Source of the DNA: a virus | Reading direction: 5' to 3' (one strand) | IMG/VR virus record: IMGVR_UViG_3300023174_000094 | Coordinates: 32,001 to 96,000 of that record | DNA: 64,000 nucleotides | Part shown: piece by piece, positions 1 to 64,000 of the stretch | Position numbering within the stretch: position 1 is the stretch's first letter | Layout: the number at the start of each line of letters is the position of its first letter | Translations under genes and position numbers: made by a program | Notes under the pieces: generated by a model | What the model saw: the letters and a program-made list of their open reading frames with translations, nothing else | The model's database searches: none | What the model was told of the DNA's origin: nothing

Positions 1-2
1 CT

Positions 3-1985
3 TTAACAAATCTTGGTAACGCAACAATTAATGCAACAATTGTAGCAAACTCGGTTGCTCTTGGAAGCGATACTGCTGGTGATTATGTACAGTCACTTGT
101 TGCTGGAACGGGGATTACCCTTTCTAATAATTCTGGTGAAGGAACAACTCCAACAGTTGCTGTAAACACTTCAACAATAGCAACTCTAGCCTCCCCTGTA
201 TTTACAGGAAATGTGACAGTAAGTAATAATTTAATTGTTAGTGGAAATCTCACAGTCAATGGATCAACTACAACAGTAAATACTGAAACAGTAACAATTG
301 ATGACAACATCATTGTTTTAAATAATAACGCAACAGGTTCACCAACAGAAAATGCTGGTGTTGAAATTGAGCGTGGTACATCAACAAATGTACAACTTCG
401 TTGGAATGAGACAACAGATAAATGGCAATTTACTAATGACGGAACTAACTTCACCGACCTTGGTGCTGGAGGTGCAACAATTTCAGAAACTGCACCGTCT
501 GCTCCAGAGGCTGGTGCGCTGTGGTTTAATTCTAATTCAGCACAGACTTTTGTTTATTATGATTCATCATGGATTGAAATTGGTGCAACAGCAATGGGCG
601 CTACGGTCTCCACTACTGCGCCTAACTCACCTATCGGCGGTCAGATTTGGTTTAACTCCGATAGTGGTGGTACTTATGTTTATTATGGCTCTGCCTGGGT
701 AGAAGTTGGTGCTGCTCCAGTAAATGTCATGCTTCAGGCAATTGATGCCAAAGGTGATTTACTTATTGGAACCGCAGATAACACTGTTGGGAAAGTAAGT
801 GTTGGAAGTAACAGTCAGTTGCTACGAGCAAATAGCTCAACAGCAACGGGGGTTGAATGGTTTACCCCTACTTACGCTCCAGCCGCATCTCCAACATTCA
901 CAGGAACAGTCGTTCTCCCATCAGATACATCAATCGGGAATGTCAGTTCTACAGAGATTGGATATGTAGACGGAGTAACTTCAGCTATACAAACACAATT
1001 AGACTCTAAACTTGCAGCAGCTACAGCTGTTACATCTAATCGCAATGCAATTATCAATGGTGCCATGAATGTTTGGCAACGAGGAACAAGTACATCACTT
1101 GCTTTGGGTGGTGGTAGTTATGTTGGTCCTGACCGTTGGTGGTGGTATAACAACGGTTTCACTTCAACTATAAGTCGTCAGTCTTGTGGTTCTACTTTGC
1201 CGCAATTTCAATATTGCGCCCGTATTCAGCGCACCTCTGGTCAGACTGGCACAGCGGCTATGGTTTTATTTTCTCCACAGGAAACCGTTAACTCACTTAG
1301 ATTTGCTGGTAAAAACGCTACCCTGTCCTTTTATGCTCGTGCCAGTTCTGGTATCTCTAGCGCAACCGCTTTGAGCATGAATGTTTACACTGGAACTGGT
1401 GTGGACCAAAATAACTTTACCAATGGTTTTACTGGACTCGTAAATACTGGTGGTATTGCTGCAACACTTACTACATCATGGCAAAGATTTAACACAACTG
1501 TGTCAATAGGTTCAACAGCAACACAAATTGGTTTACAAATTGCTTTTTCACCAACTGGTACTGCTGGTGCATCTGATTATTTTGAAATTACTGGTATTCA
1601 ACTTGAAGAAGGTTCAGTGGCAACACCATTTGAGTTTGAAGACTACGGAACCACGCTTGCTAAATGCCAGCGGTACTACCAAACTGGAGCACAATTTACG
1701 GCATATACGGCTTCATCAACGACTTGTACTGTCTGGGGGCATTTGTTGTCTGAGATGCGAGTAACTCCTACTGTTTCTGTAACTGGTCCATTAAACCTTC
1801 AAGGAGATGGTGCAATTAACGCAACACAATCAAGTGGTTCTGTTGGCGCATTCAACTTTTCAAGCCCAGTTTCTGTGTATTTAACTGCTGTTGGAAACTT
1901 TACTGGATTAACTACAGGTAGGACAATCACTATTTCGGTTCCAGCAAACAATGGAAATTACTTTACTTTTAGTTCGGAGTTGTGA
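3..1985 (+). CDS. Tail fibre / receptor-binding protein (5'-partial)
   Basis: Frame open from window start; Thr/Gly/Ser-rich fibre modules, APxxPxxGxxWF repeats, CBM-like domain (NAIINGAMNVWQRG...QLEEGSVATPFE...CQRYY). Confidence 0.8.
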   Translation, partial: LTNLGNATINATIVANSVALGSDTAGDYVQSLVAGTGITLSNNSGEGTTPTVAVNTSTIATLASPVFTGNVTVSNNLIVSGNLTVNGSTTTVNTETVTIDDNIIVLNNNATGSPTENAGVEIERGTSTNVQLRWNETTDKWQFTNDGTNFTDLGAGGATISETAPSAPEAGALWFNSNSAQTFVYYDSSWIEIGATAMGATVSTTAPNSPIGGQIWFNSDSGGTYVYYGSAWVEVGAAPVNVMLQAIDAKGDLLIGTADNTVGKVSVGSNSQLLRANSSTATGVEWFTPTYAPAASPTFTGTVVLPSDTSIGNVSSTEIGYVDGVTSAIQTQLDSKLAAATAVTSNRNAIINGAMNVWQRGTSTSLALGGGSYVGPDRWWWYNNGFTSTISRQSCGSTLPQFQYCARIQRTSGQTGTAAMVLFSPQETVNSLRFAGKNATLSFYARASSGISSATALSMNVYTGTGVDQNNFTNGFTGLVNTGGIAATLTTSWQRFNTTVSIGSTATQIGLQIAFSPTGTAGASDYFEITGIQLEEGSVATPFEFEDYGTTLAKCQRYYQTGAQFTAYTASSTTCTVWGHLLSEMRVTPTVSVTGPLNLQGDGAINATQSSGSVGAFNFSSPVSVYLTAVGNFTGLTTGRTITISVPANNGNYFTFSSEL

Positions 1986-2146
1986 TGTATTGGACTGTAC
2001 ATTTTGAAGGAAAACTTAATTGCGTAAAACCAAATGAAAGTGTTTCTATTCCTGCCGACCCTGCTAACTCTGACTACCAGAGATATTTAGCATGGGTTGC
2101 TGAAGGCAACATTGCGGAAGAATGGAATCCAGAGGAGAATATCTAA
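1985..2146 (+). CDS. Small fibre-associated protein, putative chaperone (53 aa)
   Basis: Read manually: MYWTVHFEG...IPADPANSDYQRYLAWVAEGNIAEEW; TGATG coupling; paralog of 4447..4620. Confidence 0.75.
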   Translation: MYWTVHFEGKLNCVKPNESVSIPADPANSDYQRYLAWVAEGNIAEEWNPEENI

Positions 2147-2147
2147 T

Positions 2148-3029
2148 ATGCCGCTTACATTTCCTTCATCCCCATCTAATGGTCAAACCTATGTTGTTGG
2201 CTCCCGCACATGGACATGGAACGGGTCTATTTGGGAGATTAATGGAACCGCTGCTGGTGTTGCTTCTGTTGGAGAAACTGAGCTCACTGCAAATGCTGTA
2301 ACAACAGCAAAAATTGCTGATGGCGCAATTACCACAGCTAAGATTGCTTCTGGTGCTGTTATTGCTGATGACCTTGCTTCTGATGCTGTAACAACGGCAA
2401 AAATTGCCAACAGTGCAGTAACTATAGCAAAGATTGAATCTAACCCAACTTTTACTGGAACGGTAACTCTTCCTGCAAACACTTCAATTGGTAATGTTTC
2501 CAGTACCGAAATCAGTTATGTAGATGGTGTAACATCTGCAATTCAGACTCAATTAAATACTAAAGCACCGACAGCATCACCAACTTTTACAGGAACTGTT
2601 GCACTCCCTACAACTACTGCTTCTGGTGTTTTGACTGCTACTGCTCAACCAAGATTTCTTGCAACAAGAAGCGGGAACTTGTCTTTTACTGGTGGAAATG
2701 TTCTTGTTTACAATGCAACTTCGTATAACATTGGCTCATATTACAGTACTTCTACTGGATTATTCACTACACCTATCTCTGGTAACTATATATTTTCTGC
2801 AAGCGTCTATCAAAGTGGTGGAGTTTACCAACTATGGTTCATCATAAACGGCAACAGAGAAAGAACTTTTGCTTTTACTGGTTCAGCAGACAACATTTTG
2901 ACTGGAAGCAATGTTGTTTACCTAACAACAGGCGACACTGTAGGCATAACTTCTTGGTCAAATGCTGAAGCAAGAACATTGTATCAAGATGGCAATCATA
3001 CATTTTTTAGAGGAGCGTTGATTTCATAA
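2148..3029 (+). CDS. Fibre protein with C-terminal C1q-like domain
   Basis: SD GAGGAG; N-terminal FPSSPSNG...W.WNG module; VTTAKIA repeats; C1q-like YSTSTGLFTTPISGNYIFSASV...FRGALI. Confidence 0.75.
   Translation: MPLTFPSSPSNGQTYVVGSRTWTWNGSIWEINGTAAGVASVGETELTANAVTTAKIADGAITTAKIASGAVIADDLASDAVTTAKIANSAVTIAKIESNPTFTGTVTLPANTSIGNVSSTEISYVDGVTSAIQTQLNTKAPTASPTFTGTVALPTTTASGVLTATAQPRFLATRSGNLSFTGGNVLVYNATSYNIGSYYSTSTGLFTTPISGNYIFSASVYQSGGVYQLWFIINGNRERTFAFTGSADNILTGSNVVYLTTGDTVGITSWSNAEARTLYQDGNHTFFRGALIS
2413..2449 (+). repeat. 37-bp exact repeat shared between fibre genes (second copy 3210..3246)
   Basis: gtgcagtaactatagcaaagattgaatctaacccaac present in both genes. Confidence 0.9.
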
Positions 3030-4447
3030 TGGCAATTGACTTTCCTAATTCCCCTTCTAACGGAGCAACCTATTCTGCTGGTGGTAAAAACTGGCAATAT
3101 AACGGAACAGCCTGGGTTCTTCAAGGTATTGTTCCATCCATCCCAGATGCTTCTATTGTAGCTACACAGATTGCTTCTAATGCTATTACAACCGCAAAGA
3201 TTCTTAATGGTGCAGTAACTATAGCAAAGATTGAATCTAACCCAACCTTTACGGGTACCGTTACACTTCCTGCAAATACTTCTATTGGCAATGTCTCTTC
3301 TACCGAAATTAGTTATGTAGATGGAGTTACCTCTGCTATTCAAACACAGATAGACACAAAGTCTCCAACAGCTTCTCCAACATTTACGGGAACAGTTGTT
3401 TTACCTGCTAACACTTCTATTGGTAATGTTAGCTCAACAGAGATTGGTTATGTTGATGGTGTAACATCTGCTATCCAAACACAATTGGATTCAAAACTGA
3501 CAGCAACTACGGCTACTACATCAAGTAGAAACCTTCTTATTAACGGCGACTTCAAGGTGTGGCAACGAGGTAATGCTCGCACCTATATGAACGCTGGTTC
3601 ATATCTTGCCGACCGTTGGTGCACTCATCTATACCAAAATGCAGGACATGAGCGTGTTACTGGTCGTTCTACTCAATATGCGATTCGTGTCACCAGCAGC
3701 AGTGTTGCCGAAAATAGTGGTGGAACTCGTATGTGGCTTACTCAAAAAGTTGAGTCTTTGAACTCATATCGTTTGCGAAGCCAGCAAGTTACTTTGTCTT
3801 TTTGGGTGCGTTTTTCTGCGGCTACCTGTTCTTCATCTACGGCAACTGCATACGGAAACTGGACTGCTGGTATCGGGTATTTTAATACAACAACCGATTC
3901 TGCTACTGCCACGACAGACGCACAGTCATTTTCTACACTGGTATTGACTAACGGGTCTTTGCCTACCACTTGGACAAAATATTCAGTTACTGGGACATGC
4001 CCTTCTGATTTGAACAACATTCACGCAACATTTGGTTTTGGTGGTTTGGGCAACACTGCATCTAACTCTGGTGTTTGGTATGAAGTTGCAGAAGTTCAGT
4101 TGGAGGCTGGTGCTGTTGCTACACCATTTGAGTTTGAAGATGCCCAAGTAACACTCGCAAAATGCCAAAGGTACTACGAGTCTGTCAGTTGGGGTAACTA
4201 CTATGCGTCTGCACTTGCTGGAACAGACATCTATCTGCCACTCTCTTACAGGGTTACGAAAAGAGTCGCACCAACCGTGACCCTGCCGTCATCAACTAAC
4301 GCAATCAGAAACACATCAAACGCCAACGCCACACCAATATATGCTTGGACAACAAACAGCACAACAGATATGTTCAACATTTATGCTGGAAGCAACAGCA
4401 TTTGGGCTATCAACGCAGCAACAGCAACAGCATCGGCGGAACTCTAA
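3029..4447 (+). CDS. Tail fibre protein with CBM-like domain
   Basis: MAIDFPNSPSNG module, two SIGNVSSTEI.YVDGVTSAIQTQ repeats, NLLINGDFKVWQRG...ATPFEFED...CQRYY. Confidence 0.8.
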   Translation: MAIDFPNSPSNGATYSAGGKNWQYNGTAWVLQGIVPSIPDASIVATQIASNAITTAKILNGAVTIAKIESNPTFTGTVTLPANTSIGNVSSTEISYVDGVTSAIQTQIDTKSPTASPTFTGTVVLPANTSIGNVSSTEIGYVDGVTSAIQTQLDSKLTATTATTSSRNLLINGDFKVWQRGNARTYMNAGSYLADRWCTHLYQNAGHERVTGRSTQYAIRVTSSSVAENSGGTRMWLTQKVESLNSYRLRSQQVTLSFWVRFSAATCSSSTATAYGNWTAGIGYFNTTTDSATATTDAQSFSTLVLTNGSLPTTWTKYSVTGTCPSDLNNIHATFGFGGLGNTASNSGVWYEVAEVQLEAGAVATPFEFEDAQVTLAKCQRYYESVSWGNYYASALAGTDIYLPLSYRVTKRVAPTVTLPSSTNAIRNTSNANATPIYAWTTNSTTDMFNIYAGSNSIWAINAATATASAEL

Positions 4448-4620
4448 TGTACAAAATCATGCGTTCACGCTCCAATGAAATCATGACTATCAATGTTGAG
4501 CAAGCGGATGGGTCTGTAATGTGCATCCCAACCGACCCTGCCAACTCTGACTACCAGCAATACCTAGCATGGGTTGCTGAAGGCAACACCGCAGAAGAAT
4601 GGAGTCCTAATGGCAATTGA
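4447..4620 (+). CDS. Small fibre-associated protein, putative chaperone
   Basis: TAATG coupling; IPTDPANSDYQQYLAWVAEGNTAEEW. Confidence 0.75.
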   Translation: MYKIMRSRSNEIMTINVEQADGSVMCIPTDPANSDYQQYLAWVAEGNTAEEWSPNGN

Positions 4621-6433
4621 TTTTCCTAACTCACCGTCTAATGGTGAGATTTATACTGTCGGATCTAGAAAGTGGAGGTATGACGGACAGAAGTGGATTG
4701 TCCTTGCTACCAGTGAAGGTGATGCAAGCATAAGTGTTTCTTTAACAGCACCGCTATCCCCAGCAGTTGGTGATTTCTGGTTTGAATCAGACACTGGTAA
4801 AACATTTGTTTATTACGATAGCTACTGGGTAGAGATGTCCAGTGTTGATGGTTTGCAAGGAGCTGATGGATCAACAGGTCCAGAAGGCGGAAGTATAACC
4901 TTAACAACAAAAGGAGACATCTTAACAAAGAACTCTTCTAATCTTGCAAGACTTGCTGCTGGATCAAACGGACAAGTTTTGTCTGCAAATTCATCTTCCG
5001 AAGTCGGGCTGGAATGGGTAACTCCAACAGTATATGCAACAGTTGCTAATTTAAGCACATTATCAAATACCGTAACAAGTCTCTCTAGCAATGCAAACAC
5101 TCTTTCAAACACTGTTACAACACTATCTGGCAATGTAAGCACTCTTTCAAATACCGTTTCTTTAAAAGCCAATATTGCTTCTCCAGATTTTACTGGAATA
5201 CCAACAGCGCCTACTGCTAATAGCACAACAAATACAACACAAATTGCAACTACTGCTTATGTAAAAGCTGTTGTTGGTGATTTGATAAATTCCGCACCAG
5301 CGGCATTAGATACTCTTGGTGAGATTGCAACATCTCTGGCAAATAATGCATCTTTGTCATCAACACTTACAACCTCAATTGCTACAAGGGCACCATTGGC
5401 AAGCCCAACTTTTACAGGAACAGTAACAATTCCTGCTGGTGCATCCATCTCTGGATTTGCAACACTTGCAAGCCCTACCTTCACAGGTAATGTTTCGGGT
5501 ATTACAAAAACAATGGTCGGTCTTGGAAATGTTGATAATACCACAGACCTTGAAAAGCCAGTCTCAAACGCTACACAAACCGCTTTAAACTTAAAAGCTA
5601 ATCTATCTAATCCAACATTTACTGGAACAGTTTCTGGAATAACTAAATCAATGGTTGGCTTGGGTTCTGTGGACAATACAGCGGATACGGCTAAACCTGT
5701 TTCTACAGCACAACAAACTGCTCTTGACCTAAAGGCAAACTTAGCGTCACCAACTTTTACTGGAAACATAACAGAAGATTTTACTCACGGAATCGTACAC
5801 AGACTGAGACTGCAGGCTGGTGCAAATGGTTTAGGTACTGGTGAAGTAAGTTTTCACTCTTGGATTAGTGAACCAGCCGCAACTTGGACTGGGTGTGGTA
5901 TAGCAAGAAATAGAATAAATACAAGTGGTTCTTTTCCACGACCTAATACTGGTATTACTGCTCAAATGATTCGTTTTGATGAAGGCGGAAACATCATTTT
6001 CTATATGATGAATTCTTCTGGAGGAGAAAACACAATCAGTTTTGATACTGGTGGTCAAGCATATAAGCCTGGCGGTGGATCATGGGCTGCACCATCAGAT
6101 ATCCGCCTCAAAGATAATGTGCGGGACTATGAAAAAGGTACTGCCGAACTGATGCAAGTTCGTGTTCGTGAGTGGGAACACAACGGCAAAGGTGGGATAC
6201 AAGAAGGTTTTAAAGGTCTTGGTGTTATTGCTGATGAGATTGAGTTAGTGCTTCCAGATACGGTTCACACCTATGAGGGCAAACTCAATCCCGAAGATGA
6301 AGAAACTACAGACATTAAATCTGTCAATGCAACAGAAATTACTTGGTTGATGGTAAAGACTATTCAGGAACAACAGGCGGTTATTGAGCAGTTGAAAACT
6401 AGAATTGAAGCACTAGAAAGCGCAGTTGAGTAA
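4610..6433 (+). CDS. Tail fibre with C-terminal peptidase S74 intramolecular chaperone
   Basis: MAIDFPNSPSNG start; VGLGNVDNT.D..KPVS repeats; SDIRLKDNV...GVIADEI followed by coiled-coil end. Confidence 0.85.
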   Translation: MAIDFPNSPSNGEIYTVGSRKWRYDGQKWIVLATSEGDASISVSLTAPLSPAVGDFWFESDTGKTFVYYDSYWVEMSSVDGLQGADGSTGPEGGSITLTTKGDILTKNSSNLARLAAGSNGQVLSANSSSEVGLEWVTPTVYATVANLSTLSNTVTSLSSNANTLSNTVTTLSGNVSTLSNTVSLKANIASPDFTGIPTAPTANSTTNTTQIATTAYVKAVVGDLINSAPAALDTLGEIATSLANNASLSSTLTTSIATRAPLASPTFTGTVTIPAGASISGFATLASPTFTGNVSGITKTMVGLGNVDNTTDLEKPVSNATQTALNLKANLSNPTFTGTVSGITKSMVGLGSVDNTADTAKPVSTAQQTALDLKANLASPTFTGNITEDFTHGIVHRLRLQAGANGLGTGEVSFHSWISEPAATWTGCGIARNRINTSGSFPRPNTGITAQMIRFDEGGNIIFYMMNSSGGENTISFDTGGQAYKPGGGSWAAPSDIRLKDNVRDYEKGTAELMQVRVREWEHNGKGGIQEGFKGLGVIADEIELVLPDTVHTYEGKLNPEDEETTDIKSVNATEITWLMVKTIQEQQAVIEQLKTRIEALESAVE

Positions 6434-6522
6434 TACCAGTATCCTTTTATTTAGTGAATAAAGGCAAAATAAACATGAAAATTCGTAAAAAAGTTTTTTA
6501 TAATCTATAATGGATACTAACT

Positions 6523-6684
6523 ATGGCTGCTATTGATTTCCCTTCCAATCCCAATATTAACGACACTCACTCTGTCAATGGTAAAATCTGGTCTTGGGAT
6601 GGGGAAAAGTGGATTAAAGACACACAAGAGGTTTCTAATAAAATTAATTATATGGAAGTGTCATTAGTGATGCAGACTTTTTAA
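6523..6684 (+). CDS. Mini protein consisting mainly of the fibre N-terminal module (53 aa)
   Basis: Read manually: MAAIDFPSNPNINDTHSVNGKIWSWDGEKWIKDTQEVSNKINYMEVSLVMQTF. Confidence 0.7.
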   Translation: MAAIDFPSNPNINDTHSVNGKIWSWDGEKWIKDTQEVSNKINYMEVSLVMQTF

Positions 6685-6704
6685 AGGCTGAAAAACAGTA
6701 TTAC

Positions 6705-6713
6705 TGTTATAAT
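6705..6713 (+). promoter_or_regulatory. Extended -10 promoter, likely leaderless transcript
   Basis: TGTTATAAT 6 nt before ATG 6720, no SD. Confidence 0.6.
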
Positions 6714-6719
6714 TGAATT

Positions 6720-7646
6720 ATGGATGATGTAAAGATTGAAACAAGCAAGACACTTACCTTAACATTGCCGAGCGATCCTGCCTCAAATGTTGTATCGGTA
6801 AGTCTATATCATGAGTTTGGGAATCTTGTTTCTGGTCCAACAAATGCAACAAGATCAAGTGCTGGAGTTTATACCATCACCTACGGTCAACAGGCATCTG
6901 GTATCTATATTCTAAATGCTGCGGGGAGATACCGAGCTGACTTTACTTATACAGTGAGTGCTGTTTCGTACACTCAGTCTCAGTACTTTAATGTTTATAC
7001 CCCTTATATCACAGCAGCTAGCTTCTTTGAAGATCACCCAGAACTTGAAGATGAATGGTTTGATAAATTTGATAAGATTGAAAAGAAGATAAGAAATATT
7101 ATCAACACATTCTGTGGTCAATCATTTGATTACTACCCGAACAAGACGATAGAGATTTCTGGTTCTGGAAGAAATTTATTGCATCTTCCATTTCCAATAA
7201 CAACTCTTAGAACAATTATTGCTGATGTCGGAACGAGTGATGAAACCACCATTCACAACTACCAGGATTCAACTGTAAACAATGTGGAAAAGGCTAAAGA
7301 GCCTCATAGCTTTGGAGCAACATACTATATTAAGTTTAAGAGATCAACCCTTGATAGCCCAAATGTTCTTATGCTTGTAAATAAGTTTTATAAGACTAGC
7401 GCTTATACAATTAGTGGTGATTATGGATGGCAGTTTGTTCCAAACAATATTGAGCAAGCTGCTGATCTTTTAATTGCTGATCATATGAATGATGATAATC
7501 AATACAGGTCGCATGGAATCAAGAGAGCCGATATGGATGCTATTGACTTGCACTTCTCTGATAAGTTCTATGAATCTACTGGGAATATTGATGCCGATGT
7601 TCTACTCATGGACTATACATTGTTTGTGATGGATTATGTGGTATAA
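6720..7646 (+). CDS. Head-to-tail adaptor (with N-terminal Ig-like extension)
   Basis: IRNIINTFCGQSF, GDYGW..VP..IEQAADLL, STGN..AD.LL motifs; position before stopper and tail genes. Confidence 0.7.
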   Translation: MDDVKIETSKTLTLTLPSDPASNVVSVSLYHEFGNLVSGPTNATRSSAGVYTITYGQQASGIYILNAAGRYRADFTYTVSAVSYTQSQYFNVYTPYITAASFFEDHPELEDEWFDKFDKIEKKIRNIINTFCGQSFDYYPNKTIEISGSGRNLLHLPFPITTLRTIIADVGTSDETTIHNYQDSTVNNVEKAKEPHSFGATYYIKFKRSTLDSPNVLMLVNKFYKTSAYTISGDYGWQFVPNNIEQAADLLIADHMNDDNQYRSHGIKRADMDAIDLHFSDKFYESTGNIDADVLLMDYTLFVMDYVV

Positions 7647-7649
7647 CAG

Positions 7650-8024
7650 ATGGCTGAGAAAACCTATCTTAGATTTCCTCATAAAATAGGGATATACACT
7701 AAGTCTGTAGAAATAAATAGCGCTGGTCAAAGAGTTACAACATTCGTGTATAACTCTGATATTAAAGCCATGTTTCAATCTGTCTCCAGCGAAAGAAGAA
7801 TTGCACCGTATAACGCAAACATTGATGAATTTCAGTTTTATATTTCTCACACAAATTCTCTACTTGCCGACTATGGAAATAGAATTCAGAATGTTAGAGA
7901 TAGATACTCAAATGTTATAGAGACTGGACCTTTTGAAATTATTAACATTGAAAAGAAAATGGGCTTTAATGGAAAGTTAAATCACATTCTACTCACAGCA
8001 AGAAAGGTGGTTGAAGGTGCTTAG
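7650..8024 (+). CDS. Head-to-tail stopper / head closure protein
   Basis: Size, beta-rich sequence, synteny. Confidence 0.55.
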   Translation: MAEKTYLRFPHKIGIYTKSVEINSAGQRVTTFVYNSDIKAMFQSVSSERRIAPYNANIDEFQFYISHTNSLLADYGNRIQNVRDRYSNVIETGPFEIINIEKKMGFNGKLNHILLTARKVVEGA

Positions 8025-8571
8025 GATGACTGTAAACAAATCTGCTTCAATACAGACAGAGGCTGCTGCACTATTCTTTGACACATTTCCAAATAGAATT
8101 CAAGCTGCTCAGGCAAGCGCTATGACAGCAGTTGCCCAAGAGGCTCCAGGAGTTCTTATGAAGTTTGGTAGAGCCGCTAAGTACTTTCAGTTTGCTGTTC
8201 AAAGAACTGGGGCATCTGGAATTAAATTAACAATGTCTCCTGCAACTGGCGGTAAAGTTGCTTCTAGAAGTGATGGCTATAATGCGGCTATTGGCGCAGC
8301 TATTCTTCTTAGTGGTAGAAGAGGCGGTACCGTTATTAAACCAAAAGGTAAGCAAGCCCTTTCCTTCCGAGAAGGAACTTCTACTCATGGTGGAGATGGG
8401 GTTTATGGTGCTTCAAGGGTTTCTCCAATTAGATCAAAAAGACAAGAGATTTCAAGAGAGATGAGAGATATGGTTACAAGACAAATTAATGCTCATTTAA
8501 AGTATGTTGGTTTTGGGTCAAGAGGGTCAACACCAACTGGTCCAGATTTTTTAACAGCTGAGGAGTTCTAA
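8017..8571 (+). CDS. Tail completion / HK97 gp10-like neck protein
   Basis: Basic Gly/Arg-rich with VIKPKGKQALSF motif; synteny. Confidence 0.5.
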   Translation: MLRMTVNKSASIQTEAAALFFDTFPNRIQAAQASAMTAVAQEAPGVLMKFGRAAKYFQFAVQRTGASGIKLTMSPATGGKVASRSDGYNAAIGAAILLSGRRGGTVIKPKGKQALSFREGTSTHGGDGVYGASRVSPIRSKRQEISREMRDMVTRQINAHLKYVGFGSRGSTPTGPDFLTAEEF

Positions 8572-8573
8572 AA

Positions 8574-8993
8574 ATGCCTATTAGCGTCTATGACATAAAT
8601 ACATACTTAACAAGCGACTCAACGCTTGCTAACACCGCTGGTAAGGTTATGAGCTTCTTTCCCGTGGTTGGGTATGGGGATGAAACAGCCCCATTTGTAA
8701 TTTACTTCTACAGCCCTTCAATTCCATCTGTTGAGGCTTATTGGCAAAGAAGGGATACTATTCGTTATTCAATTTATGATACTGATGTGGATAGATTGTT
8801 TTCAATTGGTGAAAGAATGATTTATCTACTTGGTCGTGGAGATCAGATCCAGAAGACTGGTGGTCCTGTTCCAAACAATGTGAGAGTTTTGTCAACTCAA
8901 CTTGTAACTGCATCATCTATGGAACCCATTGAAAAGCTGGGTTGGTATCAAATGGATCTAGATTTTAGTATATTATCTGTGGATTATAGTTAA
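8574..8993 (+). CDS. Tail terminator
   Basis: APFVIY motif, size, upstream of major tail gene. Confidence 0.55.
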   Translation: MPISVYDINTYLTSDSTLANTAGKVMSFFPVVGYGDETAPFVIYFYSPSIPSVEAYWQRRDTIRYSIYDTDVDRLFSIGERMIYLLGRGDQIQKTGGPVPNNVRVLSTQLVTASSMEPIEKLGWYQMDLDFSILSVDYS

Positions 8994-9008
8994 TAGAATT
9001 ATCATTTG

Positions 9009-9017
9009 TGGTATCAT
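9009..9017 (+). promoter_or_regulatory. Extended -10 promoter
   Basis: TGGTATCAT 8 nt before ATG 9026; same TGTGGTAT core at 9860 and 25490. Confidence 0.55.
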
Positions 9018-9025
9018 AAATATAT

Positions 9026-9220
9026 ATGAAGTATAATGTAATTACATACATCGGTAAAACCCCTGGCTTTACCGCAAGATTAGGTTCTTATAGTTATGAG
9101 TTTGAATGGCAGAAAGGTCTCGGGATCGGAAGCCGTTCAAATGAAGTAAAAATTGATCACGCCATTAAGTTCGCAAGATGGCGGGATAAAAGGGGCAAGA
9201 AAATATTTGTCCTTGAGTAA
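9026..9220 (+). CDS. Hypothetical protein
   Basis: ORF filling the gap downstream of a promoter. Confidence 0.6.
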   Translation: MKYNVITYIGKTPGFTARLGSYSYEFEWQKGLGIGSRSNEVKIDHAIKFARWRDKRGKKIFVLE

Positions 9221-9235
9221 ATAGGAGGAAATATT

Positions 9236-9814
9236 ATGGCAGTTACAACTGCAAATATTGTCGTAGGTGAAGCAGCTGTTAAAGTCGGTGCTTCAAACAT
9301 TACTATGACGAATAGTGATTTTGATGCATTGAGTGACATTGGCGCAACCCAAGGTGGTGTTGAAATTTCATGGGAACCAGATATGGTTGACATTGAGATT
9401 GACCAGTACGGTGACGCAGCTAAGGTTATTCAATCAAAGGTTAAAGTTATGTTGAAGACAACATTGGCTGAAGCAACGCTGAACAACTTGGCAATTGCTT
9501 GGAGCTATGACAGAGCAGACAATGGTGCTGATATCAAAGTGAATAACGATGGTGCCAACACTAAGACTTTCATGTTCGGTTCACAGAGCGTGTACCCATA
9601 CGAGTATGCATTGCAGATCGTTGGAAACGCACCAGGTTCAACCGCATCGGTTACGAAGACTCGTAAATTTAACACTAAGCGAGCAGTTTCGTTTGAATCG
9701 TCAATGATTTCAATGAAGAGAGCAGAGGCAACGATGTTCGCTGTTTCATTCCGTATTCTCCCTAACCCAGTAGATACGGGTTATGAGTACGGCAAGATTA
9801 TTGATCAATCGTAA
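9236..9814 (+). CDS. Major tail (tube) protein
   Basis: Strong SD AGGAGG; NIVVG.A, DIGATQGGVEISWEP, TTLAEATLNNL motifs; followed by terminator, chaperones and tape measure. Confidence 0.85.
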   Translation: MAVTTANIVVGEAAVKVGASNITMTNSDFDALSDIGATQGGVEISWEPDMVDIEIDQYGDAAKVIQSKVKVMLKTTLAEATLNNLAIAWSYDRADNGADIKVNNDGANTKTFMFGSQSVYPYEYALQIVGNAPGSTASVTKTRKFNTKRAVSFESSMISMKRAEATMFAVSFRILPNPVDTGYEYGKIIDQS

Positions 9815-9845
9815 TATAAAAATATAGTTGTACCAAACTTAGGCG

Positions 9846-9888
9846 AACCCCTTGATGACTGTGGTATCATAGTTAATCAAGGGGTTTT
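9846..9888 (+). terminator. Intrinsic terminator-like hairpin containing an extended -10 element
   Basis: aaccccttgat/atcaaggggtt stem followed by T residues; TGGTATCAT at 9862-9870 inside. Confidence 0.65.
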
Positions 9889-9918
9889 CCCTATTTTAAA
9901 TTACAAGGATGGTATTAA

Positions 9919-10233
9919 GTGAACGCAAAAAATATTGATCTTTTCAAGGGTACAGAAATTGTATTCGCTGATGGAAAGACAAGAGTTGTTAAGCCTCTTA
10001 CAATTCGTCACTTGCGAGAGTTCATGAAGGTTGCTAACGAAATGAAGGCAACTGATGAATCTGGAATGACGGATGAAGATATTGACAGAATGGTGCAAGC
10101 AGCATCGGTAGCTCTTAGAAAAGCTGACCCAGAGCTTGCTAGCAATCTCTCTGCATTAGAAGACGCTCTTGACCTCCGTTGCTTCGGTGAAATTATGGCT
10201 GCAGCAATGGGTACAGACCCAAACCTAGCGTAG
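9919..10233 (+). CDS. Tail assembly chaperone (G)
   Basis: Between major tail and tape measure genes; VKPLTIRHLREFM motif. Confidence 0.8.
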   Translation: MNAKNIDLFKGTEIVFADGKTRVVKPLTIRHLREFMKVANEMKATDESGMTDEDIDRMVQAASVALRKADPELASNLSALEDALDLRCFGEIMAAAMGTDPNLA

Positions 10234-10556
10234 GGGATGGGGGCGATGAGCCCTTCGTTTGGGATGAAATCCCCTTATTAAAGTATGAAGCAGAAATATT
10301 AACTCAAGTTGGTGCTTGGAAAAGTCTAGAAGAGTTAGAAGACTCTTTAATCCTTCATGAGATGTTTTTACTTTATCGTGCATGCGCATATCACTTCTCA
10401 AAAGATGTGAAAGGTAGTGCGGTTGCATTTGGAGGAGAGGTTGACTGGGATGACGATTGGTATGACCCAGCACCTTCTGTTAAAGCACAGGATGTTATCA
10501 GAGCCTGGGATATTCCTCAGATGGCAATTGGTCTTGGCTATGAGTCAAGCGTTTAA
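9919..10556 (+). CDS. Tail assembly chaperone (GT), -1 frameshift product
   Basis: C CCA AAC at 10218-10224; -1 frame open (PSVGDGGDEPFVWDEIPLLKYEAE...) into ORF 10362..10556. Confidence 0.8.
10218..10274 (+). other. Programmed -1 frameshift signal (slippery heptamer plus downstream stem)
   Basis: XXXYYYZ = CCCAAAC; GGGGAT(10232-10237)/ATCCCC(10269-10274) enclosing GGGC/GCCC. Confidence 0.75.
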
Positions 10557-10560
10557 TTTA

Positions 10561-10589
10561 TTGCTTTTTTCTTCATATAATGTGATAAT
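10561..10589 (+). promoter_or_regulatory. SigA-like promoter upstream of tape measure gene
   Basis: TTGCTT - 17 nt - GATAAT with extended TG. Confidence 0.5.
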
Positions 10590-10604
10590 TATATTGGTAC
10601 AACT

Positions 10605-13600
10605 ATGGCTGATATAGATCTAATTATTGCGGTACATACCGATGGCATTAAGCAGGTAACTGATCTTAGTGCTTCTTTACGCAATCTTGCGGCTAATGTT
10701 TCTGGTATTACTGTGCCAATGTCTAAGCTTGATTCGCACACAAGAGCTCTGAATAAGGCTCTTGGTATGGGCACTAGGGGTGCTAAAGAACACGCTACAT
10801 CCTTTAAGGGTTTAATACAAAACCAAAAGACCTTAAGCATTGAAACTAAAAACCTGACCAAAGATATAAAGGCAATGAACGCCATTATCAAGGCTGGTCA
10901 TACAACTGATATCATAAACCCTGCTACCGTAGCAAACCTTAAGACACTACAGACGACATTGAAAAATATGCGTTTGAGAGCTTTTAGCTCTGATATGCAA
11001 AGTATCGGGTTGAATTTAAAGAAGCTTGGCAAAGACGCTCAGTTCGTTGGTAGAAGCTTGATGATTAACCTCACAGCGCCATTTACCTTAATGGCTCGCT
11101 ATGGGCTTAAGGCTCTAACAGATATTGATAAAGAAGCGGTTCGTTTAACAAAAGTTATGGATGGCGTTGCTATGTCTATTGAACAAGCAATGGCTAAAAC
11201 TGGTCAAGACGCATCTTCTCCACTAGTTCAGAAATTAGTTAAAAACTATCAAGAGTTGAATGATGCTTTAACTGCTACAAGTGCTAAGTATGGCATTGCT
11301 AAGTCGCTAACTATTGGGCTTGCAGCCGACTTTGCTGAACTGGGTATCGGCGCTAAAGAAAGCGTTGCTGCCATTACAGAGTTAACAGCGGCTACTGAAA
11401 AACTTGGTGGTATGGATATATCACAATCTCAAGACCTGATTCAGGCAATGTACTTCCAGTCAATCAGGGCTTTTGACCAAGCTGGTAGGTCATTTGTTAG
11501 CGCTGCAGCAAAAGAAAAAGCAGCTATTGAATCAAGCACTGCTCAATTGCAAATGTTTAACGCAATTGAAAACACTACAGCGCTAACAATGCGTGACCTG
11601 GGTGATGCATTCCCAGAAGTTGCGTCAATGGCAACAACATTTGGTTTGTCAATGACAGAGGCTGCTGCGATGTTAGCGCCAATGAAAGCTGCTGGTCTTG
11701 AGGTTGGCGCTTCAGCTAACGCTATTAAAGTCTCTTTGCAGAGAATAGTTGCTCCGACAAAAGCTAATGCTGAAATGCTCGCTTCTCTTTCTGAGTCTTA
11801 CAAGAATACTACTCAGGGATCGCAGGCGTTTAATAATGCGACAAGATCTGGTCTTACTGGTTTGCTGGGAATTGTTGAATCATTCACTGCTGTAAAAGAT
11901 TCTTCTGCTGGAATGGAAGGTGCAATGCAGATGATGGCAAAAATCTTTGGTGTCCGTCAAGGACCAAGAATGATGATTGCTATCCAGCAGCTTGCTCAAT
12001 TCAATGATGAACTAAGAAAAGCAGATCCTCTAGGTCAAAGCGTAGCCAAGACTCTCGTTAATCTTGCTAACGGAGCAAGTAATAGTTCCAAGCTTGCTAT
12101 TAAAAATTTTACTGATATTGGAGTTATTGCGAGAGTAGCAACAGCACAAGTTGGTCAACAAGTTGAAAACTTTGGTGTTGTTACTGTAAAAGATATTAAA
12201 GATGCTAACGCTGCTAGAAAAGCGGTTGCTGATGAGATTTTAAGAGCGAACAGAGAAGGTCGTGACATCATGTCTGAGATCAATACTGAGGCTGGTCGTT
12301 CAATGATTGTTGAACTTGCTGGTTCTGCGAGCGCATCTGTTTTGGCGCAAAGAGAATTGGATGCTTCATTAAAGTCTCTTGATGTTACTATTTCAAAAAT
12401 TAAAAATAATTTTAAAATATTTGCCGCTGACTTGCTCAATAGCACAAGACCTGCAATTGAAAAGATTGCAGAGGTGACAGGTAAGTTGATTGATAAATGG
12501 AATAGCTTGTCAGCCACAACAAAGAAAACTGTAGGCGTTCTTGTTATGTCAATCATGGGAGCGCTCGCAGCGATTGGTCCATTGATTCTTGCTTTTGGTA
12601 CATTGAGTTCTGTAACTGGCATTGCTATGCGAGGAATATTTAAGTTTATACCAAGTCTAAAAAATGCTGAAGGTGGTTTCATTGGACTAGCAGACGCTAT
12701 TGGTAAGTCTGGAAATAAACTTGATGCACTATATAACTCTTTTACTGAAGGGAAGGGGCTCCTTGTACGAAGCACTTCTGGAATAGCCGCTGCTGCTGGC
12801 TTGCCGATGGGACCAGGTGCTACTGCAGCCGCAGCAGCCGCAGGGACTACTCCGCCATCACGCCCATTTAAATTTGCAAGAGTCAAGGGTGTTATTACTC
12901 AAGTCGGTGGTGTTGGTATTCCTGCTCCTGGTGGTGTTGGACCAGCTATGCCAGGAAGCACAAGAGGTCTCACAGCCGCTAGAAGAGCTTATGCATTAGA
13001 AGAGATGGCTTTAACAGATAGGGCTGGAATTACCACAACGAGAACAGGAAGATTTCAGCAATCACCAACTCTCGGCATCAGAGACAGATTTAGACAATTA
13101 CGCACTGGAGCAGCGCCTGGAAGATCATTTATTCCTACATCAGTTGTTAATGATGCAATGGAAAGAAGGCTATCTGCATTTGACAGAGCTGGCATTACAC
13201 GAGGAGCGGGTAGTGGTCAGTTGTTCAATGCAAGAGGTCGTGCATTAAGTGAAGATCGTGCTCTTAGAATAGCAAGAGGTGGTGTTGGTGGTCGTATTTC
13301 CAGTGTTCTCCAAAGAGGTAAAGAGGCACGAGATGCTATGGCTGGAGCAACGCCTGGTAGTGTTGGTAGAGGAGTGTTGGCTGGTCAAAGAAGATTGATG
13401 ACTCAACCTTTTACATCAGCAAAAGGATTGGCAACTGCTGGGATTGGAAAAGTAAAAGATCTTGATGTATACAAAAATGCATTGACAAGAGTTGCTGAGG
13501 CACAAAAGCAATTGCGCATTGACCAGGCAGCTTTTGGTAAAGGTGCAGTCTCAACCTTCAGTCAGGCAAAAACTTCATTGATGGCTTTTATGAATACTCA

Positions 13601-16241
13601 GAAGCTAGCAACGGTTGTAGCTAAATTATTTAGGGTAGCGATGGTAAGTAGTGGAATCGGTATTGTTCTTCTTGCAATTGGTGTAGCAATTTATGCTGTG
13701 ATGAAAAACTTTGATAAGTTTAAGGCAGTTGCTAGTAGCGGAATAGAAAAGGTAAAAGTAGCTTTTAAGATTCTAAAAGGCGCAGCTATGGAGATAATTA
13801 GACCATTCGTTGACCTGTTTGCAATATTTGGTAAAGGTGGAGAAAGTGGAGCTGGCGCTGCTGAAGGAATTGGTGCTGCATTTAATAAAATAGCTAGTGT
13901 TATTGAGTTCCTTGCAAAGATGGTTCATCGCTTCGTAACTCAATTTATACAACCATATCTCTATATGATTATCAATATCGTAATGGCTGTTGTTGAAGCA
14001 TTCAAGGGTAATTGGAGCAAGGCGTTTGATTATGTAAAAGCTGCATTTGGATTCTTTATTGAGCTTCTTGTTAATGGCATTGCTCTTGGAATAAAAATAA
14101 TTCTAAAATCAGTCGGATTGTTGGCAAAGGGAATGATCAGTCTATTTGGTATGGCAATTAAGGTATGGATTGAAATTGCATTTGCTGGCGTTACATTAAT
14201 TATGAAAGCCATATCTTTTATTCCAGGAATTGGAAGCAAAATAAATAATGCATACAGAGGTGTAATTAATGGAATAAAGGGAACGGTTGACGCTGTAACT
14301 GGAGCTGTTAATGGTGGTATTGATGCAACAATAAATGGAATGTCAGGGCTGGTTGACGCTGGTGCTAAAGCCGTTAAGGGCTCACTAAAGGGCTTGAAGG
14401 GCTCTGGTGTTAAGCAGTCAACTGGAAAGATGTTTGATGGATCAAAGAAAGTTGCTAAGACCAAGGGTGATGAAGTTGGTAAAGTCTATAATGAAGCAAT
14501 CACCAACACTGTTGGAGATGGCTTACCTGAATCGGTAAAGAACGCTACTGGAAAAGCGTTTAATGATTCAGTAAAAGATCTTGCCCAGAAACTTCAAGAT
14601 TATGTTAAGGGTGAAATGTCTAATGCCCTTAGCAAACTGCAAAAAGATCTTGAAGCTTCATTGAAGAAGCAAAAAGATGCCGCTCTTGCAGTTTATGATT
14701 CACAAATTGATACTCTTGACAAGCTAGCTAAAGCAGAAGAGTCTCTTACAAAGACAAAAGAGTATGAAGCGACTAGAAGACAGGCTATTGAAGAAAGAGC
14801 ACTCCAGTCTCAGAATTATATTAGAAATCGTGCTCTTGCGATTTATGAGGGAAGAATTGATGATGCAAGAATGCTTGATCTTCAGGATCGCAAAGATGCA
14901 GCAGATAGTGCAAAGTCAATTGGTGAAATTGATTCCTCAAGAAAGAAAGAGCTTGCTGCAGAAAACCTTGATGCATTAAAGAGTGCAATCACAACTGCAA
15001 GAGAAGAGGCAGATAAATTCTTTGACACCACTGCTGAAAAATTTGGCAACGCTGCTTCTGAAATTCTTAAGTTCCCTCCAGTAACAAAGCAAGATTATAT
15101 TGACCAGATGACATCACTTACCGAGTTGGCTAAAAAAACAGCTAACGATAGTGGAACTGAATTTTCAAAAATGTTTGATGACTTTGCATCAACAATAAGT
15201 AGCAAGATGCCAAATGATGTTGTTGGTGCATTTACAACAAATCTTGATGATTTGGTCAAAGTTGCTGTTGATAAATATGGTCTTGGAAAAGGAACTGCTG
15301 ACAGCAGTACTGTGATTGGTTCAACGATTGGAATGCTCATGGATATGGGCGGAGCTATGGGTGATAATAAGCAATTCGTTGTTGACACTTTTGGAGAAAT
15401 AACAACTGGTATTAAAGATAACGCATCTGATGGTTTTAAAGAAATCACAACGCTTATCTACAGTGGATTCGTAGCAGACTTTAATAAAGCAGTAACTGAT
15501 GCTGATCCAACGACTGTTTATCAGAAGGCGATCAAAGATGGCAATAAGGCAATCTTGGATGACTTTAGAAATACTGTTGGCGGTGTTGGTTCTGAAGTTG
15601 AGAATATGAAGGACTTGCTTGATCCTTTAGTTAAGAAGTGGGCATTGCTTGAAGCTCAAGCAAAAGCCGCTGGTGATGCTCAAGCAGCAGCTGCTTCTGG
15701 TGGAGGCGGTGAAACACCTGGCTCAGCAACATTTACTGGGGGTACATACGGTGGAATAAATATGGGCTCAAGAAGTTCTGCCTATTGGAATTCTGTTAAT
15801 ACCGCACTAGGGATAATTCCATCAAGAAGTTCAGTCCTTTCCCCAACAATAGGTCCAAAATGGATGGGTGGAGGTATTCCTAAGTTTGCTACTGGTGGTT
15901 ATTTGAACAAAGCAATGTCACAATCAATACCAGCGCTACTTCATGGTGGTGAATATATTATGAGCGCAAAAGCTGTGCAGAGTATTGGAGCCGCAACTCT
16001 GCAGAACCTTAACAATATGAGATTTAATGCGCCAAGGAATTCAGCACCAAATGGTGGACAAAATGTAACTATGTCAACACAGAATACAAATATTTATGTT
16101 GATAACTTTATTGGTGAAGAAGAATGGTTTAACTCAATGATGAAGGAGTACAATGTTAATGTATTGCCAAAGAATCAAAAAGCGGCTGGTGTACAACCTA
16201 GAGTTGTAAGGTCGTATAACGGAATCAACCAGGGTCTGTAA
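10605..16241 (+). CDS. Tape measure protein
   Basis: 1878 aa, Ala/Gly-rich helical, hydrophobic segments, FATGG...ALLHGGEYIM..AV motif near C-terminus; follows chaperones. Confidence 0.92.
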   Translation: MADIDLIIAVHTDGIKQVTDLSASLRNLAANVSGITVPMSKLDSHTRALNKALGMGTRGAKEHATSFKGLIQNQKTLSIETKNLTKDIKAMNAIIKAGHTTDIINPATVANLKTLQTTLKNMRLRAFSSDMQSIGLNLKKLGKDAQFVGRSLMINLTAPFTLMARYGLKALTDIDKEAVRLTKVMDGVAMSIEQAMAKTGQDASSPLVQKLVKNYQELNDALTATSAKYGIAKSLTIGLAADFAELGIGAKESVAAITELTAATEKLGGMDISQSQDLIQAMYFQSIRAFDQAGRSFVSAAAKEKAAIESSTAQLQMFNAIENTTALTMRDLGDAFPEVASMATTFGLSMTEAAAMLAPMKAAGLEVGASANAIKVSLQRIVAPTKANAEMLASLSESYKNTTQGSQAFNNATRSGLTGLLGIVESFTAVKDSSAGMEGAMQMMAKIFGVRQGPRMMIAIQQLAQFNDELRKADPLGQSVAKTLVNLANGASNSSKLAIKNFTDIGVIARVATAQVGQQVENFGVVTVKDIKDANAARKAVADEILRANREGRDIMSEINTEAGRSMIVELAGSASASVLAQRELDASLKSLDVTISKIKNNFKIFAADLLNSTRPAIEKIAEVTGKLIDKWNSLSATTKKTVGVLVMSIMGALAAIGPLILAFGTLSSVTGIAMRGIFKFIPSLKNAEGGFIGLADAIGKSGNKLDALYNSFTEGKGLLVRSTSGIAAAAGLPMGPGATAAAAAAGTTPPSRPFKFARVKGVITQVGGVGIPAPGGVGPAMPGSTRGLTAARRAYALEEMALTDRAGITTTRTGRFQQSPTLGIRDRFRQLRTGAAPGRSFIPTSVVNDAMERRLSAFDRAGITRGAGSGQLFNARGRALSEDRALRIARGGVGGRISSVLQRGKEARDAMAGATPGSVGRGVLAGQRRLMTQPFTSAKGLATAGIGKVKDLDVYKNALTRVAEAQKQLRIDQAAFGKGAVSTFSQAKTSLMAFMNTQKLATVVAKLFRVAMVSSGIGIVLLAIGVAIYAVMKNFDKFKAVASSGIEKVKVAFKILKGAAMEIIRPFVDLFAIFGKGGESGAGAAEGIGAAFNKIASVIEFLAKMVHRFVTQFIQPYLYMIINIVMAVVEAFKGNWSKAFDYVKAAFGFFIELLVNGIALGIKIILKSVGLLAKGMISLFGMAIKVWIEIAFAGVTLIMKAISFIPGIGSKINNAYRGVINGIKGTVDAVTGAVNGGIDATINGMSGLVDAGAKAVKGSLKGLKGSGVKQSTGKMFDGSKKVAKTKGDEVGKVYNEAITNTVGDGLPESVKNATGKAFNDSVKDLAQKLQDYVKGEMSNALSKLQKDLEASLKKQKDAALAVYDSQIDTLDKLAKAEESLTKTKEYEATRRQAIEERALQSQNYIRNRALAIYEGRIDDARMLDLQDRKDAADSAKSIGEIDSSRKKELAAENLDALKSAITTAREEADKFFDTTAEKFGNAASEILKFPPVTKQDYIDQMTSLTELAKKTANDSGTEFSKMFDDFASTISSKMPNDVVGAFTTNLDDLVKVAVDKYGLGKGTADSSTVIGSTIGMLMDMGGAMGDNKQFVVDTFGEITTGIKDNASDGFKEITTLIYSGFVADFNKAVTDADPTTVYQKAIKDGNKAILDDFRNTVGGVGSEVENMKDLLDPLVKKWALLEAQAKAAGDAQAAAASGGGGETPGSATFTGGTYGGINMGSRSSAYWNSVNTALGIIPSRSSVLSPTIGPKWMGGGIPKFATGGYLNKAMSQSIPALLHGGEYIMSAKAVQSIGAATLQNLNNMRFNAPRNSAPNGGQNVTMSTQNTNIYVDNFIGEEEWFNSMMKEYNVNVLPKNQKAAGVQPRVVRSYNGINQGL

Positions 16242-16660
16242 TGCCTGCTATCCAAAATCAATTACCAACTTTAGTCAATGTAATAAAACTCAATGGCACT
16301 GAAATAACCGAGCATGGCAGAACACTATCAACATCGGTTGATAGCAATTCATCTGATGTAATGATGAATAATGGAAACAAAAAAAGATATATTAAGTCAG
16401 CAAAGAATACATATAGCCTTAGCTATTATTATCTCCCAAGCAATACTGATAAAACCATTGATGGTCGGGTTGGCAGAGATTATTTAATCTCTCTAATGTC
16501 GTACAGGGGTAAAATAACTCTATCAATTGACATTGATCCAAATGAACCACCATTCACAACATATGTCTACGCAGACTCATACTCAGAAGAGCTGGTAAGA
16601 AGAGATATTAAAACAGACTGTTCATATTACAATGTGCAAGTCTCGTTCAGAGAGGCTTAA
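16241..16660 (+). CDS. Distal tail (Dit-like) minor tail protein
   Basis: Directly after tape measure; paralogous to C-terminal part of next gene. Confidence 0.6.
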   Translation: MPAIQNQLPTLVNVIKLNGTEITEHGRTLSTSVDSNSSDVMMNNGNKKRYIKSAKNTYSLSYYYLPSNTDKTIDGRVGRDYLISLMSYRGKITLSIDIDPNEPPFTTYVYADSYSEELVRRDIKTDCSYYNVQVSFREA

Positions 16661-17722
16661 ATGTCTGATAATAGCCTATATTCATTCTCAGACCCATTTA
16701 GCCGTGGTATAGATTTTTACCAAGCTGATGAAGCTGATGTCTTTATTGAGATTCAAGTCAGTTCGGGTCTAACTGTTTCGCTCATCAATATTATTAATAT
16801 TGCCTCAGACATATCTGCGTCAGCTTCGCTAGACACATCTTTTACAAAGATAGCCTATGCAGCGGCGGATCTGTCTGTAGATGGCGCAACCGTAATTGTT
16901 GCAACAGAAAGGCAAGATGGTTCAGTAAGCATTTCTGGCGATATATCTGTTAGTACAAATATTACAAAAATTGCATATTCTGATTCTTCAATTTCTGCAA
17001 ATTCAGACATCTCTGTTAACAGCATAGGGTTGCGTATATCTCAGATTTCCATTGAAGCCAATTCTAATGTGGTATCTTCAATTCTTAAATTTGCTCATTT
17101 AAACACAGCGCTTTCATCAAATACAGATGTTTCAGCGTCTGGAACATCAATTAAGTTTGCATCAGCAAACCTTTCTGGGTCTGTAAATCTAAGCACTATC
17201 GGAAGAATTTCTCTTGCAACAATCAAAATTGTTCTCTTACAAAATACAAATGTTAGTGCTAAGTTTGTTAAGTTTAGCTCGGTAACTGGTGTTGATTCAA
17301 GCTCAATAAGAACATTATTGATACTTGATGGAAAGCCATTGACAAACCAAAACAGAACTTTGAATGTATCCTCAATGCCTGTGTTTATTGAAAATAGAAA
17401 TTGGGCTGGTGATAGTTCAAGATATTATAAAAATCAATCATCTGCGGATAAAAAGTCATTCAGTATAAACTGGAGATTTATTCCTAACTTTAGAGAATTC
17501 ACTGTTGATGAAAGACACTCAAGGGACTACCTTAGAAAAATATCATTAGACCCAGATGTTCACCAATTAAAAGTTATTAATCAAGATTCTGATGGGGCTA
17601 CTCCATATACAGAAACTGTTTATAATGTCTTTATTAAAGACTTTTCTGAAAATTTAATTAGAAGAGATATGGTTGATAATGTATACTATTTTGATTGCTC
17701 TATTTCGTTAGAGGAGGTGTAG
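16661..17722 (+). CDS. Minor tail protein (Ser/Ile-rich repeats plus Dit-like C-terminal domain)
   Basis: Low-complexity repeats of about 21 aa; C-terminal ~135 aa aligns by eye with 16241..16660. Confidence 0.6.
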   Translation: MSDNSLYSFSDPFSRGIDFYQADEADVFIEIQVSSGLTVSLINIINIASDISASASLDTSFTKIAYAAADLSVDGATVIVATERQDGSVSISGDISVSTNITKIAYSDSSISANSDISVNSIGLRISQISIEANSNVVSSILKFAHLNTALSSNTDVSASGTSIKFASANLSGSVNLSTIGRISLATIKIVLLQNTNVSAKFVKFSSVTGVDSSSIRTLLILDGKPLTNQNRTLNVSSMPVFIENRNWAGDSSRYYKNQSSADKKSFSINWRFIPNFREFTVDERHSRDYLRKISLDPDVHQLKVINQDSDGATPYTETVYNVFIKDFSENLIRRDMVDNVYYFDCSISLEEV

Positions 17723-20700
17723 TGTTAACAACTGATATTTACGGAAAGACTTTATCTAGCTCTTTTGAGACAGCATCCACCTCAGTAGCCCAAAGAGTAA
17801 AGCCAAAAATTGTTATTCAATGGTTAGACAGTAGACATATTGATAATTTGGTTGTCACTACAAATGATAGCCATGCAAATTCGGCATATCCTAGTATCGG
17901 TTTTTATTTTGATAAAACTCAAGCTTTTAATGGCGTGGAGAGGCAATCTTTTACATGGGCTGTGGCTGGTGCAAAAGACGAGAACGGCAAAGTTATTACA
18001 GCAGATGGAACCTACCATGCAATGCCTTCCTTGACGGGCAGTGATTTAAGCAATACCCAACTGGGCAGCTCTCTTGAATTTGGGTGGTGGTCAAATAGCA
18101 TTAGTAATTCAAACACTCATTCTACATACAGTGGATATGGCTTCTCAACAAATCCGTATATCCAGGCTGTTTTTGATGAGAGGAAAGTTAATCGTATCCG
18201 CATTGTGACATCTGAGTTTTTTGGCGGTATTTCAAACTATCTAGTTGAGGCTTACAACGCTGCTTCAGCATTAATTCTTTCGGAAGAGGGGCAGATAAAA
18301 GACGGTTCATATTATCAAGATCACATTATATCAACACAAACATCACAAAATGTTGCAAGAATAAGAGTAACTGTTCGCACAACAAAGAACCCTCAAGATA
18401 GGGCAAGAATTCAAGAAGTAATTCCCATCTATGAAACAGATATTACAGACTATGTAATTGATTATGAATTCTCCAGAACAAGAGATGTTCATCAAAGCAG
18501 CTTGCCAATTGGTGGATCTGAAACCGCTAAAGCATCTATCAATCTAGATAATACAGAAAAGAATTTTAGCATTTTTAATAATGCTTCATTGTTTGGTAAG
18601 TATATGAAAAAAGATTTAAAAGTAAATATTGCTACAGGTTGGAGAATTAAGAAAAATTTAGAAGATTTAAATGCAGAGTACTACTCATCCACCATTGCTT
18701 CAAACATCACATCTTCATCAACGACTATCTCTGTGGTAGACGCTACTGGATTTCCATCTGGCGGTGCTGGTAATCATTTTACCCTGATAATTGGTAAGGG
18801 AACTCAGAATGAAGAAATAATTCTCTGTTCTCAGTCAAGTGATGATAGAACAGTTGTTGTTGAGGAGAGGGGTTACGCTGGGTCTATTGCAAGAAGTCAT
18901 GCGTCTGGTACATCCATAACATTTGATTTATTTGAATATGTGTCTGCTGGAACATACTATGTTGATGAGTGGTCCTCTTCTTCATCTTCAATGTCCGTAT
19001 CAGTATCGCTTAATGACTGGTCAAAATATTTAACTGAAAGAACAATTAATACAGGCTTCTTTATGCAAAATGCATATGTTGGAGATGCTGTAAAAAATCT
19101 ATTGATGAGAGCAAACTTTCCAAGTGCCGATGTTAAGAAGCTAGGTAAATATAGTTCTGGTTCTAGGGATCGTGGAGCAATTGCCAATTATTCTTTTAAC
19201 GAAGAAGCAATTGACCGAAGCGGCAATGCTATTATTCCTGGAAGTGGTTTGAGAGCAAGGTTCTGGGGAATGCCTTCTGGTGGTGAGCCTAATGTAAAAG
19301 ATATATTGGCAGATGCGCTAGACAAGCAATTGTCACCACTTGACTTAGCCCTTGGGTTAAAATCATTTGTAAGTCCGAGCTATGTTGCTCTGTCAAAAGA
19401 TATCTCAGCCAATGTGACATCGGCAATTGAAATTACCAATTTCTCTTTTACTGGAACAAATGGCATAACATATAGTCAATACTTTAACGGCGTATTTGAC
19501 GGGTACTACATCCCCAGAACATCTGGTGAGCAGAGACTTGTTGTTTATATTAGATATGGTGGTGTAAGAGTTTATCTGGATGATACTCTGATACTTAATC
19601 AATGGAGAATGAACACAACAACTGGCGGGGCGCTGACCAGGTTCCAATCAGACCTTCTTAACTTAACAGCTGGTTCTCCAAGAAAAATAAGAATTGAATT
19701 CTTTCATGCATTTGATGATAATAACGGATCAAGCTTTTCAATCAAACTCTACAAAGCTGTTGGTATATCTGCTGATGCGCTGATCAGCGCTGGTGAGTTT
19801 TGCACAGTTGTGGCAACTGACTCTATTGGGTCAAGGAATGCCGCATTTACCTCAGATCCAAATAGAAATGTTAACAGGAATAATGGTATCTATATAGCCT
19901 CACCATCTCTATCTCAAGCAACTGGGTTAACATCGGAGCCAGATAATAAGTCTGTGCTTCTTGCATCTAATTCTTATATTAGAATACCTTATCACTCTTC
20001 GCTGGATGTGACTAATTCAAACTCATACCTCTATACTGGCGACTGGTCTTTTGAGTTGTTCACTAAGTTTAATAACGGATCGTTTGCCTCGGATGGGGAG
20101 TATATAAGTAACTGGTCCAATTCAAATCCAAATACTGGTTTTGAATTTTTTAATAATAGCTCATCTCATGGTTTTAAAATAAAAACACTGTCCAATGCAA
20201 CAGTTGTTACAGAAACAGTATCTTCAAACACTGCTCTGTCTAATTCTTCTTTCCATCATATTACTGTCACATATTCAGACAATACTCTTAAATACTATGT
20301 TAACGGTCAAATTGCAGATAGCGAGATTGTAGAAGGAACACCTATTGCATGGACAAGTAGAGATATTACAATTGGTGGTCGTGGTGCTTCTTATACTTCT
20401 GGGACTGGGGAATCAGCCCCGTCTGCATTTAGAGCGTTTACTATTGATGAATTCGCACTATATAATGTCGCTCTATCTGATCAAGATGTTGCGGAGAGAT
20501 ATAGTGAATCAAGTATACAGCCTTTGACAATGTTTCCATTTCTTTATGGTAATGATGAAACAATCAGGTCAATTCTTGACGGTATAACATTTGCTGATCT
20601 TGGTCGTGTATACATAGATGAACAAAACAAAGCAAGATACGAGCATTTCTATCGTTTTTTTGAATCATCAATTCCACAACATGCCAATGTGCAATACACC

Positions 20701-21645
20701 ATTAGCGACTCCTCTAGTATTATTGATGCTGACTACACTGTTGCGCTACAGTGTAATAAAGTGGTTATACCGATTGCAGGGCTTGCATCAGCCGCTGCTG
20801 GAACACAATCTCTATGGAGAGCACCAGACCCTACAACCTTAAGCTCTGTTGCGCTTACTGCAAATATAAACTCAAGTGTTAATACTATTTATGTATCAAC
20901 AACTGAGGATCCACCATTTCCAACTTCTGGTTATCTAAAAATTGAGAATGAAATTGTAAAATATAATTCAAAGACGAGAAATTCTTTTAACAATGTTGAG
21001 AGAGGTCAGTTTCAGACTACCGCCGCTTCTCATGCAAGTGGTGTTAAGGCAAGAGAGGCTAAGTATTACAACCTTAAGTATGACAAAGCACCAGCTTTTA
21101 ATATTAGATCACCTTTCATAACTGGAATTCTATTTGAAGATCCAGATGAAATTGAGATTGTTAAGTTTTTGCCTGGTCCTTATGGAGCTGAGTTAATAAT
21201 TTCAACATCAAATAGTGTCGGGAGTGGAACAATTGTATTTGCTGAGGGAACCAACCCTCTTACAGACAAAGTTGCATTTACATCAATTGCTGGTGTTCCA
21301 GTCATTATCACTGAGCAGAATACTCAGGTTACTCAGCAATCAGCATTGAACACTGATTCAATCAAAAAGTATGGACTAAAGGATGTTATTATTGAAAGCC
21401 CATTTATTAGCGATGCAGTGCATGCTCAGAAGCTAGCTGATTTTATAATCTCTAAAACACAAGACTCTGTTCCAATTCTTAATATTAATGCTACAGCTAT
21501 TCCAAAGATTCAACTTGGTGATAGAATAAGAATATCAACAATGAGCTCTTTTGATATAATTAATGCTGACTACTGGGTGATATCTCAATCACTAAATGTT
21601 GGAGACACTCTGCAGCATCAGTTAACTCTTAGGAAGGTGGTTTAA
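17722..21645 (+). CDS. Large tail-tip / hub protein with PA14-like and LamG (ConA-like) domains
   Basis: SD GAGGAGG; PA14-like GLRARFW...DGYYIP...GVRVYLDD...KIRIEFF; LamG-like HHITVTY...YVNG...IGG...IDEFALYN.AL. Confidence 0.75.
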   Translation: MLTTDIYGKTLSSSFETASTSVAQRVKPKIVIQWLDSRHIDNLVVTTNDSHANSAYPSIGFYFDKTQAFNGVERQSFTWAVAGAKDENGKVITADGTYHAMPSLTGSDLSNTQLGSSLEFGWWSNSISNSNTHSTYSGYGFSTNPYIQAVFDERKVNRIRIVTSEFFGGISNYLVEAYNAASALILSEEGQIKDGSYYQDHIISTQTSQNVARIRVTVRTTKNPQDRARIQEVIPIYETDITDYVIDYEFSRTRDVHQSSLPIGGSETAKASINLDNTEKNFSIFNNASLFGKYMKKDLKVNIATGWRIKKNLEDLNAEYYSSTIASNITSSSTTISVVDATGFPSGGAGNHFTLIIGKGTQNEEIILCSQSSDDRTVVVEERGYAGSIARSHASGTSITFDLFEYVSAGTYYVDEWSSSSSSMSVSVSLNDWSKYLTERTINTGFFMQNAYVGDAVKNLLMRANFPSADVKKLGKYSSGSRDRGAIANYSFNEEAIDRSGNAIIPGSGLRARFWGMPSGGEPNVKDILADALDKQLSPLDLALGLKSFVSPSYVALSKDISANVTSAIEITNFSFTGTNGITYSQYFNGVFDGYYIPRTSGEQRLVVYIRYGGVRVYLDDTLILNQWRMNTTTGGALTRFQSDLLNLTAGSPRKIRIEFFHAFDDNNGSSFSIKLYKAVGISADALISAGEFCTVVATDSIGSRNAAFTSDPNRNVNRNNGIYIASPSLSQATGLTSEPDNKSVLLASNSYIRIPYHSSLDVTNSNSYLYTGDWSFELFTKFNNGSFASDGEYISNWSNSNPNTGFEFFNNSSSHGFKIKTLSNATVVTETVSSNTALSNSSFHHITVTYSDNTLKYYVNGQIADSEIVEGTPIAWTSRDITIGGRGASYTSGTGESAPSAFRAFTIDEFALYNVALSDQDVAERYSESSIQPLTMFPFLYGNDETIRSILDGITFADLGRVYIDEQNKARYEHFYRFFESSIPQHANVQYTISDSSSIIDADYTVALQCNKVVIPIAGLASAAAGTQSLWRAPDPTTLSSVALTANINSSVNTIYVSTTEDPPFPTSGYLKIENEIVKYNSKTRNSFNNVERGQFQTTAASHASGVKAREAKYYNLKYDKAPAFNIRSPFITGILFEDPDEIEIVKFLPGPYGAELIISTSNSVGSGTIVFAEGTNPLTDKVAFTSIAGVPVIITEQNTQVTQQSALNTDSIKKYGLKDVIIESPFISDAVHAQKLADFIISKTQDSVPILNINATAIPKIQLGDRIRISTMSSFDIINADYWVISQSLNVGDTLQHQLTLRKVV

Positions 21646-22928
21646 TGGCAACAAGCAATTCTATATCTGAAAATGCAATTTCTTTCTATGCCTCTGGTGG
21701 TCACTCTCATGATGGCTCTACCTCTTCCTTAATCAAGACAGACTCATATTCCATTTATGACTTTAATCCAAGTTTCGTTGGAGATAATCCAGAGAGAAGG
21801 CGGGCTCAGGTTAATAACTATAATTCCTTTAGGCAATTAGTTGTTAATACAATTAATTCTACTGTTCTTGAGCCAGCAGGTATTGTACTGCAAGATAATA
21901 TTATTAACAGCAGAAATATAATTTCTGGCTCAATCACGGCAGTAGAAATTGCATCAAACACAATCACTGCAGATAATATTGCGGCAAATACGATTACTTC
22001 AAATAACATTGCAGCAAATACAATTACCGCAAATAATATTGCTACAGGAGCGATCACCGCAGATGAATTATCAGCAAGTCTTGTTCTTGTTAATAATGTA
22101 ATTAGAAGCAATAATTTTAACGGAACTATTGCCGCAAATAATGTAATTACATCTCAAGGAACATCTGGATGGGCTATAACAAGTTCTGGAGATGCTGTAT
22201 TCTCTAATACAGCCATTAGAGGAACAATAACCGCTGGTGCTTTATATATTAATGCAAATAATTATTGGAATGCAAATGGTACAGTAGTCATGGGTAATGC
22301 AGCTGCTAGCAGTGGTTTTTATTTTAACCCATCTACGGGATTAGCGGTGACAGGGCAGATAACGGCTACTAGTGGAGCAATAGCTTCTTTTGATATTGTT
22401 GGCGCTAATTTATACACTGGAAATTCTTTTCTTGGATACATAAATTTAGGTCCAACAACTACGGCTCATGGCGGTGTTCCTGCAGGTGAGATTGTGGTTG
22501 CAACTAGAGACCCTGCTGATAACCATGTAGTCTCTTCATCACTAAAAGGGCAAGAGCTTAGAATTGAAGATGCTGACAATGCAGCCTACACAACAGTGGT
22601 TAATAAATATGGTTTTTACACTAATGGTGTTGTGTCATCTGATTCCGTTGAAACGGATGCTGTTATATATCCATACGGCGCAAATCAAATAGCTTTTAGA
22701 TGGTCAGGAAGTGCGCTATATGCGGTGATTGATGGAGCTACGGAATACCTGTTGAGCACTGGAGGATCAGCCCCAGCAGTTACGGCAGTTAGCCCTTCAG
22801 TTACTCCTGAAGTTAGTCCTTCTGTTTCACCAGGCGGTGGTTGCCCAACTTGCCCTACGCATACAGAGCCATGCTGCCCACCAGCAGTCTGTGGTTATGA
22901 TGAAAAGCTTGGAAATTATTGCTTGTAA
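21645..22928 (+). CDS. Minor tail protein with 10-aa ITAxxIAANT repeats and Pro/Cys-rich C-terminus
   Basis: GHSHDG motif, repeats, GWAI..GDAVF...IRGTI motif; ends PSVTPEVSPSVSPGGGCPTC...CC...C...CL. Confidence 0.7.
   Translation: MATSNSISENAISFYASGGHSHDGSTSSLIKTDSYSIYDFNPSFVGDNPERRRAQVNNYNSFRQLVVNTINSTVLEPAGIVLQDNIINSRNIISGSITAVEIASNTITADNIAANTITSNNIAANTITANNIATGAITADELSASLVLVNNVIRSNNFNGTIAANNVITSQGTSGWAITSSGDAVFSNTAIRGTITAGALYINANNYWNANGTVVMGNAAASSGFYFNPSTGLAVTGQITATSGAIASFDIVGANLYTGNSFLGYINLGPTTTAHGGVPAGEIVVATRDPADNHVVSSSLKGQELRIEDADNAAYTTVVNKYGFYTNGVVSSDSVETDAVIYPYGANQIAFRWSGSALYAVIDGATEYLLSTGGSAPAVTAVSPSVTPEVSPSVSPGGGCPTCPTHTEPCCPPAVCGYDEKLGNYCL
21933..22070 (+). repeat. Degenerate 30-bp tandem coding repeat (about 4.5 units)
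   Basis: ITAVEIASNT ITADNIAANT ITSNNIAANT ITANNIATGA ITADEL. Confidence 0.8.
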
Positions 22929-22950
22929 TTTTTTGATAAAAATAGTTATT

Positions 22951-22964
22951 TGCTATGATATACT
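22951..22964 (+). promoter_or_regulatory. Extended -10 promoter(s) for the GNAT cassette
   Basis: Overlapping TGCTATGAT and TGATATACT in an intergenic gap. Confidence 0.5.
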
Positions 22965-22992
22965 GAAATAATATTGAGAACGGAGATTTGAA

Positions 22993-23517
22993 ATGAGTAG
23001 TGCAGAGCAAAATAGCGTTTGGGAGCCAAAGGTTCCAACAGAGCCAGATAATAATTTCAATGACTGGTTAAATTGGGAGAATAGATTTGGTGAGTATGGA
23101 GAGCCAGGATATGAAAGGCTAACACTCCCAGCAAAAGTTCCAAAAGTCTTTGGTAGTGATTCACCTGTTGATCTTATTTTTACGCTTCTCCGAGATGATG
23201 ATGGTTTGCTTATTGGTGTTCATGCATCATATTTTGATACTGATGGAATCCGACATCCATTTTTAATGACAGTGCATCCTGACCACAGAAGAAAGGGAAT
23301 CGCAACACAGATTGCTCTCTATCTAGAGGAAGAATTTGTTGCAAATGAAGCTCATAAGTATGGAATGTCACCTGCTGAATTTGCTGCAATGCCAAGATCT
23401 GAAATGGCAGCGCTAGTCGTGCCAGATATTTATAAAGATGTGACAGTGAATAATGCTGGCGCTGGTTTTCTTAACAAGATTGTTGACCAGTTTTACAATG
23501 TTGAAAGAGAATTTTAA
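22993..23517 (+). CDS. GNAT-family acetyltransferase
   Basis: Acetyl-CoA motif A: MTVHPDHRRKGIAT; downstream NNAGAGFL. Confidence 0.75.
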   Translation: MSSAEQNSVWEPKVPTEPDNNFNDWLNWENRFGEYGEPGYERLTLPAKVPKVFGSDSPVDLIFTLLRDDDGLLIGVHASYFDTDGIRHPFLMTVHPDHRRKGIATQIALYLEEEFVANEAHKYGMSPAEFAAMPRSEMAALVVPDIYKDVTVNNAGAGFLNKIVDQFYNVEREF

Positions 23518-23519
23518 TT

Positions 23520-23747
23520 ATGACACCGTATCAAGAATGGAAGAAAAGTCTAGGTGAAACTCGCCCTTGGGATGTTCTTAATCCAAATACGGAGAAAGCA
23601 TCTGAAGAAGAAGCAGAGAGGCGAATGTCTATATGCGAGCAGTGCCCAAGCCTGCTTAAAATTACTAATCAATGTAAAGAATGTGGTTGTGTTATGAAGT
23701 TAAAAACTAAGTTAATGAAAGCGACATGTCCACTTGATAAGTGGTAA
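23520..23747 (+). CDS. Small Cys-rich protein (DUF6171-like)
   Basis: R..IC..CP.L....QCKECGC.M..K......CP..KW. Confidence 0.65.
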   Translation: MTPYQEWKKSLGETRPWDVLNPNTEKASEEEAERRMSICEQCPSLLKITNQCKECGCVMKLKTKLMKATCPLDKW

Positions 23748-23748
23748 T

Positions 23749-24348
23749 ATGCCAAAAAAATTAGCACCTGGTATTTATGTTTATAATTCTGATCAGATTT
23801 CTGGCTATCTTGATGCTATAAAAAACAGTATAACTTTATTTTTTAATGACGGAAAACTTGTATCCCTAGATTCAGAAAATGGGCAGTATAACAGTGTTGT
23901 TGATACAGATATAAGAAAAGTAGGTGTTTTTTCTTTTTCACAATCCTATTCATGTCATGAAGATGACCCTGTTAATATTTTTAAAAGACAAATTGAAAAA
24001 ATAGGAGATGAAGTTATTAACTCCTATAGGGGAATTCATAATATGGGTGATTTATTAAAAAATCACGAGTGGCAGATCATAAAGTACGATATTGGTAGTT
24101 TTTTTAAAAATCACATTGACGATTGCGCCGCCTACAGCAGAACTGTTTCTATTCTTATGTATTTTAATGACGATTATGATGGCGGGGAAATTGAATTTCC
24201 AGAGTTTGATATTTTCTATAAGCCTCAATTGGGCGATGTTCTGGTATTCCCTTCAAGCTTTATATATAACCATAGCGTGAAGGAAGTAACCAGTGGAGTG
24301 CGATATGCAGCCGTTAACTGGTTTTCTTATGCAAAACTCAATAAATGA
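23749..24348 (+). CDS. 2OG-Fe(II) oxygenase, prolyl-4-hydroxylase-like
   Basis: HID...RTVSILMYFNDDYDGGEIEF...FPS...H.V..VTSGVRY. Confidence 0.85.
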   Translation: MPKKLAPGIYVYNSDQISGYLDAIKNSITLFFNDGKLVSLDSENGQYNSVVDTDIRKVGVFSFSQSYSCHEDDPVNIFKRQIEKIGDEVINSYRGIHNMGDLLKNHEWQIIKYDIGSFFKNHIDDCAAYSRTVSILMYFNDDYDGGEIEFPEFDIFYKPQLGDVLVFPSSFIYNHSVKEVTSGVRYAAVNWFSYAKLNK

Positions 24349-24362
24349 TGTATAATAGATAA

Positions 24363-25034
24363 ATGGCTTACGAAAACTACTCATTTGTATCTTGGACAGA
24401 TGGAACCCCAATAACTGGAGACCGACTTGCTCAAATGTCCACAAATATAGATCAGGTTAAAGACGCTACTGATGACAAACCGTTTGGTCTTTTAAAGTTT
24501 AAAACTGTTACATCAAGTCCTGGATCTTGGTCAGATTTTACTGATCATGAAATTATCAAGCTCGCCGATGAATCTGGGACTGGTGGTGCTGATAACAGAG
24601 TGACTGTGGGATCTAGTCGTTTTTATAGAGTAACAATTAATTTTACTGGTTTTGTTGTTGATGCAAGAGGTGCTGAGGATTCAACATATAATTTAAAAAT
24701 ATGCACAGGGACTTTTGGAGGGGCAAACACAACCCTTCAGCAATACAGGTTCACTGCTCATCCATTTACATACATTGATGTATCAACCCTTGGTAACTCT
24801 GCAACAATTGCAAATCATTCATTAAAGAACAATGCTTATGATACGAGATTTGGTGCAGGTACTCATTCAATCATCCTCCAGAGCAATTCTGCTGGATTTA
24901 CAAATCAATCTTACTTTGTCAGCGTAAAGAGAGATCAAGGGGCAAGTGCATCTAACGCCCCAGCTTACTCCATTCCAGCATCCGTTGGTGGTGAATTGCA
25001 AATGTACATTGAAGATGTCGGTGGAACAGCCTAA
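24363..25034 (+). CDS. Putative minor tail / baseplate-associated protein
   Basis: N-terminal Y...W.DGTPIT..RL..M...I anchor-like motif; TATAAT 6 nt upstream (leaderless). Confidence 0.5.
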   Translation: MAYENYSFVSWTDGTPITGDRLAQMSTNIDQVKDATDDKPFGLLKFKTVTSSPGSWSDFTDHEIIKLADESGTGGADNRVTVGSSRFYRVTINFTGFVVDARGAEDSTYNLKICTGTFGGANTTLQQYRFTAHPFTYIDVSTLGNSATIANHSLKNNAYDTRFGAGTHSIILQSNSAGFTNQSYFVSVKRDQGASASNAPAYSIPASVGGELQMYIEDVGGTA

Positions 25035-25470
25035 TCCTATTAGAGGTGGTTTGGCATCTAGGCGAGATGATATAGACTGGTCTGCAAAATTTGCTAATGG
25101 CGAGGAAAGCCCTAATTTTAGCGGTGGTAAATATATAGATGATAAGGGATATGTTCGTGTATTAAATCCAGATCATCCTAAAAATATTCGTGGATATGTT
25201 TATGAACATAGGCTTGTGATTGAGCAGTATTTAAATAGATACCTTCAACCTTGGGAAACTGTTCATCACATTAATGAAATTAAAATAGATAATAGGCTTT
25301 CTAATTTATTTTTATGCACACCTCAAGAGCATAGCGCTCTTCATAAAGAGGGTGTTAGGATGAAGGATGAGCAGAAGCAAAAGATGAGAAAAACTGCTCA
25401 AGAAACAAAACCTCATACAAAAAAGAAAAATGCCTCTAATAAGATTGCAATCAAAAAAAGACTCCCATAG
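25015..25470 (+). CDS. HNH endonuclease
   Basis: YVYEHRLV.E..L.R.L...E.VHHIN..K.DNR..NL. Confidence 0.85.
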   Translation: MSVEQPNPIRGGLASRRDDIDWSAKFANGEESPNFSGGKYIDDKGYVRVLNPDHPKNIRGYVYEHRLVIEQYLNRYLQPWETVHHINEIKIDNRLSNLFLCTPQEHSALHKEGVRMKDEQKQKMRKTAQETKPHTKKKNASNKIAIKKRLP

Positions 25471-25491
25471 ACAATTTCATTGACTATACTG

Positions 25492-25500
25492 TGGTATGCT
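25492..25500 (+). promoter_or_regulatory. Extended -10 promoter at start of replication module
   Basis: TGGTATGCT, followed by SD AAGGAG and ATG 25524. Confidence 0.5.
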
Positions 25501-25523
25501 AGACGGAAACCAAAGGAGTCCTA

Positions 25524-26690
25524 ATGAAAGTTTGTGCAACAGAAGGTTGTAATATAGAGTTTGAACCAAAAACGGCTAATGCTAAATATGGTGATAAATC
25601 ATGTAGAAAGACCATAGATATTAATGGTCTATGTAGATATAGAAAAGAAAACGGTCTATTTGAGATAGGAGAAAATCCATTGACTGGAACAGTGCCAGAA
25701 ACAGAAAGCGAATTGCGTCTTTCTTATAATAAGTTATTGCAGGAATATAATAAGGCAAAAGAAAAGAATGTTGATCTAGCAGACGCTGTATATCGTGCGG
25801 TGCGAGAAGATATTGAGTCGGTTAAGTATGTACCAGTACCAAAGCCAAAGTTTGGGAAAGCTACTAAAGGTGAGGAAGTCGCTGTTGCTGTTATTGCAGA
25901 CTGGCAGTTGGCAAAAATCACTCCAGACTACAACTCGCAGGTTTGTGAGGAAAGAATCTATAAGTATGCAGAAAAGATTATTCAACTTACTGAGATTCAA
26001 AGACAAGATCACCCAGTAAAAGAATTGCATATTTGGGCTCTTGGAGACATTATTGAGGGAGAGCTTATTTTCCCAGGTCAATCATTCTTGGTTGATGGTG
26101 GTCTGTACAGACAGATTACTGTTGACGGTCCAAGAATTATGAAGAACTTTATCAACATGATGCTTGAAAATTTTGAGAAGATTGTTTTTGTCGGTGTTAT
26201 TGGAAATCATGGTTCAATTGGTGGTAGGGCTAGAAAAGATCATGACCCTGAGACCAATGGTGACAGAATGCTTTATCGCATTACTCAGCTCATGTTTGAG
26301 AATGAAAAAAGAATTGAATTCAGAATCCCTGATGGTCGTGGTGAAAGACACTGGTATGCGGTTGATAAGATTGGCAATTACAAGAGTCTATTGTGTCATG
26401 GTGATCAGTTCGGTAGTCTTTCAACATTCTACGGCTTTCAGAAGAAGGCTTATGGTTGGAAGATCGGGGCTATAGAAGATGATTTTGATGATGTCTATCT
26501 AGGACACTTCCATACTCCTACAAAGATGACATTCAATACTGTTCAGATGAGAATCTCAGGAAGCCCTGAATCAACAAACACTTATGCTGTAGAGAGACTA
26601 GCTGCTGTAGGCAGACCATCACAGCCCCTTATGTTTGTGCATCCTGAAAAGGGTATTGTTACTGCTGAATACAATTGCTGGCTGGATTAA
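25524..26690 (+). CDS. Calcineurin-like metallophosphoesterase with N-terminal Cys motif
   Basis: DWQ, GD.IEG, GNH, HGD, GHFH motifs. Confidence 0.8.
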   Translation: MKVCATEGCNIEFEPKTANAKYGDKSCRKTIDINGLCRYRKENGLFEIGENPLTGTVPETESELRLSYNKLLQEYNKAKEKNVDLADAVYRAVREDIESVKYVPVPKPKFGKATKGEEVAVAVIADWQLAKITPDYNSQVCEERIYKYAEKIIQLTEIQRQDHPVKELHIWALGDIIEGELIFPGQSFLVDGGLYRQITVDGPRIMKNFINMMLENFEKIVFVGVIGNHGSIGGRARKDHDPETNGDRMLYRITQLMFENEKRIEFRIPDGRGERHWYAVDKIGNYKSLLCHGDQFGSLSTFYGFQKKAYGWKIGAIEDDFDDVYLGHFHTPTKMTFNTVQMRISGSPESTNTYAVERLAAVGRPSQPLMFVHPEKGIVTAEYNCWLD

Positions 26691-26691
26691 T

Positions 26692-26910
26692 ATGGTTAAA
26701 GCAACTGGTCTATATTGTCAACCTTGTGGTTCAAGGCTGTTTGTTGGTCAACAATATTATGCATTTCAAAAAAATTATATTGATGTAACCTGTACCAAGT
26801 GTGCTCATTCAATTGATGTAGAGGTAAGAAAGCTTAACAAAATTCTAGATTATCTTGGCTTTAAAACGATCAAGGAGCGACATGATCTCAGCGAAACCAA
26901 CAACAAATAA
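26692..26910 (+). CDS. Zn-ribbon protein
   Basis: CQPC...CTKC. Confidence 0.65.
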   Translation: MVKATGLYCQPCGSRLFVGQQYYAFQKNYIDVTCTKCAHSIDVEVRKLNKILDYLGFKTIKERHDLSETNNK

Positions 26911-27316
26911 ATTTTATAAATATGCAGGTAATATTGTCAAGATCAAGAAAATCTCAAGAAACAAGAATAAGATTTATTTAGAAAACCTTATTGATAAGGA
27001 AACAATCGTTATTCCGTATGAGCAATCTGAAATTCTGATTACAAGGCTATACACTGTCGGTGAGGTAGCAAAAATTGTTGAGAGAAGACCAGATACTTTG
27101 AGGAAGTATGAAAGAAGAAATCTTATTCCTTCTGCAGAAAAATTTGGTGAAAAGTACATAGGTTATTCAAATTGGCGCTATTATGATCAAAGTGCAGTTT
27201 ATGAAATGGTTGAGTTCTTTAACCAAAGAGTTCAAGGTCGCCCTGTTACTAAAAAAGGTAATACGGTAGAAAATAAAATACACACATTAGAGCAAAAAGT
27301 AAAACTTCATAAGTGA
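26882..27316 (+). CDS. MerR-like HTH DNA-binding protein
   Basis: YTVGEVAKIV.R...TLRKYERRNLIP...WRYY. Confidence 0.8.
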   Translation: MISAKPTTNKFYKYAGNIVKIKKISRNKNKIYLENLIDKETIVIPYEQSEILITRLYTVGEVAKIVERRPDTLRKYERRNLIPSAEKFGEKYIGYSNWRYYDQSAVYEMVEFFNQRVQGRPVTKKGNTVENKIHTLEQKVKLHK

Positions 27317-27323
27317 GGATGAT

Positions 27324-27533
27324 ATGAGTGAAAATATTAAAGGTACAGAAATTTGGGCATCGCTTGGAATTACCAAGAATCTTGGCAATTATGAGTCGCT
27401 AAGGCTTGATGCTGGTGCAAGGACTCAGGCTAAAGATCCTGATGATCCTGAAGCCTGGGCAAAGGTTTGGGAATCAATTGATGCTCAAATTGAAGCCAAG
27501 CTTCAAGAGCTAGATAATGAAAGCCCAAAGTGA
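27324..27533 (+). CDS. Conserved actinophage-type hypothetical protein
   Basis: LG.TKNLGNYESLRLD motif; SD GAGGA. Confidence 0.65.
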   Translation: MSENIKGTEIWASLGITKNLGNYESLRLDAGARTQAKDPDDPEAWAKVWESIDAQIEAKLQELDNESPK

Positions 27534-27816
27534 TTGGCTAAACGAAGCTGTCTGTGCAAATGATGAACGACCAACAGCTTGGCTATCGTATGACATTAGC
27601 GATATACAATACGCCAAGCTTGGTTGTTCTAAATGCACTGTGAGAAAGCAATGCATTCTTAATGCATTTCGTAATGACCCATATGTAGGTGTAAACGCAG
27701 GGATATCCGAGTATGACTTTTTAATGCTTACTTGGAAGGAGGCTACAAAAGTAAATGGAAGTAACTGGAGCAGAGCTGATAAAGTTCTTCAAGGAATCGT
27801 GCGACAAGTCAAATAA
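27517..27816 (+). CDS. whiB: WhiB-family transcription factor (divergent)
   Basis: W..EAVC...AK..C.KC.VR.QC...GVNAG (four Cys). Confidence 0.7.
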   Translation: MKAQSDWLNEAVCANDERPTAWLSYDISDIQYAKLGCSKCTVRKQCILNAFRNDPYVGVNAGISEYDFLMLTWKEATKVNGSNWSRADKVLQGIVRQVK

Positions 27817-28060
27817 ATTATTTATTCCAGACTCTCCTCGCCAAGAGCAAGTAGCTGACGCTCTTGCTGGATTCTATAAGAAAGATGATTTATTCGGTGC
27901 AGTATCGGTTTATGTAAAAGCAAAGACTGGACCATTTTTAATATTTGATTTCGCTGTGGAATCTAAATCATTTGTTGATAAGGTAAAGTTTGATAAAAAA
28001 GCCGAGAACAGTTTTAAAAATATTGTAGAAGAAACAAGGAAGAGAATGGTCTCTGAATGA
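27755..28060 (+). CDS. Hypothetical protein upstream of helicase
   Basis: ORF coupled to dnaB (ATGA). Confidence 0.6.
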   Translation: MEVTGAELIKFFKESCDKSNKLFIPDSPRQEQVADALAGFYKKDDLFGAVSVYVKAKTGPFLIFDFAVESKSFVDKVKFDKKAENSFKNIVEETRKRMVSE

Positions 28061-29274
28061 ATTATGAAACAAGGTTGTTGAATGCAATTGTTGATAGCAA
28101 TGGTTATGTTGAAGCTGTCAATCAAGGTGTGGAAAATGTATTTGTAGAAAACAAAGACATTTGGAATTTTATTGTTGGGCATTATGACGAACATAAGAAA
28201 GTTCCGTCAAAAGAGACTGTTAAGCATCACTACCCCGACTTTGATTTTGTTCTGACTCCAGAGCCAATTAAGTATTACATTGATGAAGCAAAGCGTGAAT
28301 CGCTCTCTTATCAAACGAGAACGATTGTTGCCAGAGCGCATGCAATTCTAGGCGAGCTTGGTCCTAAAGATTCTCTTTCATATCTTATGGAAGAAACATC
28401 TCGTCTTTATAAATTCTCAAGCAGTCTGAAAGATACAGACCTCGCTGGTGAATGGAGAGATCGTGCATCAAATCTTAAAGAACGATCCACTAGAGATAAC
28501 AATGAACTTCAAGGTCTACCTAGCGGAATCAATGTTATTGACAAGACATTTGGCGGTTGGCAACCTGGCGACTTTATTGTTCTTCTTGGATGGACAGGAG
28601 TCGGTAAATCATTTATTGCAAGATTGTTTGCAGTAAATGCTTGGAAGGCTGGATACAGACCTCTAATCATTTCTCTTGAGATGAATAAGATGCAAGAGGG
28701 GCAGAGACTTGATACTTTGCTTAACAATGGTGAGGGTAACTTTACCAACACCGATCTTGTAAGAGCAAACCCTCTTGTTGTTGATAAGTATGAGAAGTGG
28801 GCGGAAGCTACATTTGAAGGCAAGCATGCAATCCATCTCGTAACATCAGAGGGTCTTGAGACAGCAGATCAAAACATGGTTCAGGCAAAGATTGACCAAT
28901 ACCATCCTGACTTGGTAATTCTTGATTATCACGGTTTGTTTGATGATGCCAGCGGTGCAAAGACCGAGACTGAGAAAGCAAAGAACCTATCTAAAGCTTT
29001 TAAGCGCATGGCGGTTAAGAATAATGTGCCGATCATAGATGTTGCTGCAGTAACAATGTCTGAGGGGCACTCAGAGAGACCACCAGAGCTAGAAGAAGTA
29101 GCGTGGAGTAAGCAGTTGGCTTATGACGCTGACTTAGTTCTTGCAATCCATAGAGAACCATCCTCGGATGTTTTCCAGGTTGTTTCAAGAAAGGTTAGAC
29201 GAGCCCATCACTTTGGTTTCTATCTTAGATGGAATCTAGAAACTGGTAAGTGGGCAGAGGAGTGGGATATCTAA
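28057..29274 (+). CDS. dnaB: DnaB-like replicative helicase
   Basis: Walker A GWTGVGKS, ISLEM, VILDY, DADLVLAI. Confidence 0.9.
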   Translation: MNYETRLLNAIVDSNGYVEAVNQGVENVFVENKDIWNFIVGHYDEHKKVPSKETVKHHYPDFDFVLTPEPIKYYIDEAKRESLSYQTRTIVARAHAILGELGPKDSLSYLMEETSRLYKFSSSLKDTDLAGEWRDRASNLKERSTRDNNELQGLPSGINVIDKTFGGWQPGDFIVLLGWTGVGKSFIARLFAVNAWKAGYRPLIISLEMNKMQEGQRLDTLLNNGEGNFTNTDLVRANPLVVDKYEKWAEATFEGKHAIHLVTSEGLETADQNMVQAKIDQYHPDLVILDYHGLFDDASGAKTETEKAKNLSKAFKRMAVKNNVPIIDVAAVTMSEGHSERPPELEEVAWSKQLAYDADLVLAIHREPSSDVFQVVSRKVRRAHHFGFYLRWNLETGKWAEEWDI

Positions 29275-29456
29275 TGGATAGTCCTGCATTAACTGGAACT
29301 GCAAAAGATATAGAAACTATTGCGAAGCTTAGACCCTGGATGGAAGATGAGGCAAGGTTAAAGTATGGCTACACAGGGAAGACCAAGTTATTCACGGACT
29401 ACGACAAGCAGTCTGACACATTCTCGTTTTCAATTGTTTTCCAAGATGAATTTTGA
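29274..29456 (+). CDS. Hypothetical protein
   Basis: TAATG-coupled ORF between helicase and primase. Confidence 0.6.
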   Translation: MDSPALTGTAKDIETIAKLRPWMEDEARLKYGYTGKTKLFTDYDKQSDTFSFSIVFQDEF

Positions 29457-30345
29457 AAATGAAGTAAAGGATTTATTCAATAAGTTTGGTATCCATACTC
29501 ATGGTGAGTCTGGCAATGAGTTAACCATTTATTGCCCATTCCATAAGAATAAAAACACGCCTTCTTTTTATATCAACAAGAAAACTGGGTTATGGCAATG
29601 CTTTAATCCATCGTGCGGTAAGAAAGGTAACTTCAGACAGCTCTTTCGTCAAGTTACTGGTAAGCCCTACGGTAGAGATACTGCACTTGACCCAGTAGCA
29701 TTAAAGAATCAATTAGAGCAAGCTTTAAAGCCAGTCATAACTCCAGAAGAGATTACTATTGATGGTTTAATGATTGATTACGATTCTGATTTGGCTAAGG
29801 AAAAGCTTATGCCATTTCTTGAGCGTGGTTTGTCTATGGATACATTAAGGCATTTTGAAGTTGGTTTCTCTGAGGCTAAGAATAGAATTGTTATTCCAGT
29901 AAGAAATGCTCAATACAAAGTGATTGGTCTTATTGGAAGAGCAATAAGTTCAGAGCAGGAACCTCGTTATCTTTATAACTCGGGTTTTAAACGAGCTACA
30001 ATATTATTCAATATTCAGAATGCAAAAAACTACAGTGAAGTTATTATTGTAGAGGGAAGTGTTGATGCGATGAAGGTGCATGAGGCAGGATTCCCTAATG
30101 TCGTAGCAACTCTTGGAGCGCAAGTTTCACCACAACAAGTAACAATGTTGAAGAAATATTTTGACAGAATTGTTATATTTTCTGACAATGATGACGCTGG
30201 TAAAGCAATGAGGGATGCTATACTGGATACCTGCTGTGGTAAAGAGATTTGGATTGCCGATATTGCCGATGGATTGAAAGATCCAGGGGAGATGGATGCA
30301 AACCAAATTAATAACAGTATAATTAACAAACACATAACAATATAG
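29446..30345 (+). CDS. dnaG: DNA primase (CHC2 Zn finger plus TOPRIM)
   Basis: CPFH...PSF...C....CG; VEGSVDA; DNDDAG; KDP. Confidence 0.9.
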   Translation: MNFENEVKDLFNKFGIHTHGESGNELTIYCPFHKNKNTPSFYINKKTGLWQCFNPSCGKKGNFRQLFRQVTGKPYGRDTALDPVALKNQLEQALKPVITPEEITIDGLMIDYDSDLAKEKLMPFLERGLSMDTLRHFEVGFSEAKNRIVIPVRNAQYKVIGLIGRAISSEQEPRYLYNSGFKRATILFNIQNAKNYSEVIIVEGSVDAMKVHEAGFPNVVATLGAQVSPQQVTMLKKYFDRIVIFSDNDDAGKAMRDAILDTCCGKEIWIADIADGLKDPGEMDANQINNSIINKHITI

Positions 30346-30353
30346 GAGACAAT

Positions 30354-31001
30354 ATGTCATTTCAATCACTTAAAACCCTAAAAGACCTTGAGAGTGCAGT
30401 AGCACCAACTCAAGGCGCTAAATCAGGAGTAAAGAAATACTTTACTCTTCAGTCAGGCGATTCGTTCAGGATTCGCTTTCGTCAAGAGCTCACAGAGGAT
30501 GCTTCAAACTTCACAGAAGAAGTCGGAACTGGTATTACAGTTCCAGTTGTAACTTCACCAATCAACTGGAAGTGGAGAGTTGCATCTACCGCTTCATTTG
30601 AGAAGTACAACTATCGTTGCTGGGCTAGTGAACAGTCAGTAAAGGATAAGGCATGGAGAGCCAAGCCTCACTTGCTTATCAATATCGCAGTTGAAATTGA
30701 GCCAGGAGTATGGGAACCTCGTATCCTTGACACCACTTTTAATCAACGCCATGTTGGTCTTACACTGATTGAATACGCTAAGGAATTCGGTACCATTATG
30801 GACCGAGAGTATAAGTATTCCCGAACTGGTTCATCAGCATCGGATACAAACTACAGCCTTATTCCGCTGAGCGTATCAGAAGTGCCAAAGGGCGTTGCAG
30901 ACATGCCAATGCATGAATTGGAAAATGTCTACATGACACTTCCATATGAGAAGCAACAAATCTTCTTGACAACTGGTGAGTTGGGCAAGGATACTTGGTA
31001 A
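30354..31001 (+). CDS. Single-stranded DNA-binding protein (gp32-like)
   Basis: IRIRFRQEL...R.YKYSRTG....TNYSLIP pattern; follows primase; own terminator. Confidence 0.6.
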   Translation: MSFQSLKTLKDLESAVAPTQGAKSGVKKYFTLQSGDSFRIRFRQELTEDASNFTEEVGTGITVPVVTSPINWKWRVASTASFEKYNYRCWASEQSVKDKAWRAKPHLLINIAVEIEPGVWEPRILDTTFNQRHVGLTLIEYAKEFGTIMDREYKYSRTGSSASDTNYSLIPLSVSEVPKGVADMPMHELENVYMTLPYEKQQIFLTTGELGKDTW

Positions 31002-31013
31002 AAATTGTAAATT

Positions 31014-31038
31014 GGGGAGGGGGAAACCCCTCCCCTTT
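31014..31038 (+). terminator. Intrinsic terminator
   Basis: ggggagggg-GAAA-cccctcccc followed by ttt. Confidence 0.75.
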
Positions 31039-31052
31039 GACAAAGGATTTTT

Positions 31053-31580
31053 GTGAAGCGTAAAACTATCGCTCTTGACCTTGATGGCGTAATTGCCGAC
31101 ATTGATACTGCAATTACAGATTATTTGTGGTACACATTTGGTGTAGACAATGAAGACTATAGTAGCTGGTTAATTAGCGATACAAAAGATGAAAACGCTC
31201 TAAAGTTATTTTCAGATAAACTATTCTGGAAAAATATGAAACCATTTGAAGACGCATGGTATCAAGTTAATAAATGGTTTTCCGATGATGTTGATATTCA
31301 CATTGTAACTGCAAGGCGGTCAGAAGCTTCAGTAAGCATGACAGAGCCCTGGCTTGATGGATGGGGTATTAATACATTAATACCTACATTTGCCAAAATA
31401 AACGAGAAGCATGAAGTTATATCTAAGATAGATCCCATCTTTGCTGTTGAAGATAACCCTTACGAAGTTATCTCGCTAAGAGATCATGGGATTAACTGTT
31501 ACCTCAGAAAAGCATGGTACAATAAGCCATTCTGGAATGAAGTACCTTGTATTGAAACACTCTACGATTTGGAGATTTAA
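31053..31580 (+). CDS. HAD-family 5'(3')-deoxyribonucleotidase-like protein
   Basis: LDLDGVIAD, IVTAR, VEDN, WYN motifs. Confidence 0.8.
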   Translation: MKRKTIALDLDGVIADIDTAITDYLWYTFGVDNEDYSSWLISDTKDENALKLFSDKLFWKNMKPFEDAWYQVNKWFSDDVDIHIVTARRSEASVSMTEPWLDGWGINTLIPTFAKINEKHEVISKIDPIFAVEDNPYEVISLRDHGINCYLRKAWYNKPFWNEVPCIETLYDLEI

Positions 31581-34500
31581 GTGACAGATTTTGTTCACCT
31601 GCACTGCCATAGCGAGCACTCGCTACTGGATGGAATGTCAACGCCCGAAGAGATTGCACAGATTTCAAGCTCAAATGGTCAGTTTGCTGCTGCCATTACT
31701 GATCATGGGACAATGGGTGGTGTTCTAAGATTCCAGGATGCATGTAGAAAAAATAATGTAAGACCATTGTTTGGTGTTGAATCGTATTTTGTACCATCAG
31801 TTAAAAGTGATAGTGATGATAAGAGCGAAAGATTTCACTTGATTCTTCTTGCCAAGAACAATCAAGGACTCAATAAGTTATTCAAAATGTCTCAAATTGG
31901 ATGGCAGGATAACTTCTATTACAAGCCAAGAATTGACTTTGAACTTCTTGAGGACTTGGTTGATGATGATGTAATTGCATTGTCGGGCTGCAGAGGAAGC
32001 GCTATATCAAAAGCCATAGAGGCTGGTGATTACTCCAGGGCGGAGCAGTTGTCGGAGCGATTCATCAAGATATTTAAAGATGATTTTTATTATGAACTGC
32101 AGGCGTGGAATCCAAAGGAGATTAACGATGGATTACTTGATCTTGCCTCTACATTCGGAAAGAAAGCTTTAGCAACTGCTGATTGCCATTTCCCTACGCA
32201 TGAAGATAAGGGGTGCGAAGAAGTTCTTCTTCTTATTTCCCAGTATCCAAGCCTTGGTGCCAGCGCTACAAATGCGGCTAAAGATAGTCTTGCAACAATC
32301 AATACAGTTGGATCTGATGTGTTGAGCAAGGTTAATCACATGTATCCAAATAGATTTTTAAGATTTGATGATATTAATCCATACATCGCAAACGCTACTA
32401 CTGTTCAATCCTGGTTTAAAGAAGTTGGTTATGACAGAACAGATTTGTTTGAGAATACATTGGAAGTCGCTCATAAATGCAGTGCAGAAATCGCAAAGAA
32501 GCGCAACTTGCTTCCGAAATATATTAAATCACTTGACTCAGATGATTACTTGCGAGAAGTGTCTGAATTTAGATTAAAAGAGCTTGGGCTCAGCAATGAA
32601 TACAAAGAAAGACTTAATGAAGAACTAGAGATTATTAAAGGATTGGGTTTCTCTGACTACTTCTTGATGGTATGGGACTTAATCTCATGGGCTGACGCTA
32701 ATAACATTGGGCGTGGTACTGGTAGAGGTTCTGTTGGCGGTAGCTTACTTGCGTACCTGCTAAAGATATCAAAAGTAGATCCGATCAAATACAATCTATT
32801 ATTCGCTCGCTTTATTAATCCTGAGCGAAATGACTATCCCGACATTGACTTAGACTTTGAAGATAAGCGCAGAGGTGAGATTAAAGAATATCTTAGACAG
32901 CGATGGGGCAAAGACAATGTTGCTGCTATTACAACATTTGGGACATTCAAGGCTAAATCTGCTGTAAAAGATGTTGCTAGAGTTCTTCAGGTTCCTTACG
33001 ATGAAACAAACAATGTTACTCAGTTCTTTGAGACAATTGAGGAATTGATTGAATCACCAAAGGGCAAAGCATTCTGTAATAAATATCCTGATGTGCCAAA
33101 GCTTGCAAAGAGATTAGAGGGTCGTGTTCGCAATACAGGCGTACACGCTGCTGGAATGGTTGTTTCATCTATTCCATTAAATGAAGTATGCCCAATTGAA
33201 ACTAGAAAAGAAACAGACGGTGGTGAGCGTGTAACGGTTACTGCTTTTGACATGACCGATGCAGAAGCTGTTGGTCTTATTAAAGTTGACATTTTAGGTC
33301 TAAAGACCGTATCTGTGATTAAAGATTGCCTAGCGAAGATTAAAGAGCGCACAGGCAAGGATGTAGAGGCTGAGTCTCTAATGCTTGACGATGAATTGGT
33401 CTTTAAGAACTTTAATGACGGTAATACCGTAGGTGTATTCCAGACTGATGCGGCTGCCTACAGAAACCTTATTGAGAGAATGGGAATTGACAATTTTAAC
33501 GACCTTGTTGTGTCTAATGCTCTGGTAAGACCAGGCGCTCTTCTTTCTCAGGGTCAAAAATATATTGACTGCAAAAAGGGAGTCACTCAGCCATATTTTC
33601 CTGATGAATCAGTAAGAGAGATCTTGGAAGAAACATATGGGACAGTGATTTTTCAAGAACAATTGATGCAAATGTCAGTAAAGCTTTCGGGATTTACATG
33701 GTCGGATGCAGATAAGTTAAGAAAGATCATCGGAAAGAAAAGAGATGTTAAGGAATTTAAAGAGTTTAAAGATAAGTTTGTCAATAATGCAATCATTCCA
33801 AAAGCAGAGGCAAGGCAGATCTGGTCTGAGTTTGAAATGTCTGCTCTATATATGTTCAATAAATCACATGCTGTAGCGTATTCAATGCTTTCATATCAAA
33901 CAATGTGGTTGAAAGTTAACTATCCACTTGAATTTATTTGGTCTCTTCTATATAACGAAGATTCGGCTGAAAAGATTACTGCATACCTGATGGAAGCTCA
34001 AAGAATTGGTATTCCAATTCTTCCACCTGATGTCAACTACTCAGAAGAATACTTTACTACTGATAGCAGTACTGGTCTTGATGCGATTAGATTCGGTCTT
34101 GCGAATATCGCTGGATGTGGTAAGGCTGCTATTAAAGAGATTGAAGCAAAAAGACCATTTACCTGCCTTGATGAGTTTAATAATAAATGCTCCAAGTCTG
34201 CTGTTAAAGCACCATTGAGAGAAAATCTTGAAAAGGTCGGAGCTTATGCATCACTAGGTCATGTCTCTCAGTTTCAACATGAAAGATATTACTTACCAAT
34301 CCTGGGATTTTCAATTAAGGCTGGTGAAGAAAAGAATGAAATGGATGAGTTCGTTGGCAACCTTGCTGATTTCCATGAAATCAACTCACCCCTGACATTG
34401 ATTAAAGCAATTGTTAGATCAACAAAGAAAACACCCCAATATCTAAGAATTGAATTTGAAGATTACTCTGGCTCATCAACTGTGTTTGCAAGTAGAGATA

Positions 34501-34979
34501 CAGAGCTGGCTAATAGGGATTATGTCTATGCACTAATTGGAGATAGAACGCTTCATTCATTCTGTGATGCGTACAATTTTGTTGATACTGATTTGCATAA
34601 GTTTATTATGCTAAGACAAAAGGGTGACAATCACGAATATAGCTGGCTGTATGATACTGGGCTGGGTCATATCGGTGAGGAAAAGACTCTTATGTATATT
34701 ATGCACTCTAGAGTGTTTACTACGGCTAAAGATAAGACAATGGCAAACCTGTATTGTTGGGATGGACAGCAGATATTTAAAGTTGTTATATTCCCTAGAC
34801 CGTATGCGAAATTGAAATCTGTTATTAAACAGGGACAATGGTATGCAGCTAGGCTTTCTAAAATTGAAGAAAAAGATGTATTAGGTAGATTGGATTCATA
34901 CAAGGTGGATTCTGACTCTGCTATAATCTCAATTGAAAATTATATTGAGCGTAAAAATTTAGTAAAGGCAACTGCATAG
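31581..34979 (+). CDS. dnaE: DNA polymerase III alpha subunit
   Basis: PHP domain FVHLHCHSEHSLLDG, TDHG; GRGS; PDIDLDF; HAAG; FNKSHA. Confidence 0.95.
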   Translation: MTDFVHLHCHSEHSLLDGMSTPEEIAQISSSNGQFAAAITDHGTMGGVLRFQDACRKNNVRPLFGVESYFVPSVKSDSDDKSERFHLILLAKNNQGLNKLFKMSQIGWQDNFYYKPRIDFELLEDLVDDDVIALSGCRGSAISKAIEAGDYSRAEQLSERFIKIFKDDFYYELQAWNPKEINDGLLDLASTFGKKALATADCHFPTHEDKGCEEVLLLISQYPSLGASATNAAKDSLATINTVGSDVLSKVNHMYPNRFLRFDDINPYIANATTVQSWFKEVGYDRTDLFENTLEVAHKCSAEIAKKRNLLPKYIKSLDSDDYLREVSEFRLKELGLSNEYKERLNEELEIIKGLGFSDYFLMVWDLISWADANNIGRGTGRGSVGGSLLAYLLKISKVDPIKYNLLFARFINPERNDYPDIDLDFEDKRRGEIKEYLRQRWGKDNVAAITTFGTFKAKSAVKDVARVLQVPYDETNNVTQFFETIEELIESPKGKAFCNKYPDVPKLAKRLEGRVRNTGVHAAGMVVSSIPLNEVCPIETRKETDGGERVTVTAFDMTDAEAVGLIKVDILGLKTVSVIKDCLAKIKERTGKDVEAESLMLDDELVFKNFNDGNTVGVFQTDAAAYRNLIERMGIDNFNDLVVSNALVRPGALLSQGQKYIDCKKGVTQPYFPDESVREILEETYGTVIFQEQLMQMSVKLSGFTWSDADKLRKIIGKKRDVKEFKEFKDKFVNNAIIPKAEARQIWSEFEMSALYMFNKSHAVAYSMLSYQTMWLKVNYPLEFIWSLLYNEDSAEKITAYLMEAQRIGIPILPPDVNYSEEYFTTDSSTGLDAIRFGLANIAGCGKAAIKEIEAKRPFTCLDEFNNKCSKSAVKAPLRENLEKVGAYASLGHVSQFQHERYYLPILGFSIKAGEEKNEMDEFVGNLADFHEINSPLTLIKAIVRSTKKTPQYLRIEFEDYSGSSTVFASRDTELANRDYVYALIGDRTLHSFCDAYNFVDTDLHKFIMLRQKGDNHEYSWLYDTGLGHIGEEKTLMYIMHSRVFTTAKDKTMANLYCWDGQQIFKVVIFPRPYAKLKSVIKQGQWYAARLSKIEEKDVLGRLDSYKVDSDSAIISIENYIERKNLVKATA

Positions 34980-34983
34980 TTTA

Positions 34984-35706
34984 ATGAATCTAACTATCTA
35001 TATCCCAACATACAGGAGAGATTCATTAGATGCTTGTTTAAACAGCATTGTCTCTCAATTTAATACAAATCTAGAGATAATTGTCTCAGATAATGACCAA
35101 GATTTCTATGCAAGTAGTATAGTTTCTAAATATAGAAATTATGTTACTGAGTATTCAGCGAGAAAACAGAACATAGGTTGCGATGGTAACTGTCTATATG
35201 GAATAACTGCTGGAACATCAGAGTATGTTTGGGTTGTTGGAGATGATGACATTATCCTTCCAGGGGCGATAGATGCAGTTATGCCAATGCTGAATGGTGT
35301 AGATAGAATTATGCAGTTTGCGCCATATTCTGGCGAAGTAATACCTGGTTTTTCTGGTACAATGGCTGAATTGATAAATAAGTTAAATGATAAATCGTTT
35401 TTAATTGCAACAACGCTTGCAAGTATGAATATATGGAAAAGAGAAGTGATGGATTACAGAATTGGGGTTAAGAATCTAGATTCAAGAAATGTTCTAGCTT
35501 GGTCTGGTATTAACTGTAAGACGGTATCTATTCCCAACATCCCGACAGTGCTTGTTAATGATACTAATTCATATGAATTTAAAGATTTTGATACAGTAAT
35601 GTTTGAATATTCAGATGCTTTAGCTGATGCTAACGGAGTAAATAGATTTACATTTTATAATGCAAATAAATGGAACTTTGTTAGTTCCTCATTGGAGAAA
35701 AAATGA
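34984..35706 (+). CDS. Glycosyltransferase family 2 (GT-A)
   Basis: LTIYIPTY.R, EIIVSDN, NIG...N, YVWVVGDDD. Confidence 0.85.
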   Translation: MNLTIYIPTYRRDSLDACLNSIVSQFNTNLEIIVSDNDQDFYASSIVSKYRNYVTEYSARKQNIGCDGNCLYGITAGTSEYVWVVGDDDIILPGAIDAVMPMLNGVDRIMQFAPYSGEVIPGFSGTMAELINKLNDKSFLIATTLASMNIWKREVMDYRIGVKNLDSRNVLAWSGINCKTVSIPNIPTVLVNDTNSYEFKDFDTVMFEYSDALADANGVNRFTFYNANKWNFVSSSLEKK

Positions 35707-36137
35707 TTGTATATACTGGCGGTACATTTGACCTCTTTCACTCAGGTCATGTGAGGTTGCTAAAGAAGTGTAGGGATTTGGCTGGTATTGATGGAGAAGT
35801 TGTTGTCTCTGTAAACCCAAGTGAATTTGTCTCTGTCTATAAAGAACCACCAATTTGTGATTTGCTTGAAAGAATGGAAGTGGTCGCTTCATGCAAATGG
35901 GTTGATAAAGTTATCATCAATACAGGTGGAGCTGATTCAAAACCTGCTATTCTAGAGGCAAAACCTGATCTAATCGTTGTTGGTTCCGACTGGGAAAATA
36001 AAGACTATCACAAACAAATGGGCTTTACCCAGGAGTGGTTGGATGAACATAACATCAAAGTTGTGTTCGTACCGTATACAGAAGAAATCTCAACAACAAT
36101 TATTAAAGCAAGAATTTTAGATAGAATGTTCCAATAA
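35703..36137 (+). CDS. Cytidylyltransferase (TagD/RfaE-like)
   Basis: GGTFDLFHSGH, VGSDW, PYTEEISTT. Confidence 0.85.
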   Translation: MIVYTGGTFDLFHSGHVRLLKKCRDLAGIDGEVVVSVNPSEFVSVYKEPPICDLLERMEVVASCKWVDKVIINTGGADSKPAILEAKPDLIVVGSDWENKDYHKQMGFTQEWLDEHNIKVVFVPYTEEISTTIIKARILDRMFQ

Positions 36138-36146
36138 AGGAGAAAT

Positions 36147-37061
36147 ATGTTAATTGTAGATAAAAGAAAAGGCGACACAATGCCTATTCACGATGTTATT
36201 CCAACCCCCAGTATCGGTTTAAATCGGGCTTTGGGTGGCGGTTTAAATACTGGTGCGACTCACTTGTTTTGGGGTACGCCATCGGTGGGCAAAACGACTA
36301 TGTGTTTTCGGATTATTGCCGAAGCCCAAAAGCTTGGGTATCGCCCTGTCATTATTGACTCGGAGTCATCTTATAATGATGAGTATGCTGCCAAATGCGG
36401 GATTGATATTGAAGATGTCGTAATCATTCAATCCACGATTGTGGAAGATATCATGAAGAATCTGATTGGATATCTGACGGATGATAAAGAAAAACATATT
36501 TTCTTGTTTGACTCATTGTCTAATATCATCAAGGAAGAGTTCTACGATAAGCCTGAGGGTGGGAAAGCAATGGGCTTGCAATCACGCTCGCAAGGCTACC
36601 TGCTACAAAAGCTGGTGAACTATCTCCATAAGGAGCGCAACATCATGTTGTTTGTTGCTCACCAAACAGTTGACTTGAGCGGAATGTTTGCGGTGACAAA
36701 AGCCAAGATGGGCAACACGGTTCACCATAACATGCACAACATCGTCAAACTCTTTCTCTCAATGTCAAAGAGCGAAATGGAGCGTGAGGAGAACAATATG
36801 ATCACCTCGCAACGAGCAACCTGGACTGTTGAAAAAACAAAACAGATTCCCACAATCGGGGCAACGGGTTATTATTATGTTCTCCCACAAGAGGGGCGAA
36901 TTGATCAATATCGTGAAATTATTGATATTGCAATTGAGATGGATATTATTCAGCGCAAGGGTGCCTGGTATTCCTATGAAGAAAGTAAATGGAATGGCAT
37001 GGGAGCAATTGAGTTGTCTGACAAGCAGACGAAGGAAATACTCAAGCGCATAAATGCATGA
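36147..37061 (+). CDS. recA: RecA-like recombinase
   Basis: GTPSVGKTT, IDSE, FDSL, IIQRKGAWYSY. Confidence 0.85.
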   Translation: MLIVDKRKGDTMPIHDVIPTPSIGLNRALGGGLNTGATHLFWGTPSVGKTTMCFRIIAEAQKLGYRPVIIDSESSYNDEYAAKCGIDIEDVVIIQSTIVEDIMKNLIGYLTDDKEKHIFLFDSLSNIIKEEFYDKPEGGKAMGLQSRSQGYLLQKLVNYLHKERNIMLFVAHQTVDLSGMFAVTKAKMGNTVHHNMHNIVKLFLSMSKSEMEREENNMITSQRATWTVEKTKQIPTIGATGYYYVLPQEGRIDQYREIIDIAIEMDIIQRKGAWYSYEESKWNGMGAIELSDKQTKEILKRINA

Positions 37062-38314
37062 TCTTTTCAATTCATACTGATCAGCATATCAAAGATGCGG
37101 TAAATATCTTTGGCTATGCCTATGGTTATACCAATATTGTAAAGCACTTTAATCAATTTACTTATGGCGATAAACAGCTAGAAGTTCTTGAAAACAACCC
37201 TGCTGCGCAGATTCAAATGTTTTATATGGAACCTGAATGGCATCATCCTGTTACTGGTCAGGATTTCCGTCAGCCAGGATTTAAAAAGCATTATGACCAT
37301 CAATATAAGATTAATGGCACATATCTAGAGGCTACAAGAGCTTGGGATTGGTGGATTCCCACCATGAAAACATTTGATGAGATCTGGGTAGGTAATCAGT
37401 TCTCTGTTGAAGCAATTGCTAATTCTGGTGTTAAGACTCCAACATATGTATTTGAGTTAGGCATTGATAAGATGTGGACACCTAAGATGCGTGGAAAAGG
37501 TAACAAGATCCGCTTCCTACATGTGGACTCAGATAGCCCTAGAAAGCGTGTAGATCTCGTTGAGAAGGCTTTTTTAATGCTCTTTGAGGGAAGAGATGAT
37601 GTTGAGCTAACTTTAAAATACCACAGCAAGGGTGAAGCTAGTGGATATAGCGTACTTGAGCTTTTCAAGGACAAAGAGCATCCGAATATTAATAGGATAT
37701 ATAGAACGGTTAAGCAAGAAGATATGGTCAAGCTATACCACGATCATGACATTTTGGTTTACCCATCCGAAGGCGAAGGGTTCGGTCTAATCCCACTCCA
37801 GGCGCTGGCAACAGGTATGCCTACAATCTCAACGGGAAGATGGTGTTCTTATGAAAGATTCTTGGGTGACAATGTTATTGAATCAACCCTCGGTAAAACG
37901 CAACATACTGGATATCACACAGGCAATGTCATTCTTCCAGAACTTGATTCGCTTCTTGATCTGATGAGAAATGCAGTTGACAATATTGACTCACAATGTG
38001 AGTTTTATTATAAGCAGGCACCGCAAGTTATAAAAGATTATGACTGGCAGAACCAGTGCAACAAGATGCTTAATTCTTTAATAAAGCGTGTTGGTCCTGA
38101 TATGTTTGAGCCTATCGGAAAGATATTCAAAAATAAATATATTTATTTCCAGAATGGAGCAGGGTACAGCACAGAGTCTGGTGTAAAATTTACTAGACAA
38201 AAACCGATTCAAAAAGTTACTGAAGCGGAATATAGTTCTTTAATTATAAATTCCAACTTTAGAAAACCAACAGAAGAAGAAATAATTAAACATTTAGGAG
38301 GCTATAATGAGTGA
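37058..38314 (+). CDS. Glycosyltransferase family 4 (GT-B) with extra C-terminal domain
   Basis: DEIWV, RK, YPSEGEGFGLIPLQALATGMP. Confidence 0.85.
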   Translation: MIFSIHTDQHIKDAVNIFGYAYGYTNIVKHFNQFTYGDKQLEVLENNPAAQIQMFYMEPEWHHPVTGQDFRQPGFKKHYDHQYKINGTYLEATRAWDWWIPTMKTFDEIWVGNQFSVEAIANSGVKTPTYVFELGIDKMWTPKMRGKGNKIRFLHVDSDSPRKRVDLVEKAFLMLFEGRDDVELTLKYHSKGEASGYSVLELFKDKEHPNINRIYRTVKQEDMVKLYHDHDILVYPSEGEGFGLIPLQALATGMPTISTGRWCSYERFLGDNVIESTLGKTQHTGYHTGNVILPELDSLLDLMRNAVDNIDSQCEFYYKQAPQVIKDYDWQNQCNKMLNSLIKRVGPDMFEPIGKIFKNKYIYFQNGAGYSTESGVKFTRQKPIQKVTEAEYSSLIINSNFRKPTEEEIIKHLGGYNE

Positions 38315-38648
38315 CATGGATTTTAATAACTATCAATTTAGAGCAGCGAAGACTGCTATCTATCCTAAAGAAGACCTTCAAGGTCTTCTGTACACTACCC
38401 TTGGTCTCGTATCAGAGGCTGGAGAAGTTGCTGGTAAGGTTAAAAAGATTATCCGTGATGACGAGAGTGTGATTAGTCCAGAGCGTCATGAGCAATTGAT
38501 TGATGAACTTGGTGATGTTCTTTGGTATTGTGCAATGATCGCTGATGAATTAAACATCACACTAGGATACGCAGCTGAGCGCAACATCTCTAAGCTTGAA
38601 GATCGCCAGAATAGAAATGTAATTGGTGGATCTGGCGATAATCGCTAG
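38307..38648 (+). CDS. MazG-like nucleotide pyrophosphohydrolase
   Basis: LGL..EAGEVA.KVKK...ELGDVLWY...N..KL..R. Confidence 0.9.
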   Translation: MSDMDFNNYQFRAAKTAIYPKEDLQGLLYTTLGLVSEAGEVAGKVKKIIRDDESVISPERHEQLIDELGDVLWYCAMIADELNITLGYAAERNISKLEDRQNRNVIGGSGDNR

Positions 38649-38665
38649 CATCTGAGGTATTGATC

Positions 38666-38764
38666 ATGGTTGTGATAGGTGCCAGAGCATATAAGTGTCC
38701 GTGTAAAAAAGTAATTCCTCAGGAGCCAGAATGTGGTGACAGAGGTGTGGAAGAGGATGATTAG
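38666..38764 (+). CDS. Small Cys-containing protein (32 aa)
   Basis: Read manually: MVVIGARAYKCPCKKVIPQEPECGDRGVEEDD; SD GAGGT; stop overlaps next GTG. Confidence 0.5.
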   Translation: MVVIGARAYKCPCKKVIPQEPECGDRGVEEDD

Positions 38765-39066
38765 TGAAAAGAACAGAAAAAGAAGAAATTAAGCGTGATG
38801 GTGCAAAAGCAGTCAAGAATTCTGGTCGTGGAATTAGGAAGGGAGATGCTTCTCTTCATAAATTCTTGGTTGATTACAAGCACAATGCTAAAACTTTTAC
38901 GCTTACATTAAAAGCTTGGACTAAGATGAGAAAAGATGCTTTTAATGCTAACTATAAATATCCATGCATTTCTGTTGTGTTCGGAGAGAATTCCGAGACA
39001 AAAGTAGCTATAATTGACTGGGAAGTGTTCCAAGATTTAGTGAAAGGAAGTGATTATGAAGATTAA
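38764..39066 (+). CDS. Holliday-junction resolvase-like PD-(D/E)XK nuclease
   Basis: E.......NSGRG..KGD......VDYK. Confidence 0.65.
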   Translation: MKRTEKEEIKRDGAKAVKNSGRGIRKGDASLHKFLVDYKHNAKTFTLTLKAWTKMRKDAFNANYKYPCISVVFGENSETKVAIIDWEVFQDLVKGSDYED

Positions 39067-39232
39067 ATTATTTTGTGACAGATTGTCTGGTCATAAATGT
39101 ATTGGTCTAACACTTGGTCATGATGAGCTTTATATTGGGGTCAATCTTGTTTTTTGGATGATTGGTATTGCAAAAGTTTATCCACCATATCAAGCGACTA
39201 TTTTTACAGAAGATTTGAGGAAAGATGCCTGA
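39056..39232 (+). CDS. Hypothetical protein
   Basis: ORF tiling the operon. Confidence 0.55.
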   Translation: MKIKLFCDRLSGHKCIGLTLGHDELYIGVNLVFWMIGIAKVYPPYQATIFTEDLRKDA

Positions 39233-39542
39233 CATTATTGTTGATACAGCGGTTCTTGCTGAGCAAATGGGTGAAAAAGCTGATGAGTTTATTGAATGCA
39301 TCAAGATAGTTCAAGATATCATTGAGAATCCACAGGATTACATCGGTATGCAAGCTATTAAATATGCCAATATCCTCTCAGGTTACAGAACGCTTATGAT
39401 AGTTAAATCACAAGCCTTTAAAAGAAGATCTACTATTATGAGCGAACAAGATAAGTTTGTTAATGATATTTGGAAGACAATGTACGAAGCACTAACAGAA
39501 AATATCAATGCCCTTAAATTAGCGGCAAGAGGAGTAAATTAA
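39225..39542 (+). CDS. Hypothetical helical protein
   Basis: SD GAGG; tiles operon before Cas4-like gene. Confidence 0.65.
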   Translation: MPDIIVDTAVLAEQMGEKADEFIECIKIVQDIIENPQDYIGMQAIKYANILSGYRTLMIVKSQAFKRRSTIMSEQDKFVNDIWKTMYEALTENINALKLAARGVN

Positions 39543-40286
39543 ATGAAGGCATTAAAGCAATTAAGGGCTCCTAAAGCAGTAGCGCCAGTGAGTGAAGAAG
39601 TTGTTATGAAAGACCTGGTTGAGGCTATTAACGAGCATCTCGCCCTGAGAAATACCCCATCTTTTAAAAAAGTTAATGGGTTTCATCCTAGTTATACCAA
39701 TCAGTGTGCAAGATACTGGTATTACATGTTTGAAGGAATTAGTGTAACTCCATCATTTAATCCTCAGACTTATCGTATTTTTGATAATGGACATGCTGTT
39801 CATGAAAGACTTTATAGCTATCTGAGAGACATGGGTATCCTTGTAGCAGAAGAAATTCGTGTAACTCATGAAGATCCGCCAATTGAAGGTACTGCAGATG
39901 GTATAATTAATTGGTATGGTGAAAAACTAATTGAGCTAAAATCAATTAGTCAAGAAGGCTTTCACTATAGACAATTACATAACAAACCAAAAGACGAACA
40001 TTACCGACAAGCCCAAATTTACATGGAATGCTTGAACCTGGATTCAGGTTTTGTCATTTACGAAAACAAAAATAATCAGGAGATCCTTCCAATCTTTATT
40101 GAAAGAGATCAACCGTTTATTGATAAATTATTTAAAAAGTATAGGAAGTTTCATGGTGCTTATTTGAGCAAAGAAATTCCTGTACAGCCATACAAGAGAA
40201 GCTCGGCTAACTGCTCTTCTTGTGATTTGGCAAAGCACTGCTGGGCAGAAGGAGAGCAAAATGAAAGTGAGGACACCCCGTTCTGA
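39543..40286 (+). CDS. Cas4-family (PD-(D/E)XK, Fe-S) exonuclease
   Basis: C.R, G...H, GTADG, IELKS, Q...Y, CxxCx5C. Confidence 0.85.
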   Translation: MKALKQLRAPKAVAPVSEEVVMKDLVEAINEHLALRNTPSFKKVNGFHPSYTNQCARYWYYMFEGISVTPSFNPQTYRIFDNGHAVHERLYSYLRDMGILVAEEIRVTHEDPPIEGTADGIINWYGEKLIELKSISQEGFHYRQLHNKPKDEHYRQAQIYMECLNLDSGFVIYENKNNQEILPIFIERDQPFIDKLFKKYRKFHGAYLSKEIPVQPYKRSSANCSSCDLAKHCWAEGEQNESEDTPF

Positions 40287-40302
40287 TTTTGCAAATGAGT
40301 AA

Positions 40303-40614
40303 ATGGTTAATGAAGAAACAAAGATTTGTGCCTATGAAGAGTGCAATAAAAAATTTAAAGCAAAAGTGTATAATGCTATTTATTGCTCTGCAGAATGCCG
40401 CAAAGTTGTAACTAATAGAAATTTATTAGCTAGCTATTACGAAAAGAAAAATAATAAAAATAAAAAAAGAATTTGTAAAACTAAAAATTGCACAACAGTG
40501 CTTTCAAGATATAATAAAGAAAATATTTGTGAGCAGTGTAAAAAAGAAAGATTTGTCCAAAGACTTGTGTCCTGGGGCTGGTCGGAGAAAGAAGTTAGAA
40601 GGGGCGTTGAATGA
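40303..40614 (+). CDS. Cys-rich Zn-binding protein
   Basis: C....C, YCS.EC, C....C, C..C. Confidence 0.65.
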   Translation: MVNEETKICAYEECNKKFKAKVYNAIYCSAECRKVVTNRNLLASYYEKKNNKNKKRICKTKNCTTVLSRYNKENICEQCKKERFVQRLVSWGWSEKEVRRGVE

Positions 40615-41210
40615 CGCTTCGTTCTTTAGTTTCCTCTATCAAAGAGGATAGGGTTTTAGCAATTGATCCCGCCTCTCACTCTCTAGCCTGGGTTATTTAT
40701 GATGTAAGTCTTGATAAGATTAATCTGGTTGCCTCTGGCAAGATTGATTATAAAAAAGATAAGGACATATCGCTTAAGTTTAAAGCTATAGATAGTGGTC
40801 TTACTTATCTAGTACAGGAGTTTAAACCTAAGCATGCGATTATTGAACAGTCAATTTATGTACAGAATTTTGAAACGAGCAGGATTATCTCGTATATTAT
40901 TGGCTACAGTTGGGGAGTTCTCAGCGCTGGAGGATGCCAGGTTTCGGATGTAAATCCTTTAATGTGGAAATCTGGAATTGGATACAAGAATCTGGGCAAG
41001 AAGGATGCGGAAGCTCTCATTAACAACGGAGAGAAGGGTTCTCTCCAGATTAAACAAAAGAATGAGAGAAAGAAGCGTGTGCGAGATATTGTAAGAAATT
41101 ATTTTGCTACAGACGACATTAATATAGATGATGATGATATTATAGACGCTGCAGGTATTGGATTATGGTATTCTTTAAAAAAGATACGAGAGGTCAATAA
41201 TGGCAAATGA
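40611..41210 (+). CDS. RuvC-like resolvase
   Basis: LAIDP, IIE, P..WK, DD..DA..IG. Confidence 0.8.
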   Translation: MTLRSLVSSIKEDRVLAIDPASHSLAWVIYDVSLDKINLVASGKIDYKKDKDISLKFKAIDSGLTYLVQEFKPKHAIIEQSIYVQNFETSRIISYIIGYSWGVLSAGGCQVSDVNPLMWKSGIGYKNLGKKDAEALINNGEKGSLQIKQKNERKKRVRDIVRNYFATDDINIDDDDIIDAAGIGLWYSLKKIREVNNGK

Positions 41211-41502
41211 GCCTTATAAAGATAAAGCTTTTTTGTATGAAATGTATGTTCAAAGAAGATTGAACTTAACTGATATTTGCAAGCATTTAAAAGATACTTA
41301 TAACATTGAGGTTACTCCTCAGGCTATTTATAACTGGGTGAAGAAATATGACTTACTCAAGTTTAGAGGAAAAGGAAGAAATCTTAGTGGTAATACTCAG
41401 CAGCAAAAGCGTGAGAAGTCACCAATGCAAATAGAGTCCGAGAGAAGGAAACGAGAGATGAGAAAACGAGCTCAGCATAACAAGAAAATGAGGGGAAGAT
41501 GA
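41200..41502 (+). CDS. HTH DNA-binding protein
   Basis: YKDK.FL..MY......TDI...VT.QAIYNWVKKY; basic tail. Confidence 0.65.
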   Translation: MANEPYKDKAFLYEMYVQRRLNLTDICKHLKDTYNIEVTPQAIYNWVKKYDLLKFRGKGRNLSGNTQQQKREKSPMQIESERRKREMRKRAQHNKKMRGR

Positions 41503-42260
41503 GAAGGTCGGTTACTACCAAAGATATTAATTCTTTTTCAAAACTCAACATGATTTATAATCAGGTCAGAGTTATTGAAGCCAAGATGAATCAAACAGAC
41601 TACAAGTGCCTGGGCTCAGGTAAGTGCTGTCATATTGGTCTGTCCATACATATGGCAGAGTGTGCCAATATCGCTTTCAACTTAAGACAACAATATTATC
41701 TATACCTTGAAGATAAGGGTTACGAGTTCGCTGATAACTGGATTGATGGCGTTACCGAAGACCTTAAGGCTGCAATGTATGACGACAGTTGGCAAATCGG
41801 TGGTGAATCAAAGAGGCTGTGCGCATTTTATAAAGGTGGTTGCTCTATCTATGGATACAGACCAATGGTGTGCCGCACATTCGGTACAATAACAACAGTT
41901 GATGATTATTGCCCAAGAATTAGAAATGCCCAAGGCTCAATTGACTATTTTAGTGGTGAAGGCGTAAAGAAAATAATCAAGATGTTCCAGGATTTTCTTA
42001 AGGAGTATACAAGAGATAAAGACAATGGTTATGATATGACCGTCTATATGCCATTAGGTGTATTAAGTTTCTTACTTGAGCCAGAAGAGCTCTACGATCT
42101 TCAGGATAAAACTGATCCGAAGTTCTGGAAGGCTGTTGATGGATGGGTTAACTACCGAGTTGAGTATATAAAAATGCATGGATACGATCATGATGTTCTT
42201 GAAAAAGAAGCAGAAATTATCGGTGTCCCATTAAGGTTTCCTAAACTAGAAACAAAGTAA
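41499..42260 (+). CDS. YkgJ / FliB-like Cys-cluster protein
   Basis: CLGSGKCC...CAFY...CSIY..RP.VCR.F. Confidence 0.75.
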   Translation: MRRSVTTKDINSFSKLNMIYNQVRVIEAKMNQTDYKCLGSGKCCHIGLSIHMAECANIAFNLRQQYYLYLEDKGYEFADNWIDGVTEDLKAAMYDDSWQIGGESKRLCAFYKGGCSIYGYRPMVCRTFGTITTVDDYCPRIRNAQGSIDYFSGEGVKKIIKMFQDFLKEYTRDKDNGYDMTVYMPLGVLSFLLEPEELYDLQDKTDPKFWKAVDGWVNYRVEYIKMHGYDHDVLEKEAEIIGVPLRFPKLETK

Positions 42261-43324
42261 TGATAGTTTGGTCGGATAATCAGCATTCAAGAGTAAGTGT
42301 TGGTTATGGTTATGTACCAGATCGTTTATATCCTTGCCTTAAAAAATCTGGTCTGCCGATTGAAAGAAGAACTCCAGAAACACCAGAGGAGTTTACTGAT
42401 TTATTTAATACAATTAGTTTAGGATACTTTTCTGAAATATACGGTAGTGATAAGATTTTAATCAATCATTCAATGCCAGAAGCATTTGTTAAATCATCTC
42501 TTTATTCAATCGGGTTTACATACTGGGAAACAAACAGACTGCCAGAGAGCTGGGTTCGGGATTGTAACAAAATGGATGAAGTATGGACTTGCTCTAAGTT
42601 TATGCAGGATGTTTTTGTTAAATCAGGAGTTAATGTTCCTGTTCATGGATTTAAGCTAGGCATTGATCCAGATCTTTATTTCCCGTCAAGAAGATATGCT
42701 CATAATCAATTTACATTTCTGTCCATTGGCTCCCCATCTACCCGTAAGAACTCTCAGGTGAGCGTAGACGCTTTTTTAAAGCTGTTTAATGGGAATGATG
42801 AGTATCGTCTTATTTATAAATCAAATGGTGCTCCAGACGCTCGTAATTATGCCAATGGTGTAATGCTGGGGGAGCTTGATCATCCCCAGATAGAGATAAT
42901 TGATGAAGAGCTATCTCATAGCGATCTAGCAAAACTTTATGACGAGGCAGACTGTTTATTGTATCCAACAAGTGGAGAGGGATGGGGAATTATTCCATTT
43001 CAGGCGATTGCTAAAGGCATCCCTACTATCTGCACTAACGCAACAGCCTGTGAAGAGTATGCTTATATGTCTGTTCCGCTAGATTATGAATGGTCTCAGG
43101 ATAAAATGTCTGGCATATATGAGAACGCTGGATTCTGGGCAAAGCCAAATTTTGATGATTTATGTGATAAAATGTTATATGTAGTTAACAACTACGATAA
43201 GGTTTCAAAAAAGACTTTTTCTAGTGCTGAGTATATAAATAAAAATATGACTTGGGAAGATGTCTCAAAGGATTACACAAATAGATTATGTCAGATATTG
43301 AAAGATACCAAGGCGAAACATTAA
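42260..43324 (+). CDS. Glycosyltransferase family 4 (GT-B)
   Basis: WET..LP..W, DEVW, RK, YPTSGEGWGIIPFQAIAKGIP; paralog of 37058..38314. Confidence 0.85.
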   Translation: MIVWSDNQHSRVSVGYGYVPDRLYPCLKKSGLPIERRTPETPEEFTDLFNTISLGYFSEIYGSDKILINHSMPEAFVKSSLYSIGFTYWETNRLPESWVRDCNKMDEVWTCSKFMQDVFVKSGVNVPVHGFKLGIDPDLYFPSRRYAHNQFTFLSIGSPSTRKNSQVSVDAFLKLFNGNDEYRLIYKSNGAPDARNYANGVMLGELDHPQIEIIDEELSHSDLAKLYDEADCLLYPTSGEGWGIIPFQAIAKGIPTICTNATACEEYAYMSVPLDYEWSQDKMSGIYENAGFWAKPNFDDLCDKMLYVVNNYDKVSKKTFSSAEYINKNMTWEDVSKDYTNRLCQILKDTKAKH

Positions 43325-43839
43325 TTGATGAAATAAAGAAGGTGGAAGAAGTCGGTCTTCTTTATGTAAAAGGCTACTCTTATTCTGAGATAGCTCAATT
43401 ACTCTCGCAACCAATTGAAAAAACAAAAAATTACATAAAAGAATATAAGAAAATACTCAACCGACAGGCTGAGGATGACCCATATTTTCTTGAGAAATTG
43501 CAGTTCAATACAATCAAGGCTTTGCAGGAGTTTGATCAACTAAGTAAAGAAGCCTGGGAAACTGTAAATATTGCTACAGATCATGGCATGGTTCCTGCAA
43601 GAATTCAGGCTATTAAATTAGCTGGCGAGCTTGCTACTAAGAAAGCTCAATTGCATAAGCTTTTGAGTGGTACACAAGCGGATAATGTGTACATAGAAAG
43701 AATGCAGAAAGCAGAGAATGTTAATCAGATGCTTTCTAAGGTACTCAGGGATGTTATTGCTAAGCACCCAGAAATTGCTAATGAAGTTCGTAAAGAACTT
43801 GAAATAGCATTTGCAATTATGAATCCAGATGAGAGCTAA
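43288..43839 (+). CDS. Putative terminase small subunit
   Basis: N-terminal HTH (KGYSYSEIAQLL), helical body, immediately upstream of terL. Confidence 0.6.
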   Translation: MSDIERYQGETLIDEIKKVEEVGLLYVKGYSYSEIAQLLSQPIEKTKNYIKEYKKILNRQAEDDPYFLEKLQFNTIKALQEFDQLSKEAWETVNIATDHGMVPARIQAIKLAGELATKKAQLHKLLSGTQADNVYIERMQKAENVNQMLSKVLRDVIAKHPEIANEVRKELEIAFAIMNPDES

Positions 43840-43862
43840 AAAATGTTTATTTTTAACGCTAC

Positions 43863-43918
43863 CATAAAGGTACAAAAACCTCTTTTTTTTACACCGTCAC
43901 ATAAAGGTACAGAAAGCC
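43863..43918 (+). repeat. Direct repeat CATAAAGGTACA x2 (37-bp period)
   Basis: 43863-43874 and 43900-43911 in the terS-terL gap. Confidence 0.8.
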
Positions 43919-43957
43919 AGATGAAGAAACAGCTCACGCATACAGGTGGTGATTCAC

Positions 43958-45688
43958 ATGAGTGATTTCGTTGGAATGAATCTTGACTTAAAAGATTTTG
44001 ATCGTCTTTTGCGTCAAGATGATCTTATAGAAACACCTGTTGATATTCAAACATTTGTACAAGATAAAGAATACCTGGGTTTACCTCCACTTTCGGATAT
44101 TCAATTGGAAATTGTAAGACATTCTACACAGATTTTCAAAGAGCGTACATTAATTGCAATGTATGGTGAAGAAGAAGGAAAGAGATGGTATAAAGAATAT
44201 ACTGATAATGAAGTTATTTGTATGCTTGGTAAAGGTTCTGGTAAAGACCATTGCGCAAGAATATCAATGGCTTATACAGTATATCTAATTCATTGCCTTA
44301 GAGATCCGTTAATTTATTACGGTAAGGCTCATGGTGTTTATATTGACTTGCTAAACCTAGCTGTTAATGCTCAGCAAGCACAAAGAGTATTTTTTGAACC
44401 ATTTAAAAACTTATTATTGAGATCTCCTTACTTTAACCGAGTTGGATTTGAACCAAGAGTATCAGAAATATTTTTCTTTTCACGCCCTGTTAGATGTTTT
44501 TCTGGTCACTCTGAATCTGAAGGTTGGGAAGGTTATGAAGTAATGACAATCATTTTGGATGAAATTGCAGCTTTTAAAACTGATGCGGAATTGCGTGGAG
44601 AAACAAGATCAAAAGGTTCTGCGTCTGCGATTTATAACATGTCTAAGCTTTCTATTATGTCTCGCTTTCCAGAAATAGGTAAAGTAATTCTTTTGTCATT
44701 CCCTCGTTATAAAGGTGACTTTATTCAACAAAGATTTATTAACTCTAGAGAAAAGAAAGAGCCAAAAACTTGGTCAATTAAAGCTGCAACATGGGAAGTA
44801 AACCCTACGATTAAGCGTGAACAATTGGAATCGGAATATATTAGAAATCCAGTTGAAGCAAGAAGTCGTTTTGAATGTGAACCTCCAAACATGGAAGATG
44901 CTTACTTTAGAGATCCAGATTTAGTTAGAAAAGCATTTATGTATAACGAAGATCCAATGGATGAAGATGGTAATTTTAAAAATTGGTTTAATGGCACTGA
45001 TGCTCAAGTTAGATTTATTCATATAGACTTGGCTTTGAAGCGAGATAGAGCTGCACTTAGCATGGTTCATTCTCCAGGATTTAAAGAGATTAAAACATTG
45101 GGCGGGATTGAAAAATTGCCTGTGGTTAATGTTGACTTAGTTTATTCATGGGAAGCAAGTATTAACCAAGAAATTAATTTCTCTTCTATTAGGCAAATGA
45201 TTGTTGATTTGTGTAGAAAATTTGATGTTGCTAAGGTTACATTTGACCGTTGGCAATCTATTGAAATGATTCAGAGCCTAAGAGCTCAAGGTATTAATGC
45301 TGATTTCCATTCCGTAAAGAAAACGGATTATGACACTTTAATGACTGCTATTTATGATACAAGATTGCGTGGATATTGGAATGAGTTGTTGGTTGAAGAA
45401 GAACTCTTGAAATTAAGATTATTTGGAAATAATAAAATTGACCACCCTAATAGTGGTTCAAAAGACTTAGCTGATGCTGTTACTGGTGCGACATTCGTTT
45501 GTATTGAGAATATGGTTATTGATGGCGAAGTGGAAATTGAAATATTAACACCAGATAAATATTATGAAGAGAATGAGGATATTCCTGAATTTGGCACTGT
45601 AAGAGTGTATAATAGCGAGGTTGGGCAATTTAGTCCTGGATATAGTAAAGAAACGATAGAGGCAGAAAAATGGCTGGAAACATTATAG
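43958..45688 (+). CDS. terL: Terminase large subunit
   Basis: Walker A GKGSGKD, Walker B IILDE, nuclease IHIDLA, TFDRWQS, DHP..GSKDLADA. Confidence 0.9.
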   Translation: MSDFVGMNLDLKDFDRLLRQDDLIETPVDIQTFVQDKEYLGLPPLSDIQLEIVRHSTQIFKERTLIAMYGEEEGKRWYKEYTDNEVICMLGKGSGKDHCARISMAYTVYLIHCLRDPLIYYGKAHGVYIDLLNLAVNAQQAQRVFFEPFKNLLLRSPYFNRVGFEPRVSEIFFFSRPVRCFSGHSESEGWEGYEVMTIILDEIAAFKTDAELRGETRSKGSASAIYNMSKLSIMSRFPEIGKVILLSFPRYKGDFIQQRFINSREKKEPKTWSIKAATWEVNPTIKREQLESEYIRNPVEARSRFECEPPNMEDAYFRDPDLVRKAFMYNEDPMDEDGNFKNWFNGTDAQVRFIHIDLALKRDRAALSMVHSPGFKEIKTLGGIEKLPVVNVDLVYSWEASINQEINFSSIRQMIVDLCRKFDVAKVTFDRWQSIEMIQSLRAQGINADFHSVKKTDYDTLMTAIYDTRLRGYWNELLVEEELLKLRLFGNNKIDHPNSGSKDLADAVTGATFVCIENMVIDGEVEIEILTPDKYYEENEDIPEFGTVRVYNSEVGQFSPGYSKETIEAEKWLETL

Positions 45689-45849
45689 ATAATATTCAAA
45701 TTACCCATGAGGAAGTTACTCAGCATTTGTTAAGACAAATGTCTATTATTCAGTTTGACCTGGCTGTTGCTAGGGCTGAGAATGATAAGCTGAAGCAAGT
45801 GCTTAATGATAGCGTAATAAATAATATCTCCAAATATACTGAGGATTAA
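45670..45849 (+). CDS. Small coiled-coil protein (59 aa)
   Basis: Read manually: MAGNIIDNIQITHEEVTQHLLRQMSIIQFDLAVARAENDKLKQ... Confidence 0.6.
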   Translation: MAGNIIDNIQITHEEVTQHLLRQMSIIQFDLAVARAENDKLKQVLNDSVINNISKYTED

Positions 45850-45984
45850 AAAAATTATTGAAAAGAAATAACTTTTTTCGCCTAGAGCGAGTTTTTTGTT
45901 TCTATGTCTGATAGATTCTCTTTTGTAATAAACAGTGGTTAATTGACCACTGACCATAAACCTTAAAACACATAGGAGAGTAAT

Positions 45985-46350
45985 ATGTTCCAAGTAAATA
46001 AAGTAGATAGCCTTCCTGAAATTTCTAGAGCAGGTCGTAAATCTGAAGAATTGAATGCAATTATTGATGCGCTTAAAATGTCAGCTAATACTAATGCAGT
46101 GTTTAATATTGTAGGTATTAAAGCTGGTAATGCTTATAATTCAATGCAACAAAGAGTTCGTGCCCAGGCTAAGAAGTTGGGTTACAAGATTGTAATTCGT
46201 TTTGATTCAGTTAATGAAACTCTTTATTTTAAGGCTTCACAGAGCGGTTCAGATAAAGGTACAGCAACCACTGAATCCACAAGCAAGACAAATGTTACAG
46301 CAAAAGAAGTAGCTGGGATTAAGACAACAAGTAAGATTAAGACAAAATAA
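45985..46350 (+). CDS. Small basic protein, possibly DNA-binding
   Basis: Strong SD AGGAG; LPEISRAGRK; Lys/Thr-rich tail; own terminator. Confidence 0.6.
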   Translation: MFQVNKVDSLPEISRAGRKSEELNAIIDALKMSANTNAVFNIVGIKAGNAYNSMQQRVRAQAKKLGYKIVIRFDSVNETLYFKASQSGSDKGTATTESTSKTNVTAKEVAGIKTTSKIKTK

Positions 46351-46372
46351 TTTTACCAAAAATTAATTCCAT

Positions 46373-46408
46373 AAAGCCCCTCGCAAACCATGCGAGGGGC
46401 TTTTATTT
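46373..46408 (+). terminator. Intrinsic terminator
   Basis: aaagcccctcgca/tgcgaggggcttt followed by T-tract. Confidence 0.85.
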
Positions 46409-46425
46409 ATGTTAATATAATAGTT

Positions 46426-47286
46426 ATGCTTACAACTGAACCACAACAAATTGAAATATCGGGTGAAGATATAGAATCATGGGTGCCTATGTTTGGTATT
46501 CCATGTTATGACAGACAATTGACTGAACCTTTCTTTATGTCATTTGTTCAGATGGCAATGTATTTTAAAGAAATTGGATTGAAGTTCGCAGCGAGTACGA
46601 TTACTGATTCTCTTATTAATAGAGCTAGAAATAACCTGGTAGCCAAGTTTATGGCTAACCCAAACTTTACTCATTTGATATTCCTTGATGTTGATCTTGG
46701 GTTTCAAAAAGAAGATATTTTAAAACTACTTTGGCATGATAAAGATGTTGTTACTGGTTCATATCCGATTAAGGATATCAACTGGGATAAAGTTGTTGCC
46801 AATGTAAATAATAATGTTGAGGCAAAAGATTTGGCAAAGAAATCAACAAGATTTGTAGTAAATCCTGTTCGTGTTGGTGCTAATACAATTGCTACAGATA
46901 ATGGTGCTATTTCAGTTCATGATGCGGGTACTGGTTTTATGTGCATTAAAAGATCGGTATTTGAAAAGATGATTGAAGCATATCCTGATCTAAAATTTAT
47001 TGATGACACAGGTAGCATGAAGGGTGATGAGAGAGATTATACTTATGCTTTCTTTAATTCTTTTGTAGATGAAGATAAAAGGTTTGTGTCTGAGGATTAT
47101 GGATTCTGTAGATATTGGCAGAAGCTTGATGGTAAAATTTGGGTTGATCCATCTATTGAAATTACCCATTTAGGTAGATATTTGTATGAAGGTAATATGA
47201 TTGAGCACCTTGTGAGTATATCCAAGGATAACGCAAAAGATACAACTGAAAAGTTGAAACCGACTGGAAAAAGGAAAAAGAAGTAA
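46426..47286 (+). CDS. GT-A fold glycosyltransferase-like protein
   Basis: PCY, SLINRARN, THLIFLDVD, GTGFMCIKR.VF, SEDYGFC, H.G; TGTTAATAT 7 nt upstream. Confidence 0.75.
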   Translation: MLTTEPQQIEISGEDIESWVPMFGIPCYDRQLTEPFFMSFVQMAMYFKEIGLKFAASTITDSLINRARNNLVAKFMANPNFTHLIFLDVDLGFQKEDILKLLWHDKDVVTGSYPIKDINWDKVVANVNNNVEAKDLAKKSTRFVVNPVRVGANTIATDNGAISVHDAGTGFMCIKRSVFEKMIEAYPDLKFIDDTGSMKGDERDYTYAFFNSFVDEDKRFVSEDYGFCRYWQKLDGKIWVDPSIEITHLGRYLYEGNMIEHLVSISKDNAKDTTEKLKPTGKRKKK

Positions 47287-47660
47287 AGCCAATAGTAGGC
47301 TAAATAAAATATACTAAAATTCCATAAAATATTGGCTAAAATAAATGTGGTGTAACATTAGCTTATAATTTAGATAAAGAATTATATTGGGCTTCCCTAA
47401 AGTTACATGGCTGTAATATTACACGCCCTGAACCAATTTTTGATCCATTCTTTGACCCATTATTTTTTTTAAAAAATACCGAAGAAATGTAATTCCGAAG
47501 GTTTTTTTCGCAACAATTCCCCGATACAATTATTGCTCAATGGGTGACACATATCAGAAACTAATTGCTAATACATTAGCCAAAGTATTATCTTTGGCTA
47601 ATCTTTGGCGTATGTGTGCGCATTTTATTCAGATAAATAATTGTATTCGGAATGGGGTTA
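47287..47660 (+). other. Structured AT-rich non-coding boundary between core and early-type genes
   Basis: No ORF; nested inverted repeats including attagccaaag/ctttggctaat and atacaattatt/aataattgtat. Confidence 0.6.
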
Positions 47661-47666
47661 GCATTT

Positions 47667-48080
47667 ATGTCTAGTAATGTATTTGGTTCATTAGTTGGGT
47701 ATAGTGTAAAAGATAAAAATCAGATATATGGTAAGGTTACTGAAGTTGTTGAGTATGACGAAAATAATCAACATTTTATTCTTGCTGTATTAGATACAGG
47801 TAAAGCAATGCATATTTCTACTGTTGCTAAATTGTTTGCACTTCAGGATATGTATTTACTCAAGCGTGATGGTGATTATATTGTTTATGCCTACACTAAA
47901 GATGCTCATGTGTCTAAGGCTAAATTTGGTCCTCAGCGTAAGCGTATTGTTTCACCTTGTGTTACGGGTAATATAAACAATACGGCAACTATTGGTGATG
48001 AGACAATAAATATCACTTCACATATTAGTTCAGGTAATCCAGTCTATTATAATAAGCAAACAATGGGAGAAAACAAGTGA
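47667..48080 (+). CDS. Hypothetical protein
   Basis: First ORF of the short-gene region. Confidence 0.6.
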   Translation: MSSNVFGSLVGYSVKDKNQIYGKVTEVVEYDENNQHFILAVLDTGKAMHISTVAKLFALQDMYLLKRDGDYIVYAYTKDAHVSKAKFGPQRKRIVSPCVTGNINNTATIGDETINITSHISSGNPVYYNKQTMGENK

Positions 48081-48292
48081 ATATGGAATCACTTTACTAT
48101 TACATTAGCAATCGGCTAAATCGTTTGTATATGCAAAAGAATAGAGGTTTGATTACTCATTTAGAATTCTATGCAGAACAGCAAATGATTTTACTTGCAT
48201 TTAGTAATGGGATCAAAGATAACCTTACTGAAAAGATTAAGCAAGATATTCAAGAAAAGCATCTGTTAAAAATAGAAAGCGAGTTACAATAA
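48077..48292 (+). CDS. Hypothetical protein
   Basis: SD GGGAG, GTGA overlap. Confidence 0.6.
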   Translation: MNMESLYYYISNRLNRLYMQKNRGLITHLEFYAEQQMILLAFSNGIKDNLTEKIKQDIQEKHLLKIESELQ

Positions 48293-48609
48293 TGCAATTT
48301 GAAATTATTGACGAATCAGATATTCTTACTGTTCGTAGTGAGAAAAAAGTAAAAGCTAATTTTGACGGTGGTACTTGGTCAAAAGAAAAGACTTATAGAA
48401 CTTATTGGACAAATGAAGATCAAGAGTTTCTCCAGTCTTTGATTAGAATAAAAGTTATTCGTATGAATAACAAAAACAAAACTGCTATTCTTGACGAAAT
48501 TGTTGAGTTTAGATTATTGAAAAAAATATACGCTGAAGCCTTAGTGAAAGAATTTATCTTTCACGAGGCTAATTTTATTATATACGCTGATCAAAAGATT
48601 GGAGAATGA
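48292..48609 (+). CDS. Hypothetical protein
   Basis: TAATG coupling. Confidence 0.6.
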   Translation: MQFEIIDESDILTVRSEKKVKANFDGGTWSKEKTYRTYWTNEDQEFLQSLIRIKVIRMNNKNKTAILDEIVEFRLLKKIYAEALVKEFIFHEANFIIYADQKIGE

Positions 48610-48798
48610 GTGGAGTATAAAAATCAACTATTGAATGAGCTTGAGAAATTATCAAGCCTTTTAGATATTCCTTTTGCTCGTAGAAAGGATTATCGTTGGA
48701 TTATGCGTAATGTTGCGATAAACAATACGGATGATAAAAAAATAAAAAAAGTAATTAGCATTTGTCAACTACTAATGAAAGATGAAACTAATGGCTAA
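48610..48798 (+). CDS. Hypothetical protein
   Basis: SD GGAG; abutting ORF. Confidence 0.6.
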   Translation: MEYKNQLLNELEKLSSLLDIPFARRKDYRWIMRNVAINNTDDKKIKKVISICQLLMKDETNG

Positions 48799-49024
48799 CT
48801 GTATATATTGCTTGTCGGAATATATTAACGAACGATATGAAGCAGGTTATGAATACTGTTTAGATGAGAAATGCCAAAAGATTGGTCTTGATGTTTCAGA
48901 ACGGGAATTTAGAAAGATTTATACTCCTGCTCTACTTCACAAATGTAATTACTTTTGGGTTAAGAAAACAGAACTAAAATCATTGAATGTTAGAGCAGAC
49001 TTACTAGAACAGAAAGAGGATTAA
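48791..49024 (+). CDS. Cys-rich hypothetical protein
   Basis: CIYC...ER...GYEYC....C. Confidence 0.6.
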   Translation: MANCIYCLSEYINERYEAGYEYCLDEKCQKIGLDVSEREFRKIYTPALLHKCNYFWVKKTELKSLNVRADLLEQKED

Positions 49025-49026
49025 AA

Positions 49027-49218
49027 ATGAATTGGTTTGAAGAAAACGATAGCAAAAATAATCACCCTGCAATGAAGAAATCAAATAAGCTTACTCGTGA
49101 AAATCATGAAAAAGTTTCAATTTACGACTGGGCTTTGGATTTAGATATGAATCCAGATTGGCAAGTATGGCAGAATGAAATAAATGAATACTTTGGAAAT
49201 CAGGGATGGAATAGGTAA
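49027..49218 (+). CDS. Hypothetical protein
   Basis: SD GAGGA. Confidence 0.6.
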   Translation: MNWFEENDSKNNHPAMKKSNKLTRENHEKVSIYDWALDLDMNPDWQVWQNEINEYFGNQGWNR

Positions 49219-49595
49219 TGGATACAATAATCTTAACAAAAAATGATTGGGTTGAGTGTGACGGTTGTGGTGAAAAAATCGCTCCCGTATTCTGGAATAG
49301 AACATTTAATAAAGAAACAAAAACATATTCAAATGATGAAACTATGGAATTTACTTTTGAAGGTAGAGAGCCTGAACTTATTGTAGAGCAAATAAGTCAA
49401 GGTTTAACTTTTGAATTATGTGGTGGTTATGGTGAGTTTTTTGATTGCATGTCAGAAGATGATGTAATTAAAATAAATGCTTGTCATGACTGTGCAGCAA
49501 AAATGTTTTCTTTGTTTTATAGAAAAACAAACAATTTGACTGGACTTCACCCTTCAGATAAGGATGATGATATGTGTTGTGGATGGGGTTGGTAA
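49218..49595 (+). CDS. Zn-finger-like hypothetical protein
   Basis: CDGC...GGYGEFFD...CHDC. Confidence 0.65.
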   Translation: MDTIILTKNDWVECDGCGEKIAPVFWNRTFNKETKTYSNDETMEFTFEGREPELIVEQISQGLTFELCGGYGEFFDCMSEDDVIKINACHDCAAKMFSLFYRKTNNLTGLHPSDKDDDMCCGWGW

Positions 49596-49726
49596 TGGAT
49601 TTTCAATGTCAAGAATGTTTTGAATTCTTTGAAGATGGGGTTATGCCTTGTCCTATTTGTGGAAGTGATGTTGTAGTTCCAGTTGATTTTATTACTTCTC
49701 AAACCGATTGGGAAGACGGTTATTAA
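49595..49726 (+). CDS. Small Zn-ribbon protein (43 aa)
   Basis: Read manually: MDFQCQECFEFFEDGVMPCPICGS. Confidence 0.6.
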   Translation: MDFQCQECFEFFEDGVMPCPICGSDVVVPVDFITSQTDWEDGY

Positions 49727-49795
49727 ATGGATCACATCTTACTTTTAGCAATGCTTTTATTAATATTCACAATTTTAATTAAGGATAAGTTATGA
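49727..49795 (+). CDS. Tiny hydrophobic peptide (22 aa)
   Basis: MDHILLLAMLLLIFTILIKDKL; tiles the gap exactly. Confidence 0.45.
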   Translation: MDHILLLAMLLLIFTILIKDKL

Positions 49796-49935
49796 AAGAG
49801 AAAAAAGTAAAGAAACTGCAATGGGTAAAAGTAAAGTCCGAACCGCAATATTATTGGACTAAAGAAAACGGTTGGAATAATAAAAAAGATATGCCAGAAG
49901 AATATTGGAAAATCATAGAAATTGGAGAGGAATAA
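49792..49935 (+). CDS. Small hypothetical protein (47 aa)
   Basis: SD AAGGA; MKEKKVKKLQWVKVK... Confidence 0.55.
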   Translation: MKEKKVKKLQWVKVKSEPQYYWTKENGWNNKKDMPEEYWKIIEIGEE

Positions 49936-49936
49936 A

Positions 49937-50272
49937 ATGTTAGATTATCTTAATTTAGGATGTACACCTTCAGATGAAGATTGTGCTCAAGTTGGTAGTC
50001 CTGATTATGAAAATCGGGCTAATAAAGAATTGGATGCATATAAAGCTCAGCTTGAGCGTATGTTTCCAGGTTTAGAAACTCATAAGCATATGCAATTCAA
50101 AAAAGTATGGTTTCCACATGACTTTGGTTCATATGGAGAAATTGTAATTACTTATGATGCTGATAACGAATTGGAATCTGCAACAGCAATTGAAATTGAA
50201 TGGAATACCCCAACTAATTGGGATCAAGAAGCAATTAAAGAATTAAACTTAACAAACAATGGAGGAAAGTAA
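49937..50272 (+). CDS. Conserved phage hypothetical protein
   Basis: G.TP.DEDCAQVG...FPHDFGSY.E motif. Confidence 0.65.
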   Translation: MLDYLNLGCTPSDEDCAQVGSPDYENRANKELDAYKAQLERMFPGLETHKHMQFKKVWFPHDFGSYGEIVITYDADNELESATAIEIEWNTPTNWDQEAIKELNLTNNGGK

Positions 50273-50273
50273 A

Positions 50274-50741
50274 ATGAAAACTATAGACGATAACACACTA
50301 GAAATTATTACTGAAAATATTCAAAATTCGCTTGATCCTAACTTTGATATGGGTCAAGCAATTGCATATGGTGTTTTAGTAAATAATGATTTGACTGTGC
50401 AAATGGAACAGATTGCGTCAAATGGAGATGTTTACGATATGCTTTACGATAACCCAGTGCTTTCATCTCAAGTTAAGAATTATGATTTTCTTACATTTGC
50501 AACTTGTGGTTGGGCTGCACCTATTAGTGAAGATAATGATGAGTATAGCGATTTAGCTCCGTCTAAGCATCCAAAGAAGCGTAGAGTTCGCCTTTTGGTT
50601 TCAGCTAATACTGCACTTCAATTTGGTAGTTCTATTACATTTAATGATGATTTAGAAAATCCAATTTTTGATTATGGTGGTGCTAGAGGTTCACTTGCAG
50701 AAGCAATTGAAGATTTGATCAAACAAGGGATTGAGGATTAA
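50274..50741 (+). CDS. Hypothetical protein
   Basis: SD GGAGG; TCGWAAP...PS.HP..RRVRL. Confidence 0.65.
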   Translation: MKTIDDNTLEIITENIQNSLDPNFDMGQAIAYGVLVNNDLTVQMEQIASNGDVYDMLYDNPVLSSQVKNYDFLTFATCGWAAPISEDNDEYSDLAPSKHPKKRRVRLLVSANTALQFGSSITFNDDLENPIFDYGGARGSLAEAIEDLIKQGIED

Positions 50742-51433
50742 TGGGAGATTATGTTTTAAATATTGAAAAGTATGCAAAAATGGCAACTGAAAAACCTCAA
50801 GACTTTGGTTATTGGGGCAGTTCAGATATGTTTGATACTTGGGGTTTCACTAATATTGATCAAAATAGAGACTCTGATGTATTAGAAAAAGCAAACTTTA
50901 AATATATTACTGAAGATTTGATGGGGTCATTCCCTGAAGATTATAGAATTGAAACTTATAATCATTGGGCTGTAGGTTCAGTTGATAGATTAGTTTGTCG
51001 TATCTATGAAGAAGATAGAAAGACTGTTGCATTGCCATTTCTTTTGGCAATGGAATGGTTAGACAAACTGGATGACTATCCAGTTGCTGATGAAGATACA
51101 TATCAAGATATGGTTGATAGTGACAATGTAGATAGCCTAGATTTTTGGAATTATCTAAATCCTGGGTTTATTGATACAAATAAATCTGAATATTGGGCTT
51201 CGGATATTCTTTATGAACTAGAAGTAAATATGAATATTGAAGTTCGTTTTGATCACGGTACTCCAAAAGATGAAGATGTCATTCGGGCTATTTATAATCT
51301 TAAATATTGGAATCCAGAAAAGTTTATGGAATGGTATCGGTTCTGTGATGATAATGAATTAGAACGACCTCCATTTACTGCTAATGAAATATCTAAATAT
51401 GATAGTACTCAACCAGCATTGGAGTTTGAATGA
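50741..51433 (+). CDS. Hypothetical acidic protein
   Basis: RDSD.LE.ANF...HWAVG...L.DYPV.DE motif. Confidence 0.65.
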   Translation: MGDYVLNIEKYAKMATEKPQDFGYWGSSDMFDTWGFTNIDQNRDSDVLEKANFKYITEDLMGSFPEDYRIETYNHWAVGSVDRLVCRIYEEDRKTVALPFLLAMEWLDKLDDYPVADEDTYQDMVDSDNVDSLDFWNYLNPGFIDTNKSEYWASDILYELEVNMNIEVRFDHGTPKDEDVIRAIYNLKYWNPEKFMEWYRFCDDNELERPPFTANEISKYDSTQPALEFE

Positions 51434-51681
51434 TAGTAACAGTAACAAATCTTAATTCATCAATGCTTGAAAAATTAACTTATGAACGGGATAACGATTC
51501 AATGTATGGTGAATTATCAGCTATGTTTAAAACTGGCACTACATATTACTATGAACAAATATATGTAGATGACTTTAATAAATTAATAAATACTCCAGGT
51601 TCAACTCCTGGAAAGCAGTTCAAAGCAATTATTGAACAAAAATATACACATTATGACAGAGCACACAAAGGAGAATACTAA
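51430..51681 (+). CDS. KTSC-domain protein
   Basis: SS.L....Y......L...FK.G..Y.Y.......F..L.....S..GK.F. Confidence 0.7.
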   Translation: MIVTVTNLNSSMLEKLTYERDNDSMYGELSAMFKTGTTYYYEQIYVDDFNKLINTPGSTPGKQFKAIIEQKYTHYDRAHKGEY

Positions 51682-52286
51682 TGCCAAACCATTGCAATAA
51701 TACATTGGGTATTACTGGACCAAAAAAAGATATTGAAGAGTTCATTGAACTAGTAACGAATAAAGGTCCAGATAAAGATAAAAATAAATATGAATTATTC
51801 AATAACTTACTACCAATGCCAAAAGAATTGGAAGGAACTGCATCACCATCAAAAGAAGGGAATGTAGATTTAATTGATAAATATGGACATGATAATTGGT
51901 ATGACTGGTGCAATGCTAATTGGGGAACTAAATGGGGCGATTATAGTATTTCATCAGATGGCATTACTCATCTAAAATTATACGAGTATTCAGTTCTTGA
52001 AAATGGTGAAACTGATTATGAGAATCCAGTTGAAAAATTGAATGGTGAATCAAGCATTCATTTTACTTATGATACTGCTTGGGCTCCAGGTTGCAATGAG
52101 TTAGCAAATGCAATTGTAAATAGATTCCCTAATCTAAAAGGATTTATTGCATATGAAGAACCAGGAATGGGATTTGCTGGACAATTAATATTTAAAAATG
52201 GAGAAATTGTTAGCGATGAACAATGGGAATACCATTATACACCAGATGATGTATCAGATATTGACTTTGATTTTTATGGAGAATAG
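51681..52286 (+). CDS. DUF1281 / YubB-like ferredoxin-fold protein
   Basis: MPNHC.N.L, WYDW...NWGTKW, DTAWAP, YEEPGMGFAG. Confidence 0.75.
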   Translation: MPNHCNNTLGITGPKKDIEEFIELVTNKGPDKDKNKYELFNNLLPMPKELEGTASPSKEGNVDLIDKYGHDNWYDWCNANWGTKWGDYSISSDGITHLKLYEYSVLENGETDYENPVEKLNGESSIHFTYDTAWAPGCNELANAIVNRFPNLKGFIAYEEPGMGFAGQLIFKNGEIVSDEQWEYHYTPDDVSDIDFDFYGE

Positions 52287-52288
52287 AG

Positions 52289-52777
52289 ATGGGACTAGAC
52301 AATATACCTAAAGAATATCCATGTATTGATGTTGCAATTAAGGATCAAGATGGTCGTATTGATTGCATTGAAACACAAGTTTGTGGTAAATGTACATGGA
52401 AGAATGAATATGAATCTAATCCAATGGTTAAAGATTCAGTTCCAACAACAGGAATTATGGGAACTGATTGTTGGTATAGAGGAAAATATGGGAATGGACT
52501 AATATCTATGCTTGACGGTGTAGATGATATGTGGCATGAATCTTCGCTTGGCATTTCATTTTATGGAAAAGGTTTTGCTAATGGTGAGGAAGGTATTAGC
52601 TCAGATGAATGTATTTCTATGGCTAATATAATGAAAAATAACACAGAAAAGTTTGCATTTAATGCTAAGCAATTACATCCAGATAATTATGAAGAGTTAA
52701 TTAAGGATTGGATGTACGCAACTTGGTGGTTAGAGTTCGCAGGTGAGTTTTGTGATGGTTCAGCAATTTGGTATTAA
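52289..52777 (+). CDS. Hypothetical protein
   Basis: MGLD start; CWYRGK. Confidence 0.65.
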   Translation: MGLDNIPKEYPCIDVAIKDQDGRIDCIETQVCGKCTWKNEYESNPMVKDSVPTTGIMGTDCWYRGKYGNGLISMLDGVDDMWHESSLGISFYGKGFANGEEGISSDECISMANIMKNNTEKFAFNAKQLHPDNYEELIKDWMYATWWLEFAGEFCDGSAIWY

Positions 52778-52796
52778 TTAACAAAATAGGAGAATA

Positions 52797-53183
52797 ATGT
52801 TTAACGCAGATGATTTTGATAAGCTAGAAGATTCAATGGATACAATGCCTGATGGATTGCTAGATGCTAGTGATTATTATGAGGATATGGAGAAGGTAAC
52901 TGACATCTTATCTGAAATTGATTATGACGATATGGTGTCTAGAATGCATGGAATGATGAAATTAATGAATATTATTTACGGTGAAGATGGTGGTTTATCA
53001 TCTGATCGGGTAAATGGTGTTGTTATTGCTTTGTCTTTTCATGCTGTAAATATTCTTAATTCATTGGAAGATGAAAGCCGAAAAGAGTATTTTGATTTCA
53101 CTAAGAATGATGTTCTGAAACAAATTAAAGATGAAGTATCATCACTTCCATATTGGGATTTGGATGAAACAGATGGAGAATAG
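52797..53183 (+). CDS. Acidic hypothetical protein
   Basis: SD AGGAG; Asp/Glu-rich. Confidence 0.65.
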   Translation: MFNADDFDKLEDSMDTMPDGLLDASDYYEDMEKVTDILSEIDYDDMVSRMHGMMKLMNIIYGEDGGLSSDRVNGVVIALSFHAVNILNSLEDESRKEYFDFTKNDVLKQIKDEVSSLPYWDLDETDGE

Positions 53184-53457
53184 TTGGACAGAAAATGCGC
53201 TTTGCAAAGGAGTGCATCATATTCAATTCTTTTCTGAAGAGATTAGAGAAATTAAAAATGCAAAAATAATGTGTAGTCAATGTCAAGTAGCATCTAATTG
53301 CCTTGTGCAAGCAATAAAGAATCAAGAAATTTATGGTGTTTGGGGTGGTCTTTCACAAAGAGAACGCCGAAAATATCATCGTCTTTATAAAGAAGCTATT
53401 AACCTAGACATTGCAAAGGAGATTGTGATTAAACATGGTAACAAACTCATTAGTTGA
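53173..53457 (+). CDS. whiB: WhiB-family transcription factor
   Basis: W...ALC...FF...AK..C..C.V...C...YGVWGGLS.RERR. Confidence 0.9.
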   Translation: MENSWTENALCKGVHHIQFFSEEIREIKNAKIMCSQCQVASNCLVQAIKNQEIYGVWGGLSQRERRKYHRLYKEAINLDIAKEIVIKHGNKLIS

Positions 53458-53614
53458 AAAATCATTTAGGTTGCGTGTTGTTAAAGATATTTATGTAAAT
53501 CTTAGAGATATTGAAGAGGCAGAACAAATTGCGGATTTGATTGCATCTAGAGAATCACAAATAACAACATTTGGGAAAATGACTTCTGTTTATACAGAGG
53601 TATCGTCAGTTTAA
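53435..53614 (+). CDS. Hypothetical protein (59 aa)
   Basis: Read manually: MVTNSLVEKSFRLRVVKDIYV...; SD AAGGAG. Confidence 0.55.
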   Translation: MVTNSLVEKSFRLRVVKDIYVNLRDIEEAEQIADLIASRESQITTFGKMTSVYTEVSSV

Positions 53615-53620
53615 TAGATT

Positions 53621-53656
53621 TGGGGTTAGGTTAGGCTGATCACTAACCTAACCCCA
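53621..53656. repeat. Perfect 14-bp inverted repeat (terminator or processing hairpin)
   Basis: tggggttaggttag-gctgatca-ctaacctaacccca. Confidence 0.75.
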
Positions 53657-53679
53657 TTAAGGAAAGATTGGAGAAATCT

Positions 53680-54057
53680 ATGAGTAATTATCCACCTGGG
53701 GTTACTGGCAATGAATATGAAATTGCTGGCGGTAACGAATTTGAAGAGCATTTTGATTGTAGTGCAACTACAGAGTATGTATTGCTTACACAAAGAGAAA
53801 TCTATTATCTCAGTGATTATGCCTTGTCATTGTTTAATGAATTCAAAAGGGCTGGAAATATTAGTGAGTGGTGGATTGAGAATAAGCTAAAACCTTTGAT
53901 GCGTGATTTGAATAGTTTCTACCATTCAGATAACACGGTTGAGAAAGATTGTGATTTCTCTGGAGAAATATTAAAAGAAGAATTTAGAGGAACAGTTTAC
54001 TTTGAATGTCCTAAATGTGAAAAGGGTTATGAAGAAGATGCGTATCACGGTGAATAA
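53680..54057 (+). CDS. Hypothetical protein with C-terminal CxxC
   Basis: MSNYPPGVTGNEYEIAG; CPKC. Confidence 0.65.
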   Translation: MSNYPPGVTGNEYEIAGGNEFEEHFDCSATTEYVLLTQREIYYLSDYALSLFNEFKRAGNISEWWIENKLKPLMRDLNSFYHSDNTVEKDCDFSGEILKEEFRGTVYFECPKCEKGYEEDAYHGE

Positions 54058-54151
54058 TGCATACTCAAATTTGCAATATATTGGTTAAAAAATTGTTGGT
54101 GTTTCATTATATAAACGATTATCCGATGCTTTATATCGGGGAGGTAAAAGT

Positions 54152-54655
54152 ATGAGTATAACTGAAGAAATTAGTTTTAAAGGGATTAGGAATGCGAATT
54201 TTAATTGTGATTTTATTCCTGATGCGTTTATAACACAAGAAGGAAATTGTGGTGTAAATGTAAAAAACCATACAATGCGTTTTCATCCAAGCATTGAAGA
54301 TGAATTAGGCGGACATATTTATAATTGGCTTCATTCTAGCTTTTGGAATAAAGTTCAAGAAATTGGTTACGCTTGTGGTTACGATCATGTTCAGGCTTCA
54401 GGTAGAAGTGAAGGTTGGGCTTGCCCTGGTAATTTTTATACAGATGATCAGTATGGTAAGCGATTCTATTATATTAAACCTCCAGCATTGAATGGTCAAA
54501 CAGATATGCCTTTGAAAGACATTATCTTGATTGAAAGATTTAATTCATTTTCATTCTATGTGAAGCAATTGCATAAGATGATCTTGATTGAAATGCAAAA
54601 AATAACAACACAAAAACAATTACAAGAACTAGTTAAGGAGATTGAAAGCCTATGA
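54152..54655 (+). CDS. Hypothetical protein
   Basis: SD GGAGGT; GRS.GW motif. Confidence 0.65.
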   Translation: MSITEEISFKGIRNANFNCDFIPDAFITQEGNCGVNVKNHTMRFHPSIEDELGGHIYNWLHSSFWNKVQEIGYACGYDHVQASGRSEGWACPGNFYTDDQYGKRFYYIKPPALNGQTDMPLKDIILIERFNSFSFYVKQLHKMILIEMQKITTQKQLQELVKEIESL

Positions 54656-55044
54656 GTAAACAGTTGAGTTGCAAAGAGCGTATTGAAGAAGAATATCGTA
54701 GAGCTGATGATTACATTGAGCTTATGTTCAAGGTATTGGATAACTATGAGTTTGATGAAGACGATGAAGATGATAAGAAGCAATTGCAAGAAATTGAAGA
54801 TGATGGCATTGATGAAGGAACAATTCATGAATACGCTGCAGGTACAAGTATGGAAAAACTTCTAACAATTGTATTGAGTGGTGGTGGTCCATCTTCACAT
54901 ATAGAAGCAATTATAGATGAAGATGGATATGTGAAATCAGCAACATATCACTTTCTAGATTGGTTTGATGGTGCAACAAGAAAAATCTCTGAAGATTCAG
55001 CAATGTTTAGGTATGTTCAATGGGAAGCAGAAAGGTACATGTAA
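54652..55044 (+). CDS. Acidic hypothetical protein
   Basis: LSGGGPS...Y.FLDWFDGA motif. Confidence 0.65.
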   Translation: MSKQLSCKERIEEEYRRADDYIELMFKVLDNYEFDEDDEDDKKQLQEIEDDGIDEGTIHEYAAGTSMEKLLTIVLSGGGPSSHIEAIIDEDGYVKSATYHFLDWFDGATRKISEDSAMFRYVQWEAERYM

Positions 55045-55703
55045 TGACAATGGAATTTCTTGAAAAAACAGATGCAGCTGGAAATCAAATATACACAACT
55101 AAAACAGGAGAGAAAATAAATATGGAACCAGTAGAAACAAAGAATAAAGATGTCGTTGCAACAATGACATTCCCCGCAGAACAGTTAATTGAAATGTTTA
55201 AAGACTACACAATGACTGAGGACCAGGTTGAGGAATTGATTGGTAATTACGATTATGATAGCGTAATTGAATCAGCAATTGACAATGTTGACTGGAACGA
55301 TAAGGTTACAGATGTCCTTAGCGATATCATGGTAGAAGATTATTTGGACATGGATACTATCAAAGACAATGTAACTGAAAGCCTTGATTATAGCGATATT
55401 GCTCGTGAAGTCAAAGATTATTTAGATGAACCTGATGCTATAGCATTAGCTGAAGAATTGCTTACATCTTTTAATTATGATAGTCCTTGCCATACTGGTA
55501 GTCTATATATCAAATCAGTAGAATCAATTATTGAAGGCTATATGAAGAAGCAAACAAATGCTATTCCTGAAGTAACAACTACTGAGGATAATCAAATTGT
55601 TCTTCGTTCGTTTACCATGAAAGAAATTATTGAAGTTCTAGATGGTCTTCAATATACTGAATACAATAAGAATCGTGTCCTTGCAAGATTAGCAGAAAAA
55701 TAG
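55044..55703 (+). CDS. Highly acidic protein with short helical repeats (alternative start 55122)
   Basis: D/E-rich quasi-repeats of about 13 aa. Confidence 0.65.
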   Translation: MTMEFLEKTDAAGNQIYTTKTGEKINMEPVETKNKDVVATMTFPAEQLIEMFKDYTMTEDQVEELIGNYDYDSVIESAIDNVDWNDKVTDVLSDIMVEDYLDMDTIKDNVTESLDYSDIAREVKDYLDEPDAIALAEELLTSFNYDSPCHTGSLYIKSVESIIEGYMKKQTNAIPEVTTTEDNQIVLRSFTMKEIIEVLDGLQYTEYNKNRVLARLAEK

Positions 55704-55714
55704 AAAGGTTGAAA

Positions 55715-57349
55715 ATGTCAAAGTATATTAAAATTTCTAATCAATCGGAGAATGTTAGTCGGATAGCCCTGGAAAAACTAGGGCTATCTACTAAACGAAA
55801 TGATCCAGATACGATTGGGCAATTTGGTTCAGGTATTAAATATGCTCCAATTGCAGCTTTGCGTATGGGATTGGATTGGATTTTTACTGGTCAAGATGAT
55901 AAGGGTCAGTATATCCTTAAGTATAAGGTAGAGCAAGAAGATGGAGTTGACTGTATCGTTTACGATTACGGTGACTATAAGAAATCATCTTCGTTTACGG
56001 TTGATGCTGGTGTATTGAGTTGGGAAGATGAATTCCAAATTTATAGAGAAGCAATTGCGAATGCTATGGATGAAGCTAAAACTTCAGGAACGACATGGAG
56101 TCGTGAAATAGTTGATGCAAAAGATGTTGTTTCTAACTTGAATGAGTTTTCTGTTTATATTACTGCGTCACCAAGTATGATGGAAATTTATAACGATCAC
56201 GATAAGTATTTTCTTGAGAATCGTAAAGCGTTATATACTAACGAACCGAATTATAATAAAATCAGCTTTTACAAGCCGTTTGATAAAAATACTCATGTTT
56301 ATCATAAGCAAGTAATGGTTTATGAAAATGAAGAGTATACATCAATGTTTGATTATGAAGTTCAAAATATCAAACTAAATGAAATGCGTACAGTGTCAGA
56401 TGAATGGACAATGAATTACAGAATTGCCCAGGCTATCTGTGAGTGTAATGATATATCAATTGTAAAGATGATTATTCAGTTATCAAACTCTACTAAGAAT
56501 TATGTTGAATTTGAATTTACTGGTTCAATGCATGATGTTGATAATGCTTGGCATGAGGCTTGGACAGAACTTTATGGTGAGAAATGCATTATGCTTACAC
56601 CTGATCAATCTATAAATCAAGCGTATGTATCTTTCATTAAAGAAAAAGGTCTTGACTTTAAGATGATTAGCTCTAGCTTTTTCTTTTGGGTTTTGAAGAA
56701 GGCTGGAGTTCAAACAATTGACAGTATTGCTGGAGAAGCTATTAATTATGATATTGATCATGATATTAGTAATTATCCAAAACTGATCAAGGCAATTGAA
56801 ATTGCAGCAAGATTTGAACCAGGCTTATTGCAATTGGAAAAGCCAATTGCTTGCTTTATTCCTAAGCAAAAAGATCACTATCTCGGTGTTGTAATTAATC
56901 CAGATACAGATGACAAGCAAATTTTAATTGATAGAAATCATGCGCTTAACGGTGAGCTAAATGAAATAGTTGCTACTGTTGTTCATGAATATGATCACTA
57001 TGAAACTGGCTATTCAGATGGAGATGTGATTGGTAGAAAGTTTAGAGATTTAGCTGATCGTAGGATTGGCAAATTGATGACTGAATTCTATAAGCCTTTG
57101 CTCGTAGAATTGGTTGATGAGAAGGTTATTCTTGATGTTAAGAATATCGCTGAGATTGGCGGTATTAATTACTCAATAGTAAGCGTCAATGAAATCAATT
57201 CTAAATTTATGACAATTGGTAATTGCGTATTCAAGGTTGTTATTGATGGAAATAATTATCAGGAGAATGGATGTGCTGAGGTGTCAGCATCTGGTAAAGT
57301 ATTCACCATTGCATTGCCTGGAATTATAAGTATTGATAGATTGGATTAA
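55715..57349 (+). CDS. GHKL-type ATPase (permuted motif order) fused to HExxH metallopeptidase-like domain
   Basis: STKR..IGQFGSGIK precedes REAIANAMDE; HEYDH near C-terminus. Confidence 0.7.
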   Translation: MSKYIKISNQSENVSRIALEKLGLSTKRNDPDTIGQFGSGIKYAPIAALRMGLDWIFTGQDDKGQYILKYKVEQEDGVDCIVYDYGDYKKSSSFTVDAGVLSWEDEFQIYREAIANAMDEAKTSGTTWSREIVDAKDVVSNLNEFSVYITASPSMMEIYNDHDKYFLENRKALYTNEPNYNKISFYKPFDKNTHVYHKQVMVYENEEYTSMFDYEVQNIKLNEMRTVSDEWTMNYRIAQAICECNDISIVKMIIQLSNSTKNYVEFEFTGSMHDVDNAWHEAWTELYGEKCIMLTPDQSINQAYVSFIKEKGLDFKMISSSFFFWVLKKAGVQTIDSIAGEAINYDIDHDISNYPKLIKAIEIAARFEPGLLQLEKPIACFIPKQKDHYLGVVINPDTDDKQILIDRNHALNGELNEIVATVVHEYDHYETGYSDGDVIGRKFRDLADRRIGKLMTEFYKPLLVELVDEKVILDVKNIAEIGGINYSIVSVNEINSKFMTIGNCVFKVVIDGNNYQENGCAEVSASGKVFTIALPGIISIDRLD

Positions 57350-57351
57350 TC

Positions 57352-57483
57352 ATGTTGTATAGATTTTTTGGGTGGTGTGCAATTGGATTTGCATGCCTTC
57401 TCGTATTCATGATTGTATTGCCAGTTGCGGTAATCATATTGCCAATGTTTTTATTGCTAATAATAGCCGTTATTATAGCCTGA
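57352..57483 (+). CDS. Small membrane protein (43 aa)
   Basis: Read manually: MLYRFFGWCAIGFACLLVFMIVLPVAVIILPMFLLLIIAVIIA. Confidence 0.65.
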   Translation: MLYRFFGWCAIGFACLLVFMIVLPVAVIILPMFLLLIIAVIIA

Positions 57484-57490
57484 GGAGATT

Positions 57491-57829
57491 ATGCCTAAAT
57501 TTGGAGAATACTATATTGTTGAATTTAGAATACCAATTAAAGTTGATTCTGTGAATTCTGTTCAAGAAGCAGTTAGTAGAGCAGGACAAATATGTGAAAA
57601 TCAATTTGGGTTTAAACCTAACAATTGGTATGCAAGAATATTTCAATATGTAACTGGAGTAAGGGAAGTTGGTCATGTAAAAGAATTCTTTTACAACCCT
57701 AATTCATCTACATATCGTGAAATAACAAAGAATATATCTTATTTCAATGAGCTTGTCCATAAAGGTTTGTCTCCAGATAGTGAAAAAAATAATAATGCAA
57801 TTATGCAAGCGCTTATAGAGGAAAACTAG
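57491..57829 (+). CDS. Hypothetical protein
   Basis: SD GAGGAG. Confidence 0.65.
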   Translation: MPKFGEYYIVEFRIPIKVDSVNSVQEAVSRAGQICENQFGFKPNNWYARIFQYVTGVREVGHVKEFFYNPNSSTYREITKNISYFNELVHKGLSPDSEKNNNAIMQALIEEN

Positions 57830-57830
57830 T

Positions 57831-58265
57831 ATGGGAAATAGGAAAGTAATATGTGCTGGATGTAGTCAATTATATCCAGCGGAAACAACAGATTTTTATC
57901 GTAATAAAAGATGTTGTGGATTAGACAGTTGCCGTGAGGTAATTGATAATAAAATCAAGCATTATAACTATCAAAAACAGCGTAGGAAATATGAGAATGG
58001 AACACATCGGAGAGGTGTTGAACCTTTTATTCGTAAATTGATTCTTGATAGAGATCGGAATTCATGTCTGCTCTGTTTTAACAATACAGGTCGGTTAGAA
58101 GTTCATCATATTGTTCCAGTTTCAAAGCAGGGAACAGATGAAGCAACTAATTTGATTTCATTATGTCATAAGTGCCATACAACTGTTCACCAAGAAGGAG
58201 ATGAAAAATATGTGGAAGAGTTCAAAGATTACACAACGCTTTGGGAAAAAGTCAGCGCAAGCTGA
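57831..58265 (+). CDS. HNH endonuclease
   Basis: RD...CLLC...LEVHHIVP...G.D...NLISLCHKCH. Confidence 0.85.
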   Translation: MGNRKVICAGCSQLYPAETTDFYRNKRCCGLDSCREVIDNKIKHYNYQKQRRKYENGTHRRGVEPFIRKLILDRDRNSCLLCFNNTGRLEVHHIVPVSKQGTDEATNLISLCHKCHTTVHQEGDEKYVEEFKDYTTLWEKVSAS

Positions 58266-58482
58266 ATATGAAGGATATGGATTAGAATACATCCAGCATT
58301 GGGTGAATGATTTGTCGTTTCAATTGGATAGATTCAGTAATGATTCAGACTTCGTTATGGATTTACTTGAGTCTGCGGGAAAACATTTCACAATTTCGTT
58401 GTCTGAAGAAGAGAAAAGAGATGCTTTTCTGTATATACTTGGGGCATTAGCCAGAGAGAAGGCAACTAGTAATGATTTGTGA
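58210..58482 (+). CDS. Hypothetical protein
   Basis: SD AAGGAG upstream; tiles gap. Confidence 0.55.
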   Translation: MWKSSKITQRFGKKSAQAEYEGYGLEYIQHWVNDLSFQLDRFSNDSDFVMDLLESAGKHFTISLSEEEKRDAFLYILGALAREKATSNDL

Positions 58483-58488
58483 TATAAT
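58480..58488 (+). promoter_or_regulatory. Extended -10 promoter
   Basis: TGATATAAT upstream of 58506. Confidence 0.55.
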
Positions 58489-58505
58489 ATATCTAAGGAT
58501 TTATC

Positions 58506-58868
58506 ATGAGCAATAACCACGCAAAAGATGACGAGTTGTTTACGGATTACGCATTACAATTATTCTCTGCGTTTTTAGATGAAGATCAAAGTACAGTTGC
58601 TGAATTGATGAGTTCATACGAATTGGATAAGCAAGAACAATTATCGTTTTTGCCAGGAATACTATATGGTTGCATGATACACATGGGTTTATTTATGTCT
58701 ACGATTGCAGATCAAAATGATATTTCTGTAAAAGAGGCTTTTAAGATGTATGCATTAAGTTATAATTCCGAAACAAGAATACACTTGCAAAATGTTGCTG
58801 GATTGCATCCAGCTTTTGCAGAACAAGTGTTACAGGAACAGGTTAGGAAACTAGATAAGAATTCCTAA
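58506..58868 (+). CDS. Hypothetical protein
   Basis: SD AAGGA. Confidence 0.6.
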   Translation: MSNNHAKDDELFTDYALQLFSAFLDEDQSTVAELMSSYELDKQEQLSFLPGILYGCMIHMGLFMSTIADQNDISVKEAFKMYALSYNSETRIHLQNVAGLHPAFAEQVLQEQVRKLDKNS

Positions 58869-59042
58869 TCAACAATAGATAACTCGTCTATTTAGATAGA
58901 TTTCTATATAAGCCTATACAAGGAGGTATTTTATAAAAAAATAAACTGTAAAGCAATGGTTTAATTTTGTAGGTTGCCGTTGTTTTGCATCTAAAGCTAA
59001 GCTAATGCGAATAAATCGCAAAACCTAAACTATGGAGGCAAA

Positions 59043-59579
59043 ATGAAGACAAAAAGTTCTTTAATAAGTGTAATTATAAGTATATATATAGGAATTGTAG
59101 GCACAATAGCTTATGCTTCTAGTAATGATATGAATATTGTTAATGCAAATTCGTATTCAGTTGCTATTGATATAGCTGAGATTAATACTCAGCCAATGGC
59201 TATTGATAAACCTGAGTGGTTAGATCATAGAGTTCCTGACGATAAGAGTAAGCGTTGTCCTCAGTTCAATTCTAAATTTAAACAATATGGATTGCCTGTA
59301 CAAGTATTTTCATATATCGCTTGGAGAGAAAGTGGTTGTAATCCAAAAGCAATAAATGCAAAATTTGATTCAAATGGAAAGGTCATTTGGACATTAAATA
59401 AGAATGGATCAATTGATAGAGGTTTGTTACAAATCAATAGTGCATGGCAAACAGTAACTAAAAATGTTTGCGGTACGGATTTGAATGGTCTATTGGAATT
59501 AGATTGCAACTTAAGTGTTGCAAAATATATCATGGACAATTCAAAAGGTAAGCTATTGAATTGGAAAATATCTAACTAG
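59043..59579 (+). CDS. Secreted/anchored lytic transglycosylase (SLT, lysozyme-like fold)
   Basis: N-terminal hydrophobic signal; IAWRESGC.P.A.N, DRGLLQIN, terminal W. Confidence 0.8.
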   Translation: MKTKSSLISVIISIYIGIVGTIAYASSNDMNIVNANSYSVAIDIAEINTQPMAIDKPEWLDHRVPDDKSKRCPQFNSKFKQYGLPVQVFSYIAWRESGCNPKAINAKFDSNGKVIWTLNKNGSIDRGLLQINSAWQTVTKNVCGTDLNGLLELDCNLSVAKYIMDNSKGKLLNWKISN

Positions 59580-59645
59580 CACCGCATACTCAATTTAGCT
59601 AATAGATTGAATAAAATAACGCTGGTGCTTTATTGAATAAAAGAT

Positions 59646-59819
59646 TTGGTATTAGAAACAGAATAGTAACTCTAGTGGGAACGGGGTTACTATTCTGGTA
59701 TAACCTTTGTATAGGGTTGTATTCTAATACCAATTTTTTAATATCAGGAAATACTGTTCTTTTTGGTCATTGTAATAGTATGTATAATCCTCATATCTGA
59801 TTATACTCTGGTATTAAAA
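59646..59819 (+). ncRNA. Candidate structured RNA: two tandem three-way junctions
   Basis: Helices traced by hand; identical junction geometry; G-U pairs favour the + strand. Confidence 0.55.
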
Positions 59820-59893
59820 GCAGGTTTGGTTAAAGCCTGGAAAAAACTATTTGTCTGACATATGCAAAAGCCGAGTTTAACCAATATGTTTAT

Positions 59894-59966
59894 GTATCCG
59901 TAGCTCAATGGATAGAGCAAAACACTTCTAATGTTTAGGTTATAGGTTCAAATCCTATCGGATACG
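59894..59966 (+). tRNA. tRNA-Arg(UCU)
   Basis: GTATCCG/CGGATAC acceptor, GCTC/GAGC D-stem, AAACA-CTTCTAA-TGTTT anticodon arm, ATAGG-TTCAAAT-CCTAT T-arm; CCA not encoded. Confidence 0.93.
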
Positions 59967-59968
59967 CT

Positions 59969-60103
59969 AAGAGTTAGGCTAAGCCCACCCTTTCGGGTTT
60001 AAGAGAAATATGCATTTGTTTATAGCTATGTTCTATAGAAAATGTTAAATGTGAAGCATGTTGTTCATTAAGCTTTGCAAATGTTTCTTGCCTAACTCTT
60101 TTT
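59969..60103 (+). ncRNA. Candidate multibranch structured RNA directly 3' of the tRNA
   Basis: aagagttaggc/gcctaactctt closing stem, internal stems, ends in T-run. Confidence 0.5.
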
Positions 60104-60140
60104 GTCATATATAAGCACAAATATAAGGAGCATCATAAAG

Positions 60141-60527
60141 ATGAAATCAATATTAATAAAAGAAAATAGTGAAATAGAAATGCTTTATAATAATAAGAAA
60201 ATGACACTTGAAGAACTGCAAAAACAAGTGGGTGGTTATATTGAATGGGTTACGATTGATGCTAAGAATAGCACTGGCTATTATGTTAACGAAGAGGGGA
60301 AATTTAATAAGGGAATGAATGAACTTGCTAGTAAATGGTGGTATTGGAATATTCTTAAAGAAAGAGATACCCTGAAAGGCTTTAATGACTTTATTTCAGG
60401 TGATGTTATTTATATGAGAACAGATGATGAAGGAGAGCAATGTTCACTAACTGATGATGAAATTCTTGATTTTGAAGCATTTGTAACAGCATATAGAATC
60501 CTTACACAGAAAGATGAGAATAAATAA
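60141..60527 (+). CDS. DUF3846-like protein
   Basis: TLEELQKQVGGYIE.V, VNEEGK, N..A, I.GDV. Confidence 0.75.
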   Translation: MKSILIKENSEIEMLYNNKKMTLEELQKQVGGYIEWVTIDAKNSTGYYVNEEGKFNKGMNELASKWWYWNILKERDTLKGFNDFISGDVIYMRTDDEGEQCSLTDDEILDFEAFVTAYRILTQKDENK

Positions 60528-60764
60528 ATGACAGACATTAGTAATTATGCAGCGTTATTTTATAGAAATGAAAAGATTGTTGGGGTTAGCACTTTTGACT
60601 CAACAAAAGATGAAGCAAGAAATTTAGTTAAGCTATTAGCAAATACTCATGGTGATTTTCTGCCAAACGGTGGTGATTATGATGGGGTTAGTTTTATAAA
60701 AACAGATAGCATTGATTCAATATTGAACGGTGCAGTAAGCCAAATTGAAAGAAGAGGAAAATAA
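60528..60764 (+). CDS. Hypothetical protein
   Basis: Abutting ORF. Confidence 0.6.
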   Translation: MTDISNYAALFYRNEKIVGVSTFDSTKDEARNLVKLLANTHGDFLPNGGDYDGVSFIKTDSIDSILNGAVSQIERRGK

Positions 60765-60765
60765 A

Positions 60766-61212
60766 ATGCCATTGAATTACGATATATCAGATATTGCAAT
60801 GTACAAAGATAACTATGATGAAGCGTACACAGAATACAAACAGTTTGGAGATACTTATAAGGATGTAAAACCATTCCTTAAAGGTTTGATTTTTAGTGGT
60901 GGTATGGTTGCGCTTGGATCAATTACTTATAAAAATGTAAGTGAATGGTATGCAAGATTGAAAATGTGCGAAGAAATGTATAACACATATCTTACAAGAG
61001 AACTCACAGAAGATGGAATGGATTATGTAGACAAGCCATTAGAGGCAAAAGAATTGATTAAATATATTGGTTTGAAAACAAATCATTCAACGGTTACAAG
61101 AGGTCAATGGGTTAAGAATGTAAAGCGTTATCAAAATGTAACACTTTCACATTCACAAATTCAATATCGTTTGAAGAAGCTGGAAGAACAGTTTGAGAAA
61201 GAGGTAGCGTAA
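60766..61212 (+). CDS. Hypothetical protein
   Basis: G.IT..N..EWYAR...IGL.TN motif. Confidence 0.65.
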   Translation: MPLNYDISDIAMYKDNYDEAYTEYKQFGDTYKDVKPFLKGLIFSGGMVALGSITYKNVSEWYARLKMCEEMYNTYLTRELTEDGMDYVDKPLEAKELIKYIGLKTNHSTVTRGQWVKNVKRYQNVTLSHSQIQYRLKKLEEQFEKEVA

Positions 61213-61532
61213 TGACTATCAATCCAGGTCAAATAAATATGTATCCAAGAGTTTCAAATTGGTATGAAACTAATTTTATTGAATACCGAGAAAATTCGGT
61301 ATTTGATAAATGGCATATTGAAGTTGCTTATTTTGAAGCAGATGCTGAATATACATATGCTTCAGATAAGAAAATGATTATGGGTGGTGCATATCAAAGA
61401 GTTGAAATTACTGACAGACTAACTGGTAATTTTTGGGAAGATGCATTTCTTGGTGAAACAGCTGAAGCTGACGCTAATAGATGGGCTAATGATATCGTTA
61501 CAAAAATTAAATATGGAAAGGTTAAGCTATGA
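61212..61532 (+). CDS. Hypothetical protein
   Basis: SD GAGGT; F.GETA..DA.RWA.D. Confidence 0.65.
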   Translation: MTINPGQINMYPRVSNWYETNFIEYRENSVFDKWHIEVAYFEADAEYTYASDKKMIMGGAYQRVEITDRLTGNFWEDAFLGETAEADANRWANDIVTKIKYGKVKL

Positions 61533-61915
61533 TACATACAAGTTTAAAAACTGATTATGATGTATTTAATTATGTTAAAGAACATCTTCTAAAACAAAAT
61601 GAAAAATCAGTAGATCCTTGGTCATTACAATGCCAATATCTTTCACAAAAAGAAGACGGTAAAGTATTGATGTGTGCTATTGGTTGTCTGATAGATGACG
61701 AATGGTACTCGGAAAAGATTGAAAATCTTTCTGCAAGTAATGAAGATGTTAAAAGAGCTGTTGCGGGTTCAATTCCAAATTGGGAAGTAAATTCAAATAT
61801 GTTGGGTGAATTACAACATATTCATGATGAATATGATCCTGATCAATGGAGTTTGAAATTAGAATACTTTGAAAGTTATTTCAACGAAAACAATGAATAT
61901 ATACAGGCAGGTTAA
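61529..61915 (+). CDS. Conserved phage hypothetical protein
   Basis: HLL.Q...S...C.Y...CAIGCLI...LQ.IHD. Confidence 0.65.
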   Translation: MIHTSLKTDYDVFNYVKEHLLKQNEKSVDPWSLQCQYLSQKEDGKVLMCAIGCLIDDEWYSEKIENLSASNEDVKRAVAGSIPNWEVNSNMLGELQHIHDEYDPDQWSLKLEYFESYFNENNEYIQAG

Positions 61916-61917
61916 TT

Positions 61918-62220
61918 ATGTCGTTAATATATAATTACATTCTAGGTTACGATACTAGTGACAATACTTGGTTTCATAATGTTGAAGCTGAATCTGATTT
62001 TATGGAAGGTAAAACAGTATTCAATTTTAAATATCAAGAGTATATAACTGAATATCAAGGTGACGGTATCTTTTTAGAAGATTCTGACAGATTGATTGAA
62101 TCATTCAATGAAGCTATTGAAACCTTGAATCAAAAAGAAGTAGAAGCAGTTGCAAAAAAACTTATTGCATTTCATGAAGCTGTTGAAAGGATAACTAATG
62201 AGCGCAATAACAATGTATGA
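61918..62220 (+). CDS. Hypothetical protein
   Basis: Tiles operon. Confidence 0.6.
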   Translation: MSLIYNYILGYDTSDNTWFHNVEAESDFMEGKTVFNFKYQEYITEYQGDGIFLEDSDRLIESFNEAIETLNQKEVEAVAKKLIAFHEAVERITNERNNNV

Positions 62221-62602
62221 GACTAGATTTGATATATCTGAGGATCAAAAGAATCCAGAATTCTTTTGTGAAGGCTTGGGGTCTAATTTAGTAATTACTG
62301 TTAGTAATGCAGATCTTAAAGATAAATTTATTAATATCTATTGTGATGGTGAAATGCGCATTAATCATAACGGAGAACAGATTGCAGATTATATTGAGCT
62401 GATCAACAGTGATATTAAAACCGATGATGATTTAAATGAATTATACGATCAAAATAAGGTTCAAATGAATCCCTGGTTTGATCTTTATGATCAAGATGGG
62501 GAACATTTAGATATTGTTCTTTATGATATTTATGATGCTATGGAAACAGCTAAAGATATGCTTATTAAAATGCAAAGGGAAGATTATGACAGGAAACATT
62601 AG
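62198..62602 (+). CDS. Acidic hypothetical protein
   Basis: IYCDGEMR...NPWFD motif. Confidence 0.65.
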   Translation: MSAITMYETRFDISEDQKNPEFFCEGLGSNLVITVSNADLKDKFINIYCDGEMRINHNGEQIADYIELINSDIKTDDDLNELYDQNKVQMNPWFDLYDQDGEHLDIVLYDIYDAMETAKDMLIKMQREDYDRKH

Positions 62603-62837
62603 ACACGGAGATATCCATAGAAAAGAACATCACTTTATCGTAAAAGCTTGGCTTGATAAAGATGACAAGATTAACTTTGATTTGGATCTAGAAAATGTTG
62701 AAGTATTTTATCCAACCCCAGTTTTCAATATGGGTACTGGAAAATGGGTGAAATTGGATAGCGGTAAGATCATGGAAGATGATACAAGAATGTTAAAACT
62801 ACTACAAGAGAAATTGGAGATAACTAATGGCAACTAA
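62586..62837 (+). CDS. Hypothetical protein
   Basis: Tiles operon. Confidence 0.6.
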   Translation: MTGNIRHGDIHRKEHHFIVKAWLDKDDKINFDLDLENVEVFYPTPVFNMGTGKWVKLDSGKIMEDDTRMLKLLQEKLEITNGN

Positions 62838-63153
62838 AAAGGCTGCAGTAAAAGTAGACAAAAGAACAGAGCAAGAACAATTAATTCAAGGTGCAATTAA
62901 CGGAAATTATAGTTTATTGATTCCTTGCAAAGATACAAAATTTATTTATGTAAGAAATCCAGTTACAGGCAAGATTTCTCATTTTGAAACTAATAAGCCT
63001 GAGTTTGTTTCTTATATTAAGGAATTGGCTGAGCTTGGGTTGAATGATAAGTTAGAAAAAGACTTCTATGATTTGGGTGCGCTTAATGATGAGAGATGGC
63101 TCCAGGTTTTAGATTTTCTAAGAGTAGAGAATGCATTGGAATTTATAGCATGA
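62827..63153 (+). CDS. Hypothetical protein
   Basis: SD GGAG. Confidence 0.6.
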   Translation: MATKKAAVKVDKRTEQEQLIQGAINGNYSLLIPCKDTKFIYVRNPVTGKISHFETNKPEFVSYIKELAELGLNDKLEKDFYDLGALNDERWLQVLDFLRVENALEFIA

Positions 63154-63392
63154 CAACAGTAAAAGAAGCAATAAAAATGCTAAATGATCATTTAGACCAA
63201 GATGAAGAAATTTGTATTGCATGGTGGGCTAAAGAATTGTTTGAAGGTGCATTTGATACAAAAATAAAAAAAGATGTATGGTCAATAGTAGTCAATGAAT
63301 TTGATGATATGACTATATATCCTCAAGAGATAATATATGACCAAATAGTGCAAACATTAGATGATAATAAGGGTTGGATTGAAAATGAGTAA
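63150..63392 (+). CDS. Hypothetical protein
   Basis: ATGA-style overlap; DEEICIAWW. Confidence 0.6.
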   Translation: MTTVKEAIKMLNDHLDQDEEICIAWWAKELFEGAFDTKIKKDVWSIVVNEFDDMTIYPQEIIYDQIVQTLDDNKGWIENE

Positions 63393-63531
63393 AATAGACG
63401 GAGATCAGTTGCGGTCAAAGATAGAAAAGCTTTTGCCTAATTGTTCTTTTGATGAAGATAATGAAGGTCAAGTTATTATTTATACAAACCTAAAAGAAAC
63501 AGCAAATGGAAATTACAAGGAGATGAAATGA
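63385..63531 (+). CDS. Small hypothetical protein (48 aa)
   Basis: Read manually: MSKIDGDQLRSKIEKLLPNCSFDEDNEGQVIIYTNL... Confidence 0.6.
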   Translation: MSKIDGDQLRSKIEKLLPNCSFDEDNEGQVIIYTNLKETANGNYKEMK

Positions 63532-64000
63532 ATAAGGAAAATCTACAGAGAGTAATTGATGCCATCAAATTTGATGGACAAAAGAAATTCAATATGGCTG
63601 CCTTTATTGGTAAGCTAAATGATGATAGAAATGAAGAATATATATTTGAAGATGGTGAGTTAGCAAGTAAATATCCTGTAAGTAGAGTTCTTCGTATTGA
63701 AGAAGGTACAAATATCTTTAATTGTACATCAATGGGTTGTATTGCAGGATTTGCTACAGCAATAGCAAATGAATGGAAAGCGCCTAAGTGGTTGACAATT
63801 GATGATCATTCAGCTCAGCTTCAAGGTTTTGAAAGCACATCAAATGAATTTTTAGGTTTCACATATCATGAGGGTAGAAATCTTTATTATGGTGATGATG
63901 CTTCTATTTGGAAATGGTTGATGTATATGGAACCAGATAAATATTCTGATTTGCGAGTAGAAGAGTATGGATCATTAGAAGAGGCTGAAGAATACGGTAT
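63528..64000 (+). CDS. Hypothetical protein (3'-partial)
   Basis: SD AAGGAG; MNKENLQRVIDAIK...FNM...CTSMGCIAGFA; open to window end. Confidence 0.65.
   Translation, partial: MNKENLQRVIDAIKFDGQKKFNMAAFIGKLNDDRNEEYIFEDGELASKYPVSRVLRIEEGTNIFNCTSMGCIAGFATAIANEWKAPKWLTIDDHSAQLQGFESTSNEFLGFTYHEGRNLYYGDDASIWKWLMYMEPDKYSDLRVEEYGSLEEAEEYG

Follow-up and report, generated by a model that had tools for sequence, protein, structure and literature searches.

The analyzed window, a 64,000-nt stretch (positions 32,001 to 96,000) of the IMG/VR record IMGVR_UViG_3300023174_000094, derives from a complete 106.6-kb uncultured lake phage, probably of actinobacteria. It contains a tail-fibre gene whose product ends in a proline-rich linker and a small six-cysteine module, followed by genes for a GNAT acetyltransferase, a DUF6171 protein and a prolyl-4-hydroxylase (P4H)-type 2-oxoglutarate (2OG) oxygenase. 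The fibre gene follows a gene for a 1316-aa minor tail protein with PA14 and LamG domains. It shares its N-terminal region with a large fibre family. The 388 homologs recovered have C-termini that are either Cys-rich tails or a Peptidase_S74 chaperone domain (PF13884), whereas the fibre of the window has no Pfam hit to S74. PHROG searches gave only weak hits to tail and virion proteins, and DNA and protein searches of the fibre region against a collection of isolated phages found nothing.

Features of the fibre-tip locus, in window coordinates.
Feature	Position	Strand	Size	Description
Tail-fibre gene	21645-22928	+	427 aa	N-terminal ~260 aa shared with fibre family; beta-rich domain at residues ~260-370
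Linker plus GGG	22767-22841	+	residues 375-396 and 397-399	Pro/Ser/Thr/Val linker followed by GGG; proposed substrate of the 2OG oxygenase
Six-Cys module (KNOT6)	22842-22925	+	28 aa (residues 400-427)	C-x2-C-x6-CC-x4-C-x9-C; Cys at 400, 403, 410, 411, 416 and 426; Pro413 and Lys421 invariant
Intergenic gap	22929-22992	+	64 nt	Lies between fibre and GNAT genes
Extended -10-like element	22956-22964	+		TGATATACT, TGnTATAAT-like; about 18 nt upstream of the GGAG
Ribosome-binding site	22982-22985	+		GGAG
GNAT acetyltransferase	22993-23517	+	174 aa	PF00583, 26.1 bits (cut-off 20.7), E 1e-5
DUF6171 protein	23520-23747	+	75 aa	PF19668, 33.4 bits (cut-off 27); phrog_13558, E 6.5e-16; proposed shared partner or adaptor
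2OG-Fe(II) oxygenase	23734-24348	+	204 aa from the TTG at 23734	PF13640 (2OG-FeII_Oxy_3), 59.1 bits (cut-off 27), E 9e-16; ATG at 23749, 2 nt after the DUF6171 stop, is the more likely start
Downstream protein	24363-25034	+	223 aa	Unknown function; downstream border of the swappable block, not part of the cassette

A sequence-only reading had described this arrangement and proposed a virion-displayed, post-translationally matured peptide with adjacent tailoring enzymes. Its observation is correct to the residue. Of the five prolines in the linker, the last four are spaced 4 residues apart. The claimed local rise in GC content is also present, with 0.44-0.45 at 22550-23000 against 0.35-0.40 around it, which Pro, Ala and Gly codons would explain. 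The claim that the cassette has its own promoter is plausible. A simple two-hexamer scan finds nothing in the gap, but the extended -10-like element is conserved in four relatives (loci L002, L025, L026 and L039) whose intergenic DNA has otherwise diverged, and no terminator follows the fibre gene. The claim that the cassette lies between two structural genes is only half verified. The upstream gene encodes the fibre, while the downstream 223-aa protein, although it is the constant neighbor in all relatives and directly follows the fibre in every relative lacking the cassette, matches no family in Pfam, PHROG or NCBIfam searches.

In a predicted structure of the whole fibre monomer (AF2, mean pLDDT 55), which was too poor to search with or to read disulfides from, residues 260-370 have pLDDT values of 70-88 and the linker falls below 50, so it is probably disordered or extended. 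The six-Cys module is modeled at pLDDT 65-73 with a beta-hairpin at 416-419/423-426. Length and composition of the linker are hypervariable among homologs. The module, in contrast, is conserved beyond chance, with eight invariant positions (six Cys, one Pro and one Lys) across two unrelated carrier types, fibres and FN3 proteins, although the Cys module of one GNAT-containing locus, L102, lacks the Lys. Its cysteines follow the C-C-CC-C-C framework of inhibitor cystine knots (knottins). The loops of 2, 6, 0, 4 and 9 residues fit the knottin consensus CX3-7CX3-6CX0-5CX1-4CX4-13C in four cases, while the first is shorter than the minimum of 3. The only PDB sequences reached by a profile search were knottins, at non-significant E-values of 0.4-5, and Pfam has no family for any of the Cys modules.

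The three downstream proteins are assigned by profile matches above the curated cut-offs. The closest solved relatives of the 2OG protein are Bacillus anthracis prolyl 4-hydroxylase (E 4e-5) and prolyl 3-hydroxylase 1 (P3H1; E 1e-4), and its iron-binding HxD...H triad (H127, D129 and H180) is invariant in 29 of 29 family members from the loci. The GNAT contains the stretch RRKGIA, matching the acetyl-CoA loop R/Q-x-x-G-x-G/A, but has no close solved relative (best E 0.68). DUF6171 has six invariant Cys (CxxC...QCKxCGC...CP..KW) in an alignment of 36 sequences with 45-79% identity. It is predicted with high confidence (AF2 pLDDT 90), yet its model shows no relationship to PDB folds (Foldseek E 6.6, VIA Z 2.1). 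Only one Cys-tailed protein and one DUF6171 are encoded in the genome, whereas two further 2OG genes lie away from this fibre.

The sequence-only reading had named, as a result that would count against it, the occurrence of the enzymes independently of the Pro/Cys tail. We examined this by gene-neighborhood analysis and found no such independence among the loci sampled. Among non-redundant loci of the fibre family, DUF6171 follows 10 of 10 Cys-tailed fibres and 0 of 21 fibres with any other tail. Close relatives with 92-98% identical flanks lack the cassette exactly when the fibre has an S74-type end. The switch occurred at least 3 times on the exonuclease tree and at least 4 times on the minor-tail tree, all concordant, and a metagenome scan replicated the pattern. 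The Fisher tests are not corrected for phylogeny, and the 3-4 strictly independent contrasts within the fibre family are too few for a sign test to reach significance (p 0.125-0.25).

The association extends to unrelated carriers. A 268-aa FN3 protein (L102) and proteins of 242-245 aa (L075, L085 and L086) end in a Pro repeat plus a Cys module and are followed by the same cassette. Of 46 non-redundant DUF6171 genes, 39 (85%) have a protein with at least 5 Cys in 40 aa ending within 1 kb upstream, compared with 55 of 709 (8%) control anchors. A stricter test of the immediately upstream gene under-counted the association (33%); a ~70-aa gene, for which Pfam gave no family, or the GNAT often intervenes. 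These loci were collected with peptide patterns from the protein of the window, so the sample is biased to a subfamily at 45% identity or more. The rule does not hold for distant DUF6171 homologs (33-53% identity) in cultured phages, including S-SCSM2R, PSS2, CRP-143, Moby, X1 and TM30, where no Cys-rich carrier lies upstream, and the idea that DUF6171 always follows Cys-rich carriers was rejected. A PSS2-like identity of the phage, suggested by similar size and gene position, was likewise rejected, as the best cultured matches of the exonuclease are actinophages.

Each enzyme tracks a different feature of the tail. The 2OG gene is present with 22 of 26 Pro-rich carriers and with 3 of 17 others. 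Some homologs, however, have Gly-rich linkers with few Pro (P0028 and L047), and L047 still carries 2OG. Among DUF6171 loci, the KNOT6 module is found in 8 of 9 loci with GNAT and in 1 of 37 without; among Cys-tailed fibres, GNAT occurs with 7 of 7 KNOT6 tails and 0 of 3 other tails. A reverse search from the GNAT returned only 4 close loci and thus no independent test. In the poly-Thr fibre locus L152 and the Thr/Ala carrier locus L113, a Gnt1-family GlcNAc transferase (PF11397) takes the place of 2OG. In addition, DUF6171 is naturally fused to a 2OG oxygenase in L110 and to a glycosyltransferase in P0121. The sequence-only reading had overlooked that the constant partner of such tails is DUF6171 rather than the hydroxylase, and that the GNAT is the most tail-specific component.

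Our data suggest that the three genes form a dedicated maturation cassette for the fibre tip, which we consider the more likely explanation, although not a secure one. In this view, the fibre carries a flexible Pro-rich stalk ending in a cysteine knob instead of the usual self-cleaving C-terminal chaperone domain. The 2OG oxygenase would hydroxylate prolines of the linker, and possibly of the Pro-rich knob, and the GNAT would acetylate the knob, with the invariant Lys421 in its last loop as the obvious candidate. DUF6171, a small and probably metal-binding protein, would couple whichever tailoring enzyme is present to Cys-rich tails, as an adaptor or folding factor. The cassette would then be one variant of a modular system of stalk, knob and matched enzymes. 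Gene content, catalytic residues, co-variation and fusions are established by our analysis, whereas every chemical step, including the hydroxylation of peptidyl proline, is inferred from gene neighborhood alone, and the disulfide knot, the role of DUF6171 and the idea that the knob is the receptor-binding or protective tip are likewise only inferred. Display on the virion is inferred only from the protein being a fibre. The interpretation of the sequence-only reading is partly supported, and its term "RiPP-like" is too strong for what is only an analogy.

Alternatively, fibres that lost the S74 intramolecular chaperone may need separate folding or trimerization helpers, encoded just downstream and swapped together with the tip, as with Tfa or gp38-type chaperones. 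DUF6171 and the small conserved ~70-aa protein, which sits between carrier and DUF6171 in about 20 loci, would be such helpers and the enzymes incidental. In support of this, the cassette is present exactly where the S74 domain is absent, fibre tips and their chaperones move as blocks in lambda, P2 and T4, and DUF6171 follows fibre genes without a Cys tail in S-SCSM2R and CRP-143. However, this does not explain the catalytically intact oxygenases, the matching of each enzyme to a tail feature or the fusions of DUF6171 to enzymes. The 45-79% identity of DUF6171 across carriers that barely align is unlike tip-specific chaperones, and fibres such as L010 have neither an S74 domain nor the cassette. 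We regard this explanation as unlikely.

Less likely still, the knob may be a Zn- or Fe-binding module rather than a disulfide knot, giving a metal-stabilized tip assembled in the reducing cytoplasm, with DUF6171 as its metallochaperone or as a redox partner of the oxygenase. Disulfides do not normally form in the bacterial cytoplasm, both the knob and DUF6171 contain CxxC pairs, and DUF6171 has no fold match and a Cys pattern that, in our view, resembles zinc knuckles. Against this, the Cys spacing and the C-terminal hairpin resemble cystine knots, and virions are released into oxic lake water, where disulfides can form. This variant is compatible with our main explanation for the enzymes. 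Similarly unlikely is that the genes are hitch-hiking morons or auxiliary genes acting on host targets such as host proteins or the envelope, which sit next to the fibre tip only because that junction is a recombination hot spot, so that linkage with the tail type reflects shared history and not function: although PHROGs files the 2OG family under "moron, auxiliary metabolic gene and host takeover", other 2OG genes exist in the genome, distant DUF6171 genes lie among small early-type genes in Stenotrophomonas, Xanthomonas and Rhizobium phages, and a promoter-like element precedes the cassette, the recurrence of the linkage on unrelated carriers and in unrelated phages, the enzyme-to-tail matching and the concordant switches argue against it.

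Phage genomes, above all those of aquatic and cyanobacterial phages, are rich in 2OG-Fe(II) oxygenase genes annotated as auxiliary metabolic genes with no known substrate. We found no literature on DUF6171 and no paper describing such a system. The co-variation names a concrete candidate substrate, a 50-residue fibre tail that can be synthesized, together with a partner protein and three predicted mass shifts, which makes the question directly testable. It raises the possibility, which remains tentative, that aquatic phages possess a modular, adaptor-guided system for tailoring virion tips, comprising a swappable stalk and cysteine knob, DUF6171 as a new small fold and common docking or folding subunit, and interchangeable enzymes: a prolyl hydroxylase for Pro stalks, a GlcNAc or other glycosyltransferase for Thr stalks and an acetyltransferase for one knob type. 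This would give a function to the long-unexplained phage oxygenases and would be the first case of hydroxyproline or acetyl-lysine on a bacteriophage receptor-binding tip. If so, phages would be tuning their host-binding tips by eukaryote-style chemistry (hydroxyproline, O-glycans, acetyl-lysine), with bearing on host range, virion stability and escape from host or grazer recognition, and the knob and stalk units would be a natural, genetically encoded display scaffold.

A precedent for the proposed hydroxylation is the monomeric P4H-type oxygenase of chlorovirus PBCV-1, whose demonstrated substrates are short Pro-containing repeats, (Pro-Ala-Pro-Lys)n, of the kind encoded by the virus itself (Eriksson et al. 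1999, as summarized in PMC3634087). That enzyme belongs to a eukaryotic giant virus, with no linked substrate gene and no DUF6171, GNAT or Cys knob, whereas the putative phage enzyme is operon-linked to one fibre tail. In Skp1 hydroxyproline glycosylation of Dictyostelium and Toxoplasma, a cytoplasmic P4H-type enzyme (PhyA) and a PF11397 transferase (Gnt1) act in sequence on one protein. In the phage loci, PF11397 genes occupy the slot of the oxygenase after DUF6171 (L152, L113 and L076). The transferase mostly replaces the oxygenase instead of following it; it goes with Thr-rich linkers and may glycosylate Thr directly. The window itself has no transferase. In vertebrate collagen prolyl 4-hydroxylase, an alpha2-beta2 tetramer, the catalytic subunit is paired with the CxxC-containing protein disulfide isomerase as the beta subunit (PMC3634087), but DUF6171 has no detectable similarity to this thioredoxin-fold protein and the analogy is functional speculation only.

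Mycobacteriophage enzymes reportedly decorate C-terminal extensions of virion proteins covalently (Freeman et al. 2023, Cell Host Microbe; cited in PMC12801897), but these are glycosyltransferases acting on capsid and tail-tube proteins, without a hydroxylase, acetyltransferase, DUF6171 or Cys knob. Knottins share the six-Cys framework, the length of about 28 residues and the predicted C-terminal hairpin with the module, which is, however, tethered to a 400-aa fibre and is not a free secreted peptide. As in RiPP clusters, a gene-encoded candidate substrate lies next to tailoring enzymes and a small constant partner occurs free or fused to enzymes, as RiPP recognition elements do. Here, in contrast, there is no leader peptide or peptide release, neither a peptidase nor a PqqD-like recognition element was found in the five genes around the tail, and the peptide remains the C-terminus of a structural protein. 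Finally, as in the tip cassettes of lambda and P2 (Tfa) and T4 (gp38/gp57A), and in relation to S74-type ends, which are the alternative allele at this locus, the distal end of the fibre and the genes directly behind it are exchanged as one block between close relatives, but the downstream genes in this phage are enzymes plus a conserved six-Cys protein rather than tip-specific chaperones.

The tail fibre is encoded by an open reading frame of 427 codons, and the account of its last 53 residues given in the sequence-only reading is exactly right. A linker of Pro, Ser, Thr and Val residues is followed by three glycines and a 28-residue module containing six cysteines. The GC content rises to 0.44-0.45 over the tail, compared to 0.35-0.40 in the surrounding DNA. 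Three genes, encoding a GNAT acetyltransferase, a DUF6171 protein and a 2OG-Fe(II) oxygenase, follow on the same strand. The nearest solved relatives of the oxygenase are bacterial prolyl 4-hydroxylase (P4H) and prolyl 3-hydroxylase 1. The 64-nt gap before the GNAT gene holds a conserved extended -10-like element and a GGAG, although a two-hexamer promoter scan did not pick the element up; no terminator follows the fibre gene. Upstream of the fibre lies a gene for a 1316-aa minor tail protein with PA14 and LamG domains.

Coordinates of the fibre, its downstream genes and related features in this and other loci
Feature	Sequence	Position	Strand	Details
Fibre gene	window	21645-22928	+	427 aa
Variable repeat block of the fibre	window	21900-22060 (residues ~85-140)		~9-residue NTIT.NNIA-type repeats
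Linker	fibre protein	residues 375-396		Pro/Ser/Thr/Val
Glycine triplet	fibre protein	residues 397-399		GGG
Terminal Cys module	fibre protein	residues 400-427		Cys at 400, 403, 410, 411, 416 and 426; C-x2-C-x6-CC-x4-C-x9-C
GNAT	window	22993-23517	+	PF00583
DUF6171	window	23520-23747	+	PF19668
2OG-FeII_Oxy_3 oxygenase	window	23734-24348	+	PF13640
HNH endonuclease, from its first start codon	window	24946-25470		overlaps the end of the 223-aa gene by 89 nt
Region with a second 2OG oxygenase	virus record (G000:C1)	22333-27721		4.3-9.7 kb before the window start
Second 2OG oxygenase	virus record (G000:C1)	24331-24924		
~70-aa protein	locus L040	6188-6415		
~70-aa protein	locus L047	9151-9348		
~70-aa protein	locus L072	5777-6004		
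~70-aa protein	locus L152	6552-6764		
Carrier with repeats after the Cys-rich module	locus L066	7905-9377		
Carrier with repeats after the Cys-rich module	locus L099	4864-5358		
Carrier with repeats after the Cys-rich module	locus L122	948-2762		
DUF6171-like ORF	cyanophage PSS2 (L135), NC_013021.1	about 53858-54043		unannotated
Cluster with DUF6171 and 2OG/P4H genes	Synechococcus phage Sf-FS3 (L139), PV340856.1	180-187 kb		

The DNA (bases 32001-96000) belongs to a complete virus record of 106,648 bp, the relatives of which are all contigs from lake metagenomes. The best cultured matches of the exonuclease are actinophages at 42-44% identity; the host is probably an actinobacterium. The genome has one Cys-tailed protein and one DUF6171, but three 2OG oxygenase genes. 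A second of these oxygenases, outside the window, sits after a 572-aa protein with FN3 repeats and Gly-rich sequence and a 109-aa small protein, and just before a 919-aa protein with a long Pro/Glu/Thr-rich acidic region and a C-terminal membrane segment. This looks like another pairing of a structural protein with a tailoring enzyme in the same genome.

The fibre family is modular. The N-terminal ~260 residues are shared by 388 homologs, whose C-termini fall into two classes: a Pro/Thr/Ser/Val (rarely Gly) linker followed by a module of four, six or more cysteines, or a Peptidase_S74 intramolecular chaperone domain. Within the Cys class the module is conserved, while the linker varies freely in length and composition. 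The N-terminal part of the fibre also contains a variable number of short repeats; one homolog (P0002) has 31 more residues of them, and most homologs lack the block altogether.

The sequence-only reading had proposed asking whether the downstream genes co-occur with the Pro/Cys tail. The genes around the fibre are syntenic across the group, in the order minor tail protein, fibre, a variable slot, 223-aa protein, HNH endonuclease and exonuclease. In more distant relatives the HNH gene starts right after the 223-aa gene, so that its true start in the window is probably further downstream than the first start codon. In relatives with flanks 92-98% identical to the window, the variable slot is empty exactly when the fibre has an S74-type end, and contains GNAT-DUF6171-2OG when the fibre has the Cys tail. 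Over all non-redundant loci from the viral and metagenome collections, DUF6171 is found with 10 of 10 Cys tails and with 0 of 21 other tails (Fisher p 2e-8, not corrected for phylogeny). The exonuclease tree requires four changes of state, at least three of which are forced by well-supported branches, and the minor-tail tree requires six. Strictly independent contrasts number three and four on the two trees; all are concordant, but they are too few for a sign test.

The association extends beyond this fibre. In locus L102, GNAT-DUF6171-2OG lies directly behind an unrelated 268-aa FN3 protein that ends in (PPSF)5 and a six-Cys module. We searched outward from DUF6171, using patterns derived from the protein of the window, so that the loci retrieved sample one subfamily. 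Of 46 non-redundant DUF6171 genes, 39 have a protein with at least 5 Cys in 40 aa ending within 1 kb upstream on the same strand, compared to 55 of 709 control anchors in the same loci (p 4e-32). Most of the seven exceptions have 4-Cys modules. The Cys-rich carriers range from 107 to 1142 aa, 13 of 28 have an FN3 domain, and their PHROG hits are to tail proteins. The order of stalk and knob is not fixed, as some carriers place (PPSFFG)n-like or (PD)n repeats after the Cys-rich module instead of before it.

The rule does not hold in cultured phages, in which all DUF6171 matches are below 60% identity. In S-SCSM2R, DUF6171 follows an S74-type long tail fibre, and in CRP-143 it follows Gly-rich fibre-like proteins. 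In the cultured Prochlorococcus siphovirus PSS2, an unannotated copy sits between a Cys-poor tail protein (gp076) and the tape measure (gp077). In Moby, X1 and TM30 it lies among small early-type genes, whereas in the Synechococcus phages S-IOM18 and Sf-FS3 it lies beside 2OG genes. The Sf-FS3 cluster comprises four 2OG/P4H genes, a thioredoxin-domain protein and sugar-nucleotide enzymes (dehydratase, epimerase, methyltransferase), which raises the possibility of a larger tailoring island.

Each enzyme tracks a different feature of the tail. Among the DUF6171 loci, a 2OG gene lies downstream of 22 of 26 carriers with at least 5 Pro in 20 aa and of 3 of 17 others, two of which still have sparser Pro repeats. 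GNAT occurs in nine loci, and eight of their carriers end in the same terminal module as the fibre of the window, compared to 1 of 37 loci without GNAT. Three of these eight are FN3-type carriers (L075, L085, L086). The module has eight invariant positions across both carrier types: six Cys, one Pro and one Lys, the latter being Lys421 in the window. Inside the fibre family, GNAT accompanies 7 of 7 such tails and 0 of 3 other Cys tails. In locus L152, which has the same fibre family at the same position but a poly-Thr linker, the cassette consists of a ~70-aa protein, DUF6171 and a PF11397 (Gnt1-family) GlcNAc transferase. The same transferase family follows DUF6171 in L113, where the linker is Thr/Ala, and in L076, while a GT61 enzyme follows DUF6171 in L079. 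The ~70-aa protein (consensus FAFVVDGEVA...SSNP...GWTYDGT.F) belongs to a conserved family that lies between the Cys-rich carrier and DUF6171 in many phages, including L040, L047, L072 and about 17 other loci. It matches no Pfam family and is absent from the cassette of the window, where GNAT takes its position.

DUF6171 is 45-79% identical across phages whose carriers barely align, with invariant residues R35, C39, C42, Q51, C52, C55, G56, C57, K62, C70, P71 and W75. AF2 gives a confident model (pLDDT 90) without a match in the PDB. The Atlas clusters are all viral, and our literature search found no paper that mentions the family. DUF6171 occurs naturally fused to a 2OG oxygenase in locus L110 and to a glycosyltransferase in protein P0121, which matches phrog_14945 with E 3e-50. 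The 304-aa near-twin of P0121, P0122, probably carries the same fusion. In a further protein, P0123, DUF6171 appears, by eye only, to be fused to two copies of what looks like the ~70-aa protein. These fusions argue that DUF6171 works physically with the tailoring enzymes.

The best-supported reading is a dedicated tailoring cassette for a displayed fibre tip. In this view, the oxygenase would hydroxylate prolines of the stalk and perhaps of the knob, GNAT would acetylate the knob with Lys421 as the candidate, and DUF6171 would be the shared partner, as an adaptor or as a folding or metal factor. Gene content, intact active-site residues, co-occurrence with tail features and natural fusions are established by our analysis, whereas hydroxylation, acetylation, display of the tip, the part played by DUF6171 and the disulfide knot are inferred. 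The evidence for a knot is weak: the module has pLDDT 65-73 with a C-terminal hairpin in the AF2 model, the only PDB sequences touched by its profile are knottins at E 0.4-5, and its first loop is shorter than in the knottin consensus. The interpretation offered by the sequence-only reading is supported in part. Its description of the system as RiPP-like holds only as an analogy; there is no leader, no protease and no release. The main alternative is that the genes are trans-acting assembly factors replacing the S74 chaperone. This accounts for the presence/absence pattern, but not for the intact active sites, the matching of enzyme to tail feature or the fusions.

Our literature searches found no published description of such a cassette. 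The proposed pairing of a P4H with a CxxC protein recalls collagen P4H and its PDI subunit (PMC3634087), although there is no sequence or fold relationship. The proposed action of the oxygenase is akin to that of the PBCV-1 enzyme, which hydroxylates viral Pro repeats (PMC3634087), and the cassette as a whole can be compared to this viral P4H system and to phage virion glycosylation. What is new with respect to both is the constant component, DUF6171, and the type of proposed substrate, a Cys knob on a stalk.

What the first reader, a model, noticed from the sequence alone, without database searches (positions are those of the whole stretch)
59646..59819. Two tandem, covarying copies of an unrecognised three-way-junction RNA motif
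Seen: copy 1 = P1 ttggtattaga(59646-56)/tctaataccaa(59723-33), AA, P2 cagaatagtaac/gttactattctg, P3 gtataacctt/agggttgtat. Copy 2 = P1 ttttaatatcagg(59736-48)/tctggtattaaaa(59807-19), AA, P2 atactgtt/aatagtat, P3 gtataatc/gattatac. Most helix sequence differs between the copies. Both keep the same junction (2-nt AA between P1 and P2, 0 nt at the other two links), a P3 opening GTATAA and a P1 3' strand starting TCT. Conserved structure with divergent sequence and G-U pairs is what a functional RNA looks like. Inference: a repeated protein- or ligand-binding module (sponge/decoy, processing signal, or part of a large phage ncRNA). I do not recognise it as a named family.
Basis: partly seen in the sequence, partly recalled or inferred. 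Interest (0 to 1): 0.8.

Follow-up and report, generated by a model that had tools for sequence, protein, structure and literature searches.

The report
Paired structured RNAs beside phage tRNA
Two related, Y-shaped RNA folds sit just upstream of an arginine tRNA gene in a freshwater phage; the folds are real and kept by selection, belong to no named RNA family, occur only in one small phage group, and their function is unknown.

Summary
Both fold far better than shuffled sequence (z -8.9 and -3.9) and better than their reverse complements.

The copies are sequence paralogs, not merely look-alike folds. About half the aligned columns are invariant. Ten of 28 pairs show compensatory changes across 11 distinct variants.

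Rfam and ARAGORN recognise only the tRNA-Arg(UCU) gene 75 nt downstream. Every copy recovered from viral and metagenome collections lies upstream of that tRNA, on its strand. No copy lies elsewhere in six genome records (four rated 100% complete) or in 185,579 bacterial and archaeal species genomes.

Complete relatives carry both copies, copy 1 only, copy 2 only, or none. The modules are therefore accessory and probably redundant.

They belong to a roughly 520-nt island of self-closed RNA units tiled around the tRNA. A more widely conserved 138-nt multibranch RNA starts 1 nt after the tRNA.

The closest parallel is phage T4, where the stable RNAs RNAD and RNAC follow tRNA-Arg(UCU). There is no homology to them.

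My best reading is small structured RNAs co-transcribed with, and cut out alongside, the tRNA. Function and transcription are not shown. The scan noted the same array in another genome.

The parts
59043..59579 (+). Upstream gene: 178-aa protein with an SLT lytic-transglycosylase domain. It was used to fetch the related loci.
   Evidence: ORF. Pfam SLT PF01464, E 3.7e-07. Relatives at 54-90% identity.
59646..59733 (+). Copy 1 three-way-junction RNA module (88 nt): P1 of 11 bp, unpaired AA, P2 of 12-15 bp with a loop containing UGGG, and P3 of 10 bp with a 5-nt loop.
   Evidence: Fold with z -8.9. CM R1 scores 77 bits on + against 18 bits on -. Compensatory changes.
59736..59819 (+). Copy 2 three-way-junction RNA module (84 nt): P1 of 13 bp, unpaired AA, P2 of 8 bp with a 15-nt loop containing UGG, and P3 of 8 bp with a 9-nt loop.
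   Evidence: Fold with z -3.9. CM R1 scores 98 bits on + against 24 bits on -. P1 pair 9 occurs as U-G, U-A and C-G among relatives.
59821..59839 (+). Small 7-bp hairpin. Together with the roughly 54-nt spacer up to the tRNA, it is inherited as one block with copy 2.
   Evidence: Fold. Block behaviour comes from the BLAST matches of L002, L009 and L008.
59894..59967 (+). tRNA-Arg, anticodon UCU, with no encoded CCA.
   Evidence: ARAGORN. Rfam tRNA 74.2 bits.
59968..60105 (+). Downstream multibranch RNA ('module 3'). It starts 1 nt after the tRNA, has an 11-bp closing stem followed by a U-run, and is conserved in all relatives.
   Evidence: Fold with z -5.6. 43 pairs, 18 of them with compensatory changes. 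CM R2 gives 138 bits and a single copy. Present in relatives that lack the three-way junctions.
60141..60527 (+). Downstream gene encoding a DUF3846 protein. It follows module 3 in all relatives.
   Evidence: Pfam PF12957, E 1.7e-12. Relatives.

Best explanation
Copies 1 and 2 are diverged tandem duplicates of one small structured RNA that folds as a three-way junction.

They lie on the coding strand between a lytic-transglycosylase gene and a phage tRNA-Arg(UCU) gene. They are most likely transcribed with both as one precursor.

The island is a tiling of self-closed units separated by 0-2 nt at the tight joints: copy 1, copy 2, a hairpin, the tRNA and module 3. This is how phage tRNA clusters are built. 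I infer that the units are cut apart by the host enzymes that mature the tRNA: RNase P at the tRNA 5' end, and RNase E or similar in the AU-rich linkers.

Each three-way junction would then survive as a discrete RNA of about 85 nt. Its flush closing stem of 11-13 bp would protect it from exonucleases.

Selection keeps all three helices, the purine-purine junction, the sequence next to the junction (AGR ... GUAUA ... UAY-UCU) and a UGG in the P2 loop. That pattern fits a defined three-dimensional shape recognised by a protein. One copy appears to be enough.

Shown: the fold, the strand, selection on the pairs, paralogy, strict linkage to the tRNA, and dispensability.
Inferred: co-transcription, processing into stable units, and protein binding.
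For: - Fold statistics and strand asymmetry.
- On 11 distinct variants, 97% of cells are paired, against at most 52% when partners are slid. Ten of 28 pairs change on both sides. The covariation score exceeds all 500 shuffles.
- Intermediates pass through G-U on the + strand. Examples are the P3 pair A-U / G-U / G-C and the P1 pair U-G / U-A / C-G. These would be A-C mismatches on the other strand.
- The CM scores 75-99 bits on + and 18-38 bits on -.
- All 20 strong hits lie upstream of tRNA-Arg(UCU) in its orientation wherever the locus reaches the tRNA.
- There is no second site in G000 or in five further related records.
- No sigma-70-like promoter or intrinsic terminator was found between the SLT gene and the tRNA.
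- In L008, copy 1 ends 5 nt before the tRNA. In L010 and L016 an ORF abuts the tRNA. The tRNA must therefore be read through from upstream.
- Every relative with an SLT protein at 86% identity or more keeps at least one copy.
- Precedent: T4 tRNA-Arg is followed 1 nt later by rnaD and then rnaC. These stable RNAs come from the tRNA region and have unknown roles (PMC3014915; PMC9697503).
Against: - There is no direct evidence of transcription or of discrete RNA ends. The only RNA-library data are short contigs of relatives, which may be DNA carry-over.
- The modules are absent from complete relatives (G003; also L011 and L016). Any function is therefore non-essential.
- Effective sequence diversity is low: 11 variants falling into two paralog groups. 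Most double changes trace to one duplication event.
- The two copies differ in their P3 loops and in most of the P2 loop. One relative (L100) has a largely replaced P3. Both facts weaken the idea of a single shared protein-binding surface.
Confidence: 0.5

Rival explanations
1. The modules work purely in cis. They would be stable folds that cap the 3' end of the SLT mRNA after RNase P cuts at the tRNA. They could also act as folding insulators that keep leader sequence from mispairing with the tRNA. In this reading there is no trans-acting role.
For: - They sit between an ORF stop codon and the tRNA.
- Copy number varies and other hairpins are swapped in at the same place (L003 and L007 have an extra long hairpin).
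- They are dispensable.
Against: - A simple hairpin would suffice for either job. Yet two paralogs that differ at roughly half of their aligned columns (42 invariant columns) keep the same three helices, the same junction, an identical P3 span of 25 nt and conserved sequence next to the junction.
- Relatives whose ORF abuts the tRNA need no such cap (L010 and L016).
Confidence: 0.27
2. The modules are tRNA-related. They would be either decayed tRNA gene copies or armless tRNA mimics that act as decoys for a tRNA-binding enzyme or an anticodon nuclease.
For: - Each unit is tRNA-sized, has a closing stem followed by two purines, and has a P2 loop containing GG, as a D-loop does.
- They sit next to a tRNA.
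- The 3' strand of copy 1's P1 shares UUCUAAU with the tRNA's anticodon loop (sequence).
Against: - ARAGORN calls only the true tRNA.
- The Rfam tRNA model gives no hit on either copy even at E up to 10.
- P1 is 11-13 bp rather than 7 bp.
- There are only two arms and no T-loop motif.
- The P3 loops do not fit an anticodon loop.
Confidence: 0.08
3. The element works at the DNA level. The inverted repeats would serve as a miniature mobile element, a recombination site, or a single-strand initiation signal rather than as RNA.
For: - P1 looks like terminal inverted repeats of 11-13 bp.
- The modules are gained or lost as clean blocks among close relatives.
- An HNH endonuclease gene lies 1.4 kb upstream.
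Against: - The modules are never found at any other site, in six genome records or in any collection searched. They are therefore not dispersed.
- Pairs are maintained through G-U, which reads A-C on the other strand.
- Fold energy and CM score are strongly asymmetric between strands.
- Cumulative GC skew does not turn here.
Confidence: 0.05
4. The two copies form a tandem ligand-binding aptamer pair, that is, a riboswitch.
For: Tandem three-way-junction aptamers are known, as in the glycine riboswitch (my own knowledge).
Against: - No Rfam riboswitch hit.
- Only two unpaired junction nucleotides are available, which leaves little from which to build a ligand pocket.
- No expression platform is present, and the next gene downstream is a tRNA.
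- Single-copy and zero-copy relatives exist.
Confidence: 0.03

Closest known systems
Phage T4 small stable RNAs RNAD (species 2) and RNAC (species 1)
   Same: - Two tandem structured RNAs of about 120-140 nt lie next to a phage tRNA-Arg(UCU) gene on the same strand.
- Units are tiled with 1-6 nt between them.
- They are transcribed from the tRNA region, and their role is still unknown (PMC3014915, PMC9697503).
   Different: - The T4 RNAs lie downstream of the tRNA. Here the three-way junctions lie upstream, and module 3 takes the downstream place.
- There is no sequence or structure homology. CMs R1 and R2 find nothing in the T4 region.
- RNAC carries a tRNA-like T-arm. The three-way junctions do not.
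phi29-family packaging RNA (pRNA)
   Same: It is a phage-encoded RNA built around a three-way junction, with a closing helix formed by the 5' and 3' ends and two loop-bearing arms (my own knowledge).
   Different: - No match to any Rfam family.
- The genome is 107 kb, not a 20-kb phi29-like phage.
- The modules are only about 85 nt.
- I saw no convincing loop-loop complementarity between copies when I inspected the loops by eye.
- The modules are dispensable in complete relatives.
Candidate structured RNAs mined from IMG/VR (PMC10690425)
   Same: They are the same kind of object: covariation-supported intergenic folds in uncultivated phages, some of them overlapping or resembling tRNAs.
   Different: I could not check whether this motif is among the 8,495 IMG/VR candidates. 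None of those has a name in Rfam that matches here.

Membership tests
Any Rfam 15 family | Covariance-model score at or near the family's gathering threshold | tested here: not met
   cmscan of 59300-60300 at E up to 10. Only tRNA passes. Hits overlapping the copies score 14-26 bits against thresholds of 47-144.
tRNA or tRNA-like | Cloverleaf detected by ARAGORN or by Rfam RF00005 | tested here: not met
   ARAGORN finds one gene in the window, at 59894-59967. RF00005 hits only that gene.
T4 RNAC/RNAD | Sequence and structure homology to the T4 RNAs | tested here: not met
   In the 10-kb T4 locus L078, R1's only hit (12.6 bits, E 1.1) lies at 9874-9906, nearly 5 kb from rnaC/rnaD, and R2 finds nothing at E up to 1. 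The folds differ.
T4 RNAC/RNAD | Adjacent to tRNA-Arg(UCU), same strand, units tiled within a few nt | tested here: met
   Here the copies lie on the 5' side of the tRNA, and module 3 lies on the 3' side.
T4 RNAC/RNAD | Accumulates as a discrete stable RNA during infection | not testable with these tools
   Only contigs from RNA libraries were available. They show no ends and no levels.
Dispersed repeat (REP or MITE-like) | Many copies at unrelated sites in a genome | tested here: not met
   CM R1 finds no extra site in G000 or in five related records, three of them rated 100% complete. All collection hits are at the tRNA-Arg locus.
Hammerhead or other small self-cleaving ribozymes | Conserved unpaired catalytic core at the junction | tested here: not met
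   The junction has only two unpaired purines. No Rfam ribozyme hit.
Three-way-junction riboswitch aptamers | Match to a known aptamer model, plus an expression platform before an ORF | tested here: not met
   No Rfam hit. Downstream lie a hairpin, a spacer and a tRNA.

The most novel reading that the evidence does not exclude
The three-way junctions could be dedicated partners of the neighbouring tRNA-Arg(UCU).

- In every variant of both copies, the invariant top three pairs of P1 are 5'-AGR-3' paired with 5'-UCU-3'. That is an arginine codon paired with this tRNA's anticodon sequence.
- The AGR is followed by unpaired purines, like the codon plus purine of a T-box specifier.
- Copy 1 also carries a 7-nt complement of the tRNA's anticodon loop.
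- Opening P1 would expose a codon mimic able to pair with the tRNA. That could give an RNA that senses, sequesters or chaperones the phage tRNA, or shields it from an anticodon nuclease.
Probability: 0.05. Interest if true: 0.8.

Novelty: new variant of a known kind. Interest (0 to 1): 0.4.

Why it matters
Phage tRNA regions have been known for some fifty years to carry small stable RNAs whose roles are still unknown. T4 RNAC and RNAD are the standard example.

This island shows the same layout in an unrelated freshwater phage lineage. A tRNA-Arg(UCU) is tiled on both sides by self-closed structured RNAs.

Natural variants carry both upstream modules, one, or none. That gives a ready-made deletion series for asking what such RNAs do.

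The value is limited. The family is confined to roughly 20 records of one uncultivated clade. No host is known. Thousands of comparable candidate motifs already exist in viral metagenomes.

Tried and rejected
- **Published phage genomes.** BLAST of the island and of 9 kb around it against 50,697 records found no match.
- **Copy 1 P2 loop, 14-nt pattern, IMG/VR.** 40 hits. Only the known relatives were real. The rest matched 14-26 nt by chance.
- **Looser P3/P1 patterns.**
  - IMG/VR gave one more close relative (L090) plus chance hits. L079, L084 and L088 score 17-19 bits, have broken P3 pairs and no tRNA nearby.
  - JGI metagenomes gave only close relatives, all at tRNA-Arg.
  - GTDB genomes gave one chance hit in a Flavobacterium MAG, with no P2 and no tRNA.
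- **Module 3 pattern, IMG/VR.** One further relative, L100.
- **RNA-library runs.** X17-X20 hold short contigs of relatives at 85-95% identity. These bridge SLT to copy 1, copy 1 to copy 2, and spacer to tRNA to module 3. They are contigs, may be DNA carry-over, and show no ends, so they give no verdict on transcription.
- **Replication origin.** Cumulative GC skew does not turn at the island.
- **Promoter or terminator inside the island.** None by the simple scans. I found no repeat of the motif that follows module 3.
- **Flanks of the genome's other tRNA (Asn).** No comparable self-closed modules.
- **Loop-loop pseudoknots.** I looked by eye, within and between copies, and found nothing beyond 3-5 pairs that include G-U.
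- **Small ORFs across the copies (55 aa on +, 44 aa on -).** Rejected, because the single-copy relatives break them.
- **Paper on 10,006 viral candidate RNAs.** It does not let me tell whether this motif is included.

Full report

The window is part of a 106.6-kb IMG/VR phage record (G000:C1:32001-96000). That record is 38% G+C. Near-identical DNA occurs in lake and freshwater metagenomes from many studies.

RNAfold returns both three-way junctions as the minimum-energy and centroid structures.

| Unit | + strand energy (kcal/mol) | Shuffles (mean +/- sd) | z | Shuffles as good | Reverse complement (kcal/mol) |
|---|---|---|---|---|---|
| Copy 1 | -42.3 | -17.2 +/- 2.8 | -8.9 | 0 of 200 | -27.9 |
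| Copy 2 | -19.9 | -10.1 +/- 2.5 | -3.9 | 0 of 200 | -11.4 |

Both modules persist when the whole 314-nt spacer is folded at once.

**2. Are the two copies independent solutions or paralogs?**

MAFFT aligns them with 42 invariant columns and no gaps in P1 or P3. They are diverged tandem duplicates.

The differences between them are largely compensatory. Three P1 pairs, three P2 pairs and one P3 pair change on both sides.

**3. Relatives**

I used the upstream gene, an SLT-domain lytic transglycosylase, as a handle. It recovered 34 viral loci. In ten of them a tRNA-Arg(UCU) lies downstream of the SLT gene (L002-L011), and an eleventh (L016) has a tRNA-Arg(UCU) in the same place without the modules.

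The content of the spacer varies among these relatives:

| Loci | Spacer content |
|---|---|
| L003-L007 | both copies, about 95% identical to the window |
| L008 | copy 1 only, ending 5 nt before the tRNA |
| L002, L009 | copy 2 only, with one or two ORFs inserted upstream |
| L010, L011, L016 | neither copy |

Pattern scans of IMG/VR, JGI metagenomes and GTDB genomes added only further close relatives, all at the same locus. The remaining hits were chance matches.

A covariance model (R1) finds no other site in the window's genome, in 32 related loci or in five further related records. Among the complete genomes, G001 has copy 1 only, G002 has copy 2 only and G003 has none.

**4. Selection on the structure**

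On 11 distinct variants, 97.4% of cells form standard pairs. That drops to 34-52% when partners are slid by 1-3 columns. Ten of 28 pairs show changes on both sides. The covariation score of 0.395 exceeds all 500 column shuffles.

Recent substitutions among close relatives pass through G-U on the + strand:
- P3 pair 6 is A-U, G-U or G-C.
- P1 pair 9 of copy 2 is U-G, U-A or C-G.

The model scores 75-99 bits on + and 18-38 bits on -. This is an RNA-level constraint on the strand that also carries the flanking genes and the tRNA.

One caveat applies. The variants fall into two paralog groups, so most double changes reflect one old duplication.

**5. What it is not**

- Rfam 15 at E up to 10 gives only the tRNA.
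- ARAGORN gives only the tRNA.
- The junction has two unpaired purines and no ribozyme-like core.
- There is no expression platform and no ORF downstream, so a riboswitch is unlikely.
- It is not a dispersed repeat, because it occurs at a single locus everywhere.
- Cumulative GC skew does not turn here.
- The ORFs that cross the copies are broken in the single-copy relatives.

**6. The wider island**

The tRNA-Arg(UCU) at 59894-59967 has no encoded CCA. It is followed 1 nt later by a 138-nt multibranch RNA at 59968-60105 (z -5.6). That RNA is present in every relative, including those without the three-way junctions.

Its alignment has 43 pairs, 18 of them with compensatory changes, plus long invariant single-stranded blocks. 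It is single-copy. It has an 11-bp closing stem, extended to about 30 bp in L002, L009 and L100. The stem is followed by a U-run and then a DUF3846 gene. It has no Rfam match.

L003 and L007 have yet another long hairpin before copy 1. The region is therefore a tiling of self-closed RNA units around one tRNA, with 0-2 nt between units at the tight joints. Other first-stage notes on this genome, and on another genome, describe the same array.

**7. Closest known**

In T4, tRNA-Arg is followed 1 nt later by rnaD (119 nt) and then rnaC (139 nt). These are small RNAs from the tRNA region whose roles remain unknown (PMC3014915). They were reconfirmed by RNA-seq and Northern blot (PMC9697503).

The layout is the same in kind. 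But R1 and R2 find nothing in the T4 region. T4 RNAC carries a T-arm-like hairpin that the modules here lack. This is an analogy, not membership.

**8. Mechanism**

No promoter or terminator was detected between the SLT gene and the tRNA. In several relatives an ORF or copy 1 abuts the tRNA. The modules are therefore most likely part of one transcript: SLT, copy 1, copy 2, tRNA, module 3.

I infer that tRNA maturation enzymes cut this transcript at the unit borders. The three-way junctions would survive as stable small RNAs with flush closing stems.

Two paralogs that differ at roughly half of their aligned columns keep all of the following:
- three helices
- a purine-purine junction
- an identical 25-nt P3 span
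- conserved sequence next to the junction
- a UGG in the P2 loop

That favours a recognised shape (confidence about 0.5) over a mere exonuclease block or folding insulator (about 0.27).

Every relative with an SLT protein at 86% identity or more keeps at least one copy, which suggests redundancy. More distant relatives have none, so the function is accessory.

**9. A post hoc oddity**

The invariant top of P1 in both copies is AGR paired with UCU. This is the codon and anticodon of the neighbouring tRNA. It is followed by unpaired purines. Copy 1 also shares UUCUAAU with the tRNA's anticodon loop. It may be chance. I list it as the most novel reading not excluded, with probability about 0.05.

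**10. Verdict**

This is a real, selected and unnamed structured-RNA module, present as two paralogs. It is tied to a phage tRNA-Arg(UCU) and is part of a larger RNA island. Neither its function nor its transcription has been shown. It is narrow in distribution and dispensable. Interest is moderate (0.4).

Noticed in passing
window 59968-60105 (+): A 138-nt multibranch RNA starts 1 nt after tRNA-Arg and has 43 pairs, 18 of them with compensatory changes. It has long invariant single-stranded blocks such as GGCUAAG, CCUUUC and AAAUAUGC. It is conserved in all relatives, including those without the three-way junctions, is single-copy and has no Rfam match. It is better conserved than the finding itself.
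   Followed up: partly
window 59654-59658, 59723-59729 and tRNA anticodon loop 59925-59933: The invariant top of P1 in both copies is AGR paired with UCU, the Arg codon and this tRNA's anticodon, followed by unpaired AA. The 3' strand of copy 1's P1 shares the 7-mer UUCUAAU with the anticodon loop of the tRNA. This is a post hoc observation.
   Followed up: no
L002, L003, L009, L010, L016, L100, between the SLT gene and the tRNA: Relatives carry an inserted ORF of about 156 aa (phrog_38862, unknown function) that is absent from the window. L002, L009 and L100 carry a second small ORF as well. The spacer is a hotspot for block insertion and deletion.
   Followed up: partly
L003:4060-4118 and L007:3599-3657: An extra long hairpin unit of about 59 nt sits immediately upstream of copy 1 in some relatives. 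It is missing from the window.
   Followed up: no
L100:4867-4947: A copy 2 variant has junction AG instead of AA. Its P3 is largely replaced but can still form a 6-bp hairpin that starts GUAU and ends AUAC.
   Followed up: partly
L002:4437-4601, L009:4505-4660, L100:5125-5287: In these relatives the closing stem of module 3 is extended to about 30 perfectly paired bp. That is long enough to be an RNase III substrate.
   Followed up: no
window 57831-58265 (+): An HNH endonuclease gene lies 1.4 kb upstream of the island, among small ORFs of unknown function.
   Followed up: no
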